This document shows positions 1-64,000 of a stretch of 64,000 nucleotides of DNA, in pieces. A program made the position numbers and the translations under genes. Each line of letters opens with the position of its first letter. Positions within the stretch are counted from its first letter, which is position 1. Where the stretch lies: the NCBI GenBank assembly GCA_965202585.1, contig OZ241833.1, forward strand, positions 30,752,001 through 30,816,000, read 5' to 3'. Below the pieces are notes generated by a model that worked only from the letters and a program-made list of their open reading frames with translations, was not told the origin of the DNA and searched no databases. This DNA is from Thalia democratica. Taxonomy: Eukaryota.

Positions 1-32
1 CCACTTATATAGTCTGCGCACTTGTACAAATA

Positions 33-130
33 AACTAGCATGTACTTGTGGAACAAATAATATTTGAACTAGCATGTACTTTTGAAAACAATAATATTTG
101 AACTAGTATGTACTTGTGATTATAATAATG
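33..130. repeat. 34-bp tandem repeat, ~3 copies
   Basis: aactag(c/t)atgtactt recurs at 33, 67 and 101. Confidence 0.85.
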
Positions 131-1347
131 TTTAATTGTTTTCAAATTTGATGATTTATTGATTTTGAAAGTTATTTTGTTGTTTATTTGGTACAGACTA
201 AAGTCCATTAATATTTAAAGCATGAGCATTTAATACATATAAAAAAAAATTTCTTGATTTTAAGGTTTTTATTCATTTATAAAAAAACACTTTTAGTATC
301 TTCAGGCCACATAATTATAAACAAACTTAACAATGCATTACCTATATGTATTTAGTTTTTTTTAATCAAAACTAAATGATTATTTTTCACTTAATTTTTT
401 TTTTGTAAAAATTCATCAGATTCAAAGTTATAGAAAAAAAAACTGTTTAAAGAGTGTGTATATTTAGTTAACAATAAATTGGAAAAGAATACCAACTTTA
501 TGAATAACATATACTAGTTTACACTGATTTTTATTGTTAACTGATAATTTTCGAGCAAATGTGGAACTCTTATTTATATTGATCAAAACGAATTAACAAA
601 CAGTAGGAACGGACTGATGAAATTTAACACAAAAGTGGAAAAATTAATATTTGATTTGAAGGTAAAAATTATTTAGTCGAAAAATTAAACTTTATACTCT
701 TTTGTGCTGCTTTATAAAATTACCGAATGGCGAAAATTGTAAATTCTTTAAAACACAGGGAAATATTTATTCAACCTCAAAATTAAATGCCTTACTGAAC
801 AAAACCCCTGTGAATTTGCAATTTCCTATGATATTGCTGCTATTCGAATGCAGAATAATCATTAAACTTTTCCTAAGTTTACTTCAACAATGTTGAATAA
901 ACACTTGTATCGCTTTCATAAACAAAGAAATTAACACTTTGTTTGAGATTTAATGTTATCAAAACATTGAAATATTGTTACACTATTGGTTTTATTTTTA
1001 CACACTGTTTACATTTTTCGCATTCAAAATAATACTTAAAATAGTTATTACATACACTGCTGTAATTAGTTTTTATTTTCAATTTTACCTTCACTATCAC
1101 AGATACTCATTCTTTTAACAAAATAAAGCGATAAAATGTTTACAAGATATGCAAGTACAGAAATTTTTGCATATAGTAAATACTTGCTTAAATAAACTTA
1201 ACTTACAAAAATAAAAAAGGATAACATCTTATCTATGATAAGTTCATTTTATAAATTATTGATAAACTAAAATGTTTTTTGATTTCTTGCACATTAAGTT
1301 ATCCAGACCAAACCATGAACAATAAAATTTTTACTGTATACTTAAAA

Positions 1348-1748
1348 CAGGGTTGCCACTTGTTTTTTCAAAAAAAAATCCAGGTTTTTCAGATTTCTTC
1401 CAGGTTTTTAATAGTACATATTTTTAGTCTATTTTTTGTTTAAAGCTAAGTTTAAGGTAAGAAACTGTGTTAAATAGTATAAAAAATTGAAAAATTACTG
1501 TAAAGCTACTTTAAATATGTTTTCAATGAAAACAAATTTGATGATGACAATTTTTTTTATTTTTATGATAAATGTTCGGAGTCAAATCGAAATTTTATTA
1601 CTGAACATGTGAAAATTGCTTAAATTCCAGGTTTTTTTAGTGATTTTTGTTCAAAATTTCAGGTTTTTTTAAAAAATTTTCAAATTCCAGGTTTTTTTTT
1701 GCCTAAATTGTCAAATTCCAGGTTTTTTCAGGTAAAGTGGCAATCCTG
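1348..1748. mobile_element. MITE with CAGGGTTGCCACT TIRs and 6-bp TTAAAA flanking duplication
   Basis: cagggttgccact (1348) ... agtggcaatcctg (1748); ttaaaa on both sides; internal aattccaggtttt repeats. Confidence 0.8.
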
Positions 1749-1913
1749 TTAAAAATTTAAAACAAATTATAAACCAAAAAAAATTACCTCCACCCAAAAG
1801 TTATATAATACATAATAATAAAAACAAATTGTACAGTAATCTTCCTTTATTGTACCAACATATGTTTCTGTGTGTTAACGAATCAACACACTTCAACTGG
1901 GTTCTGTAAAAAA

Positions 1914-3695
1914 TAGTGATGTACCGGACTCACTATCCGGGTCCGGGTCCGGCCGGATATTGCCATTTTTGTCTGATATCCGGATCCGGCCGGATTCAAA
2001 TTTGAAAAAAAAGTCCGGATCCGGTTCCGGCCGGATTTTAATTTGAAAAAAAAGTCCGGATCCGGTTCCGGCCGGATTCTAATTTGAAAAAAAAGTCCGG
2101 ATCCGGGTCCGGCCGGATCCTAACAGAGATCCGGCCGGACCCGGCTCTATTTAGTAAAAAAGAGCATACTGAAAAGTATTTTTCCAAAAACAAACCCTGT
2201 GTAAATTAATAAGAGTCATTTTCGTCAGCTAAAATTAAACATCTACCGTGATTGGCTCATTTTGTACATGTGACTAATTTACATTTGTTTACATTTAAAC
2301 TATGAAATAAACATTTCAGAAATGCAGCTCATTACATATGTTGTAAAATTGAAAACTTTGGAATAAATACTTGCATTATTTATTGTTTAAAGTTGAGCTC
2401 AGAGAATATTTAGAGTTAATACGGTTGAATGTAAGAGCCGATGAGAATCATATGACAAAATGTTTCAAACTAAATACTGATGCAACAAAACATCAGAACA
2501 TGACAGGCAGTTTATATGTAAGCAGTTAGTTAACTTGGTGTGCAGCTTGAAGCAACAAAATATCTTGAACTTTTTTGTGAATGTTTATTGTAAGTAGTGT
2601 TTTGTTTTAAAAGTGAATATTTCAACTGGTGTTTAATTGTTTAAATATTTAAGCCAGGTTTATAGTTTAATAGTTTATTAAAAATTTAACAGTTTCTTGT
2701 TTACTAAAAGTTTTATTTAATTTTTAGTTTATTGTTTTAAGTCTTTTGATATAGATTTAAATAGCTTCCAGTTTTTAAAGTGTTACCAAAGTAATTAATA
2801 GTTTTGTATATGCTAGTATTTCTTGTTGTGTTTTATATAAAAGATTCATCACTCAAAACTGTCGTGTCTGATTATAGAAAGTAGTCTCAGTTAGAATTTG
2901 TTAGATATTAATTAAATAAGGTAGGATTTAACTATGATGGGTAGTACTAATAGGTTAAGTGTACCACAATCACTACACAACTTTACTACCAAATTGTCAA
3001 CCCTTGCTAGCTGTTCTACTGTTTATTAGATTAAAGTAATTTTTTCAGTTTTTAAAAACCTCATTCTGACTCAGGCTTGTTTATATTCACTCTAGCTATT
3101 TTTATTGACTTAAACAGTGGCAACCCTGCTAGTTAGAAAATTTTTGGGAATTTTAGAAATCTTGGACTGCCTCAGGCTAGTTTAGTTTTTTATAAAAACT
3201 CAGGCTAATTTTCTTTTAGATTTTGAATGAGTTTGAGCTGATCCAGTTTTCAATAGTTTGTAGTTTTCTAGTGTATTTTGTTCAAGAACTTGATTTCAGA
3301 TTTTTAATTGTAAATAACACCTAAATTTGTAAACCTTGTGGCTAGCTGTTCTAATTATTATTAGATTAAAGTTTTTTTTTCAGTTTTTAAAAACCTCATT
3401 CTGACTCAGGCTAGTTTATACTAGTGATGTATTGGACTCACTATCCGGGTCCGGGTCCGGCCGGATATTGCCATTTTTGTCTGATATCCGGATCCGGCCG
3501 GATTCTAATTTGAAAAAAAAGTCCGGGTCCGGTTCCGGCCGGATTTTAATTTGAAAAAAAAATCCGGATCCGGTTCCGGCCGGATTCTAATTTGAAAAAA
3601 AAGTCCGGATCCGGTTCCGGCCGGATTCTAATTTGAAAAAAAAGTCCGGATCCGGGTCCGGCCGGACCCGAAATTGTGGGTCCGGTACATCACTA
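1914..3695. mobile_element. Composite non-autonomous hAT-like element (left end + 1.27 kb cargo + full MITE)
   Basis: Perfect 16-bp TIR tagtgatgtaccggac (1914) / gtccggtacatcacta (3695); 8-bp TSD gtaaaaaa at 1906-1913 and 3696-3703; ~39-bp subterminal repeats rich in atccggccggat at 1914-2147 and 3422-3695. Confidence 0.88.
3006..3420 (+). repeat. 80-bp direct repeat pair plus an orphan CAGGGTTGCCACT-family TIR inside the composite element
   Basis: 3006-3085 ~ 3341-3420; agtggcaaccctg at ~3116-3128. Confidence 0.75.
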
Positions 3696-4110
3696 GTAAA
3701 AAATAATTACTCTAATGAAAGAATAGAAGCATAGAATAAAGTAGGTGTATACATGTTTTCATTAAAATAAAATATTTGCTACAGATAATAGTTAATAATA
3801 GATAAAATACTATTATCTGTAGAAAATATTTTATTTTAATGAAAACATGTATACACCTACTTTATTCTATGCTTCTATTCTTTCATTAGAGTAATTATTT
3901 TTTTACAGAACCCAGTTGAAGTGTGGTGATTCGTTAACACACAGAAACATATGTTGGTAGAATAAAGGAAGATTACTGTACAATTTGTTTTTATCTATAT
4001 TCCAGTGAAGTTACTTCACTAGGATCTTTTGTTAGCAAACAATTAAACCTATATTTTTGAACAGTTATATAATACATATATATTTAGCTAGATAAGTAAA
4101 CAACACCTAC

Positions 4111-4252
4111 CTCCGCACAAGACACCAGTGATCTTCCACTTTTTGATTTTCACGCCGCTGTCCAACACGGTGGTGATCACCGTTTGCAAGATGCCGAACT
4201 CCGAAGATATTCCGATGGAAACCAGCATTGAGAAGAACAACACCGACCACAG
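4111..4252 (-). CDS. SLC6 coding exon 9 (TM8-9)
   Basis: [47 protein letters not shown]; donor gtaggt. Confidence 0.9.
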
Positions 4253-7200
4253 CTGTGAGGAAAAATTCATTATAATATGTTTATAGGATTGAATTAACTT
4301 GTTTATATATTTGCTTTAAGGGCCGCAGTTTGCCGACCCCTGCACTAGGCGAATGTTAATTGTTGAAAACTATGAAAATAAAAACTTTTACTTAAACAGT
4401 TCAAAGTGGTTAATTTAAAGAATTTTTTATAAAAAGTACCAACTGGTACTGAAAAAAAAGTAACTAAATCTTTAATATTATAAGCTAATCCAGTGGTCTT
4501 CAATCTTTGCAAAAGCTATGTACACTCAATTACTGGAAAATATATTCTGTGCACACCAGGCAATAAAAAATACCAAAGTATTATTAAAAAACCACTATTT
4601 TTATGTTATTTTATGTTATAAGTTGCTGTTTTTAATAGAAAAAGACAGAACAAACATCATCTAATAAAAATATTTTTACCTCACTAAATTTTTTGTGCAC
4701 AGTAAAATAATTTCTGTTCACACCGTGAAGACCACCGAGCTAATCAAAGATAAATTGATGCAAATAAAAAATCTTAAGAAAGATAAACTCTATTACTAAA
4801 ACATACCTGAGGAAGGGGAAATCTGTTGATCGCTTCTGCGAACGCGATGAAAGCCAACCCGGTTCCTTGGACCTCCTGTATATTAGTTGTTATTTTAGAC
4901 TTAAAAAATAATTAAGTAGAAGTAAAAACATTTCACGCTTTTTAATTTTTTTGACGAAAAGCTTGAAAAACTGTCTGAAAATAAAAACAAACTTTGAATA
5001 GGATTAGAAATGTTTTTGTTGTTGTTTTCACGTAGAAATGTAATAAACTTAAAAGTATGTTCAAAGTATTTAACTGCATAAATTAAAACTTAAACAATTG
5101 AAATTAATTTTCTTCACTTGCTGAGGAACGTTTTATACTTTAAAAAAGGTTAAATATTCTTTCAACAACAAAAGTATAGAAAGAAATGCTTCGTTAAGTT
5201 GTTTTTGTCAACGATAAACTTAATAGCTATTAAATTATGGCATAATAACTTTAATAAAATAACTATCGAATAAATTATAAACCACTATAAAATTATCCCT
5301 AACACATCCTCAAAAGATATTCGATAAAAAGAATCTAAGAAAAAATAAAATAACAAAGGGCTCAAATTAAATTATTTTTTAGATCAACACACAACACAAC
5401 TTAAATTATAAGCACTTATATGAACAATAAGAATATTTTTATGAGAAAAAGGCAAGTAATTTACGCAATGAAAATATTTTTAAGTAAATTCCTTGAAGTG
5501 TAAACAACTGTAAATAGAAAAGCCTGAGTTTAGGGTATATTTGTTACATTATTTATAATCAAATAACTTAGGAGTTAGTAGCTTGACATATTTAAATTAA
5601 AAAACACTAACCAAAGAGCATAAATAATTGCAATTATAAACAACTGCTTTATTCCTAACTTAATGGGAAACTACTACAAAACGCAAATTCCTCATACAGC
5701 TGTCTAATGTGAGTCAGGTTTGTAACACGGTTCGCACATGTTACATGATCTCGGGATTAATTCAAAATACTTATATTCAGCTGGGGAATGTATAAAAGTT
5801 TGTCTTAAACTATGATAACAAGTGTTTTTAAACAAAAATAATACATTTACATTTAATATTTTTTTAAAGTATTAATAACTCAATACTATAATTATTTAAG
5901 ACGAAGATATATACAAATATACATTTTTTTTATCAATTTGATAAAGTTTATTAAAGGTCGGCAGTTGTTTATTGAACTCTATATAATCAAGACGTTTTAT
6001 CTTCTTCAGCTGGTTTTTTTTATGAAGATATACATAAGCAATTTTTAAACCTTAGATAAAATAATCTGCTTAAAACTGATAAATATATTATATAATAAAC
6101 AAATATTAAAAATAAAAATTTAAGAGTTTTCTAATAAAGATCCTAGCGAGACAAGTTCACTGGAATATATAATAATAACAAATTTAACCAGTACTCTTTC
6201 TTTAGAAACATGTGTCAGTGTAATAAAGGAAAAATACTGTTTAAATTTGTTATTATCATATAATAAACATAAATACAACAAGCAAATACTCAACATACTT
6301 TTATGGAATGTAAGAAATACAAACTGAAAACTTTAATAAAAAGTAGGTTAACAAACTTGATAAAAATAGAAAACATAAAACCAACATATAATACATTTAA
6401 ACTTTCTTACAAATAAAAGGAGAAATAACACATAACAATAAGTTTTTAAATGTCGTTTTTTTAATTTATCATAACTTATACGAGTTTTAACAAGGTGAGA
6501 TTATTTGAAAAAAATAAATATACTTTAAAAATTATTTAAGTTTTCAAAGGCTCGGTATAACAAGTTTGAAACGTGGAAAAAACAAAAATCAGCCGTATAA
6601 GCAGTTTAAATGAGTTGGTTGCCTGATATCGAGTAAAAACCAAGCAGTTGCGAAACTACTCCCACAATAAACGATAAGAGCCGCCAGCAACTGAAGCAAT
6701 ACATAACAGTTTATCTTTATCAAGAAAGGATTAAAAATTTATTACGTGTAGACTTTGATTTGTGATTTATTCTAATGCCAATAAAACTATTTAATCTATA
6801 GTTTCATGTGTTAACTTCACGTTCAAGTGCATTGATCTAGTTCTTGTTTAAACTTAGATGGAAATTGTTGTTTTGCTTGTGGACACTTTTGCTTGGCTAA
6901 AATATCTCTGCATACAAAATAGCAAAGTAAACCTAAAGTTCAGTCTGATTTGAATATTTGCTGAATCAACATAAAAAAAAATTACAGCTTTTTTATAATT
7001 TTTTTATACCCTTATCCCTAACCCACCTTACCCAAACATACTAAAAATTAATCAAAAAAATACAGTATTAATAGTTTAAATTAAAATTAACAAACAAAAA
7101 TATTTTTGCTGATTCAGCAAATATGAGTGACTATCATGGTCAGGACTGAGCTTTGAGTTTAATAGCCTAAAAATAGGCTTGCATCAGGGAAAGATTAAAA

Positions 7201-10200
7201 TTTATCACACGCACATCATTACGCAATGCAGTTGGCTTCTGATGAAACTAACTGATCAATTGTTACACGTCTCATGTTCAAAGCGCATTGGTGTACTTGC
7301 TGTTATAACATGATGGAAACTGTTGTTTTGCTTGAAAAAATTTGACTAGGACATTCTTCGCATAGAAAATAATGGTTGCTGCTTAATTTCTTCAGTTGCA
7401 AGAAAGTATATTTCTTTAGATCAATTTAAAAAAAAAGTTTTTAGCATGAACTAACTGGATTACAAATAGAAATAATGAGTAAAAGCAAAAAATTGTTTTT
7501 AACAAATTATCAGTCAGTCATGCGTGTAAAAAAACTATAGAAAATGAATAACAGACATTTGGTAGTTATATAAAGGCTTTGACAATTAATAAATTTCTGA
7601 AAATTTTAAGTATAATCAGTTGTTTTTACAAACTGTATAAGGATTTTAATATATTTAATATTTTATCAGTGGGCCAACTAACTATTATATATTCATAAGT
7701 CTTATAAACAATAATTAATTACTTTTAATAATTCTTAAACAATTTTCATAAAATACTTAATGCAAAAACATAAAATAGTTTTAAGTAGATTTTAATACCA
7801 ATGTTTTATTTGAAGAGAACTGTTAATATCTGCCACTCTAAAACTTGTTCAGATAAAACTTCAATGAGATTTAAACCAAAACATGACAACTTTTTGTGTT
7901 GGAAACAATAAAAACAAGTTTTAATGATTACCAGAACACTTTAGTTATCAATTGTGTAACAACATACAAGTAATAACTAAATGACTACATTATAAGCTTT
8001 TTTTATGACAACAAAACATAAAAAATTACATATTTATCTATTTTTCAGCGTGAGATTATTTTTCAACTTAATTGTTGTTTAAAATTTTGCTGTAAATTAT
8101 TTAAACTGTTGTTTAGTTGTTACAACTCATCATTGATCAAAAAAAAAGTTAATAATAACTGTTTCTTTTTAAGTAATAGAGTAGTAGACAAAACAGTTTT
8201 AATTTGTGTGGAGTAGTAGAAATTAAACAGCGAAATATTTCAAACTAAACGCAAAATATTTGTGAATATCTGCAAAATATTTGTACTTTCGTGTGCATGA
8301 GAGATTATGTGGTAACTGAAATATTTTCCATGTGCTAGGCAGTAAACTGTTGTACTGGAAAGAAACTGGAAAACTTTTTAGATTAAGCGTCGAAAACTTG
8401 AAGCAATTTTTAAAACAGAATGCATTTTTAAGCTTACTACTCTTTAATGATATAAAACATGAGTTGGGAATGATTTAAGGTACAAAGGTAAATAAAATAT
8501 TTAAGACTTAATCAATTGTATATTACCAATCAATAAACGTTGTAGAAAAACGTTTAAAATAAGGTCATATAGGCTAACTTTCAAATGTAACTTTTAGGTC
8601 CGAAATTCAGTTTGAAAATTTTTGCTTACAAATTTGGATGTCTTTTGTTGCAAATACACTAGATTGCCTTTTATTTTCAATATGACAATAAATTATATTG
8701 AATAAAAATTAAATTTCACCTTAACCTGCAGCCTGGCATTTTTATACCTTCATGAATATTTTACATACAAAATTAGGTTATTTTACTTTTTATTGTTTGC
8801 ATAAACGGATTTGCATTTTATATTTACTGAATGAGAGTTTCTCTTAAAAAGCAACAAATCAGCTGCCCACTATACACAAGTTTAAACGGGTTTGAAACAC
8901 TTAAAGTATAATTTCAATTATCTTAATAAATGTATTTATGCTTAATTGGTTTATTTGAATAACCTTATTTATATTGATAGTTTTTGTTTGGTCTAACAGT
9001 TGAAAAACGTTTCGTTTAAGAAAAAACTATCTCAGTATAATTATAATTAGTTTAATTGATTTTTAAAACAAAATTTATTTTGTCCTTTCGAAACGTCATT
9101 TTTAGTTTTACTTGAACATAAAAAAAAAACTAAACTACTTATATTAATATTATCTTATTTTTAATATACCACAAAAAAAAAATTTCAACTCTTCAAGAAA
9201 AAAACTTTAAAATCAAACTTGACCAGTTTTTTCATTACAGCAAATGGCAAACTCAAAAGCCTCGAATTTAAAACTTTAAGACTGTTTTTTCGATAAAATT
9301 TTTATCGACTAAAACGTAAAAGCAACAAAAATTACTTGAAGAAATGTTATTGGTTGCTCTTAAACGGGCGCGACTTTAGTGCATACCGCGGGATGCTTAT
9401 AAAGTTGCCAATTTTTATTCAATTATTTCCAACACACGTACTTTTCTGGCTCGAAATTGCTCATAGGCCGTGGTAATTAAGGAATTGGAATTAAAACTTT
9501 ACTTTTATTTTACTTTGCGGTCAACTTATTGATAAAACTTTAGATGCTAATTATTTTTACTTGATTGTGCGTATTAGTTTTTACAGGTTACTTCAGATTG
9601 TTCTGATAATTTGAGTAGTGAAGTATTATATTATGTATATATGCATATAAATAACAACTTAACAAAAATTAATTTTCAAATGAAAACATATGACTAATGA
9701 AAAAATTAAAGTAGGAGAAAATTTTATTTTGTTATATATGTTGAAGATTTAATTAATTTACTGCATGGTAAATTTAGTGAATTACCTTTGTACATACTGA
9801 CCTAAGATGCAGTAAATGCATTTTAAATTGCTTACTTTAAAAAATTTAATTATTTAAAGCAATTTAAAACTGACTTTGAAAAATTATAAAAGTGCTTAAA
9901 ATGTACCAAAACAATTAAAAATTAATAAAGAAAAACAACTTGAGTGTTTTTTGACCTAAAATAATACTTTTTGTTTGAAACCTAAAGTTAAAGCTACAGA
10001 TAACTACTAGATAACTTTTCTCAATCTATTTTAACCGATACACATGTTTAGCATGCAGTTTACCTTGACCGGACTTTAAAAATTAAAGAAAAAAAATTAA
10101 AATTATACTAAACCATATTAACTTAAGCTATGCTTAAATAGTATAAAGAAGGTTTGAACTTTAGCTTTGTAATTATTTGTGAGAAATTTATATAAACAAA

Positions 10201-13200
10201 AATTTTTATACTTAATCTTTTTTATTTATATGTCGGTAGATTAGTAGAAAATTGATTTAAAACATAAAAATCTTAAATGGAAAATCAAAAAAAACGTTTT
10301 ATTCTAATCACTCAATAGATAAAGGCAAACGGATTAAATTTTCCTTATCTTGATATATTCCAAGAAAAGGAGGATACATTTCTGTAAAATTTACCGGACT
10401 TATTGAACTAGATAAGCGTGTTTGCATAATATTAATCTTGTAAGATAATTTTCAACAAAATAATTAATAAAAGATAAAGTTTGAAGTATCAAGAAACATA
10501 TTTTTTGAACATTTCTTTACATTTATATTGTTGAACGCAAAATGTGCAAGAGTAAGCCTAAAAATGAGCTCATTTTACAATTAGTCCAAAAATGTTTTAT
10601 TATTATTTATTTATTATTTATAAAATTTCATAATTGTTGTTTTAGGCTGTTAAGTTATTTTTTATGTTCAAAGGTCCAGAAATTAAACTTAGTAACCATT
10701 TTTAAATAGCCGCAAATTCTACACTAGTGACCAACTAAATTAGATTTTTATAACTTATTATAAAATCACAACGCTCAGCATAGCTAAAACCTCTGTCAAA
10801 TTTAGTATTTCGTAATAAAATAATATATGTAAAACTACTTTGTGTGAAAAAAGTCAACATTTATAAAAGCTTTGCAAATACTATTTCATATAAAAACTTA
10901 TCAAAATTAAAATAAATCTTCCACAAACCACAACCTTATTTTTATACAAAAACTCAAACTATCTTAAATGCAGTTATACCAGTTATTACAAAATTATATA
11001 AAAACAAAATTTAAGTAACATAAACATCCTACATTTGTAACAAAAACAAAACGAGACTAATTAAGAACCCGGATTTAGTTTTTCAGTTGAGAATTGCGAG
11101 TGCCTTGTTTAAAACCATAAGTATGAATTGAATATTTAATCAAGAAAGTAACTAAATCTGAGACCCAGTTGAATTGTGGGATAGAATATATATTACAATA
11201 ACAAAAATAATTTGTTTTATAATATTTTTAACTTTAATAAAAATAACACAAACAACTTCTACAAGCTCTTTTTCGGGGAAGCACTCAGTCAAAGTGTGGA
11301 CTAAAAAAATATTTTTGAACAACAAAAGTAAATCAGTTATTTTAATTGTATGCTCCAACAAGAAAGTAACAAACATTTGTGAGTTCTTTTCTGGGAAACA
11401 CTCGGTAAAATAGTGGGATGAAAGTATATATCAAAATAAAAAAACTTTTTTTTATTTAATTATTACTAATTTAAATAAAAAAAGTAACTAACTTTGGTGA
11501 GTTCTTCCTCTGGGAAGCAAGTGTGGTTGCCTATGTTGTGTTCGGTTTTGTAAGCTTGCAATTGGTCGTCAGTCCACGATTTAACCGTCGCCACGTCCTC
11601 CTCCGTGAACTCTGACCTGTGATTGGTTGAAAAAAAAAAGTTATAAATTTTTTCATTAAACTGATGTATCAACTTGCTTATATCATATCTATAATTTTTA
11701 ACTATACGGCTTATAGTCGAGTACTAAAATTTTATTAGCTTTTTGAAATAAGAAAAATAATTATCTCAGAAAAACCATTAATTCAATTAAAATCAAAATT
11801 AAACACTATTACAAGTAAAAACTCACCCGAACAAGCACTTGTAGTAGGACTGTTGCGATTTGAAGCCGAGAATGGAGAAGACGGTGAAGCAGGCGAATAT
11901 GGAGGTGGCGCAGTTGGCCGACGCCACGAATATCGCGTCCTGTTACACATACAGCTTGAGTTTGATATTCATTGTTATCAGTTTGGTATTTGTTATTTTG
12001 TTTAGATACTAATTGTTAACTAACTTGTGAAGCATTTTCAAGCACATTTTTACTAAATGACTACAAAAAAACTCTCTTATTGCAAGCAATCTAAGCTTAA
12101 CAAAAGCACGAATATTACGTCCTGTTATACAGTTTCAGTTCGATATTCGAAATAAAGTTCTATTTGCTATTTCAACTTAATGCAGCATTTTTTAATTTGT
12201 TATATTATTTTGATACTAGTTGTTAACTTGCTTAGTAGCATTTCGAGTATACATTTAGCAACTGACTTTATATAGAATTGGTCGTTGCAAGCAATGAAAG
12301 CTTAACATTTACAACATTTTCAATTAAACAAACAATTATTAAACAAACCTTCATGCAGTTGTTGGTGGGGTTGTTGTAACTCGAGTAAGCGATGATGGTC
12401 CCGTAACCCAAACCCAAGCTGAAAAATATCTGCGTCGCCGCGTCCTTCCACACTGTTGCTTCCGACAGTTTGGTTATCTGCATGAAAAATATACTTTGTC
12501 AATGCGGATAATCGAGTTGTCCGGATAAACGAGTGACAGGGAAAAATAACTGAGTCGTCCAAATAAATATGTACTTTATAAATCCCAATAGCAGGTGACA
12601 AAATTTACGCGCAACTGTAAACGAATTTTAGATGTATCCAAAAAACTGTTGGATACAGGAAAAAAACTGTTGATAAAAAGTTTGAAATTGTCAAACAAAC
12701 ATGTTATTTAGACGATGCAAACGAAATTTGGGTTTCAGCACGTATTGTGCGCGACTGCAACAGCCAACTCTAAAAATCTTCAGAACTCTATTCAAGCTAA
12801 TATTCAAAAAACAAACGTTGGGCTTCAGCATGTACACGACCCCGTTGACAGCACCATCCAGCGTCACGCCCCTGAAGAAGAAGATGATCAGTACGAAGTA
12901 CGGGAAGAGGGTGGCGAAGTACATGACCTTGCCCGACGACTTGATGCCCTTGACGATGCCGACGTACACGAGCACCCAGGCCAGGGCGAGCACTCCCAAC
13001 ATCTGCCAGTTGATGTCACCTGTTTAAAATTATTTGGTAATCATTAATGCTCATTATTCATTGCAGTGGTACTTATTATAAAACGATGACTTATTGATAT
13101 CCTGTTTTTGGAAAGTTTCTAAACTTTTTTTTTCCAATTTTTTCAAACACAAAAACTTTTTCTTAGCAAGTCTGGCCCGCAAATAACTAAAAAAGTTGCA

Positions 13201-13760
13201 GGCCATTCATTCATTAAAGTGAAAACTCCATAAAAGTTTAAAACACTATCAATAACTGTTTTAGACTAATCTCTATTTGTTAATCTAAAAAGCTTTATAA
13301 AGTTAAAGTAATACACAATAAAACAAAACAATTTTCACACCAACCTCCTTCATTCATGCTTTCAGAGATGTCCAGCGTTTCCCTGTACCAGTACCACTCG
13401 GTGGCGCTAGAGGCGTTGCACTCGGGCAACAGGGGCGAGGAGTCGTTGCCGGGGATCACGTGAGGACATGACGCCCATGGCAACGGGTTTTTGAAAGAGT
13501 TGAAGAAGTAAAAGAATGCCCAGCCAAGGATGGTTGTGTAGTACAAGCCTATTAAGAGTGATATCTGAAAATAGAAAATAAATTAGAATATACTGTTTTG
13601 TTTAACTACTGTTGTCTTTTTTGTTATTACTTTAGTTTATTTTAGGATGGTTGTGTAGTATATTCCTATGAGGAGGGAGATGCAATTATGTATGTAGAAC
13701 TAATGGAAAAAAATGTTTTTGGTTGAAAACAAACACAAGATTACTTTTGTATACAAAACC

Positions 13761-13801
<41 letters not shown>

Positions 13802-15374
13802 GTAGATAATTATTAATTTTTTATCAACATTGTTGTGTGTACAACCCTATGAGTAGTTATATCTGCAACTTTATGTGTGCATTTTAATACTCTAGTTTTT
13901 AATCATTGCAATTACTTGTTATAATTTGAATTTAAAACTGTGTGTTTGTTAAAACATTAACTTTCACAATATTTGTTATTATCATTAAATTCAAGTACTT
14001 ATGATGAAATCTTGACTATAGCCTAAGCTTTTTCAATCTCATTTACTATCAAAAGCTTAACTGTTAGAAAACAAAAATGTTGTTTATATTCTGCTACTTT
14101 CAATATAAATTTAGAGCTCCACGAAATTAATTTTTTAATAATACAACTTGAAGACTTTATTAAACTTAATTCTAAAACTTAAAATAATTTATATTTTGAC
14201 ATAGTAGATTAAAAATTATTTGTTATCACTGCCAGTTTTCAATCAAATCAACTAATTAGCACTATTCAAAAATCATAAAGTAATAAACATTATCATTATT
14301 TTTGTAAATCTAGTAGACATAAATAATTTTTTATATTTACAATTTATCTTAAGTACAATAAGAATATTATGAAAAATACATTTGCTACATGCTTAATCTG
14401 TCAAACTATTACAGGAAGCATAAAAAAAAAGTTACTGAGAAAAACAATATAATACAAAACACTAGAGTATTATGACGCCACTAACCATGTTGCTGGCAAA
14501 CCCGATTCCTCCCAGCATTGGGTTCATGTTGCACCACACCCCGATCGTCCCCTTCCTGATCTTCTGTCCCAACGCGAGCTCCAGAAAGTACAGGGGGTAG
14601 CCAAGCACAACCAGCATCAGCAGGTAGGGGATGAGAAAGGCACCTGTTTGTGGTAAGTAATATTTATTTAAAAAAAAAATTCTATTTAAGTGCTGTGTGT
14701 AACAGTATTTTTTTAATTGGTTGCGAAAAGTAGTCTTTTTAAGTTTTATAAACTGGTCATAAAATTGAAACTAAAAAAAAAGGTTTTAATTCACAACTGC
14801 AAACATCTAATAAGGTCGCATGTGGTTATTGTAGCAAAAACATATTAAAGACATTCAAATGTCTTGTAAATACTATTTAAAAAATTTAACTAGTTTTATG
14901 TCAAAAACAGTTTGTAAAAACTATTGTATTTATCTAATAACATTTAAACAGTTGCTATAAAAAGTGGTTGAAGTAATTCACACAGTGGGCATAAAAAATA
15001 CAACCCTCAAAAAAATAACAACCACTTTTTTCTGACACAGGAACACATAGGGAGAAAATTACAGAAAACAAATATCAAACTCATTCAAACAAATTTAAAA
15101 ATATTATATTAACTCTTTATGCAGTAGATAAAAACAAATGTATATTTTAGAAACAATAATTACCTCCCCCATTTTTCTGGCACAGGTAGGGGAACCTCCA
15201 TATGTTTCCAAGACCGACGGCAAACCCCAAAGCCGCCATCAGGTACTGGAACTTGTTGTCCCACGAGTCCCTCTTCTCAGAGTTTTTGGACGGGGTTGAA
15301 ATTGACGATGAGTTGTCTTCAGATGAGTCATTTTTCTTCAGCTCCACCGAAGCTTCGATGTCTATGTTTTGCAT
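4111..15374 (-). CDS. SLC6A15: SLC6 (NSS) Na+-dependent neutral amino-acid transporter, SLC6A15/16/17/18/19/20 branch (B0AT2/NTT4-like); 3'-partial, 9 coding exons
   Basis: Exons (minus): 15374-15164, 14643-14486, 13564-13345, 13019-12817, 12477-12349, 11939-11827, 11616-11493, 4875-4807, 4252-4111. All GT-AG with continuous phases (456 codons+1 nt). Motifs: [108 protein letters not shown]. An in-frame TAA lies upstream of the ATG. The symbol is family-level; orthology to a single vertebrate paralog is not established. TM10-12 exons were not found in 1-4110. Confidence 0.93.
4320..4342 (-). mobile_element. Isolated Charlie/hAT-type terminus fragment
   Basis: Reverse complement caggggtcggcaaactgcggccc resembles Charlie-type hAT ends; no partner end seen. 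Confidence 0.55.
4491..4737. mobile_element. hAT-type MITE with 8-bp TSD
   Basis: TIR cagtggtcttca / tgaagaccaccg; TSD agctaatc at 4483-4490 and 4738-4745. Confidence 0.88.
4807..4875 (-). CDS. SLC6 coding exon 8
   Basis: [23 protein letters not shown]; cag/gtatgt. Confidence 0.92.
6935..7154. mobile_element. MITE, same family as 26377-26508
   Basis: Ends aaagttcagtctgatttgaatatttgctgaat ... attcagcaaatat..ctgagcttt. Confidence 0.65.
11493..11616 (-). CDS. SLC6 coding exon 7 (extended EL4)
   Basis: [41 protein letters not shown]; phase 2 in, phase 0 out, matching its neighbours. Confidence 0.85.
11827..11939 (-). CDS. SLC6 coding exon 6 (TM7)
   Basis: [38 protein letters not shown]; donor gtgagt. 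Confidence 0.92.
11925..12310 (+). repeat. Diverged ~200-bp tandem duplication including the SLC6 exon 6 acceptor
   Basis: cacgaatatcgcgtcctgtta.. (11925) vs cacgaatattacgtcctgtta.. (12107); gatacta..gcaagcaat..aagcttaaca repeated. Confidence 0.75.
12349..12477 (-). CDS. SLC6 coding exon 5 (TM6)
   Basis: [43 protein letters not shown]. Confidence 0.93.
12817..13019 (-). CDS. SLC6 coding exon 4 (TM4-5)
   Basis: [40 protein letters not shown]...LKPN. Confidence 0.93.
13345..13564 (-). CDS. SLC6 coding exon 3 (TM3, EL2)
   Basis: [33 protein letters not shown]...[20 protein letters not shown]. Confidence 0.93.
13767..13797. repeat. (TA)n microsatellite
   Basis: ~15 TA units. Confidence 0.95.
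14486..14643 (-). CDS. SLC6 coding exon 2 (TM2)
   Basis: [53 protein letters not shown]; cag/gttagt boundaries. Confidence 0.93.
15164..15374 (-). CDS. SLC6 coding exon 1 (N-terminus, TM1)
   Basis: [10 protein letters not shown]...[21 protein letters not shown]; donor gtaatt at 15163. Confidence 0.93.
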
Positions 15375-15415
15375 TCTCTTTGATTGCTTTTTGATTAATT
15401 ATTCTAATTGAATTT

Positions 15416-15425
15416 CTGTTAAAAA
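15416..15425 (-). promoter_or_regulatory. Candidate splice acceptor 41 nt upstream of the SLC6 ATG (5'UTR intron or trans-splice site)
   Basis: tgtttttaacag| ends at 15416; in-frame TAA between it and the ATG. Confidence 0.4.
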
Positions 15426-18400
15426 CATAAACTGTTTTTTGGATTTTTCAATATTTATATAGTTATTGGTTAAGTTGTTGAAAAGTTTTGTAAGAAATAG
15501 TAAACTAATTATTTATTTTTTTTGAAAATTGGTCTTATCTTTTTTTTAATTAAAAAAGTAAAAAGTAAAGTATTTAACTAGATTTTTGTAGCTTTGTACA
15601 TCTTTTTTTTTACTTGAGGTTTAAAATCTGAATATATATGTGGTTTTAAACACTGTTTTTAAAGATTATTAGTTAATTATTTAAATTTTAAAATGTTATT
15701 ATTTTTTAGTTTGTAATAAATATGTTTGGTCTAAAACGTCTAAGACAAGATTATGTTTCTGTAAAATTATAAAACTTAAAATATTTTCTAATCAAGCATT
15801 TTTTTTACCTAGGCACAAAAATTATCAGAATAAAAAAACTATTTAAGTTTTATAACAAAAATATTTTAAACTATCATTTAAACTAAAGTTAACTAAAGAA
15901 ATTTTCAACATGTAAACTTCAGTGTTATACACAAAACACAATTGTAGGTAATTACTTCAACTAAACTCGAAATACTTTTCTTTTCTGTTGCTAAAGTTAA
16001 TGGAAAAATTATAAACTATTAAAATATAAATGAAATAATTTCATGTCTCATTACAATTAGCTTTGGTGTGGCATACTGATGTTTGTAAAACAAACAGTAA
16101 TGTGTGTTTTGCAGTCTAAAGTAAACACTGCCGTGACTAAAACAAATAGTTTCAACATCATAAGGTTTCCGCCCAATATTGGAAACTTACTGTAAGTTAG
16201 ATAAGGCTGTATGACTTATTTTAAGAAAAACAAAAGTATAGCTTTTGCTTCTTCTCAGTTTGTAATGTTTAATTAGGTTTCAACTGAATACTGATTTACA
16301 ACTTTTTCATGGTATTTTGTATTTTAATAAAAAATGTTTATAGTTTTCTAACAACTGTGGACAGGTAAGCAGTAAAATTAATAATATTGGAAGTACTTCA
16401 ACATTTATATAACACTGAATTTATAAAGTAATTAGCACTACTCATTGTTAGAAAAGGTTGAAATAATGAATTTCCAAAACTAAAATTCACACACTAACTA
16501 GTTATTGAAAACTTACATGCTATACACCAATTGTGTAAATAAGTATTTTATTATTGTGCTAAAAAGAATAAAGATAATTATCTAGTCATCTTTGGAAAAT
16601 TAAAGAAATTATATTCAACTATTAAATCATTATTGAATGTACAGTGATTAAATAATTGCAAAAGCTTAAGTCATCTTTTTTAAGAATAACCTTTTTTTTA
16701 GATTAGAGTAGTTTGAATAATCGATTTAAAATTTGTTCATTGTTATTAAATTCACTTCAAACTTGCAATATAATTCTTTTATTTTCCTTAAACATGATTT
16801 AGTTGAAATCATGCATATGCTCTAGAAATTTTACATTCAAAAGTATTGTTTCAACTTTACAACAGCATTTTTTCAGTTAGTAAAAACACTTGTATTGAAA
16901 TTTTTATAATTTTACACTGGAAAATTAGCATAACTGTCATTTTCCAATTATATTTTTTAAATAAATATCAAAAACATTGGCCAGAGACAACTATAAATAT
17001 GCTGAATGTATTCTAAAGTATTAAATTTAAATTTTGTAAATGCAAGCAAACATATAAATTAAGTCACAAGCTTAATTGTTCTAACCTATTAAATGTTTTC
17101 AATTGGTACAAACACTTTGTTAAATACATTTGACTCAAAATTTTAACAAAGTTTAAGTTTTCAAAGCTACAGAAAATTTTTATGGAGTACACTGAAGTTT
17201 AATGAGATTTTTTATGCTAATTATGAAAATAAAAAAGCATTATTTTGTTCAAATTAATGTGCTTTTTCTGATTTTAACCTTTGGAAAAAAATTGAGCAAA
17301 AAAAGCCGTCCGAATTTGCCCAAGTTTAAAAAAAACTATAGCATCACTTTCATAAAAAAGACAAACATATTTCAGTTCTAAAAACCAACCCTGTAGCTAG
17401 TTGAACTGAAATAGAAACTATAAAGTATATCAAAAATATAAGATATAACAGGATTCCACTCTTTGAAGCAAAAAATCCAGCTTGAATAACCAAAACTAGC
17501 TGAGTTTTTGTAAAAAATTAATTAAAAAGTATTGAGATCCAATCATTGAGTACTTTTTTGTTAATCAAACTTGAGCACTTAATTTCTAGAAAAAGCAGAA
17601 CATTTAAGGAAATCATTCCAAATTCATAAAAACTAGTTTAGTGTTTCTGAAAAAAGGTTAACCCAGCCTGAATATTGCAACAAATTGCAAAGAAGAAGAT
17701 TTTTTGATAAGCAGAAAAAGTTTTAAACTATCTCAGTGTGTGGCAATCGTGATATAACAAACATCAGTTTCTTTACAAGGTGTAGTACTATCAAATTAAT
17801 TTATTGTGAGCAAAAAAATTGTCCAAGAATAAAACAAGCAGGTTTGTAAAATATATATACTTGTTTAGAATTTTTTCTGGGTAATTTTGAAAACAGTTAT
17901 ACAAAAACCAATGTATTTTTTAGTAAATTATTGTGCAGTTTTTAAAACTTTTCACAACCATACATTATATTTTTTTAATATCTATTTTATATGTATTTTG
18001 ATACCTATTAATATACTAAGTACATATCTTTTTTTAATTAATAATTAATAAGCAATTAAGAAAAACATTTTTGTGCAACAAACTAGTTTGTAAACCAAAA
18101 ATAGTTTAAGCATTATGTTGTGCTAATTAAAATTATTAATATGATAAACATAATTTTTTTCTTAAAAACTATGATTTACAATTTCTTTTTGGCTAACAAA
18201 AAACTGAAGTTTTAAATGTGATATATATATCTCATAGGGAGTATACAAGTAACTTTCACTGCAGTTCACGGAAAACAACTTGAAGTAATTTTGTTAATAA
18301 AACAATTCTTTAGGCTTTTAAACAGAGATAAAACTGATGTATGATAAATTATAGTTTCACTGTGTCCATGAGAAAGTTCCATTCAAGTCAAAATGAGAAG

Positions 18401-18777
18401 CTGATTAAGGTAGGAAGGTCTTTAGTTTACAACAGAAGCCAATTATTTAAAAGTACAAAATCGTCTTTGATTCAAAAAAAATATATTTGCCAATCAACAA
18501 AGCTTTTAATTAATTTTTAATAATTAAAAACTTGTTTACGGAAAATTTAAATAAAATAAGTATAAAGTTTATGTTTTTTTTAGCTAAATATATTTTCTAC
18601 AGTTTTGTTGTTGTCATAAAACGTAAATCTAGAGTCTGTATAAATATTTAACCTTATTTATAGATCAAACTAAACATATGCGAAATTCAACAAAGTCAAA
18701 GCCTGGAGCTGGACTTGACTTTCTTACAAGCTCTAATACAAGCTCAAGTTTACACAAATTTTTGCTAATACCACTTT

Positions 18778-18905
18778 GATCATCAGACCACAAGCTCTCG
18801 GTAAACTAAAACCCGGGTTTCGTTTTTATTTAAACTCGTCGACAAAACTAAAAAGGAAACTTGTTCTCAATTCCCAGTCTACCGAGAGTTTGTGCTCTTA
18901 TGATC
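18778..18905. repeat. 30-bp inverted repeat pair (small foldback/MITE)
   Basis: gatcatcagaccacaagctctcggtaaact vs agtctaccgagagtttgtgctcttatgatc, 26/30 complementary. Confidence 0.75.
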
Positions 18906-20647
18906 CAAGTAAATCAATAACTTTAACTTGTATCACAGCATAAGATATTTTTTACAAATAATAACACATATATTTTAAATATAATTTTTTTACAGCTTTT
19001 ACTTTACTGGAAACCAAACTATATAGTTTCTTATTTAAGTTTTTTTATAACATAAAAAACTTAAAACAAAAGTCTATAAAGAATTATATTTGTCACCGGT
19101 TCATACTATAAATTATATTTTTATAGTAATAAGTCTACTAACATGAGTTGAATACGAATTCAAAAACTATTTATATTAAAGCTTTTGACATTTTGTAATG
19201 TTGGAACTTTATTTATTGAAACTAAAATCTTTTGACTTCCAAATACCTTTGCTTGTCTAACCTTAAACTCAAGTAAGATAAACTAACTGCTCTACGTTGT
19301 ACTTAAGAAAAAAAGTAATGGTGTTCGTTTTGAAAAAGTGTTTCGTATTTAAGTTAACTTATTTAATCGTATAAATATTCGTATTTAAGTATTTTAAGTC
19401 TAGTTTAGAATTAGAAAAAAAAGCTTTTAGCTATAGATTTTAGAAAAATGTAACGTTATATAGTAGTAGCTTACCTTTTAATATTAAAATTAATTAATCT
19501 TTCTACTATTAATGGTTTAGCATAATCTAAAAGTGCATTGGTATTCATATTTGATTATCAATATATTTTTCATCTATACAGTTTAGTCATATGATAGTTT
19601 TTTATAGAATCAAGCTTTTGTTAATCTTATAGATGATATAAGTGTATACTTTGTTAGTAATTATAATATAATTAGAAACATTTTGATTGTTATATCAATT
19701 TAAGTAGTAGTTAAATTCATCAATTTGTATTTATAAGACTTCAGTACAATCCAGTTCTTAGAAATTTTATCGTATAGTAAATTTAAAATACAAAATTTAG
19801 TATAAGTAATCGATTAACAATAAACTTATAAAACTTTATTTCTAAGTATCATTCTACTTTTATTACTATATAATAAAACTATAAAAAGAAAAAAAAGTTT
19901 TAAGTTCTCAAATTAATATGTTAAATTCGAAATTAAAACCAATTTTTAAAAACCTGGTTAATTTATTAATTAAAAAATTTAAGATCAACCTATTGAAACT
20001 TATTTTGCATGACTAAATGATTAAAAACTTTGTAACTAAAAAATTTTTTCAAGAAGACTAAATTAATATTATTGTATCTTTCTGTTATATGTGATACTTT
20101 CAACACGTCAAGACTTAACTTTTTAACTTTTAACATATAAAAAGAAAATAACATAAACCATTATAATAAGAGAACAATTTCGAAAAAATTTGAAAAGTAA
20201 ATTTGCTATATGGAAGGGCATAGTTATGCACAAGCTGTTTGATAATTCAACCTCTTAATGATAAATCAGTTAAACTTAAACTTTTATATGTAGTGACTTA
20301 TCTCGAACTTTCCAGCCATAATTTAAATTCTTATAAAGTCAAAAAACTACAAACAGATGTCATATTGTCTTTTTTAAATCAATTATTAAGTGATTAATTC
20401 TAAATTGAAAACTATTTAAATTATTTTCTAGCTTTATAAACTCACTTATCACAAGGTTATAAATTATATAAATCACAACTTAAAGATTTTAAATTTGAAC
20501 TGGCTGAAGATTAGAGACAATCTTTTTTGTCTTTATGAAACATATGTTCCAGCATTTTTAAAATCGTCATTTCAATAAATTATTTAAAAGCCCTTCAAGT
20601 GGGCTCAGTAGAAGGTGTTCAAGTTTGAATATTAACCTTATTTCTTT

Positions 20648-20671
20648 TATATATATATATATATATATATA
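20648..20671. repeat. (TA)n microsatellite
   Basis: 12 TA units. Confidence 0.95.
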
Positions 20672-21563
20672 AGTTTTTATTTGTATTTCGTCTAATTGAT
20701 AATTTACTAAAAGACAATTGAAGATTTTCTGCAAACTTTAAAAATATATTATGCTTGGTAAAAGCAATTTTTTAAACAGCCTGCTAGAATTATTTTATTA
20801 AAATTTAAACAGCTTTATAGAAAAAGCTTTGCAATTCTACATGTATAAAAAAAGAGTAATAAGAATAATAAAAACTTAATCACCTTTTAAAACTAACTGT
20901 GTGAAACATATTAAAAGTATACTAAGTCATACAAGGTAGTTTTTTTAAACGTATACCACCTTTAACGTATACTAAAAATGAACTTAAAGTTTTTTATCAC
21001 CTCAAATATAACTTAGTTACTTTTATTATGATCGACTTTAAAAAATTTACTTTTTTCTCTCATTAACTTTATTATAAAATGTAGTACTGTGCAAGTTGTT
21101 CTACTTTTATATAGTACAACAGTTGTCGCAAACTAAGGATTTTTTGAAACTTATAAAAAGAACTATTATTAGTTTTAAGGTTTTGTATAAGTGGTTGTTG
21201 AAATTACTTTTATTGTCAATTGCGTACAAAAGTTTGCTTTTTTACGTAAATGTTTTTGGGTTCTTTTAGTTCGTTTAGAAATATCAGAAACTAACTACAC
21301 AAAACACTTTAAATAGCAGTTATAATAAAAAGTAATTATTTTATTTAACCTAAACATGGAGGTTATTACATTTTTTTATGTTGTATACACGTTTTGTAAA
21401 CTAACGTTATAATTAAAAGTTACACGGATTTAAAAATCTCATAATTTTAATGTGCTTATTCTATCAAAAAAAATTTTTTTTTGCTTAAGTCTTTAAACTT
21501 TTGTTTGTAAAGAAAGACTAAGAAAATTTTTATATTTGTAAATTGTTGAAAAAACGTAAATTA

Positions 21564-22503
21564 CAGTAACCTCTCATATCTTTACGCACTCGTGACGTTA
21601 CGCCATCTCGTTTAGTTAAGCATTTTAGAATTCTAAAAAAATTTAAAAACAGAAACTTTAAATCTTTTTAAATTGCACAAATTAGGCTTATTGTATATAT
21701 TCAATTTAAAATGTGTTTTTAAATGCTAACTCACCTCTCTATATCTTTAGACTTTGTAAACCTATGTTCCTTGACTAATTGATAAACATTTAGTTATACC
21801 TCAGTATATCAGAAATTTTGTAAACAATAAGAGATTAAATTAAAATTCTGAAAGAAATATGACTGTGTTAAACAATGAAAGTATAATGAAAGAATGAGAG
21901 TTTATAACATAAACAAATAATACAGCACTATTGCCCTATATTTGAAAAAAACATCTAAAAAAGAAATCTAATGAAACACAAACAATTTTTATTAAACATT
22001 TATCCTATAATTTATATTTTTGTTCAAAAGAAGAACTCCATTACAGCACCAAATGCATATTTTTGTAAAATTCTATAGAAAATTTTTTATTATAGACACC
22101 ACACCATTTCTTAATTGTAAACAAGTGCTTACTTATAAATTGAATTTGCTAAATAGAAAAGAATATAAATGTTGAGTATCAAATAAGTAACATATAAATA
22201 AAGATAAAATCTACTTATCATTGAAATTACTAAAACTTTTCTACAAGTATTATTATGTTATATATATTTAATTCTTTTTTTTTTTAATTTATGTATGGTT
22301 TTATGTTTAGTTTTTATATTTATGAATAAAGTAAACAAATTATTAAAAGTGGAAAGTCTCCAGTCTGCTTTTAACTAGAAGCAATATAAAAAAACAGCCA
22401 TTATAGTAATTATATTTAATACCTCTCGTATCTTTACAATCTCTCGTATCTTTACGCATTTTTTCTGTGGACACAATGTGCGTAAATAAGCGAGAGGTTA
22501 CTG
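21564..22503. mobile_element. Non-autonomous Tc1/mariner-pogo(Tigger)-like element with TA TSD
   Basis: ta|cagtaacctctcatatctttacgca ... tgcgtaaataagcgagaggttactg|ta; subterminal ctctcgtatctttac repeats at ~22423 and 22441; no transposase ORF. Confidence 0.75.
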
Positions 22504-24245
22504 TACTTAATTAACAGTTGGTTTGCTTTGCACAAACAGTTTTCCGCAAGTGTTAGCTTTTGGTTGAAATCTAAAAATAAATGCACTGAAGTAACTTATT
22601 TATTTTCTATTAAAAGTTTAAATTACTGTTTCAATAACAGCAAAACTAAGTTTTTAAAATACGAGAGACAATCCTACCAAATAAATTAGCTAAATATACT
22701 ACAAAAAATCTAATTAAAATTTGCTATTTAGTTTGCAGCAATCATAGTTTGAATCTTTGTTAAAACCAGGGCGTGCTTTGCTGATTTCCTAAATCTAGGG
22801 CGACCTCTAAAAAAAATGAAATTCTTAATATTGCTTACTCGATCATAACATTGCATAATAAGATACTTTACATATTTTTTTTTAATTTTTGCTTAGTATT
22901 TTAATAATTAATATTAATAACACAATAAGTAGATATAAGCAGTCATTAGCTTAATATTCTGCTAGTGCTATACTAATAATCAGTTGTTTTTAATTTTAAA
23001 TTAATTTGATAGTGAATTTATAGTTTTTGAGAGCCTCATACCATCAGGAAACTTTTACTATTATTCATAAAATTTTCTATTGAAAGTGCCTAGCCTAAGT
23101 AAATAAAGGAAGTTTATGTACTGTTTCTGAACTAGAAACTACTTTCTACTTTAAATAAGTTTAAATACATTTAATAACTTATATATGGAAAATTTGAATA
23201 AAGCATACTTTTATTATTTAACAATTAAAAGTTGGTTTATTTTAAAGAAAATTTCTTCTTAATATGAGATTTTGATATAAGTATGATGTTTTATACTTTC
23301 AGAGTTTTGATTCTTACAGTTCACAAAAAAATAGTTTCACTGATTAAGTCATTTGAATTACTAAACCACGAAATTAATATAGTAAAATTTCACTATTTTT
23401 TACAAAAATGATATTAAAATAGAAACATTTTATGTTACTTAATCTTTAAAAGATTAATTGAAATAAAGAAACTTTAATTATTAAGTGCCAAAATTATTGT
23501 TTTTTTATAGTGACATTTCAATCTTAATAAATGAAGTTAGTTAAAGTTTAATTTTTTCATTAAAAATAGGTATAAAATTATAAAGAATTTTAAACTCAAG
23601 TTTTTCAAACAAAAATTTTTAGTGGAATGTAACACAACTTTGTTTATGTACTGAAAAACGAAAATTAATTACAAATTATGAATCAGATCAATAGTTCAAC
23701 TAAAAGGCTATAGAGTTAAATAAAACGAGTTTAATAACTTGTCTTTTAACAAAACCTATAGCTCTAGCAGAGGTATACCCATTTGTTAACAATAGTTTAT
23801 TTAACAAACAAAAAGATGCTCAAAAAAAGTTTGGTCAGAAGACCTTGGTGCAGTGAAAAGCTTAAATGTTTAAATAAAAAAACTACTGTTATTGTAACTT
23901 ATGTTAACTATGATGATAAATGCTAAAATTTCTAAACAGGTGTCAATTTATCACATCCAAAAGTTTATAAAGTAGTTTAAAGACTGTAAATAATTATTTT
24001 ATTAAAATTTACTACTTATAATAAAGTAAGTATATCTAGTTTGCACTGTTAGTTGGTTTCTACTTCTTACACAGGTATTATTTTTATAATGGAAATTTTG
24101 TTTGTATAAAAGACTATAAAAGAACAAATTTTGTTTAAAACTATATAAGTAAGTTAACATAGAAAGTTAACATACTTTAAAATATATAATGCGTATGATG
24201 TATAAAAAAAAAACAGAGATCTCTACTTCAAAAGGAGGACCAATA

Positions 24246-24410
24246 CAATTTATTCTTTCAAAATCTTAACCAGTAAACAAAGTTTCGCTCAATGAGCTTA
24301 TAAGTACTTTCATTAAAATATTATTTAAACAGGTTTTTATTTATTCTATTCTATATAAGCTCATTGAGCGAAACTTTGTCTACTGGTTTAATTTTTGAAA
24401 GAATAAATTG
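24246..24410. repeat. 57-bp-arm inverted repeat (hairpin)
   Basis: 24246-24302 is complementary to 24354-24410 (aaagtttcgctcaatgagcttata / tataagctcattgagcgaaacttt). Confidence 0.85.
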
Positions 24411-26376
24411 CAAATTTAAAAAAATGGTTGACAATTAAAAAAAGTATTTTTTAAGTGTATATGAATTGTATAGTATTAAGTTAGAAAATAAATACTTTCA
24501 TTCAGATTATAACAAACAAACGCTATAACACAACAAAGTACACATATATTAATTTTATATAGTAATTTATTAAAAGCTACTATAGAAAATACTTTATTAT
24601 TGAAAAACTAAAACATATGTTACCCCACTTAAAAATTCCACTATTTAGTAGTAACATTTTAATAAAAACATTATATGTATAATAATTTAGGTTTTTAGAT
24701 TAACATAAACACCTAAAAAAGCGCACACAAAGTTGAAGTAAATAGCTTTATCTTTAACTTGTATTATATTCTAGAAGTTGAGTTGTTTTAAAAATGTAAG
24801 TTGTTTTTACTTTTAGTACGATACAAAAGTGAAACTTCTTAACAATAACTAAATTTAATGTCTAATTTTACTACAACACTTTTTGAATAATTTGCAAGTT
24901 GTATAAGCATATAAAATTTTTGTGTAATGCTTAATTTGCTTTAAGTTCAAGCTTAAACATCATACTCAAGTTTTAATAATCATACTTCGACATTGTAATT
25001 TGTTGAAGCTGAATTTTAAAATTAATTTTTCTTGTCTGCTTAACAACATTTTTGCTAACATAACAAAACATTTTATTAGTAAAAACACTTTGCTAGAATT
25101 TATTAGTATACGAAAGAAGTAGTTGGTAAGGAACTTTACTTTAGGTAAAATCACAATACGGTCGAAAAAAGTCAAAGGCAAGTTTGGTACCATCTTTTAG
25201 TTTTTTGTATAACTCTTTGATCAAGATTTAAGTAACTTTTCACTATTTCGTTTTAATTGGTTGTTTTTTCAAAGCTTTGAAAAAAAAAATAAATAAATGA
25301 AAAGTTAAAAAAAGAGAGCATAGCTAAAATATTTTGAAGCGCTTTTTAAGTTTTCAGACATTTTAGTTATCGTTTATGGGTTTTTTAAGCTCTAGTTGTG
25401 AAATTTTCTTTGGTATACTGTAAAACAAAATAGAAGTTTTTGAGTGTGATAAAAAAATTAAAAGCTCTGAAGGAATCAGTGAAGTTGCATTTTAGAAAAT
25501 ACATTTATTTTTTGAATTCAGTGAAACTGGTTCAATGATTAATTATAAATAGTTACTTTTTCAATCTGAAATTAATTAAGTAAAAATAATGAAGGAATTA
25601 CTTTTTATAATTCAAGAATACTTAGTCAAAAACAAAGTGTGTTAAAAAGTTGAAAAATAGCAAATCAAAAAGTTTAGTTATAATTCAATTAATTTAGGTT
25701 AAAATCTTAAATATAATGGGATCAAGTTGCAATAATTCTCAACGATTAATACTCTTACAGTTAGAAATGATACGTCTGATCCAATAAAAATATGATGTTT
25801 TTTTGCACTGTTTAGGTTTTAGAAAGTATTACAATAAACTAAACAGGTTTACTATCTACCAACAAACATGTATTAGTTTGGAGATAAAAAATAAAACACT
25901 GTAAATGCATGTAAAATAAGAGATTACTTCGTGGTCTGTTCTAATCTTAGATGACTTTAAAGTTAAACTATATAAGTTAGTTTAAGTTTGAAACAAAAAA
26001 AAGCTTAAACTTTAGATAAAGTTTAAGACTTATGTATTTATGATATACCATATAATTTATCAACCTAAAACCTAAATCATAAAAATAAACCTAAAACAAG
26101 AAAACTCACTTATGAAAGATAGAACAGTTTATGGTAAGTAAAATTTATCTTATAAAATTCTGATAACTAAACTTTCAGCAAAAATATTCTAGATTTTGCA
26201 TTTTTTTTATTAGCATACTTAAAAGCTTTACAACGCTAAGCTGATAATTTTAGTTTATGAAAATGATTAAAAAAATAGGTCACGGGAACTCAAATTTAAA
26301 ATAGTTCACGCTGGTGATTTCGACATAGATCTTCAAATTAAGTTTGAAGGTTAGCTACTTTTGGCTAATATACTTT

Positions 26377-26508
26377 AAGGTCAATCTGATTTGAATATTT
26401 GCTGAGTCATCGAAAAAAAACTGTTTTCATGTTGTTTTTAAACTTAATTATTGTTACTTTAATATTTAACTATTTAAATTCAGCAAATATAAAAATCAGA
26501 CTGACCTT
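26377..26508. mobile_element. MITE, same family as 6935-7154
   Basis: aaggtcaatctgatttgaatatttgctgagt ... attcagcaaatataaaaatcagactgacctt. Confidence 0.7.
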
Positions 26509-27436
26509 CTTGTATACTTTCCGCTATTTTTCACTTTCAATAATAAAGCATGTTTCCTGCACTAAAAATAAAAAGGTTTACGTAAATCATAAATAACATA
26601 AAAAGTTAACAGTATGTAAAAGGTCACAGAAATATTATAAGTTAAGTCATTTATTTAGACACGAATGAGACATTTACTTATGTAAGTTTGTCTCTTAAAA
26701 CCGCACCGGTAAATAATACTGACTTACTTCTAATCGTTACCTTTATTACAACTAAAAAAAAGTTTATAAAACAAAAATAAATATACGAGTTGTTTTGATA
26801 TAGATTAGATTGTTTACACGTTGAAATTTGTGATGATATTATTTTCTAAATTTATCTTGTTTAAAAATAAAATCTGAATTTCTAGAGGCTAATTGTTTGT
26901 TTCATCATTTATACAGTTCAATGGTTTGATATGTTATATCTTGAGCCCTTCCTAAAACTTCAATACATCGTTTATAAAAGTATACTTTATTTAAACTCTT
27001 TCTAATATTTTTATGAAAATTATCGAGGTTACTTTAGTAAGGGTTAAAAACATATTTTAGTGAATAATGTATTTGACATAATTAAAAATGTATATTTTTT
27101 GTTTTAATGTTGTTTTGTAATGCAACTAAGTTTAACGTTTACTTTACAACAGAAAAACTATTTTTTATTAAAATTTATTACACATTTTGATTGGCACATG
27201 AGGCGAAATAATTACAAATTACATAAAAAAAAAGTACAAATGACGTTAAAATGTAAAAAAGGAAAGGCCGGCGTGGCAATAAATAAAAAAGTTAAAACAA
27301 AGACTTTTAAATAAACAAAAACATTACAAATACAACTCAAAACTAAATAAAAACTGGTTTAATTTTTTTTTTGGAATTGTTAAAAAATTGAAATTTGTCT
27401 TATTTAAGATCAAACAAGATTAAAAATTAAAAGAAA

Positions 27437-27644
27437 TTAAAAATTCTGAAAGTGTGATGATTGGCGGTTTTCGAAGTTGGGGTTGTCATGACCACCGTCT
27501 TCGAGGGGAAGTCCCTGGTCCTTTTTGGCGCGAACGGAAACAGACGTGGAAGCCATTTCCGTCGCTTCGTATTGTCCATCCCTGGTGCCTCCGACAGAGT
27601 TGTCAAATAGGGGGTTTCCGAAATTTCCCCGCGACTTTTTCGTG
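27437..27644 (-). CDS. Terminal exon: cytoplasmic tail and stop
   Basis: [17 protein letters not shown]...[17 protein letters not shown]. The ORF-track frame at 27427-27708 is a different, incorrect frame. Confidence 0.85.
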
Positions 27645-30600
27645 CTGCAGGAAGTAAGATTTTTTTTTTGTGTTTGTAAATAAATATATACTGCAGTAAG
27701 TAAAACAAATGAAAATTATTTCTTGTAAACTTTCATCAAGTGATAAAATTAGTATAACTTCATTTTAAAATCCTCAAACTCTTTATAAGTCTTTTTTTAC
27801 AAAACAACTTTAATCTGGACTAAAAACTATATCAGTTGCATCGAACAACAGAATGCTAGTTTAATAAAAATGTTTTAAACAAATATAAAAGAATTAATAA
27901 ACAAATATATATATATATATATATAACTCACTATACGGATCTGTCGTACAAGTACCAGAACAACAAAACGACGATGGCAAGACCGAGAATTGAACCAATT
28001 ATTATCCCCGCCACTTGACCTTTAAATTATTATTTAAAAGTTTACATTTTATTTACTTAGTACGAAGTATTTTTTGCACGGTTTAAAAAAGATTTTCACT
28101 AAATAACGCTAAAAAAAGTTTTTAATATAAAATACTTATACGTAACAAAATACGTTTAAACATATAAACGTGTTAAGCCTGCTGGTATCAGATATTAACA
28201 TTACTTTATAACAAACCATAACTTTTCATTTGTTTATTTTAAACAACTCCGATAAACTTATTAGTATCCTTAAATAAAGTACGCTTTAAAACCTGCTGAA
28301 GTTTGATTGTTTATCCTGATGTTTAATTTTACTTTAGAGTCAACAAAACGTTCTAAGAAATTTCAAGCACTTTCCATACAAAAATACAACTCAACAAAAA
28401 CACGTATATTTTTGTTTGTGCATTTATCAAACCATACCTCCGTTGATTCCGTCGGTGTCCTTCTGTTCCACGGGATCCCTCTTCTTCTCGCACCTCACTC
28501 CCACGTACCCGTCATCACAGTTACAAGCGGGCCCCCCGTTGTTCACCAGGGAGCACTTCCCGTGGGACGAGCAGTAGTTGGGCGGGCACGCGGGTTGGCA
28601 CAGGCTCTCGTCCGTCTGTTGGTATGTATGTGTATTATGTTCATGTATTTGATGCGAGTGTAAAACGGTTGAAAAGTTCCTTAAGATTTGTTAAACGCTG
28701 TTATTATGGTGTGTACTAGTATAGTTTAAAGCATAAAAAAATTGTTTAATTTCTTTTGGATTGATTTAAATTATGCATAGTTATTACTTGAATGCGGGTT
28801 GACACAGGCTCTCGTCTGTCTGTTTTGATAAGTGTGATTCTAACTAACAGCTCATATAATAAGTTTAGCAAAAAATATTAAAACATTTAAAGCCATAGTC
28901 TTTTGTTGGTTATATAGTAAGTACATGTGTGAGATGGTTGAAAAATTCTTTAAGGTTTTATTAAACAATTTACTTTATATACACTAACTTTAAGCTTGTT
29001 TTAGAATACAATGTTCTTAAGGTTTTGAATAACTTTTGTTACAAAACAACAGTTATATACTAAACACACGTGCAACACTTACCATGAAGTTCATGCAGTC
29101 GACTTTTCCGTTGCACAGCAGCGAAGCGTCCAGGCACTGCCCGCCGCCGTTGTAGCAGTAGAACTGGCCGGCCTTGCACTGGTTGCTGCATTGCGCCTCG
29201 TCCGCTGCATTGCTGCAATCTGCAACGCCGTCGCAAACGTACAATCCCGCCACGCACTCGTCGTCCTTGCATCGGAACTGTGAGTTGATTAAAAAAGTTG
29301 TTCAGAACCGCTTTGATTGTGAGTTTAATTTGAACAACTGCTCGTTTGAGGTGAGTTTTCTAAAATGTAATTTAATACACGGTTTCGACGCTCTTTTTAA
29401 ATTTCCATAGACTAGCTGCGCCGGAAAAAAGTAATGATTTTTTTTATGTTCAATACTTCAAAAACACTACAAAGATTGTGCAACTCTTGAAAAAAAGCTT
29501 CATTCAAGTTAATAAGCGTAGAAAAGTGTAAACATATAACTCATTATGTTTTTGACTTCAACTATTTATCTGATTTTCTGAGCTAGTTTCTACTGCTACT
29601 CAATTTTACTTTACTCAATTTCTTCAGACTAAACATGTCTCGCTAATAGAAGAACAAAATATTTTTTGTTTAAAGCTTAAATTATAAAGAAACAAAAGTG
29701 GCATCAGAACAAAGCCCTTAGTAAAATTACAATGCTCAAGATGTACAAACCTTTTAATTTTTTTATTTAGTTTGAAAAACAAACCTGGTCGGGTCGACAC
29801 TGCCCGGTGTTCTGGCTGGGCGTGGTCTGCTGCGGATGCGTCGACACTGGAGGGCAGCCGACCTCGTCGTAACCGTCGTCGCAGTCCGTCACCCCGTCGC
29901 ATTTCCACCTAGTGGTCAAGCATTCGACGACTCCGTTTCTCGCGCACGAAAACTCGTCGGAGGAGCAGACTAAAGGCGGAGGGGTGGGAGAAGATCCTGT
30001 TGATTTTTATGACGTCATAATAACAAGTCTTAGTGATTTTAAACCGAATAATACTAAAATAAAGGTAAATATGCTTAATATTCATTTCAATGTTTGGTGA
30101 TATTAGAAAAGTTTTTGCAAACTTTATGACTATTTTAGCATTTCGTAAAAACTTTGTAAATCACTTCAATGAACAATACTTTATGGATCTGTTTAAAAAT
30201 AAGAATTTATTATCTATGACGTCACATACCTGTGGTGCACTCCTTGTTGAAGGTGACGTCGTCGATGGCAATAACTCCCCCGTACTGGGTATTCCCCGCG
30301 CCCGCCGCCCCTTCGAACTGCACGCGGAAGTCGTGGGTGGTTGCCAGGGGAACGTAGGCGTACTGCCACTGGGCGTCGTACAGCACCGAGTAGCCGACGA
30401 AAGTGGCCGCAAGCTGGCGCGATTTACCGTCCGCTGATTGGACGAACACCTTGAGGATGGTGGAAGTGTCCGAGCCTGTCATTGGTTGAAAGTTTGATTG
30501 TTGACAATTTAAGTGTAAAACAGTTATCCATCCTAGATTAAATACCAAACACCTTTATGTTTGAATCTGGTAGAATTTGGCGTCGAAGTTTCAAGACTCA

Positions 30601-33600
30601 AAGATAAACTCAACTAACTTTAAAGTACTACTTACAAATATAAATTTATCATTAAAAAAAATGGAGTCACCTAGTGCAATGCAAGACTCAATTAAAAAAC
30701 AATCCTGCAAAAAAAACCTAGCCAAGTTACTTGTGGAAACTTTTCAAATGACTAAAACCTAAACAAACCGGTCATGTAGTAGAAGAACCTGACGGCGCAG
30801 AGGTCGTGGCTGGCCTTGAAAGCGTCCCCGGTGGTCAGCACCGCCGTGGCGCCCACGTCCCACGATTTCACGTCCACGTACACGAACTTGCCGTTCTGCG
30901 AGTCGGGAGTGTGGTCGGTGGGCGGCCCCGATGAGGTCGGGGTGGCTCTGGCGTTGGTGACCCCTTTGGAAAAACTTTGAATTGAACTTTTTGATACTTT
31001 TAGTGCTAAATACACACGAGCTAAAGTGGCCTCGGTGGCAAAAACTTTAAGAAAAAAAACCAAAAGTAAAATACTTATTAAAAAAACATTTAAGAACATA
31101 GTTGAAAGCGAACATTTACGAAAAATCAAAATAAGCAAAATAAGATAATTTTTAAAATCAGTTGAAACAAGTACCGGTGGAAATGATCCAGTCGTAGTTG
31201 TCGTCTTTGTTCTGGGTGTACCTGCAACCGTTTTCGAATATTTGCCCGTCGAATGTGCAGTCTCCGTTGGTGAACTTGCAGCCCACTTCGTCACTGCTGT
31301 CAGGACAGTCGTCGTGCAAATCACACACCTTAAAAGAAGTGTTGCGATTGTAAAGATGGTTTTAAAAAGTTTTTAGAAAAACGGTTTTACACTGTGCATA
31401 ATAATTTTTTTTTGTCAATAAAGTTCTAAGAAAGTTTATTATCAAACAGTTTCGTACTGTTGTATAATTTTTTTTAAATGTGTATTTTTATTTTGTTCAT
31501 GTTTTGTTCTTCAAGTTTTCACTGTTATACACACCTACCTTTACTAATAAAACCCTATACTTCTGGTTATCCCGTTTTATTTAAACCTTTTAAAAATTTG
31601 CATAGCAACCGTACCTGGTGACCAGGGACGCAGATGCCCATGTCGCACTGGAACAATCCGACTTGACAGTTGTGACCAGCCGATTGGTCGCCGCAACCCG
31701 CGAATATGACGTCATCAATCGCCACGTGACCCGCGTCCTTTCCGTTCTCAACTTCGAACATAATCTCGAAATCGCTGCGATTAAAAAATAGTTTATTTAT
31801 TTTTTTTTAAACTTATTTTGTTTGTAAAGAGATCAAATAGTTTTGTATTAGGTGTCAAGTTTCGCTGCAATTTTTCTTAAAGTACAAACTTATTACAAAA
31901 CAACAACATTAAATAAAATATAGTTAATGCTTTTATCCGCATAAAAGGAAAAACTTTATAATTTTTAATAGACTTTCACATGATTAAATATTTAACAAGT
32001 AGTTTCTAATGCCAAACCTTTTACTTCCGATCATAACTGTAGCTTGGGTCCACGCCGATCCCTGGCTTCCCTGAACATTGAGTAGGGTGAGGGGGGCCGC
32101 AGTTGAAAGTTTTATTATGACCTTCAATGATCCTATGTCCGTTTTCTGTAAGATTGAACTTGTTTTTAAGGTGTGTTTCTAACGGTAGAAATAAATATTT
32201 TCGTTGTTTTACAACGCCTTGCTTGTAGAGTTTAGAAAAGTGATATTAAAAGTAGAATTCGAACAACAAACAAATACCAAAGTACGAATTAAAAAATCAC
32301 CAAAATTTGACCAAACTACTATATATTTATTAGAAATTAAAAAAATAAACAACAAAACATTAAGAACTACGCATACAAAACTCACACTGTCATCAAGGGA
32401 CTTCATGGTGTAGTAGAAACTCATCTGGCAGGAGTCCTTGGACATTTTGTAAACGTCGCTGATCAGGTGGGATTTCGTGCCGACCGGGGCCACACTGGAC
32501 CCGGTTGCTACGTACATGAAGCTACCCACCGACGATCTGATTGTTAGGGAGTTATTGTTGTGGTGTATGGTTGGAGACTTATGTTTTGTAATGAAACTTG
32601 TAAAAAATAAAGTGGTTAAAAACAAGTTTCGTAATAAGTTGATCTACGAAACAATTTAGCAATTTTCGAGCAAAAAAAGTAAGCATAAAGTGATAGTTGT
32701 GTCATGTTCTAAATAAAGTTCTACATAGTGTTGAAATGAGCAGTTTGTAAAACCTAATTGAGAATTTTTTTTGGTCATGTTTGAAAGTATGTTTCCTTGT
32801 GTGCATATCTCATACACTTAGTTTGTTGCAATAAAATAAATTTAAAATTCATTACACTGAACAAAATGTATACTTACCCAGTTGTGTGGTCGTTGCTGGG
32901 CACATTGGGGTCTGTGCTTCCTTTGGTGAACACCCAATCTGTTTCTGAACCCGCAGAAGGAGAATTTTTCCATCCACAGGTGTCGTATTCAAATGTACAT
33001 TGTGCTCCTATTCAGTTTTGTATCGATTAAATAAAAAAATTAGAAATTTAACCTTAAATATGAAAAAGATGTAAAAGCTGATAGAATTTTTTGAGGAGTA
33101 AGAATTAAAATTGAATTTTAGTCAGTATATAGAAGATAAAAATTTTAGAAAGTGAACAAATTCCAATTAAAACTTAAATGTGTTACAGCATTAAGTTTTT
33201 CGGTTACTAAAATACTTTAAATCAAACGAAATATACTTCCACTTAACTTAGTTTGACTTGTTTTTTTTTAATTGAGAATTTTATCTTTAGACTCCAACCA
33301 ACCGCAAGTGGCCTCGTCGCCAGGCAGTCCGTTGCCAAGGAAGTTCTTGCAGTAGTCAAGGAAGTCGCACCGCTGCTCGTCTCCGTAGCAACCTGTGCTG
33401 CCCTCACCGCACGAGTACAATCCCTCCCCGCACTCGGCACTAGGTGGCGGTTTCGTGGGGGAATTCCCGTGACTTCCCTCCGCATCGTATGTGCAGCCGT
33501 CCGTGAAACTGACGTCGTCCAATGAGATCGATTTCGTTCCGCCCCGGTGGTCAGACTCGAACACGACTGTTGATTGGATTGAATCATAAGAGTTTTATAA

Positions 33601-36600
33601 CCAAGTTTTAGCTTCGTCGTAAAAGTATTTAAAGAACTATGTTAGTAATAACTTAACTAAGTTTGCTTATTTAAAGTTGAGCTAGGAAAACTATTTTTAA
33701 ATTATATTATTAATATTAAATATTTCTCTGATTAAATCAGTTAAAGAATTTTTTAACTTAAATTCACCATAATACCATTATAAATACTAAGTTGTCTAAA
33801 AAATAAATTTTCTAATGCTTTTTTAGATATTTATTTAAATATGATGTTATCAAAATATTACTAACTTTGGAAGTTATCGTTCATCTTGGGCACTTTAACT
33901 TCCCTCCTCTGCCAGAAATCTCCGTAAGGACCGTCTGAAGTGTCCGTTAGGAGCTGGAAGTCCTTCTGGGTGGTTCCGATCCACGTCCTGGCGTAAACGT
34001 TCAATACGTCATCAGATGAAAGCTGGTGCACGTAGAACCTGACGTAACAGTTCGCAGATGTTGACAGGAACAATCCTGTGAAGATATCGTAAAAACTTTA
34101 GTTATAGTAGCCTGTGGTAATAAAGAATTAAGGATTAAATTATGATGTTTTATTGTCAAGAAAGTTACACTTGTAATAGAAAATAATATTAATTGAAGTT
34201 TTATAAGAAACTAGCTTAAACTTAAGTTTACATACATGTATATGTATAAGCTCAAAATAAAATTATTGTAATTCATGAGGTTAAATAAGTCGTTGTAACA
34301 TTAAGTTAAACAATTAAAACAACCTAACTCAGTCCTAAAGTCTATAAAAGTTCTTTTAAGGTAAACAAGTTCTTACGAAATATTTTAAACCAATATTACA
34401 CGTTTCTTAAGTTTTAAAACTTTATCCATTTTCAATTTTAAACACTACTAATTGTTTCATACTATTACCTGGAGTTGCGAATCTGGCCTTGCCGCTGTCG
34501 GCGCCCGAAAGCGAGTTGATATTAGCGTACATGAAATGTCCTTCAGGTAGTCCCAGGGTGTGGTCGCTAGTTGGCGCAACCCCGTTCTTCCCGTTCGCCC
34601 CATTTACCAGTTGCCACAAGTATTCTTGAGGTTCAACCTGGTAGTTACAAGTGTCCAACTCGAAGTCGCATCTGAAAGATTAAAAAAAGCTTCATAAAAA
34701 AGTAATTGAGATTTTGTTCTTAGATTATTTTTATGTTCAGATAATTAGATGATAGAATAGTACCTTTAACGTTTTAATAAACAATATTTTGTGGTTTAAA
34801 TTTTAAAAGTTTAAAACTAACTCATGTTTGCGCAGTAAACTCAATAAAAATTAGTCAAACTTAACTTTAATAAAAGTTAAAGTGCTGCTACAAAAAATCA
34901 TAAAACTTGTTTTATAATTTAACTTATAAGAAACACTTTGTTATGGCTAATCTTAGCTAACACTCTAAACGACTTATTATTCCAATACTTAGATAAAGCA
35001 AGTTTATTTTGAAATTTTATTATATACCTAGGTTTCTTGAGGTAGCAAATAGTTTCAAGCTCGTCTGTGTTATCTCCACAATCGTTTGCAAAATCACAAA
35101 CTTGATCGGTCGGCACACAAACCTGCAGTACGTTAGTTTTTAAGGCTTAGAAAAACCTGTATTGCTTCAAAAAATAAATTTAATGCTAACGCCTTAGTGT
35201 AAAGATATTAAGTTTGAAGAAAAGAACAATTCAATTAAGCTAATTTCAACTAACAAATTCATTAGTTTAGTCATACAGTTCATTAGTTTATTTGTTGGTC
35301 AACAAAACTGCATCTTGAAAATATTACACCAGTAAACCTGAGACGTTTACGCATAAAAAAAGTAAATCAAGCAAAAAAACAAACGTCGTTGGCGCACTGA
35401 ATCTCGTTGCTTTGACACGTGGCTTGAGGCATTGGGGGTTCACAGTTGACGAAAGTGACGTCATCAATGGCGATGCTGGTTGTCGCTGACGTCATTCCTA
35501 ACGCTTGGATCAACACCTGAATATTTAATTCCAAGTTAGGGACTTTTTTAAAAGTTAAGTCAAAACGACTGGTAAAGTATTATAAAAACTTAAATTAACT
35601 TCCAATAAAGGAGATGATTTTTTTTTTATTTGGCGCAACTGAATTACGAGTAAATTTAAATAACTTAAATTATATTAAACTTATTTATACTGAAAGAGTT
35701 CAAAGTAAAAAAAAAACATATTTCAAAAAATTTATAAAAAAATAAAGAACTAAGATAAAAGGCTTTGGAATTTTAAGCATATATTTTTGACATTTTGACG
35801 CATCACTGTCTCATAAACCTCGAAATTTTTGCGCTGTCCAATCAGAGCTCTCGCCTTGATCCACCCGGTCTGCTCCAACCCGCTCCTCACCCACGCTGTC
35901 TGCTGGCTGTAATCCTCGCTCGACCCGATGTTCACCGACAAGCTGGAGGCCACGTCCGATTGGCTGTCTCCCATCCAATAGGAGAACTCCATGTAGCACT
36001 CGGGACCCGTCCTCGAAATTGTTCCGGAGGAAACCTGAGAAAAGTATTTTTTTGACAATACTCTAATAAAGTTTTGATTGGCGTGTTTTCGTAAGCAATG
36101 AAATGCTGCCTTAAATAGGGATCTGGTTTAAGTTGCAGGAAAGTTTGTGTATTGGATTTAGTTTTGCAACCTTATAATCTTCAGAATTCCTTTTTATCGT
36201 TTTCAATTAACTTAAAAGAGTTTGCAAACCAACAGTCGTTTCAAACAATAAAGAAAAGATTTTAAACAAAATCGAAAAACTCTCACCACAGCATTGGCAC
36301 CGGTATTGATTCCTTTCGCGTACAAGTATTTTCCGCTACCAGAGGTGCTATCACTAGATGGCGTGCTTCCATCCCCACTCGGCCCTTGACCTACCGTCCA
36401 GCTCGCTTGACTGTAACAAATTTTAATTAAAATAAATGTTAGTAAAAAAAATGTATGTCATAGTTGTTAAGTTCGTAGTAGTCAACACTTTAGTTAGACC
36501 AAATATTTTATTTGTACACAGCTAATAAGTTTACATAGTTGAATATTTAAATTTATAAAATTATTAATATTTAAATTTGTAATAATCTGCAGAAATTTTA

Positions 36601-39600
36601 TGATTTTATATGCTATCAGTTTTGCACGTTTTACAGAATTTTAAAAATCAATGTTCTAATTTACCTGCCAGCCATTGGTAACCAATTGCAAATTCCATTT
36701 TCGAAATTGCAAGTAATTCCAACTGTACAAAAAAATGTTTTTTTTCATTTTAATGAACTATTTTTTTTAATTTGCTGTTTCAAGTTTAAAATAAGCTTTT
36801 TTTTATTTGTTTTGTGACAAACACGTACTATAAATGAGATTTAGTTTATTTCAATTAAAAATGTATACATATTTAAAAATTCTCTCCCACATTTATTTTT
36901 TACCAACTCACCGCAGTTCTGTTCGTCCAGTCCCCCGGCACAGTCCTCCCTGAAGTCGCACTTCCTGCTGTTGGGAATGCAGTAAATTCCGCCGTTAGGG
37001 GCGCAATTGAGCTCCTTCTGGGAGTCGCACGTCGTTGGTATGGCAACCGACGGGGGTGGCTCGCTCGGCGACAATGTTGGAAGAACAGCTGTGTTTAAAA
37101 TTATTATTATTTTTTTTTTTTTTATTATTATGTTAAATAAACATATTAAGCTGTTGTTTATTCACTTCGAAGGCAAATTTTACTCTTATATAAAAATATG
37201 GACAAATGTTACAACTTGTCACAACATTAGTTTGTTTTTGATTTGTACTATTTTGCAAAGTGATTCGTAATTTTGATAAAAAAGCTTTTTAACGTTGCTA
37301 CAAGTTTTTATTTTATTTTCCTCGAATACAATTAATACTATATTTACATTCAGAACAAACATAACTCTTATTTTTCCAAAACAACTAACCACTGGAATAG
37401 GCGCATGATTGTGAGAACGAGATGTCGTCAATTGCAACGATTCCCGACTCGCCTCTGCCTACTGTAGCTATTATCACCACCTAGAAATAAAAAATAATGG
37501 TTGTTATTTCTTCCACTGATTTCCATCACAAAGTACTTCTAGATTACTTTCAATAGTACTTCCATTAAACATAATGAAAGACTGCATGTAAATTTGTTTA
37601 CTTTGGAACTCGTTGTTCCACGGAGAAACGCTTAAAATTTTAAATTTTGTTATCTAATAAAAAATTTAGGAAAGTTTAATTGCACCGTTCTTCAAACAGC
37701 CCAACATACAGCGGAGAAAAATACATGCACTGCAGTAACTTACAGCGAAACTTTGAGTTTCGACCAATTAGAAAGCGACTTACGGCGAAGTTTTGGGTTT
37801 CGACCAATGGGACGACGGCTTGGTTCCACGTGCTCGACGTTTCCGGTTTGTCGATGCTCCTCTTCAGCTGCCATCCTCCGTTGGAGGCGGTCTTGGTGAA
37901 GATCTGCAGAGGAATGAGGTCCGCTCCCTCCATAAAGTACCACAACCTCAGCTGTTGGGTGAAAAATAAAAGTTGCTTTGCTATCACTTGAGGTAAGCCA
38001 GTGTTGTTGTTAATTAGTTTAAACGAACTGAACAAAACTGTTATAGATATGGAATTGTAACAAATCTTGATTCTCATAAAGTTTCAAAGCTTCAGTGTGG
38101 CTTTGGCTGCTCGGCATATAGTTTTTTATAACTTTGTTTTAAGAATTTGATTTAAAAAAATTGAAAAAATCCTTTAAAAGGTATATTTTAAAGATTTTAT
38201 GAACAACTAGAAATACCATTAACACTGTGCATGAAACTTAAAAATTAATAAATTCAATTATACAGTTACTAAATAATTCTATTTAATAAAACCACCAACC
38301 ATGCATCCTTGAGCGGATGGAGAGGCTTGTATGACCGGGGAGTTGTAGTAGGCCGTGTCCTCAGACTTCCTGGGTTGCCGGTAGTCCACGTACAGGTAGT
38401 GGCCCGAAGAAGTCTGCAGCGTATGGTCCCTGTACGGTCCTGTTTGGAGAAGAAAGCGTTTGTACAAGTAAAAGTGGTGAAAAAAAATGCAATCAAGCTG
38501 TTTAGTATGTTGGGTTCGGGTAAATTGTAACCATTGCAATGACGTACCAGCTAACAGACATTCAATCGAATAAAACAATACTTTCTTATCGTATTTAAGT
38601 AATACTTTTTCTACCAATGTTCACACAAACCTGGTAACTGAACAGGGGCTTTACCCTGCCAAACGGTCCAATCAAAATCGTCCATTCCAGTTTCCTGACT
38701 CCACAGTGTAATTTCGCGGTCTTCGAACGAGGTTATTTTTGCAGCATCTAGAAAAAAAAAACTTTTAGTCTTTACCGTTCGGCATTAAGTACTTAAACGA
38801 ATTTATTTAAGGTTTTAAAACTCATTGATTTTAAACTTTACAATTGTATTCAAAGATTTTTTTAAAACTTATATAATGAACAAAGAACTCTTAAGTTTTG
38901 TTTAAAGTGTTGAACCAAGTAAAAGTTAATGAATATAATAGGAAAAATCAATTTTAATAAAAAGTAGCTAAGTTCTTTATTTCATAAAACATTTTTACCT
39001 GTTTGTTAACACTTATTACTTAAATCAGTACCCAATTTTTCAATTCAAACCCTTATTAAAAACCAAATAAAAAATTAAGTATTTATTAAAATATATTATT
39101 CAAAAACAACATACCACAGGCTTGCTCGTCGGTCAGGTCACCGCAGTCGTTCACGCCGTCGCAAACCCCGTACCCCGCGTTCACGCACGCCCCGCTGTTC
39201 TCACAAGTCACGCTCAACCCGGGCTCGCAACCAGTGTCGGGTGCGGTCGGCAGCTGGCACCCCACGAACGAGATGTCGTCGACGGCGGTGCGACCCGAGT
39301 AGTAGCCGCTGTCCTCCTTGTTGAACGTTATCTGCAAAAAAATCATTTTTATGCGGTTCGTGCACAAATTCGAAAGAGCTTTGTTATCTTAATAGTTTGA
39401 ATTTTCTTTTTAAATAGACTTTAAAATTTATTGTTTTCGCTGCACATTTAGCATTTGGTTTTACAAATCAAAGAAAATTTAAAATGTAGATGTTGAAAAT
39501 TTTACTTCCTCAATTTTTGATAAACACCCGTGCCCGTGGGCGTTTTAACAACTTGAAAAAATGAAATTTAAAACTGACTTGGAAACCGTTGGGCCTGTGC

Positions 39601-42600
39601 CCGATCTCCAGCACGATCTCTTTCCAAGTGGACCCGAAGTCTCCCTGGATCTCGGCCATCAGGGAGGACACTCCTTCTTCGAACATCACGACCTCCAGCG
39701 TGCCCGGCGAGGATCCGGTCTGGTAAATCCAGAAGTGAAGCTGTAAGTAAAAGTGTGTGAAAATGTTTTAATTGGGATTAGTTTTAAGCTTTCAAACGGG
39801 TTTAAGTTTATGCAAGACTGTTGAGCGCGTGCCCTCGTTTTATTTAAACTTTTCGTTTGTGGCTAAACCGGTTTAACTAAAGAGCGGAAGCTGTAAGTTT
39901 ATGGATGTTTTTAACCAAACATAAGTTTTGTTTGCATATACACATAAGCTTAACATTATCGAATGTCAATTCTCATTTTATTCAAAGCTAATCCGTCATG
40001 ATCAAAGCTAAAGCTTAAAAATGAATGCAACGTTTGTACATTTCAATGAAACAATGAATTTTTTTTTGTGAATTTAAGAAATTTGTTACCTGGCAGGTTG
40101 GATGTGCGTAGTTGAACATGGGGCTGTCCAGCCTTGCCGCTTGCTGCGCGTAAGACACGATCCCCTTGTTGATGTAGAAGTAGTGTCCCGAAGATCCGCT
40201 CGTCGTGTGGTCGGATGTTGGCGATAACCTGGTGTGTTTGTTTGTTTTAAATAGTGGATGAGTACTTGATAATTTGTATTAAGTTTTAAATTTAATGCAG
40301 TCTGAACATGTTGTTTTATTTCTAAAAATGTTCACAAACCGATATTTGCATTCTAAAGCTTATAAGTTTTTTAAAATATTTTTAGTACATTCTTTTAAAT
40401 TATATTTCAAATCTTTGCATATTTTTTATTATTTTGATTTAAAACGTACCACGTCGTTATTAAGTTTGACTTTTTGTTTTAAACCATAAATTTGTTTATG
40501 TACAAAGTCGATTTATTAAAGAAAATATTTAAAACACAATCAAACCAACCCAGGATCGGCGTCTTTTCTGTCGGTGGCGACCCAATTAAAATCGTCGTTA
40601 GAGGTCGCTATTGACTCCTCCCATCCGCAGATTCCCCCGAATAAGTTCACAGGTTCGTCTTCCAAAGTGCAAGTTGCAGCTGTACAAAATGTTTGATAGT
40701 TTTGAATGTTTTGAAGTTTAAAACAATTATTGGTCGGGACTTTCAAATTTTCAAGTTATTTATTGTTTAGCTGTTAGGTAAAAGACATTAATGAAAAAAC
40801 TTCTAGTATTCCAAAAAAATGAAGTTAAAATTTAAAATATTTAGCACATAAAACTATTTCCAAAATACTATTTTTTTCTCTTGTAAAAATTATATTAAAA
40901 ATACTTTTTTGCTACACTTTAATACTAATAAAAGTGTAAATTAACTATACCATTGGAAAACCAGTGGGAAACAAATTCCGACCTTGACAAACATTAACAA
41001 ATTAGTAAATTTTTACACTTAAAAGACAATTTAACATAGAAGTACTAACGGCATTCTGTTTCATCGGATTTATCCGCGCAATCGAAAGTGAAGTCGCACT
41101 TCTTGTTGATGTCTATGCACACACCCGAAGACGGGTCGAACCCACAATAAAAACTCTGGGGCCCGCAAGGGGGTTGCGTGGGGTTTCCTCCCGTTCCCGG
41201 GTCGACGTTCGCCGATTTTACGCAACCTGAAAAAAATTAGTAAACTTTCAAAAATTTACCACTTTCAATCAAACAGTGTTTGTAAAAGCTTTTTAAACAG
41301 TGTTATTGAGTTGTGTTACTGGTTTGCTTAGTGGTAGTCATTTGTAAACTCTATAACAAGCTGTATCTCAAGTTAATCGTTAAAAATCACTTGAAAAAAG
41401 TTTAGTCAGATATACAAAGCTACCCTTATACCCTTAAAACTTTGTAGCATCAACAACAAAACAAAGTTAGCTTTTTCTAACCTTCACTGAAGGAAACGTC
41501 GTCAATGGCAATCACCCCGAAATTTTCCCCTTGAACGAGACCCTTCACTGTGACCTGGTAGTCAGTGGTTACGCCAGAGGGATCAATCAGAACACTCTGC
41601 CGGGTCCACTTCTGGGTCTGGTCCGCCATGACGGTCGCCTTTACCTGTTTCTGGCCACCGTCGCTAGGCAACACCGAGACCCTGAGGTACTGAACCGAGG
41701 AACCTTCAACGTAGGTGTAGAACCTGTAGAGTTTAAAAATAATTTAGTTCAGCTTATTGTGATTACTTTGATCATATGGTTGTATAATGGAATAAAAGAG
41801 ATTAAAAGTTTATTTTATTCTTAGAGCAAAAGTTTTTAGTAAATTTGTCAAGTTTAGTTATTGCATAAAAATGCAGTGTTTGTTTTTTTGTCAATTTTTT
41901 TTTTTTTTGATCTATTTTTATAGTTTGAAATAATAGCCAGTTCACTATACCAAAAACATTTATAGTGTTTATTTCATTGAATTACTTGAACTTTTTAAAT
42001 CATCAATCTCCAAACCTCAAGTAGCAGTTGCTTGATGTAGAGTCGAACAAGGAGCTGACGAGAGTCGCCTCTCCAACTGAGTTTTTATCGAGGTAGGCGT
42101 AATTTCCATTCCTGTTTCCCATCGTATGATCGAAACTTGGCACATTTTCGCTGGCAATTCCCAATTTCCACTCGGATGTTGCTGTTAATGTTCATTATAT
42201 TATTAAAATTAAGTATTAAAAGTACTCCAAGTTTCATAAAAATAGCAAGTAAGATATTAAATGTTTCTAAAATCATTGAATCAAGCTCAGCTCTGGTACT
42301 CAAATACGTTGTAAAATCAGTGTGTTTTTTTGCAAGTTAATAAATTTTATTTTAACTATTTTATAGTCTAGTGGTAGCTTTCTACAATATTCTTTTTTAA
42401 TTAGGACTGTGTTTAACTGTACAAGTTAATGTCAAAAAAACTTTGAGTTATTATCAAGCGAAATCATGTATTTAATTTATTTTTATTTGATTCAACAAAT
42501 ATGTTTTTGCTATGCCATAAACGCACAACAATCTTTTAAAAATTATTAAAACACAAGATTGCAAGCGTTCTTAACAATTTCACACACCTGTGGTTTGTGG

Positions 42601-45600
42601 TTTCTTCCAATCGCAGAAGTCCCTCTCGAAGTTGCACCTGCTGTAGCTGGCGCAGGTGAAGGACTCCTCGTCGGTCTGATCGCAGCAGTCGTAGTTGAAG
42701 TCGCACCAGTTCTCGCCCGGCACGCAGTTGCCGTTTCCGCATCTGAGTGAAATAAAAAGATTTACGTGATAGTTACATGTATTATTGTGAATATAAAAAA
42801 CGCCTAAATTAATGAAGTTCTCACTTGACACACAGTTGCCGTTTCCACATTTGAGTAAGAATGTTTTATTTACTGTATATACTGTATTACAATCATCGCA
42901 GTTTATTTCTTATTTTACCAAATTAACTGGTTGTTGTATTACTAAAACAAACACTAAAACTAAAAAAAATTGTATGTATTTTTTCATTCATTGAATTTCG
43001 TTAAAAAGAAAAAGAAACAGTCTTAATTGGTACTACAACATGGTATACATACAGTAACCCAGTTTGACATAAAAACACTTGTTTCTTAGTGTTTCTGGCA
43101 AGAAGGCTTCTCTTGTCTGTTTTTTGCAATTATGTTACATATTTTTTTTTCAACTTACTGTTTCTGGTTGGTAGGGCAGGTTTGAGGCGGGGTGTTCACC
43201 TGGGTATCGTCGGCACATGAAAGGAAGGCCACGTCGTCAATAGCAACCATACCAACCGCGTTGTTAGTTACCTCAACTTGGAAACTCAGCTGTAAATTAA
43301 CAAAGAAATTTTTAGACTTATAAAAAAACAGAACTAGACAATATAAATGTTTGCTTAAAAAAATTAGAATAACTATAGAACAGTACTAGTTTTAAACAAA
43401 AATAAAGACATAAGTACTTAAAGTTTTATACTTAAAATTAATATAAACCTAAGCTGGCTGTTAATATTCAATTTTCTAACGCTAAACTGTTTTCAACTGT
43501 TTTTTATAAATTTCAATTACAAGATAAAATAATCTTTTATCAAAACGCAACCAACCGTGAAGTCCCTCAAACAGGTCTGCAGGTCAACTCTGGCGTATTT
43601 CCAATCCGCGCTCGCGCCCTGCACACTGGCCTGCCAGTACTCCCTTGTCATCGTGCCCGACTTGGTGACCAGGTACACCTGGCCAACTTCACCGTACACG
43701 GAGTAGTAGAACTCGAAGCTGCAGGTCAGTCCCGACTGTTTGTAGGTGGGAGATAATAAGCTGGATACTTTGCCGGTGGATCCCGAAGGGACTTGAAGGA
43801 TCATGAAGGAACCTGAATATATATTTAAAAGTAAGTAAAAAATACTTATAGTTCCTAGTTTAAAATAATTGTTTGTAGTTAAGACAATTGGGATTTTAAG
43901 TCAAATGAAAACAAACGTAAGGTCTTTTTCAGTAGCTATGCTAGTGCATAAGCTATTTTCTGATGCCTAACATCTAGTGAAGTGTGTTGGCGTAAAATTT
44001 TATAAATCTACTACAAAAGTTTATTTTCAAATTGTTTAACCTTTAAAAGTTGTTGATTGGTATAAAAGTTATTTTCCGACCACTGGTATAACACTTTATG
44101 CGTTAAAACATAAATCAACTATGATACATATATTTTTTGTACTTTATAGGAATTTTAATTTTGTTGTTGTTACCTTGAGCACTTTGCAGTGTGTGGTCCG
44201 TCGAGGGTCCGCCCTGGCCAACCGGGTTGCTCTGCGCCCCCGTCTGCTGTTTCCACAGCAACATGCCGTTGTCAGGGTCGTTCTGCCACGCCTGAGTGCA
44301 TCCGGCATCCTCGAAGAAGCATTCGGACGGACAAGAAATTTCGTCAGAACCGTCGCCGCAGTCGTTCTGGTGAAAGGTGAAAAAAAGGTTTAAATTTTGA
44401 CTGGTGTTCTTTGAACAACTTTAAATGTTTTTGCACGTGAAACACACTTTTGTGGTTTTATATGTTACAAAAATAGTCAAAAAACTAAAAAGTAGTCAGA
44501 CACAATTACTTTTAGGAGAATTTTTTACTTTATTTTATTTTTTATAAAAACTGAAGATGAAGTTATACAAAAGTTTATGTTTTTTGAAAAAAAAATTTAT
44601 ACTTAATTTATATTTTATATATTTATCAACAACTTACACTGAAATCGCAGAACTTGGAAGTGTCCAAGCAGTACCCGTTTGTGCACGCCTGCGTGTCTAT
44701 GGGGCAGGGCAGTATCGCGTTGGGGTCCACGTGACAGCTTGGGGAGAGGCTGACGTCATCGATCGTAATAGTTGAGTAACTGTTAGTCATGCTCGATCGC
44801 GTGATTGCTATGACAACCTAAAATTATGGGTGGTTGGTCATAGAGTCTTTTAACGGTCAATTTATATTTGTTTCTATCAAAAAAAGTTTTTTTTAGTTTA
44901 TTTTAAGAACTACTACTAAGACATTGAAAGTATTGTAGGTTAAAATCGGCCCCTGCTATTCTTTAAAATTAAAAAATTCAAGTTTGCTTTGTTTTGCTAA
45001 TGAAAGTTTTAGAAGTTTTATATTTGATAAGCATATCGGTTAACTTTTCTACTTGACAACATAGTTTGTAAAATAAACTTGGAAGTATTGGCTGGATTGA
45101 AGAGGAACAGACTCGAAGTACCAATCGGGGTGATCAGAAGTTAATGTCTTTACAACCTTGTCTCCTCCCGTCTGTTAAACAGAATATATTTAAAGTAAGT
45201 AAATATTTTGTTTTGCTGCAAATTCTTTCATTTTTTTTTGATTATAGTAGTAAAAGTTTAACTTGCCCTTACAGTATAATGTGCTTTTTTTTAGTTCACA
45301 TGTTTATTTTTTTGGCAATTTTTTTTTTTAAACCGGCAATTATTGTCTAATGTAAAATCTAAAAGTACAAACTTTAGTTTATAACCGGCGAGTCTGTTTT
45401 AATTTAAAAAGCAAAAAAACAAAATTGTGTTAGTTACTTATTGATCTAATTTTATTTAATCTCTTGTTTTATCTCACCGCAGTCCTGATGATGATCTGAA
45501 CGGTACCGACGTCTTTAGCATTCATCGTCCTGTAAAACCTGATCTTGCAAGCGTCGTTTTTAACTGGAAGAATCACCGGTCCGTTGATGTAAGCCTAAGT

Positions 45601-48600
45601 TGCAAAAGTTTTTTAATTTAATGATCGTTAACTTGGGTTTATAATTTAATCTAGTTTACTACTATAGTTGTTTAAGTAAATTAGCTAGTTGCTAAAAATG
45701 TCTCGAGCAAGTTATTGCTCAATACTTTTATAGATTTTCTAACTTAATAAAAAGCAAAGTTATTTAACTTTAAAATTCAAAATTTCATAGCTATTTTCAA
45801 CTTATTAAAACATGCTTGCTTCTAATAGTTCATAGAAAATTATTCTATTGACAAAAAATACAAAAAAAAACTTGTACACATAGCAAAATATATCACCGGA
45901 AGTTATAAAAACAAACACTAACCACGGTGTTAACATTGGATGGAGATGATTGCGCGTACAAGTAAGCTCCGTTCACATTATTGTTATGGTCGTTCATTGG
46001 TCCGTTCTGAGATATTCCCCTCTGTATTTGAAGTGTGTTGCTATCATCCAACGTCCACGAGCACAAACCCGTATTGAAGTTGCAAGCTCTGTAAGTTGTT
46101 TACTTTTTGTTTACAAGTATTTAAAAACATAACTGATTGTAGGTATTAAAACTAGTTTAAATAAGCTTTTTCAATCAGCCAACACTTAGAACAAACTACT
46201 ATATTTTTGTTTTAAATTGTTTATTTTTTATTTTATGCTTAAACCATACTTTTTACTTCAAAATGTTTATTTTCTTTTAGTCAACACACTTTCAACTGAC
46301 CTTAATCCTCGCTTTACAAGTAATACTGCAAATGTTTTGACAAGTATCTTATTAGTAAAAATATCAATTCACACTCACTGATAATCGGGACACATTTCGT
46401 CGCTGCCATCGCTGCAGTCTTCAACGAAATCGCACTGAGAATCCAGCGACACGCAGCTCCCATCGCTGACGCACTGCCATTGGTCGAAACCGCAGTTTCC
46501 GCCGCCGCCGCCCGAGGGCGTGCCGGAGTTGCAGTTAGTGAACGTGATATCGTCCACCGCGATGTTGGCTGCAAAATAGATTTTGCTTTTTTAAAAAAAA
46601 TTTGCTTTGTATAGATTTATTGGTAGTTTCAAAGTCTAGGTTGTGCTTGACTTATTACAACTATAAAGAAGCTTTTATAATTTCGGCAAAAAATTAATAT
46701 TTTTGACAGTTATTTAAAAGTTATGACTTTTAAGTTGTTTTGAATTAAACCTACTGCTAACTTTTCAAAAAAAAGACCTCTTTTAATTTTTACAAAGATT
46801 TAGCTTTGAAAAGCTTCTATAAGTTTGACAAAAAAAAATGAAAATAATTAAATCTTAAAGAAAAGTTTGAGACATTTTAAAACTTAATATGTCATAACTT
46901 CTTAATTTAACGAAAGTAAGTAAACGCTTCTGTTACAGTTCAAAACAGACACATTTTTATCAACAAAAAAAACCTCCAGAGTTTCCGTGGTAGGCTTCGA
47001 ACACGAGTATCCACCCGAAGTCCTGGGATCCCACCTGAACTCCCGCGTTCGTCCACTGGTTGCCAGTCGGTTGCGTCATCTCCCACACTTTCTGTTGTTT
47101 GAAGATGCGTTTGTTTAATTCTCAATGTTAAAATATAAACTTATTGGTGAATTTTACAGTTTCGAAAATTTTTATGGATACATAAACTACGCAAAAATAA
47201 AAAAAATTTCTACTGTAATTTTTTTATTTAATACACCGAGTCAAGTTAGAAGATTGGAATCTGTAGAATTTGTTAGTGTTTAAAATACTATTAATTTTCC
47301 TTTAACTAGTTTGTGAAGTAAACTTAACAATTTCTTTCAGTAGCTAAATTCATATATAAAGTTTTTGTATTTTGGAACAAGTTTTACTAACTTAAGCAGA
47401 GTTGTTGGATTTTTCAAATATTCCATTAAAAAGGACTAATCAACCAAAGTGTTTAAAAACGTGTTTAGTTTTAAAAACATAAACAAAATTTTTATATGTT
47501 AAAAAAATATTAACACTAACAGACGAAGTGTCAGTTCCTGACAACAGCAGCGACAGTTTCGCGTCGAAACTTTGAGAACCGGAACTCTGGTACATGTAGT
47601 ACCAGAACGACACCTGGCAGGACGTGGCAGCCCTGCCCAAAAGCGGGCTGGTCAGGTGGGCGTAGTTCATGAAGTCCCCTTGGCCCGGGTCGACGAACAT
47701 GTAGTAGCCTGTGGTGTGGACAGTTAGTTTGTTGTTGTGTCAATGCTATGACGTGATACTATAATATATTTTGTTACGGCTTTATATGTTACGGCAATAT
47801 ATAATAATGCCGTAACAGTCGGCTTGTGAATAAATAAATATGGATAAATATACAAATTATGTATACTTCTTATACTCTTTAAAAAAACACGAAACGCTTC
47901 TTAATTTTATTGTTGTGTTGTTTTATTTTTTAAATATATATTTTTACAAATATTGAAAAGTTCAACGCTCGTTACAGTTCAAGGTGACAAAAATCATTCA
48001 GTTGATAAAAAACAGCATAAAAATGTTTCATTAACGAGTGATGATATAACTAAAGAACTATAAAACAAAAGTTTAACGTTTTAAATGATTATTTAAGTCT
48101 ATAAATTTCATGTCTTTAGTAGAAAATTTTTTATGCACAGATAAACAGGAAGAATTTCCACAATCAGATTAGTAACTTAATCGTTATTTATTTTTTTACA
48201 AACCGCTTCCTGAAGTGTGGTCGCCGTTCGGTCCGCTCGTAGTAGGGGAACTCCCCACACCGGATATCCTGTCCCACATGTACAGCCCCGAGCTGTCGTC
48301 ATGCCAACTGCAGGTCCCCAGCTCAAAATCGCACGCCCCGCAATCCACCTCGTCCGCGCCGTTCACACAGTCCTGGAATCCTAAAAATTAAAAAAAATCT
48401 TCAACATTCAGCTTTGCACTGAGGAGTATGAATGTTTCGTACCAGCAATAAACAATTGAGCGAAACACTACCCGTGTAATATGAACCATGTAGTGAAGTT
48501 GATTGGGTGTTAGTAAAACAAAAACTCAAAACTTATTCAGGTATAAACTGTGATAAAAACCTAGTTGTTATAAAGTAATAAACTTTAACTATTGGCACCA

Positions 48601-51600
48601 ATGTATTACCAGATTTTAAAACGAAAACGCTAAAGTTAAATTTATGATCTCGCAAGCAATTGTTCCAAATATATATTTTTTCAAAACGAACCGTCGCATC
48701 TTCGGTCGTTGCTGACGCACGCCCCGTCTCCGCAGTGGAACTGGGAATCCCCGCCTGGGCACGGGGACTGCGTCGTCGTGGCAACCGTGGTGCCGGGCGG
48801 CAACTGGGTCTGGGTGGACAGCCTGCACCCGTCCGTGAGCGAGATGTCGTCGATGGCCAGGTCGCCCAAGTTCGAGTTGGGGGTTTTCCCTTCGATTCTC
48901 AGCTGTAAAGTTGTTTGTTTAGTAAATAAGTTACTAACAATTACTAAAGCACTTTTAAAATTCGTGTTATTTGTTTGAATTAAAACGATCTAAAATTCAA
49001 ACGTAGTTTTCAGCCATTCTAACAACAGGACACATAAAAACTTTTGACAAAACATTCAAATCGGGGAAATCACCTGCCACGGCCTGCCGACTTCGGCGTT
49101 CACTTTGAACCTGGCGGTCCCCCACGCCGATCCCTTGTCGCCCGACTTGGTCCACAGCTTGGTCCACGGGCCGCCGTTCTCGTACCTGAGGTAGACCTTG
49201 AGGGACTTGACGTCCTCGCCGTACATGTGGTAGTTCATCAGCAGCTTGCACGTTTCCACGTTGACGGTTTCCAGCAGCGGGCTCAACAGGCTGGCCAGCT
49301 CGTCTTTGTAAATAAAAATGCAACAGTTAAAATAAACGTTTGTTGCATAATTTGTTTAGAACATATTTTGTTTTATTGTTTACGGTTTTTATAGAAAAAA
49401 ATTATTTAATAATACAAATACTGTTGATTTTAAGTCTGCAAAAAGCTTGCTTCAATTGGCGCAAACAAACTACTTAACTTTACAAAGACAAAGGAAAAGT
49501 TTCGCATTACTAAAATACACCACATGAGTTACTAAAAGTATTTTATCCCCCGCTTAAAGCTCAAACTTTTAGTTTAATAAAAACAACTTACCCGTACCAT
49601 ACGCAGCTTTTGCGTATTTTAAAGTAAATATAAAAAAAAACACTGACTGCTCTTCTGATTTCCCGAATCGAGGAACATGAAGTGGCCGTCCCTGGTGAAG
49701 GTGGTGTGGTCCACGCACGGTCCCGTGTCGGGCCTGCACCTCAGCCCCGACGACCTCGTCCAATCGAACTCGTCCTCGGTCGATTGCGACCAATCGCAGG
49801 CTTCTATTTCGAAGTCGCACCTGGCCGGGTACGCGTCGCAAGCTGTTGGGGAATTTATATAATGTTAGTTACGTCATAATGCTGGAATTTTACAACTCAT
49901 AATGTTCGTTGCAAGTGAGGTTTTGTGCAAAATTTGAAGTATTTTTGATTCTATGTTTAAATTTCAAAATTGCTTACAAACAAAGTAGAAAAACTCATTT
50001 AAGCAATGTCCAAATTTGTGGTTGCATTATGCAAAATCATGAAAAATCTTAGGTAGGTAGTTCTAAACAATCATATTAAACTTGATTTTACATACCTTTT
50101 TAAATAACAAGCATTAAAAAGTGCGACAAATAAGTAGGGCCAACAAAACTGTAATTAATAAGCTTACTGACTTCGTTTAAAGTTTCAGAACTAGATTTAT
50201 AACTAAAGCAAGTTGTAAAAAAACTTCAGAGATAAATAAAAAATTACATGTATGTTACATCCTAGTGAATTAAAACTGATGACAAATTACATTTTTCGTC
50301 GGAAAAGTCGCCGCAGTCGTCAATAAAGTCGCACTTTCTATTTTTCTCGATACATGCTCCGTTGTCGCAAGTAAATTTGTCGTTAGGGCAGGTCGTTTTT
50401 ATTAGCGGTTTTCCGCAGTCGTTGAAAGAGATGTCGTCAATTGCAATGTCACCTAAGAAAATAAAAAATTGATGAGTTTTGATAAATTTAATCTTAATCT
50501 AAAGATTAAAAAACATTTTTTTTTAAGTCCACTAGGAACAAAAGACTGAGTAGAACATAGCTAAGAGTAACAAAAATTCAAATTTTAATTTTTGAAAACT
50601 TAAAAACAATGAGCTACGAAAGTTTGTAGCAAAAATAACAACTCGCTAAGAAAACAATCGAGTTCACGAAGAATCACTTTTTTAGATTTATCAAATAAAC
50701 TGATACATTTACAATACAAAAGTTAATCATGTGGGTATAAATATTTTTTTGTGATATAAAAATAAATAAAAAATTACAAGTGATTACCTAGCACGTCGTA
50801 GCTCCTGATGGCGGAAATGTCGATTTGGAACGGTTTCTCGTTCACGCCGATCGGCACTATCGCCTGCAGCCACTCGTCGGCCTGGTTTCCGACCAATGAG
50901 AACACGATGTTGTCGATCCCGCCAATCAGCTTGCTCACCTGTGCGAAGGAAAAATTTAAAACATACCCGTAAACAAATTATAGAAGATTTTTAATTAATG
51001 GTGATTTATAACGTATTTAAAGACAAAGAGTTAAATTCAAACCACTTTCACTTAAACATTTAAGTTTTTAAACCAAAACTTTAAATATCAAATATTTATC
51101 AATAAGTTCTCTGCCGAGCTTGTTCGGAACAAAACTTCAAACGAAACAAAGTTCCATCAAAAAACTTTGCACGGTGACGAACCTGCAGGGAGCCGATGTG
51201 GTCACCCGACATGTGGTAGTAGAAGGTGACCTCGCATTTGCTTCCGCTAGACGGTATCAGAGGGCTGATGTACCTGGCCCTGCTGCCCGACACGCCGTCG
51301 TCCGCATCCACGTACAAGTATTTGCCGGTACCAGTGGTGTGGTCCGATGTCGGTCCTGTCGGAAGTGTGATGAAAATTATAATGTTTGTTTCAGACTTGT
51401 TGCCACTCGTTCTTTGTGTATTTAATCTTTTCATATGAAAATTGTTGATGTTGGAATTTATCTTGAACTCATACAAAGAACTTGGCTTTTCAATTCTGTT
51501 TTTATTTGAAAACAGGCAGAATTTTAGTGTTAATCAAAATGTTTTATTTCTAGTTCTAGTTTGATCGGTGAAAAAAAATTAAGTAATATTAGTTGTAAAC

Positions 51601-54600
51601 AAAACTAAATTAAAAACCAGTGTTTCCAGTGGAAGTCTGTCCTGACCCGATCACCCATCTGAACAAACCGTCAGAAGAATCGTCGCTCCAGCTGCACGGG
51701 TACGAATCGAAATCGCACTCGTATCTGTGATAAGTTTGAAAGTTGCACGATATGAAGTTACAAGTTTTATGTTTTCAAATACACAGCTAAAACATGAACA
51801 ACATTTTTTTTAAATGTATCTCAAGTGTGATTTTATTTCAATTTAACGCGACTTTAAAGAAACTTAATTGTATGAAATTAGAAAAAAGTTGTTTGCTATG
51901 TTTTTGTATCTTTAGTAAAGTTAGGACTACAACTAATTTAGTTTTGTTTCAGATTCAACCTAATTACAACGAGTTTGACTCAAATAAACTGCGTAAACTG
52001 TTGTTTTGAACAATTTGTATTTTAAAACCAGTAAAATATTTTTTTTAATAAAGTGTCCCAACTATGACGTCACAACGAACCCGCAATCTTGTTCGTCGAC
52101 GTCACCGTTGTCGGGACAGTCCACGGTGAAGTCGCACACCTGGGACTTGCTGATGCACTTTGAAGTTTCCGGGTTGCTTGGGTCGCAGTAGAAGTTGCAT
52201 GGGGACGGGGTGGAGGGGACGTAACCACAGTAACCGTCCGTTACCATGATGTCGTCCAATCCTATGTCGGCTGTTTGAATTCATGGTGTGATTAAACAAA
52301 GTAAGTTTCTAAAATTGATTGATAATACCAGTCTTTAACAGTAGTAATTTAAAATGTGTTTTTAGTACGTACAACTTCCCACATTACAAAATCAACCGAA
52401 TATATAATCATAGCAAGCGGTAGTAAAATTTTAAAACAACCTAAATGTTTTTTAATTAAATTTATCTTTTTAACTTTGAACAAAAAGCTAAAATGAAAAT
52501 AAAACTTGAACCGCAATGTAGAGTTCTGGCGTTCTAAACCAAGTTAATCAGTATTTGTCGATAAGCGTCTTTTAAAATTCATTTTTTTTTACCATAATTT
52601 TTTTAACTCAGGTAAACTAATAGAACTAAGCTGTTAAAAATATTTTCAAATCAAAAACAAAAATTCCCCCAAACCGTAATGCGAGGTTCCGACGTATCCC
52701 TGGATCCTGATGACGTACTCCTCGTTGTCGGTGACGTTGTTGGGGAGATCAACCAAGGCTTCCACCCAAATGTCCCCGTACGTGTCCCTCTCCTCCCACA
52801 ATAAATAATTTTGATCTGAAGACCAGTACTGGTACACCTCCAGTCCGCCCACTTCTTCCGGCTTGTTTGTCTGGTTTTTTATATGAAACATGAGTATTTT
52901 GTATGAAACATGAGTATTTTGTATGAAACATGAGTATTTTGTATGAAAAATGAGTATTTATATGAAACATGAGTATTTTATATGAAACTTGAGTATTTTA
53001 TATGAAATATGAACATTCTGCATCACTAAATCGATCTCCTTTACTTTAACTTTTTAACTCCGTACAGAGCACATTAAGGTGCAGTAAACCTGTTTAAAAG
53101 AGCAAAACTTGGCCAAGTTAATTTAAATACTTATAGTATTTTTTAACCATTTGTTTCAAACCAAGTTGGCTTAATATTCTTTGAATAAAAACTTTGTCAG
53201 TGAGATTTTGTTTTTGTTTACAGGCAAATAGTTCAGTATAAGCAAACTCATTTTTGTATGGAAACTTAGTTTTAAAAATGAGAAATGTTCAAATGCATCA
53301 CACTCAACATCTGATTGCCTTTTTAACTCAGTTCTGACCATAATAATGTAGGATGATTAAATTTAACTTGTTTGTCTGTTTGTTATGAGAATATGAGTGA
53401 CTAAAGGTATTGTTTTTCGATCGTCTCCTCTATTTGTTCATCTTAGTATAAAAGGAAGTGCTGCGGAGTGAAGCGATTGCAAAAATTAAATGATAATTTA
53501 AAAAGTTTTTATACTGGATTTCATTTCACTTTGATCACTTGACTTTAATTGGCCGTAAGGCGAATTGACTTATGAGTCTTTAGATAAACAAGCTTATTTT
53601 AAATTCAAACAAAACTAACATATATGTTGTAGAAGAACTGTAGACATCTTGGCGTGGACCCATCAAATCTTACTGAGAACAATCTCGTCATGTCTCCATA
53701 GTTTTGCGGATCGGACGCTTCCAAAAGTAAGTATGTTCCTGTAAGTATTAATAAAAGCTTAAAAACTATTTTTTACACATCAAGTTTTTATTAAGGGACA
53801 AAATCAAACTTTACAGCGCTTGTTTTCTTATAAAAATTAAAAACTTTAAAGAATTTTTTTGTTTTTATAAAGCTATCTCAAAATTAGGCTGTTAACAATA
53901 GAGTAACTAAAACACTGGTGATAAAACCGGTTGACAAAATGAATAAAAATTTTATTAAAATTTTTATCCACGACTGGTTATAACTAAAGTATAGAAGACA
54001 GTTAATATTGTTCGGTAACCCCCCTAAACAACAACTTACCGTAGGGGGTGCCGAAGGTGTGGTCAGTCGAGGGTCCGGTGTTAGAGGACATGGTCTCGCC
54101 TTGAGCCAGCAGCCAATCAAAATCGTCCGTTTCCTCCGAGTTCTGCCACGTGCACAGGCCGTTCTCGAAATCGCAGCTTCCCAACGGCGGGCATTTCCCC
54201 GGAACGATGGTGACGTCGTCGAGGGCAATGTGGTAGTCCGAACCAATCGCGGCTTCGAACACGACCTGTGAAGGGAGGTTGTTCGATCGTCAAACAAGTT
54301 TAGTAAGTTGTTAAAATGATTAGTTTAAATTGAAAGTTGAAAGATGCTTGCAAGCCAATGGGCATCACCCGTGTGATAGATGAATTCCCATCTAGATTTT
54401 GCAACGAAGTTTTATGAAAAAAAAACAAGGTTTTTACTTGAGAAACTTAATTTTTGAGGTTACAAAGTATAGTTAGTAAATGCATATAATAAGTACTACG
54501 TTTCGTGTACTCTGTGAAATTTAGACAACTTCTTCAAAAATTTAAACAGAGTTTTGTGTTTCAACCAACCTTGAAAGAAGTGAACGTGCTGATTGAAACT

Positions 54601-57600
54601 TGCATGGGTCTCCAGTGATTCTGCTGGCTCGACGAAGTTGTCCACAGCAGTATTGGGTAAGCGCTGTCTTCCACAACGTACACGTTGAACGCTCCTTCAA
54701 GTGTATACAACATATGTTTAATGTTTTAAGTTACAAAAATGTGTGCCATTCGCGCAGTATGTGTAAAAAATATAGAACATTAGATAAAAAAATTTAATAT
54801 GTGATAAGTTTTCAAATGTTCGTAAAGTCATCTAAGTTTGTTTACCCTAAAAATATCAAAAAAAATATTTTAGTATATCAGCGTAAAAAGCTTCGCACAA
54901 CCTGCAAACTTTAAATTTAGTAACAAAGTTTGTTGAAACTTGTTTAAAACTACAAGCTAAAGCGTTTTTTATGCAGTAGTTTCTAAAGTAACTTTACCAT
55001 TTATCTCTTCAACAAACTAAAACTTTTAAAATTTTACACGAATAGTTGTTTCTCACCGATGTCTTTCCCATTTATGTTGGTGTAGAAGCTCATGCAGTGG
55101 TCGGCCCCGAACTCGTAGGTCTTGGACTCCAGCCTGGCCTTCTCTCCCACTTTCCTGCCCTCCGGCACATACATGTAGTGACCTTCGGTGGTCCCGTACG
55201 TGTGGTCGAAGTCAATAGCTGTTTTGCGAAAACGTTTAATGGTAAGGGTGGTTTTAGCGTGCAATGCAAAAGTCAGTTTTGTGAGTGTTACAGTTTGCAA
55301 CTGATGTAAAAGGAATGGCACAGTGTGGTAAAAGTTTAAACTAAGCTTCGGTGGTTTATGGATGTACTTTATGTGAGAAAACGATAAATGGACATATTTT
55401 TAAAGCTATTTTAGAAATGGCCTTTTTTAGTGTCGATGATAAATATTACAAAAAAAAATAAGATTAAGTCTCAGTAACTTACCGAAGTGCTTTGCATAAA
55501 ATAACGGTAATGCGAAAAAACCTTCTACAGTTGTTTTGATTTAAATGTATGATAAACTTGCAATTATAAAGCGCAAAACTTCTGATGGTGCCAATTAATT
55601 TTTCAACTTTGTTCGCAAGTATGCACGTTACAAATAAACATTTGTCTACAAACTTGGCGCGTTTTCCCCATCAATTCCGCCGCCTCTCCTCCAGAAGAAG
55701 TTTGCCGTGTCGTCGTTGGTGTATCCGCACAGGGAATCCCCGTCTTCGAAACCGCAATCCAACGTTGCAGGGCAGTATCCGTACTCGAACTGATACATAA
55801 AACGAAAGAATTTAGTAGGTTTTAAAATAAACTTTATTTTATTTTTGATTGAAATTAATATCTTAAAACTAATCAAAAGTCGTTGAAAACAGTTTAAAAA
55901 GAATTTTTTGAAGTAGGTTACAAATTTTAATGTATTTCATGTTGAAGTAATTAAGACCTTTGTAAACAGCTTGGAAAATATATAAAATATGTGAAAAGAG
56001 TTTTATTTTCACATATTCATTTTAATTGTTTAAACTTCACCAACGTGAACGTCATCAATGGCGATGTCTCCGGCCCAGGACACTCCTTTCGTTGCTTCAA
56101 TGACTATTTGTATCGGCTGTTGTCTGTCTATGTGGGCCTGAACAAAAGTAAAAGTTATAAAGTGATTAACGACTTCTACAAACTTTGCTCTGGTAGTTTT
56201 ATTGATTCATAGGCGTTTTTTAACCTTTTAAAATTATTTCTAATGTTTTTGATAACAAGAACATCAAGATGATTTCAGATCTACTTTTTTTTATAACTGA
56301 AAGAAACGTGTAATATTATATACCTTTATTTATAAATAAATATATAAACATATATCATTTAGTACCTGTCCGTAGATCCATCTGGGTCCTTTGGTCCCCT
56401 TCCTCGTCCAGACGAGGTCCTGTTCTCCTCCGTTCGTCTTCCAGTAGACGTTCAACCGATCTATGTCCCTGCCGTACATAAAGTAGTAGAACTCAATGCA
56501 AACTCCGGTGTCGTCTGTTTGAAAGTTGTTTTTGTTTTTCATACATTTATGTTTTTGTTATGAACAGTTATAAAAAATTTTAAACGTTGAAAAGTTTAAC
56601 TCTTTAGATGAAACAGTTGGAAGATAAAATCTTACAAAACTGCTGTCTTGTTTAACCTACTTAGATATTAAGTTTAAAATGAAAACTAAACAGCAATACG
56701 TAACAAAGTTTGGAATTCTAAGCACAGTTAATAAAACATTTGGCTTGTGCTTTGCAAAATAAACAAAAAACAAAAGTTGTTACGCTAAAAAATTAACGCT
56801 TTAAGTAACGCTAAAAAAGTACTTTCATTTTACAATATAACAACACAAACTGGGTTGTGTTACGTTGCTACCTACTTTTCACATGCACAGCTTTTAAGGT
56901 TTTTGAGAACTACTTATATTAACGATATGTTTACAAAAATAAAAACAGTAACAATAATATTACAAACTGGGTTGCAGGACATTGCTGATCAGCCTCGCGG
57001 CGTCTCCCTGGTCACCATCGCTGGCCTCTATGTACGCGTAACTGCCCAGGGACGTCCCCAGGGTGTGGTCGTACTGGGGCCCGGTGGACGTGGACACGGT
57101 GCCGCCCGTCCCGCGCTTCCACTGCATCTCGTCCGTGTCGTCCTGGATCCAGTAGCAGTAGCTGTTGAGGTTGAAATTTTATTTAATCGGTTTTTAGTCA
57201 TTACGAATTGTAAAAGTAGCCAGGTTTGAAAACGCGTTGAATAAAATTTTTCTTAAAATTTTTGTTTCAATCTCTTTTTTTTGATGAAGTTTTTGCAAAA
57301 AAACATCAAAAGTTAATAAAATGCTATTAGTTAGTTAGTTTTAGCTTATGTTGAAATTTTAAAAATACTCGAAACCACAGAGTCAGATAATATATATCGT
57401 TGATACTTTGCAATGGTCATCTTTTGAAATACAAGCAAAGTAATTCAGAAAATAGTTTTTTTTTTGAATTTTTAGAAACATAGTTTTGAAAGCTTAAACT
57501 AACCGACGACTGTTTTACCTCCCAACTAATCAATATACATAAAAATATAACAACAAAAATACCCGTTTTCAAAATCGCAGTCGCTCTTGGTGGGCTTCTG

Positions 57601-60600
57601 GTCCTTGTGCGTCTGCCAGGGTACAGTCGTGGTGGGTGGGCCGGATGTTGGGCAAGCGGTTGGAACGACCACGATGTCGTCCAAGGCTATGTGGCCGGTG
57701 CCCTGCTGTCCACTGGATGCTGTTTGCGCTGTACAAACAATTGATGAGCTTAATGATAATTCATTTTTCATAGAAGTTTTTGTGTAAAATTGTTTTTTAT
57801 AATTTTTTTGTTTATCTTTTGTTGAAAAAATTTGTTTATAAAGCAAATAGCGCTCAAATCAATAAAAAAACGTTGTAAGACTACTTAGAACTTTGCAAAA
57901 ACTTTGTGTGACCGTAAACTTTTATAAACTTTCAACTGGTTGGCAATCTACAGCTTCTCAGTTAAAGAATAAACAAAACAAACAGTTCCACCAACAAACC
58001 TTCAAAAATGATCCAGAAACTTTCCGCTTGGCTGAACTGCAGCTGCTGCATCTTCCACACGTTGCCCTGACTACCGATCTTCTGCCACTGGGAGGCTGAG
58101 GGGTTGGGGCTGGACTGCGTTGCCACTGACAACTTGAGAGTGCCTACCCCTTCGCCGTACATGTGGTAGTAGAATGTTATGCACCTGAAACGAGGGTTAA
58201 GTTTAAAAACTAGAAAAATATCTTGCAAGCTTGATGCGTCGCAGCAAACATTTTGCGGGATTAAAACAAAGTTTATAGTATGGCAACGTTGAGTGAAAAC
58301 AAAATAAAAGTTTTATTTTTTAAAGTTGGGATGAAACTATTTTAAGGTAATAATCTTATATATGAGTTCAACAACGTAATTTTATTAGTTAAATGTAAGA
58401 AGCTTTCAACTCAAAGACAGTTGCATTTAAAACTAGGTTTAAAAAATTAAATTAAAACCTTCTGCTAGAATTACTAATTATATGGTATAATACCTGTCAG
58501 TGATACCGGTGGTTGTGTCAACGGTGAAAACTTCAGACAACAACTTGGATTTACTTCCGCTCGGTCCTGAGCTCATGTCCGCAAAAACCGAGTGACCCTG
58601 GCTCGTGTCTGGGTGTTATTTTATTTTACCTTTTAAATGCTTTTGATTCGTGTGAAAAAGTATCAAAGTTTAAGTAAAAAAACTGACATTAGTTTCCATT
58701 AAAATTTTAAGCTAAGTTTTTGGTTTTCTGTTCGATCGCAAAATAATGGAAACCAAAAATGATAAACCTCTATAGGTTTGGAGCATGCAGCTTTAGCATG
58801 CAAAAGTCAAGTTAGTCAACATTCTGTTTAGAAGTAACTCAACATGGCTGAAGTTTAATGTAAAACATAAAAAAGACTATGTTTGTGTTTGATATAAAAA
58901 TAAACTAACTTAAAATATTTTAAGTGAGTTTTATTGAAATCTCATATTATTACAAAATGTTATAATATTATTTTAATTTATATTCGATATTAGATATATT
59001 AGATAAAAGCACTTAGAAGATAAAAATTCACTAAATTGCTGTCTTGTTTAGCCCACCTAAATGTTAAGTTATCTAAAATGGTTATTAAAAACCTTATATT
59101 ATACTATATTAAGTAATTAAGTAATTATATTATAAGTTATACATGTTTTTTTTATTAAATTGTCACAAGCTCACCATTGATGTGGTCGAATTTTAATTAA
59201 TAGCAAAAATATATTATTATATGTAACTTCATTTGAAGAAACTCAAGTTAATCTTGTTCAAAAAGCTCACCGGTGGTGTGGTCAAACTGGGGGGCGACCT
59301 GCGAGTTGGCCCTGCTGTCCCACAGCCAGTCGAAATCGTCCCCTTTCGCGTTGAAGTAGGTGCAGAGGCCGGCCTCGAAGTCGCAGGTTCCCGGTTTGGG
59401 GCAGCTGCTGTCCAGCATCAGCACGTCGTCTATCGCCACCGAGCCCTGCGTGCTGTCACCTGCCGGAAGAAAAAAAATTGGTAACATGCGGCACTGAAAA
59501 AATAAAGTTGATGGTTTTAGTTGCGCATTGGCATTGTAGTTGTGAGATGTCAGTCACGCTAGATTTTGTTTTATGTGCATGATTAAAAATTTTATCTGTA
59601 ACAAGTAAGCTTTTCTTATCTTCGTAGGTTACAGTTGGAAAATATGGTCGAGTATTCAAGTAAAGACTTTATAAGTTATCATACACCTTGTACTAAATGA
59701 AATTGCATCAATTACAAACTACGCTATTTAGACTTGAAAAAAGCTATTAAGAAGCCACATGGTCACCTTTGTGAGCTTCGAAGGCCACTTACGACGTTGG
59801 GTACATTTCGGCTAACAAAACAAATTTAAATTGTTTACAAACCTCTGTAAGCTTCGAACACAGCGTTGTATTTGTACGCTGAAGGGTACATCTCGGCGTA
59901 CCCCAGCACCCAGGTGTCATCCGAGTTGCTCCCCTGCCTCACGAACGTCACCTGGTTGTGGTCGGTTCCCTGGTCCCTGACCTGCTGCTGAACCTTCAGC
60001 GTTCCCGCGTCGCCGCTCATAGAGTACCAGAACGTCAGGCAGTTGCCGCCTGATAATTTGTAAATAAAGTTAAATAAGTCAATATATTTTAACATTGATG
60101 GTGATAACGTAATAAAGAAGATAATTTAATTTATTTTGAATAATTTATTAAACCTTTAGTAGGAATGATTTTGAGCATTTAATTGGCTAGTTTTTTTGTA
60201 CATGCTAGTTGACTTTTTCAAAAAACCTAATTAATCAACTATTAATCAACCATTATAGACATACTTTGATAGATGAGTAACTTAAAAAAGACATAAAGTG
60301 TAAAAAAATAAATACAAAACAATGAAATCTCACCGAGACAGTTGCCCCAGTATCCGACGTACTCCGACGTCGTGGAGCACCAGGGCCTGTCATGGTCCTC
60401 GTATATGCACGTCCAGTGCTGTACCCCGTTGTAAGTGAAGGGGAAGGCGCATGGTAGGGAATTTCCCGTGCCCCCGGTGGTGTACACAATACCGCGCGCA
60501 CCGCACTGGAGCCAATCACCGTCGTATATCGGGTCCACGGAGCACCACGGCTCGCCGTTGTTGTTCACCGTCGTGCACTCGTAGTACGTCACGTTCTGTG

Positions 60601-63600
60601 TGAAAAAGGAGATTTTTTTTTGTTGAACTCGTTTTTAGTCGATTGTTGTTTTGAAACAAATGTTGAAAGGATTTATACTAACTTGATTGTAGGATGGCTA
60701 TTTATTACACTTTAACAATTTTAAAATCAATTTCTTGAGATTTTGTTAGTTCTTTTACCTAATCTTCGAAACACACACAAAGGTTTAAAGCTGATTTGTA
60801 GACAAACCGCATGAATTATTTATTTTTATGACCACCAAATCGAGGAAATTTAAATATATAGAAAAATTAAAGTTCCATACCTGGTAAACAAACGGGAATG
60901 AGCAGGAAGCTTCCTGGGCGGTAATGTACTCACGTGACTTCAAAGCGGCTTTTCCGCCAGATGGCGCCTCGTTGGGGTCGGCGAATGCGAACTGGCCTAA
61001 AGAGGCTCCTGTCGTGTGGTCGGTGGTCGGACCCGTTCCGTAGTTGGGGCTTCCTGTGATACAGTGTTTGCTTAAAAATAATTTAACAGCAAAAAAAACA
61101 AGAAAAAACAAAAATTTTTCAAAGATATATTGCAGATATTATTTAGTAAAAATGCACATAAATATGATTACAAATCTATTTTGCCATTTTATTTGAAGCA
61201 ACGACGTAACATTCAAGTTACCAGTTTAAACTAGTTTAAACCACATTAACAACAATAATTTTCTAAAAGTAACACGCGTCTGAAAATTAAACCACTTGCT
61301 AAGGCACACACAAGTATGCATTTATGTAAAGCATCTAAAACAAATCTGAATAAATTTTCCCAACCTTGACTGCCGACCTTCCACTGGTAGTCGCCGACGT
61401 TGGCGAAGTTGCACAGCCCCTGCTCGAAATCGCACGCGTCCTTGTCTCCGGGATCCCCCTCGCAGTAGCCGTCGGAGAACGTGACGTCATCGACGCTCAC
61501 GTCACCGTTCCAGCTTCCGGTCTTGGTGACGCGGAAGGCGAGTTTGTAGGCGGAAGTGGGGTTGGAGTAGTGGACGATGCCTGGCAGCCACAAGTCCTTC
61601 GAGCCGCTCGACGTTTTCGCGATCTGTGCGACGATTGATTTTTAAACTTGACGGGGTCGAGACTGCACTTGTATGAACTTTTCTTTTTAGTTTTGTTGAA
61701 AATTAAAAGTTGTGACGAAAATATAATTGTTTGTAATACAACAGTAGTACTTTTTAATATAAAGTAGTAGTAAAAACCGTGGTAAAAATAGGTAAAATAA
61801 CAAATGTTAAAAGTAAGAAATGAAAATAAAGCAACAGAAAAGCTTCGTTAATATATAATAGATTATTCTAATACTTCTAGCTACCAACTCGCTTTTGTAT
61901 TGTTTAAACCCTAGGCTACTTATCATATATTGATAAATACATTGTTATCCGTTTTTACAGCATCAATTTCTTTTAAGCTTTTAACATTTTTTTGAGTTAA
62001 GAAGTGATTCTAGTATACTAGAAAAAATATTTAATGTTCATATATCAAGCTTGAATAACTAACAACTAGCTCCTGCATTGAGTTCTCGTCAATCGCCACA
62101 ACTTCGAACGTTCCGATGTTGGAGCCGTACAGGTGGTAGAAGAACCTCATGCAGAACCCCTGGGTTGTGGTTTGGGGAAAGTACCTGGAAGTGATCAAGC
62201 GTGACGTCGTTCCCGCGCTCAATCCGTCGAAGTGCATGTAGTATCCTGGAGGTTAAACGTAAAATGTTTTAAAGTATGTTGATAAATTAATTAACAATCG
62301 GACCTATATCTAGCAAGTTTTATTTTCTTTTAATTTTCGACTTTGTTATTTTTTCGCTTGACTAAATAAATTTTGAAAGTTGATAACGGTAAATTACAAA
62401 AAGGTTGATGTTTAGTAACGTTCAGTGTAAATAACTACTGATATTTCCATAAACATTAGCTAAAAAACTATTCTATTTAAAGTTTTGCGTATAGTAACAT
62501 AAAAATGTCTTTAAACATTTACAATTATTTTAAATTGCTTTACCTTTCAAAATAATTCAACATTATTTTAAGACAAATTAACCTGTATCAATGGTGGCGA
62601 CCAGTGACACTGGACCATTGTGCAGCGGCTTGTACTTGCAGTCGAACCACGTTGGAATTTCTGTCTGGTCCCTGACCTTCATCGTGACCATCGTCCAAGC
62701 GTCGCGCGCATCTGTGTTGTTTGATTGTTATTTGTTTTGTGGATTTTTTCAAACGTTTCAAAATTGGAAGAAAAAAAGTAAAAGTTGTTAGATAAAATTA
62801 GTTTAATGACTTTATACGTAGAATTTAAGTTTTTGTCTGGATTATTTTGAAACTATCTCCTTACAAACAGCCTTTTCTTTCAATAAATTTAAACAAGTTA
62901 ACATAAAATTTAAAAAAATAAGAAAACAAACTGATCCTGATGGGGCAGTCGTCACCGCCTGCTCCCAGGCTCTCCATGAAAGCCACGTCCGAATCAGTGA
63001 AGTACAACCCCTCGGCAGCGTCCTGGACGGCCATTATTATGATTGACTCATACTCCACCTCTTCGTCCAAAAACTTGATCATTGCTTCCACCTAACGAAT
63101 AAAAATATTTGAAATTATCCATATCAGCAAAGATAAATTTTCATTTTTTCAAACAAAAAAAGCTGTATTTTTTGTATGATATGGTGTGTGTTTAAAATTT
63201 GATTCAACAAGTACATGTTGTCAAAAAATAAATATTACACGGTTAATTTCTGGTACCTTGGTCAACCGAACAATACTAAACTAACTAGCTCTTTTTTTGA
63301 GGATTTTGTATGTTATTGCGTGCTTTCGAAATTAAATGAAAATAAAATTTAAAGCTAAACATCAACAACCAAAACAAAAAAAATCTTATTTCAAACCCCA
63401 GCAGAAGTGACGTAATCATCTGTCTGCCAGGTATCGAAAGCCTTCGAGACGATGGTGTCTTTTACGGGATTGATCACCACAATATTATGCCCCCTAGTGT
63501 TCTTGCACAGGTCGTTTCCGTTCACCTCGATTATACAGTAGTTTCCGTCCTCGTATCCGGCCGATTCCGATTTTACGTGCCACGTGTCTGGATAATATAT

Positions 63601-64000
63601 TGGAGTTAGTTTAAATTCAACTGTCTCAAAATCTTGTGTTGGTAGTGTTACTTGTTTCTTAAACATTGTAATATCTGTGTCTTATTCTACTTACTTAAGT
63701 TGTTGATTTTTAAGTATTTTAGAAATTTTATTAAATTTGAAAATAATATTTATAATTGATGAGTTTTATCTACTGTTGATGCTTCTTGTATATGCTTGCT
63801 TTTGTTTTTGACATACAAAACAACACTTTTCAGCTATTAAAACATGCTCTGTTATAAGTTTTCTTTATTTAATTTGATCGTGTTTCTAAGACTTTTTACA
63901 TTACTTGCAAAAATAAACAACAAATCACAGTCTAAAAAAGCTTTTTCTAACCTGCACCGTTAGTGGTGTGGTCCAGGGAAACCCCCTGATTACTGTCCAC
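27437..64000 (-). CDS. MALRD1: Giant MAM and LDL-receptor class A domain-containing type I membrane protein (MALRD1/Diet1-like) with inserted ILEI and FN2 modules; 5'-partial, 74 exons in window
   Basis: Exons in transcript order: 64000-63952, 63587-63397, 63091-62932, 62711-62583, 62245-62064, 61623-61365, 61053-60881, 60595-60334, 60049-59843, 59459-59271, 58608-58494, 58184-58000, 57728-57563, 57161-56968, 56514-56366, 56137-56045, 55789-55654, 55218-55057, 54694-54570, 54265-54040, 53738-53620, 52870-52675, 52270-52081, 51724-51618, 51355-51183, 50938-50788, 50452-50291, 49842-49648, 49303-49074, 48902-48692, 48380-48204, 47708-47521, 47091-46974, 46568-46379, 46088-45923, 45594-45478, 45171-45079, 44817-44638, 44366-44174, 43812-43556, 43289-43159, 42742-42588, 42181-42016, 41723-41482, 41226-41050, 40679-40550, 40228-40090, 39740-39579, 39331-39115, 38747-38631, 38439-38300, 37951-37784, 37480-37390, 37088-36912, 36722-36665, 36410-36287, 36034-35819, 35516-35385, 35122-35028, 34671-34469, 34075-33866, 33566-33303, 33007-32878, 32536-32386, 32145-32018, 31774-31615, 31328-31175, 30963-30769, 30475-30230, 29996-29785, 29277-29083, 28615-28438, 28019-27932, 27644-27437. 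These sum to 12324 nt (4107 aa + TAA) with consistent phases. Recurrent MAM motifs: CDFE..C.W, GP..DHT, C..F.YHM, IA.DD. Recurrent LDLa motifs: C...CDF..DC.D.SDE. The MAM/LDLa/EGF/TM order matches MALRD1; the symbol is family-level. Confidence 0.92.
27905..27925. repeat. (TA)n microsatellite directly after the TM-exon donor
   Basis: ~10 TA units starting right after gtgagt on the minus strand. Confidence 0.9.
27932..28019 (-). CDS. Transmembrane exon
   Basis: [23 protein letters not shown]; aag/gtgagt boundaries in phase. Confidence 0.88.
28438..29996 (-). CDS. Three membrane-proximal LDLa repeats plus one EGF-like domain
   Basis: [23 protein letters not shown]; [25 protein letters not shown]; [18 protein letters not shown]; [36 protein letters not shown]. 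Confidence 0.88.
30230..52270 (-). CDS. Block of 12 alternating LDLa-MAM units
   Basis: Each MAM (ending IA.DD..F..C) is followed by one LDLa, e.g. [45 protein letters not shown]. Confidence 0.82.
52200..64000 (-). CDS. Block of six consecutive MAM domains with no intervening LDLa
   Basis: IA.DD motif is followed directly by the next C(D/G)FE in exons 61623, 59459, 57728, 55789 and 54265. Confidence 0.8.
52881..53012. repeat. 20-bp minisatellite, ~6.5 copies
   Basis: (a/g)tatgaaacatgagtatttt repeated. Confidence 0.93.
60334..60904 (-). CDS. Two tandem fibronectin type II modules nested in a MAM domain
   Basis: CSFPFVYQ|[23 protein letters not shown] and [24 protein letters not shown] fit the FN2 pattern C.FPF.Y.G..Y..C..WC..W..C. 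Confidence 0.88.
62583..63587 (-). CDS. ILEI/PANDER (FAM3/GG-type) domain, 3 exons, 160 codons, nested in a MAM domain
   Basis: [56 protein letters not shown] matches the RG.N.V..FD..FL..D..LG..RD.W pattern of ILEI/GG domains. Confidence 0.8.

Follow-up and report, generated by a model that had tools for sequence, protein, structure and literature searches.

Two FN2 modules nested in a loop of a MAM domain in a giant predicted MAM-LDLa receptor of Thalia democratica

Nesting of one domain in another is uncommon for extracellular modules; for the FN2 module, the textbook example is found in the gelatinases. In MMP-2 and MMP-9 (1l6j, 1eak, 1ck7), three FN2 modules are fixed in a loop of another extracellular domain, the matrixin catalytic domain. 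In the gelatin-binding region of fibronectin (1F2-2F2; 1e88, 3mql), tandem FN2 modules are instead arranged linearly between FN1 modules. On the side of the MAM domains, the closest described systems are MAMDC4 (endotubin), MALRD1 (Diet1) and a coral 'MAM and LDL receptor' protein, which combine a long MAM array and LDLa modules with a terminal EGF module and membrane anchor. This MAM/LDLa family is spread over cnidarians and bilaterians, with the coral protein carrying extra 'fibronectin', EGF and Trefoil domains (PMC4890752).

In the window, i.e., the whole 64,000-nucleotide stretch of Thalia democratica DNA that was analyzed, three minus-strand exons at 59843-61053 encode the N-terminal part of a MAM domain, two complete FN2 modules and the C-terminal part of the same MAM domain. 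The closest solved relatives that are collinear over both modules are MMP-9, fibronectin 1F2-2F2 and the tandem FN2 of MMP-2. As in the gelatinases, tandem FN2 modules occupy a loop of another extracellular domain and are fixed in the protein, but the host is a MAM beta-sandwich and not a matrixin, which places the pair outside the gelatinase family, and the modules number two instead of three. Further, in contrast to the gelatinases, FN2 #1 is split by an intron, its first 8 residues being encoded on the same exon as part of the host domain. The nearest FN2 proteins also include a metagenomic matrixin (P0015) with nine nested FN2 modules. With fibronectin, the pair shares a similar spacing and, in a collinear alignment, the T-x-GG-x-x-G lead-in ahead of the second FN2, whereas it differs in being nested and in that FN2 #1 is without its own lead-in strand, the MAM loop taking that place. 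The features of the unit, in the order of transcription, are as follows.

61365-61623, minus strand: exon 5' of E1, with the last strands of the preceding, ILEI-bearing MAM (Pfam MAM positions 107-157), a short linker and the start of the interrupted MAM (a ten-residue stretch leading to WKVGSQ); RNA joints 62064/61623 and 61365/61053.
61053-60881, minus strand: E1, 173 nt, phase 1 in and 0 out, with the MAM N-part (from DHTTG to a closing 15-residue stretch) followed by CSFPFVYQ (60904-60881), residues 1-8 of FN2 #1; RNA joints at both ends.
60880-60596, minus strand: intron 1, 285 nt, GT..AG, phase 0, within FN2 #1.
60595-60334, minus strand: E2, 262 nt, phase 0 in and 1 out.
60503-60595, minus strand: remainder of FN2 #1 (NVTYYEC...WCS...DWLQC), fn2 positions 5-42, 32.1 bits in a genome profile scan without its first 8 residues.
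60452-60502, minus strand: 17-residue linker, including the conserved TTGG strand that leads into FN2 #2.
60338-60451, minus strand: FN2 #2 (CAFPFTYNG...RPWCSTT...YWGNC), full length, fn2 positions 1-42, 47.4 bits in the same scan.
60050-60333, minus strand: intron 2, 284 nt, GT..AG, phase 1, two residues past the last Cys of FN2 #2.
60049-59843, minus strand: E3, 207 nt, phase 1 in and 1 out, MAM C-part opening with a 13-residue stretch; RNA joints at both ends.
59271-59459, minus strand: exon 3' of E3, with the final strand of the interrupted MAM (12 residues) and the N-part of the next MAM (Pfam MAM positions 1-38); RNA joint 59843/59459.

An initial annotation, made from the letters alone, had delimited the unit at 59843-61053, and these positions proved accurate to the base, being the end of E3 and the start of E1. 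Its order of MAM N-half, two FN2 modules and MAM C-half is likewise borne out by Pfam matches to all three pieces, and its placement of the start of FN2 #1 inside the MAM exon by the last 8 codons of E1. The profile search with PF00040 that it had proposed gives E2 68.2 bits in two stretches (E 6e-19), and both modules score above the curated cut-off of 22.2 bits. Each has four Cys with the usual spacing of 13, 9-10 and 12 residues between them, and the FN2 aromatic core (FPF, Y, W-C, W-x-x-C) is present in both and invariant in an alignment of orthologues, as are T39, G41 and G42 of the FN2 #2 lead-in.

The host domain is recovered in two collinear halves. E1 matches Pfam MAM (PF00629) positions 29-80 with 25.0 bits, slightly below the cut-off of 26.4, and E3 matches positions 73-136 with 30.6 bits; a custom MAM model gives the two halves 50.9 and 48.8 bits, inside the range of uninterrupted repeats, and the domain begins with CDFE..C and ends with AIDDV, both encoded in the flanking exons. 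Positions 73-80 are matched by both E1 and E3 because the profile places the start of FN2 #1, C-S-F-P-F-V-Y, on the MAM strand C-L-x-F-x-Y; the true strand, CLTFWYSM, is located in E3. The insertion point is the MAM loop directly before this conserved strand. A three-chain complex prediction of E1, E2 and E3, folded without alignments, gave a score of 0.02, which speaks neither for nor against the reassembly of the MAM halves.

With a span of about 115 kb, the host gene encodes, in a rough model, about 9,500 residues, with about 55 MAM domains and LDLa repeats (Pfam Ldl_recept_a, 55.4 bits) followed by an EGF module (Pfam EGF, 25.5 bits), a membrane helix and a tail, making it far larger than the MAMDC4 or MALRD1-type proteins. 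The 3' end of the gene (27440-28615) comprises:

28615-28438, minus strand: EGF exon, by Pfam EGF.
About 28022-27940, minus strand: candidate membrane-helix exon (22 residues, hydropathy 2.88).
Stop at 27440, minus strand: tail exon with the motifs NPLF and NPNF (two NPxF).

The junctions here are predicted ones, the exon phases (1, then 1/2, then 2) being compatible with one frame in the gene model. The MAM and LDLa array, the C-terminal EGF and the predicted single membrane helix are those of the MAMDC4/MALRD1-type receptors, and by this domain make-up, the host is best described as a giant predicted type I membrane protein of the MAMDC4 (endotubin)/MALRD1 type. The initial annotation's view of it as a receptor fits these modules, the frame-compatible predicted helix and the two NPxF motifs.

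Three of the roughly 55 MAMs carry nested inserts, each in a different loop: an ILEI-type module, the FN2 pair and a 77-residue Cys-rich piece. The ILEI-type insert, recognized by weak collinear Pfam ILEI matches, lies in the MAM immediately preceding the one with the FN2 pair, upholding the earlier suggestion that the adjacent repeat carries a different module, and is kept in two of the orthologues described below (L085 and L032). Thus, both inserts are nested and conserved in adjacent repeats of the same gene; however, the ILEI-type insert occupies another loop (after DHTT-x-G) and has three exons of its own, and the FN2 insert is not removable in frame.

The MAM/FN2 pair/MAM unit recurs with identical intron positions in at least three other plankton lineages: a Tara Oceans scaffold with tiny introns (L085/L086) and the loci L032 and L031, each with the Pfam succession MAM, fn2, MAM. 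The intron inside FN2 #1 is at the same position in L085, L032 and L031, and the 0/1 phases of the FN2 exon are kept across all orthologues; E3 of L032 has two apparent frameshifts, in a contig at 4x coverage. The insert is old. The FN2 exon is 59-66% identical to those of the orthologues; for the host domain, the corresponding values are 29-68% (MAM portion of E1) and 53% (E3), and the FN2 exon is thus conserved at least as well as its host MAM. Over codons 40-87, which cover FN2 #2, a close RNA variant has 8 synonymous and 0 replacement changes, and the DNA of another organism (organism B) has 6 and 0, a pattern that points to purifying selection on the insert. The 802-Mb genome has one copy of the unit, the next-best FN2 being at most 54% identical over one module. 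That this is a fixed domain-in-domain insertion, as had been proposed, is supported by its being spliced in in the available RNA, by the impossibility of skipping it in frame, and by its single copy, conserved introns and signature of purifying selection. A 12-nt repeat, GGCAACTGYCT, at the end of E2 and the start of E3 was considered as an insertion scar and rejected, since L085 and L032 do not share it at the DNA level. Likewise, the MAM introns of the host gene fall at dozens of positions and phases, so intron positions say nothing on exon shuffling.

Among the best 150 FN2 relatives from 1.84 billion proteins, none has a MAM domain (all 150 were checked with a custom MAM model, and the 24 longest also with Pfam); the possibility raised in the initial annotation, that the architecture might prove common elsewhere, finds no example within this set. 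JGI metagenomes and metatranscriptomes, scanned with the orthologue alignment, yielded 52 FN2 loci, with 0 adjoining MAMs and 0 spliced orthologues, a protein search with a 130-residue open frame, scored over its exon portion, yielded three ORF fragments and no spliced protein, and the ESM Atlas yielded plain fn2 clusters only. One candidate, P0136, was dropped because its 747-bp contig holds just a single FN2 exon of the ordinary kind. No description of FN2 nested in MAM was found in the literature searched, PMC4890752 included. Nested FN2 modules have in the MAM domain a second host, independent of that in the gelatinases.

The reading we favor, with a probability of roughly 0.6, is that the FN2 pair has been built permanently into one MAM loop and kept by selection, adding an FN2-type binding site to a multi-ligand receptor. 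The MAM sandwich would still fold around the insert, with FN2 #2 probably held tightly against it, given a spacing of just four residues between its last Cys and the MAM Cys, and FN2 #1 attached through a loop about 10 residues long. The pair would supply the aromatic-pocket binding site typical of FN2, for which the likeliest ligand may be collagen-like or proline-rich, as for the gelatinases and fibronectin; family membership and the retained aromatic core both suggest gelatin or collagen binding. A multi-ligand and probably endocytic receptor would in this way gain one specificity beside the ILEI-type module of the preceding MAM.

A purely structural role may be taken as the first alternative: the pair could be a rigid, disulfide-rich spacer or an intramolecular clamp (e.g., against the ILEI-bearing MAM, or as an aid to oligomerization) with no external ligand. 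Purifying selection attests to constraint and is silent on its purpose, and the very short tether of FN2 #2 (CLGGNC) suggests tight packing on the MAM. However, both modules retain the pocket aromatics of the Pfam consensus, MMP-9 and fibronectin, and so does every orthologue, which counts against a mere spacer that would not need them, and we regard this role as unlikely.

FN2 modules also bind ligands other than collagen, the seminal FN2 protein PDC-109 binding phosphorylcholine. The binding site of the favored reading could be directed at choline phospholipids or at a component of the mucous net or tunic. PDC-109 (1h8p) is indeed among the solved relatives of the pair, and at least 32 FN2 exon matches in many gene contexts of the genome indicate broad use of FN2 in the lineage, but the best collinear two-module matches are the gelatin-binding tandems of MMP-9, fibronectin and MMP-2, making a non-collagen ligand a rather improbable choice.

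The splicing evidence bears on whether the insert could instead be a switch, with skipping of the FN2 exon producing a truncated secreted receptor or a transcript lost to nonsense-mediated decay. Joining E1 straight to E3 shifts the frame and brings a stop after 4 codons, far upstream of the predicted membrane helix; this agrees with the earlier claim that an exon of phase 0 in and 1 out cannot be skipped in frame. Spliced contigs from marine metatranscriptomes provide the joints 61053/61365, 60881/60595, 60334/60049 and 59843/59459, with zero RNA depth in the introns. The FN2 junctions come from two runs of one sample and 61053/61365 from a second study, and the contigs are 91-97% identical to the window, so their source is a close relative or a divergent allele. 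The skipping joint 60881/60049 is absent from every RNA run, although these are assembled contigs that could miss rare isoforms, and 60881, for which the initial annotation had considered a different partner exon, is joined to 60595. The phases of the FN2 exon are asymmetric in all orthologues, whereas a cassette exon would need symmetric ones, and with the skipped isoform absent from the RNA contigs, the FN2 exon does not classify as one; such regulation is thus very improbable. That a misassembly or chimeric gene model placed an unrelated FN2 exon in a MAM gene is refuted by single RNA contigs bridging E3-E2 and E2-E1 and by four independent assemblies from other organisms with the same order and junctions, and one and the same exon encodes MAM sequence and the first Cys of FN2 #1.

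Beyond the favored reading of a selected FN2-type site, it is conceivable, if rather doubtful, that the MAMs of this receptor are a natural loop-display scaffold, with at least three modules having been grafted into three loops of three MAM repeats and kept, an idea resting on 3 interrupted MAMs among about 55. A planktonic filter feeder might thereby acquire an evolvable, multi-specific capture or endocytic receptor, in which the FN2 pair would serve a collagen-like or matrix ligand.

With three different nested inserts, the host gene is a natural test case for the tolerance of a beta-sandwich to whole-domain grafts, and the FN2 insert in particular for the fixation of a graft whose removal is forbidden by intron phases. 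The unit amounts to a single fragment, about 260 residues long and expressible, and knowing its ligand could uncover the role of a very large, otherwise unstudied receptor in an abundant group of ocean plankton.

The gene under study lies on the minus strand; its exons are GC-rich and its introns AT-rich. One of its MAM domains is interrupted by two fibronectin type II modules (FN2 #1 and FN2 #2). With borders set from splice sites, the interrupted domain is coded by three consecutive exons, together 642 nt:

61053..60881, minus strand: E1, MAM N-part, 173 nt, phase 1/0
60595..60334, minus strand: E2, FN2 pair, 262 nt, phase 0/1
60049..59843, minus strand: E3, MAM C-part, 207 nt, phase 1/1

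Every intron has GT..AG ends, and the two within E1–E3 measure 285 and 284 nt. The spliced product runs from the MAM N-part through FN2 #1, a 17-residue linker, FN2 #2 and LG to the MAM strand and the remaining MAM; the CDFE…C start and AIDDV end of the domain come from flanking exons. The order proposed in the initial annotation, i.e., MAM N-half, two FN2 modules and MAM C-half, is thus borne out in every detail by splice sites and by Pfam, which finds MAM positions 29–80 in E1, fn2 in two stretches of E2 (68.2 bits in the suggested PF00040 profile check) and MAM positions 73–136 in E3. FN2 #1 (CSFPFVYQ/NVTYYEC…PWC…DWLQC, intron at the slash) does begin inside the MAM exon, its first 8 residues lying in E1; FN2 #2 reads CAFPFTYNG…RPWCSTT…YWGNC. 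The overlap of the two MAM matches at 73–80 is due to the FN2 start C-S-F-P-F-V-Y aligning onto the MAM strand C-L-x-F-x-Y; the genuine strand is in E3, and hence the insertion point is the loop directly before it. Likewise, the exon with phase 0 in and 1 out cannot be skipped in frame, as had been claimed: omission of E2 shifts the frame and brings a stop after four codons.

Transcripts support the same structure. Three RNA runs and one DNA run from a related organism were mapped to 57900–62300; the RNA contigs are confined to exons, and the DNA run spans exons and introns alike. Five joints are present in the RNA—61053/61365, 60881/60595, 60334/60049, 59843/59459 and 62064/61623—all with CT..AC ends, i.e., GT..AG on the minus strand. 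Single RNA contigs span the next exon, E3 and E2, and others connect E2 to E1. Both FN2 junctions occur in two runs from a single marine metatranscriptome sample, with 61053/61365 additionally found in a second study. The possibility that 60881 is spliced to another exon was looked at, and RNA contigs join it to 60595; no E2-skipping joint is present in the assembled contigs of the three RNA runs, a form of data in which rare isoforms could still exist. These contigs differ from the window by ~3–9%, so their source is a close relative or a divergent allele.

The listed base differences of this RNA variant and of DNA from an organism designated B were applied to the codons of E2. Across codons 40–87, which take in the linker end and the whole of FN2 #2, the RNA variant has 8 synonymous and 0 replacement changes, its FN2 #2 protein being identical to that of the window. 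FN2 #1 and the linker have 4 synonymous changes plus replacements in loops only (NNNG to GSTDG, D>E, Q>T, A>E and Y>W), the first of these reflecting the addition of one codon along with four base substitutions within the FN2 #1 variable loop (window 60559–60565), with all Cys and core aromatic residues kept. In organism B, 6/6 listed differences in E2 are synonymous.

A phmmer search with E2 against 1.84 billion representative proteins returned 1,197 matches. The closest, at 60–71% identity, are short ORFs called on genomic contigs, and each starts and stops exactly at the E2 borders. Their contigs carry the whole MAM-FN2-FN2-MAM unit in other organisms (loci L085/L086, L032 and L031): Pfam reports MAM, fn2 and MAM on the orthologous pieces, and every one of these loci shares the exact positions of two introns, one within FN2 #1 and the other, of phase 1, behind FN2 #2. 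With relatives found in marine metatranscriptomes and a Tara Oceans metagenome, the source is indicated to be an animal of the marine plankton. In L085/L086, where introns are merely 56–85 bp and L086 is a scaffold from a Tara Oceans metagenome, the E1 sequence is …QKASCVFPFVYQ/gt; E2 comes next and then E3, which begins GNCLTFYYSM. On L032, a 36-kb contig, the neighboring MAMs are in the same order as in the host gene, and both L085 and L032 also have the ILEI-type insert upstream, i.e., the module nested in the MAM immediately preceding the FN2-bearing one. The L032 equivalent of E3 (L032:4835-5040) reads GSCLSFWYHIS… and then has two apparent frameshifts, which at only 4x contig coverage could be either sequencing error or decay. 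Identity of the orthologues to the window is 59–66% in the FN2 exon versus 29–68% in the MAM part of E1 and 53% in E3, indicating constraint on the insert no weaker than that on its host MAM. The 13 nt that close E2 (60334–60346) and the 13 nt that open E3 (60037–60049) have GGCAACTGYCT in common, both encoding G-N-C-L; the orthologues keep C-L-G/G-x-C-L in protein and do not keep the DNA repeat.

Within the 802-Mb genome the FN2 pair is single-copy, the runner-up FN2 being at most 54% identical over one module; at least 32 FN2 exon matches lie elsewhere, none of which adjoins a MAM in a motif check. The concern that FN2 inside MAM might already be common was likewise not realized among the best 150 of the 1,197 FN2 relatives, none of which has a MAM according to a custom MAM model, applied to all 150, or to Pfam, applied to the longest 24. 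The domains that accompany FN2 in these proteins are Sushi, PAN, EGF, TSP1, SEA, Tectonin and matrixin. The sole nested FN2 case among these 150 is the matrixin P0015, a 697-residue metagenomic protein with nine FN2 modules in its catalytic domain, three times as many as MMP-2 or MMP-9 has. MAM adjoins FN2 in none of 52 FN2 loci drawn from metagenomes and metatranscriptomes at JGI, and a full-text literature search found no description of FN2 inside MAM; the coral "MAM and LDL receptor" protein, which has the same architecture as the host gene (PMC4890752), has a "fibronectin" domain that may or may not be of type II. The FN2 pair is nested as in the gelatinases, but in a host domain, MAM, that appears to be new.

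A simple splice-aware model over the window and 90 kb upstream (L087–L095) recovers every RNA-supported junction border but one (one donor is 6 nt off). It places the host gene at ~27.4–142.4 kb in window-plus-extension coordinates (~115 kb), with ~9,500 residues and ~55 MAM domains; the model is rough, some of its exons being out of frame. Pfam confirms both LDLa and EGF, and the architecture is shared with MAMDC4 (endotubin) and MALRD1 (Diet1). Three of its MAMs are interrupted, each at a different loop:

after DHTT-x-G: ILEI-type insert
before C-L-x-F-x-Y: FN2 pair
after the CELSFYFHM strand: 77-residue Cys-rich piece (…YNCPGLAANLNCADGVCNGQKVGCCFDNYQLACFPCSGPCKPD…), G000:C9:30826558-30827057, ~10.6–11.1 kb past the window end (L088, L087), with no match to FN2

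Introns in the MAM repeats fall at dozens of sites, in all three phases and almost never in common between repeats, which suggests heavy intron turnover. The present introns are therefore uninformative on whether the FN2 pair arrived by exon shuffling, and the asymmetric phases show solely that it now cannot be spliced out. The 3' end of the gene is predicted from DNA, its phases (1 to 1/2 to 2) being consistent with one frame:

window 27440-28615, minus strand: EGF exon, candidate membrane-helix exon, cytoplasmic tail exon

The tail exon, in the frame fixed by splice phases, ends …HDNPNFENR…stop and has the motifs NPLF and NPNF, which resemble the NPxY/F internalization signals of LDL-receptor-family proteins. 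Elsewhere in the window (12,300–15,400, minus strand), open frames judged by eye correspond to exons of a sodium:neurotransmitter-symporter-like (SLC6-type) gene.

Among solved sequences, the tandem FN2 modules of MMP-9, of fibronectin (1F2-2F2) and of MMP-2 come nearest to the pair; alignment to each is collinear across the two modules and takes in the T-x-GG lead-in to FN2 #2. Each FN2 module is a small unit with two disulfides. Between the last Cys of FN2 #2 and the Cys of the MAM strand lie just four residues (L-G-G-N), so that FN2 #2 would sit directly on the sandwich edge, with FN2 #1 tethered via a ~10-residue MAM loop. The interrupted MAM may then still fold, bearing two outward-facing aromatic pockets, for which a collagen-like or proline-rich ligand appears likeliest. 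The host gene would in this way encode a receptor for several ligands, probably endocytic, with the FN2 pair supplying one more specificity.

Follow-up and report, generated by a model that had tools for sequence, protein, structure and literature searches.

A three-exon ILEI/GG-type insert within a MAM repeat of a giant MAM-LDLa gene in Thalia democratica

We analysed a 64,000-nucleotide stretch of Thalia democratica DNA, referred to here as the window. Its minus strand carries a gene for a long array of MAM domains; further downstream in the window, MAM domains and LDL-receptor class A modules alternate. Three GT-AG exons of ILEI type, with a total length of 480 nt (191 + 160 + 129), lie between two MAM exons of this gene. 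The features of the region are listed below, where RNA depth and RNA joints refer to the metatranscriptome contigs X1/X2.

63952..64000, minus strand: 3' end of the MAM N-half exon (exon A), coding for the N-terminal third of the MAM; identified by translation and GT donor
63588..63951, minus strand: phase-1 intron from the MAM N-half to e1; GT..AG ends, zero RNA depth in X1/X2
63397..63587, minus strand: ILEI exon e1, 191 nt, phase 1 in and 0 out; Pfam ILEI positions 1-27, E 0.005
62932..63091, minus strand: ILEI exon e2, 160 nt, phase 0 in and 1 out; Pfam ILEI positions 31-70, E 0.048
62583..62711, minus strand: ILEI exon e3, 129 nt, phase 1 in and 1 out; identified by alignment of the spliced insert to relatives and by RNA joints
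62064..62245, minus strand: MAM exon B, 182 nt, phase 1 in; Pfam MAM positions 44-99, RNA joints to e3 and to 61623
61364..61623, minus strand: exon after B; Pfam MAM positions 107-157, 31.6 bits, RNA joints 61623/62064 and 61052/61364

Exons e1 to e3 are open in one frame, all three have an AG acceptor and a GT donor, and the intron phases across the cassette are 1, 0, 1 and 1, with phase 1 at both entry and exit. Together they encode one complete ILEI/GG domain of 160 amino acids. Exon e1 encodes the N-terminal strands (SAGYEDGNY...VNG) and the RGHN motif, which contains Arg32; e2 encodes the helix, the AVQDAA motif with Asp88, LGAGG and Cys113; and e3 encodes the ARDAW motif, which contains Arg120, as well as Cys142 and the final strand (VSLVATIDT). 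Exon A is truncated at the end of the window, which leaves just 16 residues of the MAM N-half inside it. It ends with ...SLDHTTNGA and one base, the G of a split Gly/Asp codon, at 63952 in phase 1; in the close relatives L006 and L007 this exon continues upstream (...DGDWVRQTG...DHTTNGA-G). The MAM resumes at the start of exon B with G-YYMHFDG, and the following exon encodes the C-terminal third of the interrupted MAM together with the start of the next MAM (CDFEQGLC...). Joining A straight to B gives a canonical MAM in frame. The exon sizes, phases and in-frame A-B join given in the initial annotation all agreed with the translation and the splice sites, and its central proposal, an ILEI module inside a MAM, was borne out by ILEI profile matches, MAM matches and RNA joints.

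We compared the three exons, singly and spliced, with the ILEI family. Against the Pfam ILEI model (PF15711), e1 scored 17.7 bits and e2 scored 14.6 bits; these matches were collinear and both below the cut-off of 27, and e3 alone gave no Pfam match. An e1 profile search returned 295 proteins at E <= 0.001, and its best matches, at E 1e-21, were proteins that carry PF15711 at E 5e-51; the top long matches bear PF15711 at E 1e-13 to 1e-128. The spliced insert scored 137 bits against profile A4, which was built from relatives, and aligned to these relatives over residues 2-157 of 160, as a whole domain and not a fragment. The e1 profile alone was not significant against the PDB (FAM3A, E 1.2), whereas the full-domain profile A4 was decisive, matching the solved structures of the POMGnT1 stem, FAM3B, FAM3A, FAM3C and TMEM2 at E 2e-22 to 6e-17. 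By profile comparison, the insert is a complete ILEI/GG-type domain, in line with the proposed ILEI identity. Homology to the ILEI/GG family (FAM3A-D, the POMGnT1 stem and CEMIP/TMEM2) extends over the whole 160 residues and includes the motifs SAG..G, RGxN, FDT, KD and RDsWa as well as the POMGnT1 triad. Unlike known ILEI domains, the insert has an extra C-terminal extension with a Cys113-Cys142 pair, which is common only to a tunicate/plankton clade.

The MAM identity of the flanking exons was likewise upheld by Pfam. Exon B matched the MAM model (PF00629) at positions 44-99 with 29.0 bits against a cut-off of 26.4, and the next exon also exceeded this cut-off. A sibling MAM exon ending at the same phase-1 Gly matched positions 1-44, and the insertion point lies between MAM positions 43 and 44, with zero MAM residues lost. 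MAM matches with contiguous profile coordinates flank the insert, the N-half being read through the sibling exon and the relatives. Beyond the 16 residues in the window, the N-half was seen only in relatives L006, L007 and L002, and that of L002 matched a sibling MAM at a BLASTP E of 4e-6. Four sibling MAM repeats have phase-1 exon ends at 59271, 54040, 48204 and 44174, where the Gly codon after DHT is split; the initial annotation had reported these introns one base off (59270, 54039, 48203 and 44173). The phase-1 intron after DHT is absent from some ten further MAM repeats of the window. The DHT-to-Gly spacing differs by 2-3 residues among MAM repeats, which suggests that this segment is a loop of the MAM. 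Conservation and expression suggest that the two halves of the MAM may come together, with the ends of the ILEI near each other; purifying selection on the MAM exon (dN 0.35, synonymous sites saturated) speaks indirectly for a single beta-sandwich.

The same arrangement was found in plankton relatives, for which a search had been advised. Two Tara metagenome contigs, L001 and L002, carry a MAM N-half exon, then e1 of 179 nt, e2 of 160 nt and e3 of 129 nt, then G-YYMHFDG, with the phases of the window and introns of 52-138 nt. Between the window and a distant Tara relative, the insert is 64% identical and synonymous sites are saturated, with a dN of 0.28 for the ILEI and 0.35 for the MAM exon; omega between the window and L003 is 0.11. 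These estimates indicate that the insert is under purifying selection across species with saturated synonymous sites. No spliced MAM-ILEI cDNA was detected in the metagenome contig collection, which was scanned with e1 and with an e2 alignment. Among protein searches, a word-indexed search with the e1 ORF gave three genomic ORF fragments only, the Styela ILEI region gave only its self-match, and the exon-tiled alignment gave the collagen-ILEI family and ORF fragments, with no MAM-ILEI cDNA. When 151 ILEI-bearing proteins were searched by phmmer with five MAM fragments of the window, all in frame, none of them proved to contain a MAM, and no description of an ILEI nested in a MAM turned up among the papers searched. 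Both domains are well known; the arrangement of one inside the other is unusual.

The nearest named relative of the insert is encoded by Styela clava LOC120341046 (XP_039265410), with 43% identity over 159 residues. This protein consists of a signal, a short collagen, an F5/8 type C domain and an ILEI; the ILEI comes after the discoidin domain, in series and without nesting, and there is no MAM. Its ILEI is encoded by three exons of 188 + 157 + 129 nt with phases 1, 0, 1 and 1, the last exon being exactly 129 nt in the window, L001 and Styela. The same boundary phases and internal introns, which mark a class 1-1 module, are thus present in an unrelated gene. Three collagen-neck-ILEI proteins from marine metatranscriptomes (P0153, P0040/L004 and P0155) are 46-50% identical to the insert and share all four of its cysteines. 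They have no MAM and carry the ILEI as a C-terminal head on a short collagen stalk, a collectin-like layout, and ORF fragments of collagen-ILEI genes in genomic sequence break at the same points as the window ILEI exons. At the recipient site, the matching phase-1 intron lies in the same Gly codon of the four sibling repeats. Because Styela has the same three-exon layout and the insertion point matches the sibling phase-1 intron, exon shuffling, as claimed in the initial annotation, is well supported, with the ILEI arriving as a ready-made three-exon module. The best non-tunicate matches of the insert were Bacteroidota proteins, in a collection that is mostly bacterial; horizontal transfer from bacteria was set aside, as the module has spliceosomal introns common to Styela.

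We propose that an ILEI module of three exons, with phase-1 boundaries on either side, existed beforehand; modules of this type are also present in further secreted proteins of tunicates. A genomic DNA copy of it would have entered a MAM repeat at a phase-1 intron by which the Gly codon following DHT was split before the insertion. Since the receiving intron split this codon and the module has phase 1 at both ends, the frame and every MAM residue would have been preserved. Intron 63588..63951 would then be the upstream remnant of the receiving intron. The MAM beta-sandwich would remain intact, and the ILEI would form an additional binding head suspended from the DHT-to-Gly loop, whose length varies. 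With the receiving intron present in sister repeats and a donor-type module (phases 1, 0, 1 and 1, near-identical exon sizes) in the Styela gene, the locus offers a clean example of how a nested domain may originate.

Expression of the insert was assessed in the X1/X2 contigs, two runs of one marine metatranscriptome sample. The RNA is environmental, as opposed to RNA from a defined tissue of the sequenced animal, and derives from an allele or from a close relative, with a K6Y variant and nucleotide differences of about 2-8%. The exons were covered, and depth in the introns was zero. We found the joints 62245/62583, 62711/62932 and 63091/63397, and contigs anchored at 63952 ran on into the first 23 nt of e1 (63587), not into exon B, and all four junctions of the included form were present. 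The insert is transcribed and spliced into mature mRNA. The initial annotation had named as a contrary case that these exons belong to a separate nested transcript. A separate gene nested in the MAM intron, or a dead relic outside the MAM protein, is a prior possibility that the intron-sized gaps would permit, but the junction-spanning RNA contigs, which link A to e1 and e3 to B, rule it out. Moreover, e1 to e3 have no start or stop codon of their own, and the MAM-ILEI-MAM order and phases are kept in L001/L002 despite saturated synonymous divergence. We therefore give a separate gene or relic practically no probability.

The insert had also been described as a skippable cassette that splicing could switch on or off. 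The first part stood, as skipping 480 nt in phase 1-1 keeps the frame; switching was unsupported, the RNA showing inclusion only. Under regulated splicing, skipping of e1 to e3 in some tissues or stages would give a plain MAM, and inclusion would give a lectin-bearing MAM. Such regulation would fit with the canonical MAM that skipping restores, with sibling repeats that work with the intron alone at the same site, and with the fact that rare isoforms are invisible in assembler contigs. However, no skipped junction (63952 to 62245) was found in the X1/X2 contigs, which come from one sample and, as assembler contigs, drop rare isoforms; every contig ending at 63952 enters e1, and both runs show the included form only. 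The cassette junctions had depths of 52-70, compared with 34-62 for the neighbouring constitutive junctions. Purifying selection on the module is as strong as on the MAM exon, and the Styela gene has the same phases for a module that lies outside any other domain. The phase 1-1 symmetry is explained by the way the module arrived, through shuffling, and so is not evidence of splicing regulation. We consider a regulated cassette quite improbable, and inclusion is probably the default, constitutive splice form.

We examined the residues of the insert that correspond to a known sugar-binding site. In the POMGnT1 stem, the residues that contact beta-GlcNAc are R129, D179 and R207 (PMC9802357). These fall in invariant columns of profile A4, and their counterparts in both the insert of the window and L001 are R32, D88 and R120; the Arg/Asp/Arg triad is invariant in the window, L001 and ten diverse relatives. 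Because the POMGnT1 sugar-binding triad is conserved, a lectin-like role is plausible, and to this extent the lectin-like module of the initial annotation stood, glycan binding itself being read from sequence and architecture. Alternatively, the domain, though nested and constitutively included, could mediate protein-protein interaction or signalling, or act as a spacer. FAM3 members were first described as cytokine-like, with a mechanism that is unsettled (PMC9802357), and FAM3-type domains have proposed non-lectin roles. Against such a role stand the invariant triad and the reported binding of FAM3C and FAM3A to sugar resins (PMC9802357). Furthermore, the nearest relatives of the insert are the secreted proteins with a signal, collagen neck and ILEI and the discoidin-ILEI protein, and such collectin-like and discoidin architectures are typical of lectins. 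A non-lectin role thus seems unlikely to us. Judging from three conserved residues and the architecture of the relatives, the insert would most likely enable one repeat of the array to recognise glycans.

Taken together, we hold with good confidence that the giant MAM/MAM-LDLa gene carries a nested ILEI that arrived as a shuffled module, with a probably intact MAM, probable glycan recognition and inclusion by default. For the animal, this would mean that an ability to recognise sugars has been gained by one repeat of a very large extracellular protein. In the repeat next to this one, the MAM is interrupted by two FN2 domains. In its architecture, the host gene resembles MALRD1/MAMDC4-type proteins, which have similar MAM-LDLa arrays. 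To our knowledge, the MAM domains of these proteins are uninterrupted, whereas MAM repeats of the host gene are interrupted by the ILEI and, in the next repeat, by the two FN2. A more speculative reading, which we regard as doubtful, is that the MAM array serves as a display scaffold, individual repeats having each gained in a loop their own module for binding glycans or matrix (the ILEI, the two FN2). In a pelagic tunicate, these might form a combinatorial binding array that serves the mucous feeding net, the gut surface or immunity, with some inserts, including the ILEI, perhaps spliced in or out.

Nested adhesion domains are known elsewhere, as in the integrin alpha-I (vWA) domain inserted into a beta-propeller. 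As in the MAM(ILEI), a ligand-binding domain sits on a scaffold loop with both connections at one site; the folds are unrelated, and the likeness is an analogy of design only. ILEI domains elsewhere stand alone (FAM3), before a catalytic domain (POMGnT1) or in series with G8/PbH1 (TMEM2), whereas here the ILEI lies inside another domain. The locus further draws attention to secreted ILEI/GG proteins of marine chordates, an unstudied group with some collectin-like members, on which one could naturally ask whether this fold is generally a lectin.

To define the insert in the gene for the giant secreted MAM repeat protein, we compared the translation, splice sites and intron phases of its three exons and the flanking MAM exons, which lie as follows.

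63952 (exon end) to the window end, minus strand: MAM exon A, ending ...SLDHTTNGA plus one base of the following codon
63587-63397, minus strand: e1, 191 nt
63091-62932, minus strand: e2, 160 nt
62711-62583, minus strand: e3, 129 nt
62245-62064, minus strand: MAM exon B, 182 nt, starting G-YYMHFDG...[11 protein letters not shown]

All boundaries of A-e1-e2-e3-B carry AG...GT on the minus strand of the window, and e1 to e3 together form 480 nt in a single open frame, with intron phases 1, 0, 1 and 1. This matched exactly the phase 1-1 cassette proposed in the initial annotation. Direct joining of A to B is in frame too, giving [13 protein letters not shown]. A phase-1 intron had also been reported after the DHT motif of four sibling MAM repeats; it does split the post-DHT Gly codon in all four, with exon ends at 59271, 54040, 48204 and 44174, each one base from the coordinate first assigned. 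An intron at this site is lacking from about ten other MAM repeats in the window.

We then identified the insert by profile comparison. Pfam searches with single exons gave weak, collinear ILEI matches (e1 to positions 1-27, E 0.005; e2 to positions 31-70, E 0.048). When e1 and its three metagenomic orthologues were built into a profile, 295 proteins among 1.84 billion representatives matched it at E<=0.001, the long ones bearing strong PF15711 (Pfam ILEI) domains. The spliced insert could be aligned to ILEI proteins across residues 2-157 of 160 and scored 137 bits against A4, a profile of ten diverse relatives, which in turn matched the solved structures of the POMGnT1 stem domain, FAM3B, FAM3A, FAM3C (ILEI) and the TMEM2 ectodomain (E 2e-22 to 6e-17). 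These results bear out the ILEI/GG assignment: the cassette amounts to a single complete ILEI/GG domain and no more than 2-3 linker residues per end. Within the MAM domain, a sibling exon ending at the same phase-1 Gly corresponds to Pfam positions 1-44, exon B to 44-99 (over the curated cut-off) and the exon after B to 107-157, which places the insert between positions 43 and 44, with MAM residues neither lost nor duplicated. The DHT-to-Gly spacing differs by two to three residues among the MAM repeats of this gene, suggesting that the insertion site may be a loop.

The MAM(ILEI) architecture was next sought in relatives and found in two Tara Oceans metagenome contigs (L001/L002) from a much more distant relative, in the order MAM N-half exon (CTFETGLCDW...SSNDHTTLAS-G), e1 (179 nt), e2 (160 nt), e3 (129 nt), G-YYMHFDG and the remaining MAM, with phases identical to those of the window and introns of just 52-138 nt. 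This relative's insert and that of the window share 64% protein identity; synonymous sites are saturated, with dN values of 0.28 (ILEI part) and 0.35 (MAM exon). Comparison of the window with L003, a genomic contig of a third relative, gave an omega of 0.11. The shared layout and these substitution values show that the nested arrangement is old and under purifying selection. In L003 (141-476), e1 and e2 form a single exon without the phase-0 intron while the e2/e3 intron is retained, so the e1/e2 intron was lost or gained within the group. Two near-identical relatives (L006, L007) carry the N-half exon ...DGDWVRQTG...DHTTNGA-G 5' of e1. None of the 151 ILEI proteins fetched contained a MAM domain; of the 295 e1-profile matches, the best 150 were covered. 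GC at third codon positions of the orthologous coding sequence was 0.70 for the window, 0.92 for L003 and 0.29 for L001, so that codon composition differs very strongly among relatives with a common gene structure.

To assess transcription and splicing, we placed RNA contigs on 59001-64000. The sequence was present in only two RNA runs, both from a single marine metatranscriptome sample. Exons were covered, introns were at depth zero, and joints were seen at 62245/62583, 62711/62932, 63091/63397 and 61623/62064. Contigs reaching 63952 carried on with 23 letters that differ from the start of exon B and equal the start of e1 bar two changes; these convert Lys6 to Tyr, the variant found in the Tara metagenome ORFs P0001 and P0002. 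These results demonstrate that A-e1-e2-e3-B exists as mRNA, transcribed from an allele of the sequenced animal or in one of its close relatives. The cassette had been suggested to be switched on or off by splicing, for which this sample offered no support: no A-to-B joint was present among the joints in its assembled contigs, from which minor isoforms could escape, and the cassette joints had depths of 52-70, no lower than the 34-62 of adjoining joints. A few contigs from one of the runs (X1) passed from exon into intron at 62337 and 63161 and then diverged from the window; these are probably unspliced or variant molecules and gave no support for an alternative exon.

To trace the origin of the cassette, we rebuilt the exon chain of Styela clava LOC120341046, the named protein closest to the insert among the matches listed, on its genome locus (OZ123525.1, 18147359-18158699). 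This secreted protein combines a short stretch of collagen with F5/8 type C and ILEI domains. Its ILEI exons measure 188, 157 and 129 nt and, having phases 1, 0, 1 and 1, repeat the window's layout. The F5/8C domain is encoded by exons of 156, 161 and 145 nt, and both domains are class 1-1 modules, since phase-1 introns bound each of them. In a third group, the collagen-neck-ILEI proteins, genomic ORF fragments are broken at the same points as the window ILEI exons. Several tunicate or plankton genes thus contain an ILEI unit of three exons that starts and ends in phase 1, and in the window gene it occupies a phase-1 intron that is still empty in sister repeats. The module layout and the recipient intron support the proposed exon shuffling, a class 1-1 module moving into a phase-1 intron being its classic signature; such shuffling would explain the frame symmetry of the cassette, and regulated skipping is not needed. 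In MAM(ILEI), known modules are arranged in a new way, and the locus is a neat example of nested-domain formation. Among the matches listed, the closest named homologue is from an ascidian and the orthologues are from ocean plankton metagenomes. The best non-tunicate matches listed, about 35% identical to the insert, were P0004, P0006, P0012, P0131 and around 30 proteins like them, all some 1,900 aa long. These are bacterial peptidase C25 (gingipain-like) proteins, each with two ILEI domains as well as a type IX secretion tail. They outscored P0118 from Styela; among the representative-search matches whose source organism was looked up, a minority of the total, it was the only named animal protein.

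To predict the function of the insert, we compared it with POMGnT1, in which R129, D179 and R207 are reported to contact beta-GlcNAc directly (PMC9802357). These columns are invariant in the POMGnT1 alignment, and the insert has R32, D88 and R120 there, as does the distant orthologue. In its nearest relatives ILEI caps a collagen stalk that has a coiled-coil neck, a full-length example being P0153 (232 residues); in others ILEI follows a discoidin domain. Collagen stalk, neck and head, as well as discoidin-linked layouts, are typical lectin architectures. The retained Arg/Asp/Arg triad and these layouts favour the lectin-like module initially suggested, and we consider its most likely role to be that of a glycan-binding head which one MAM repeat displays, at somewhat better than even confidence. 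The stalked proteins (P0153, P0154, P0155 and that of JGI 3300018893 contig L004) are secreted marine-metatranscriptome proteins 46-50% identical to the insert. They run from a signal peptide through a short collagen repeat and a coiled-coil neck to an ILEI domain at the C terminus, and thus resemble collectins in layout, with a head of GG type; no published description of collectin-like collagen-neck-ILEI proteins was found.

Pfam also revealed other modules among the neighbouring repeats.

59836-61053, minus strand: two fibronectin type II (FN2) domains in the next MAM repeat (Pfam fn2, E 6e-19)
42583-52259, minus strand: downstream repeats, MAM alternating with LDL-receptor class A (LDLa) modules

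The FN2 pair is spliced in, with RNA joints at 61052/61364, 60595/60881 and 60048/60333. The first FN2, in contrast to the ILEI insert, begins within a MAM exon and has no intron at its 5' boundary; the FN2 site also differs, lying at about MAM profile position 70-73, right before the CLTFWY strand. One LDLa module exceeded the Pfam cut-off (24.6 bits) and the rest were weaker, and between about 57 kb and 64 kb the repeats are consecutive, without LDLa.
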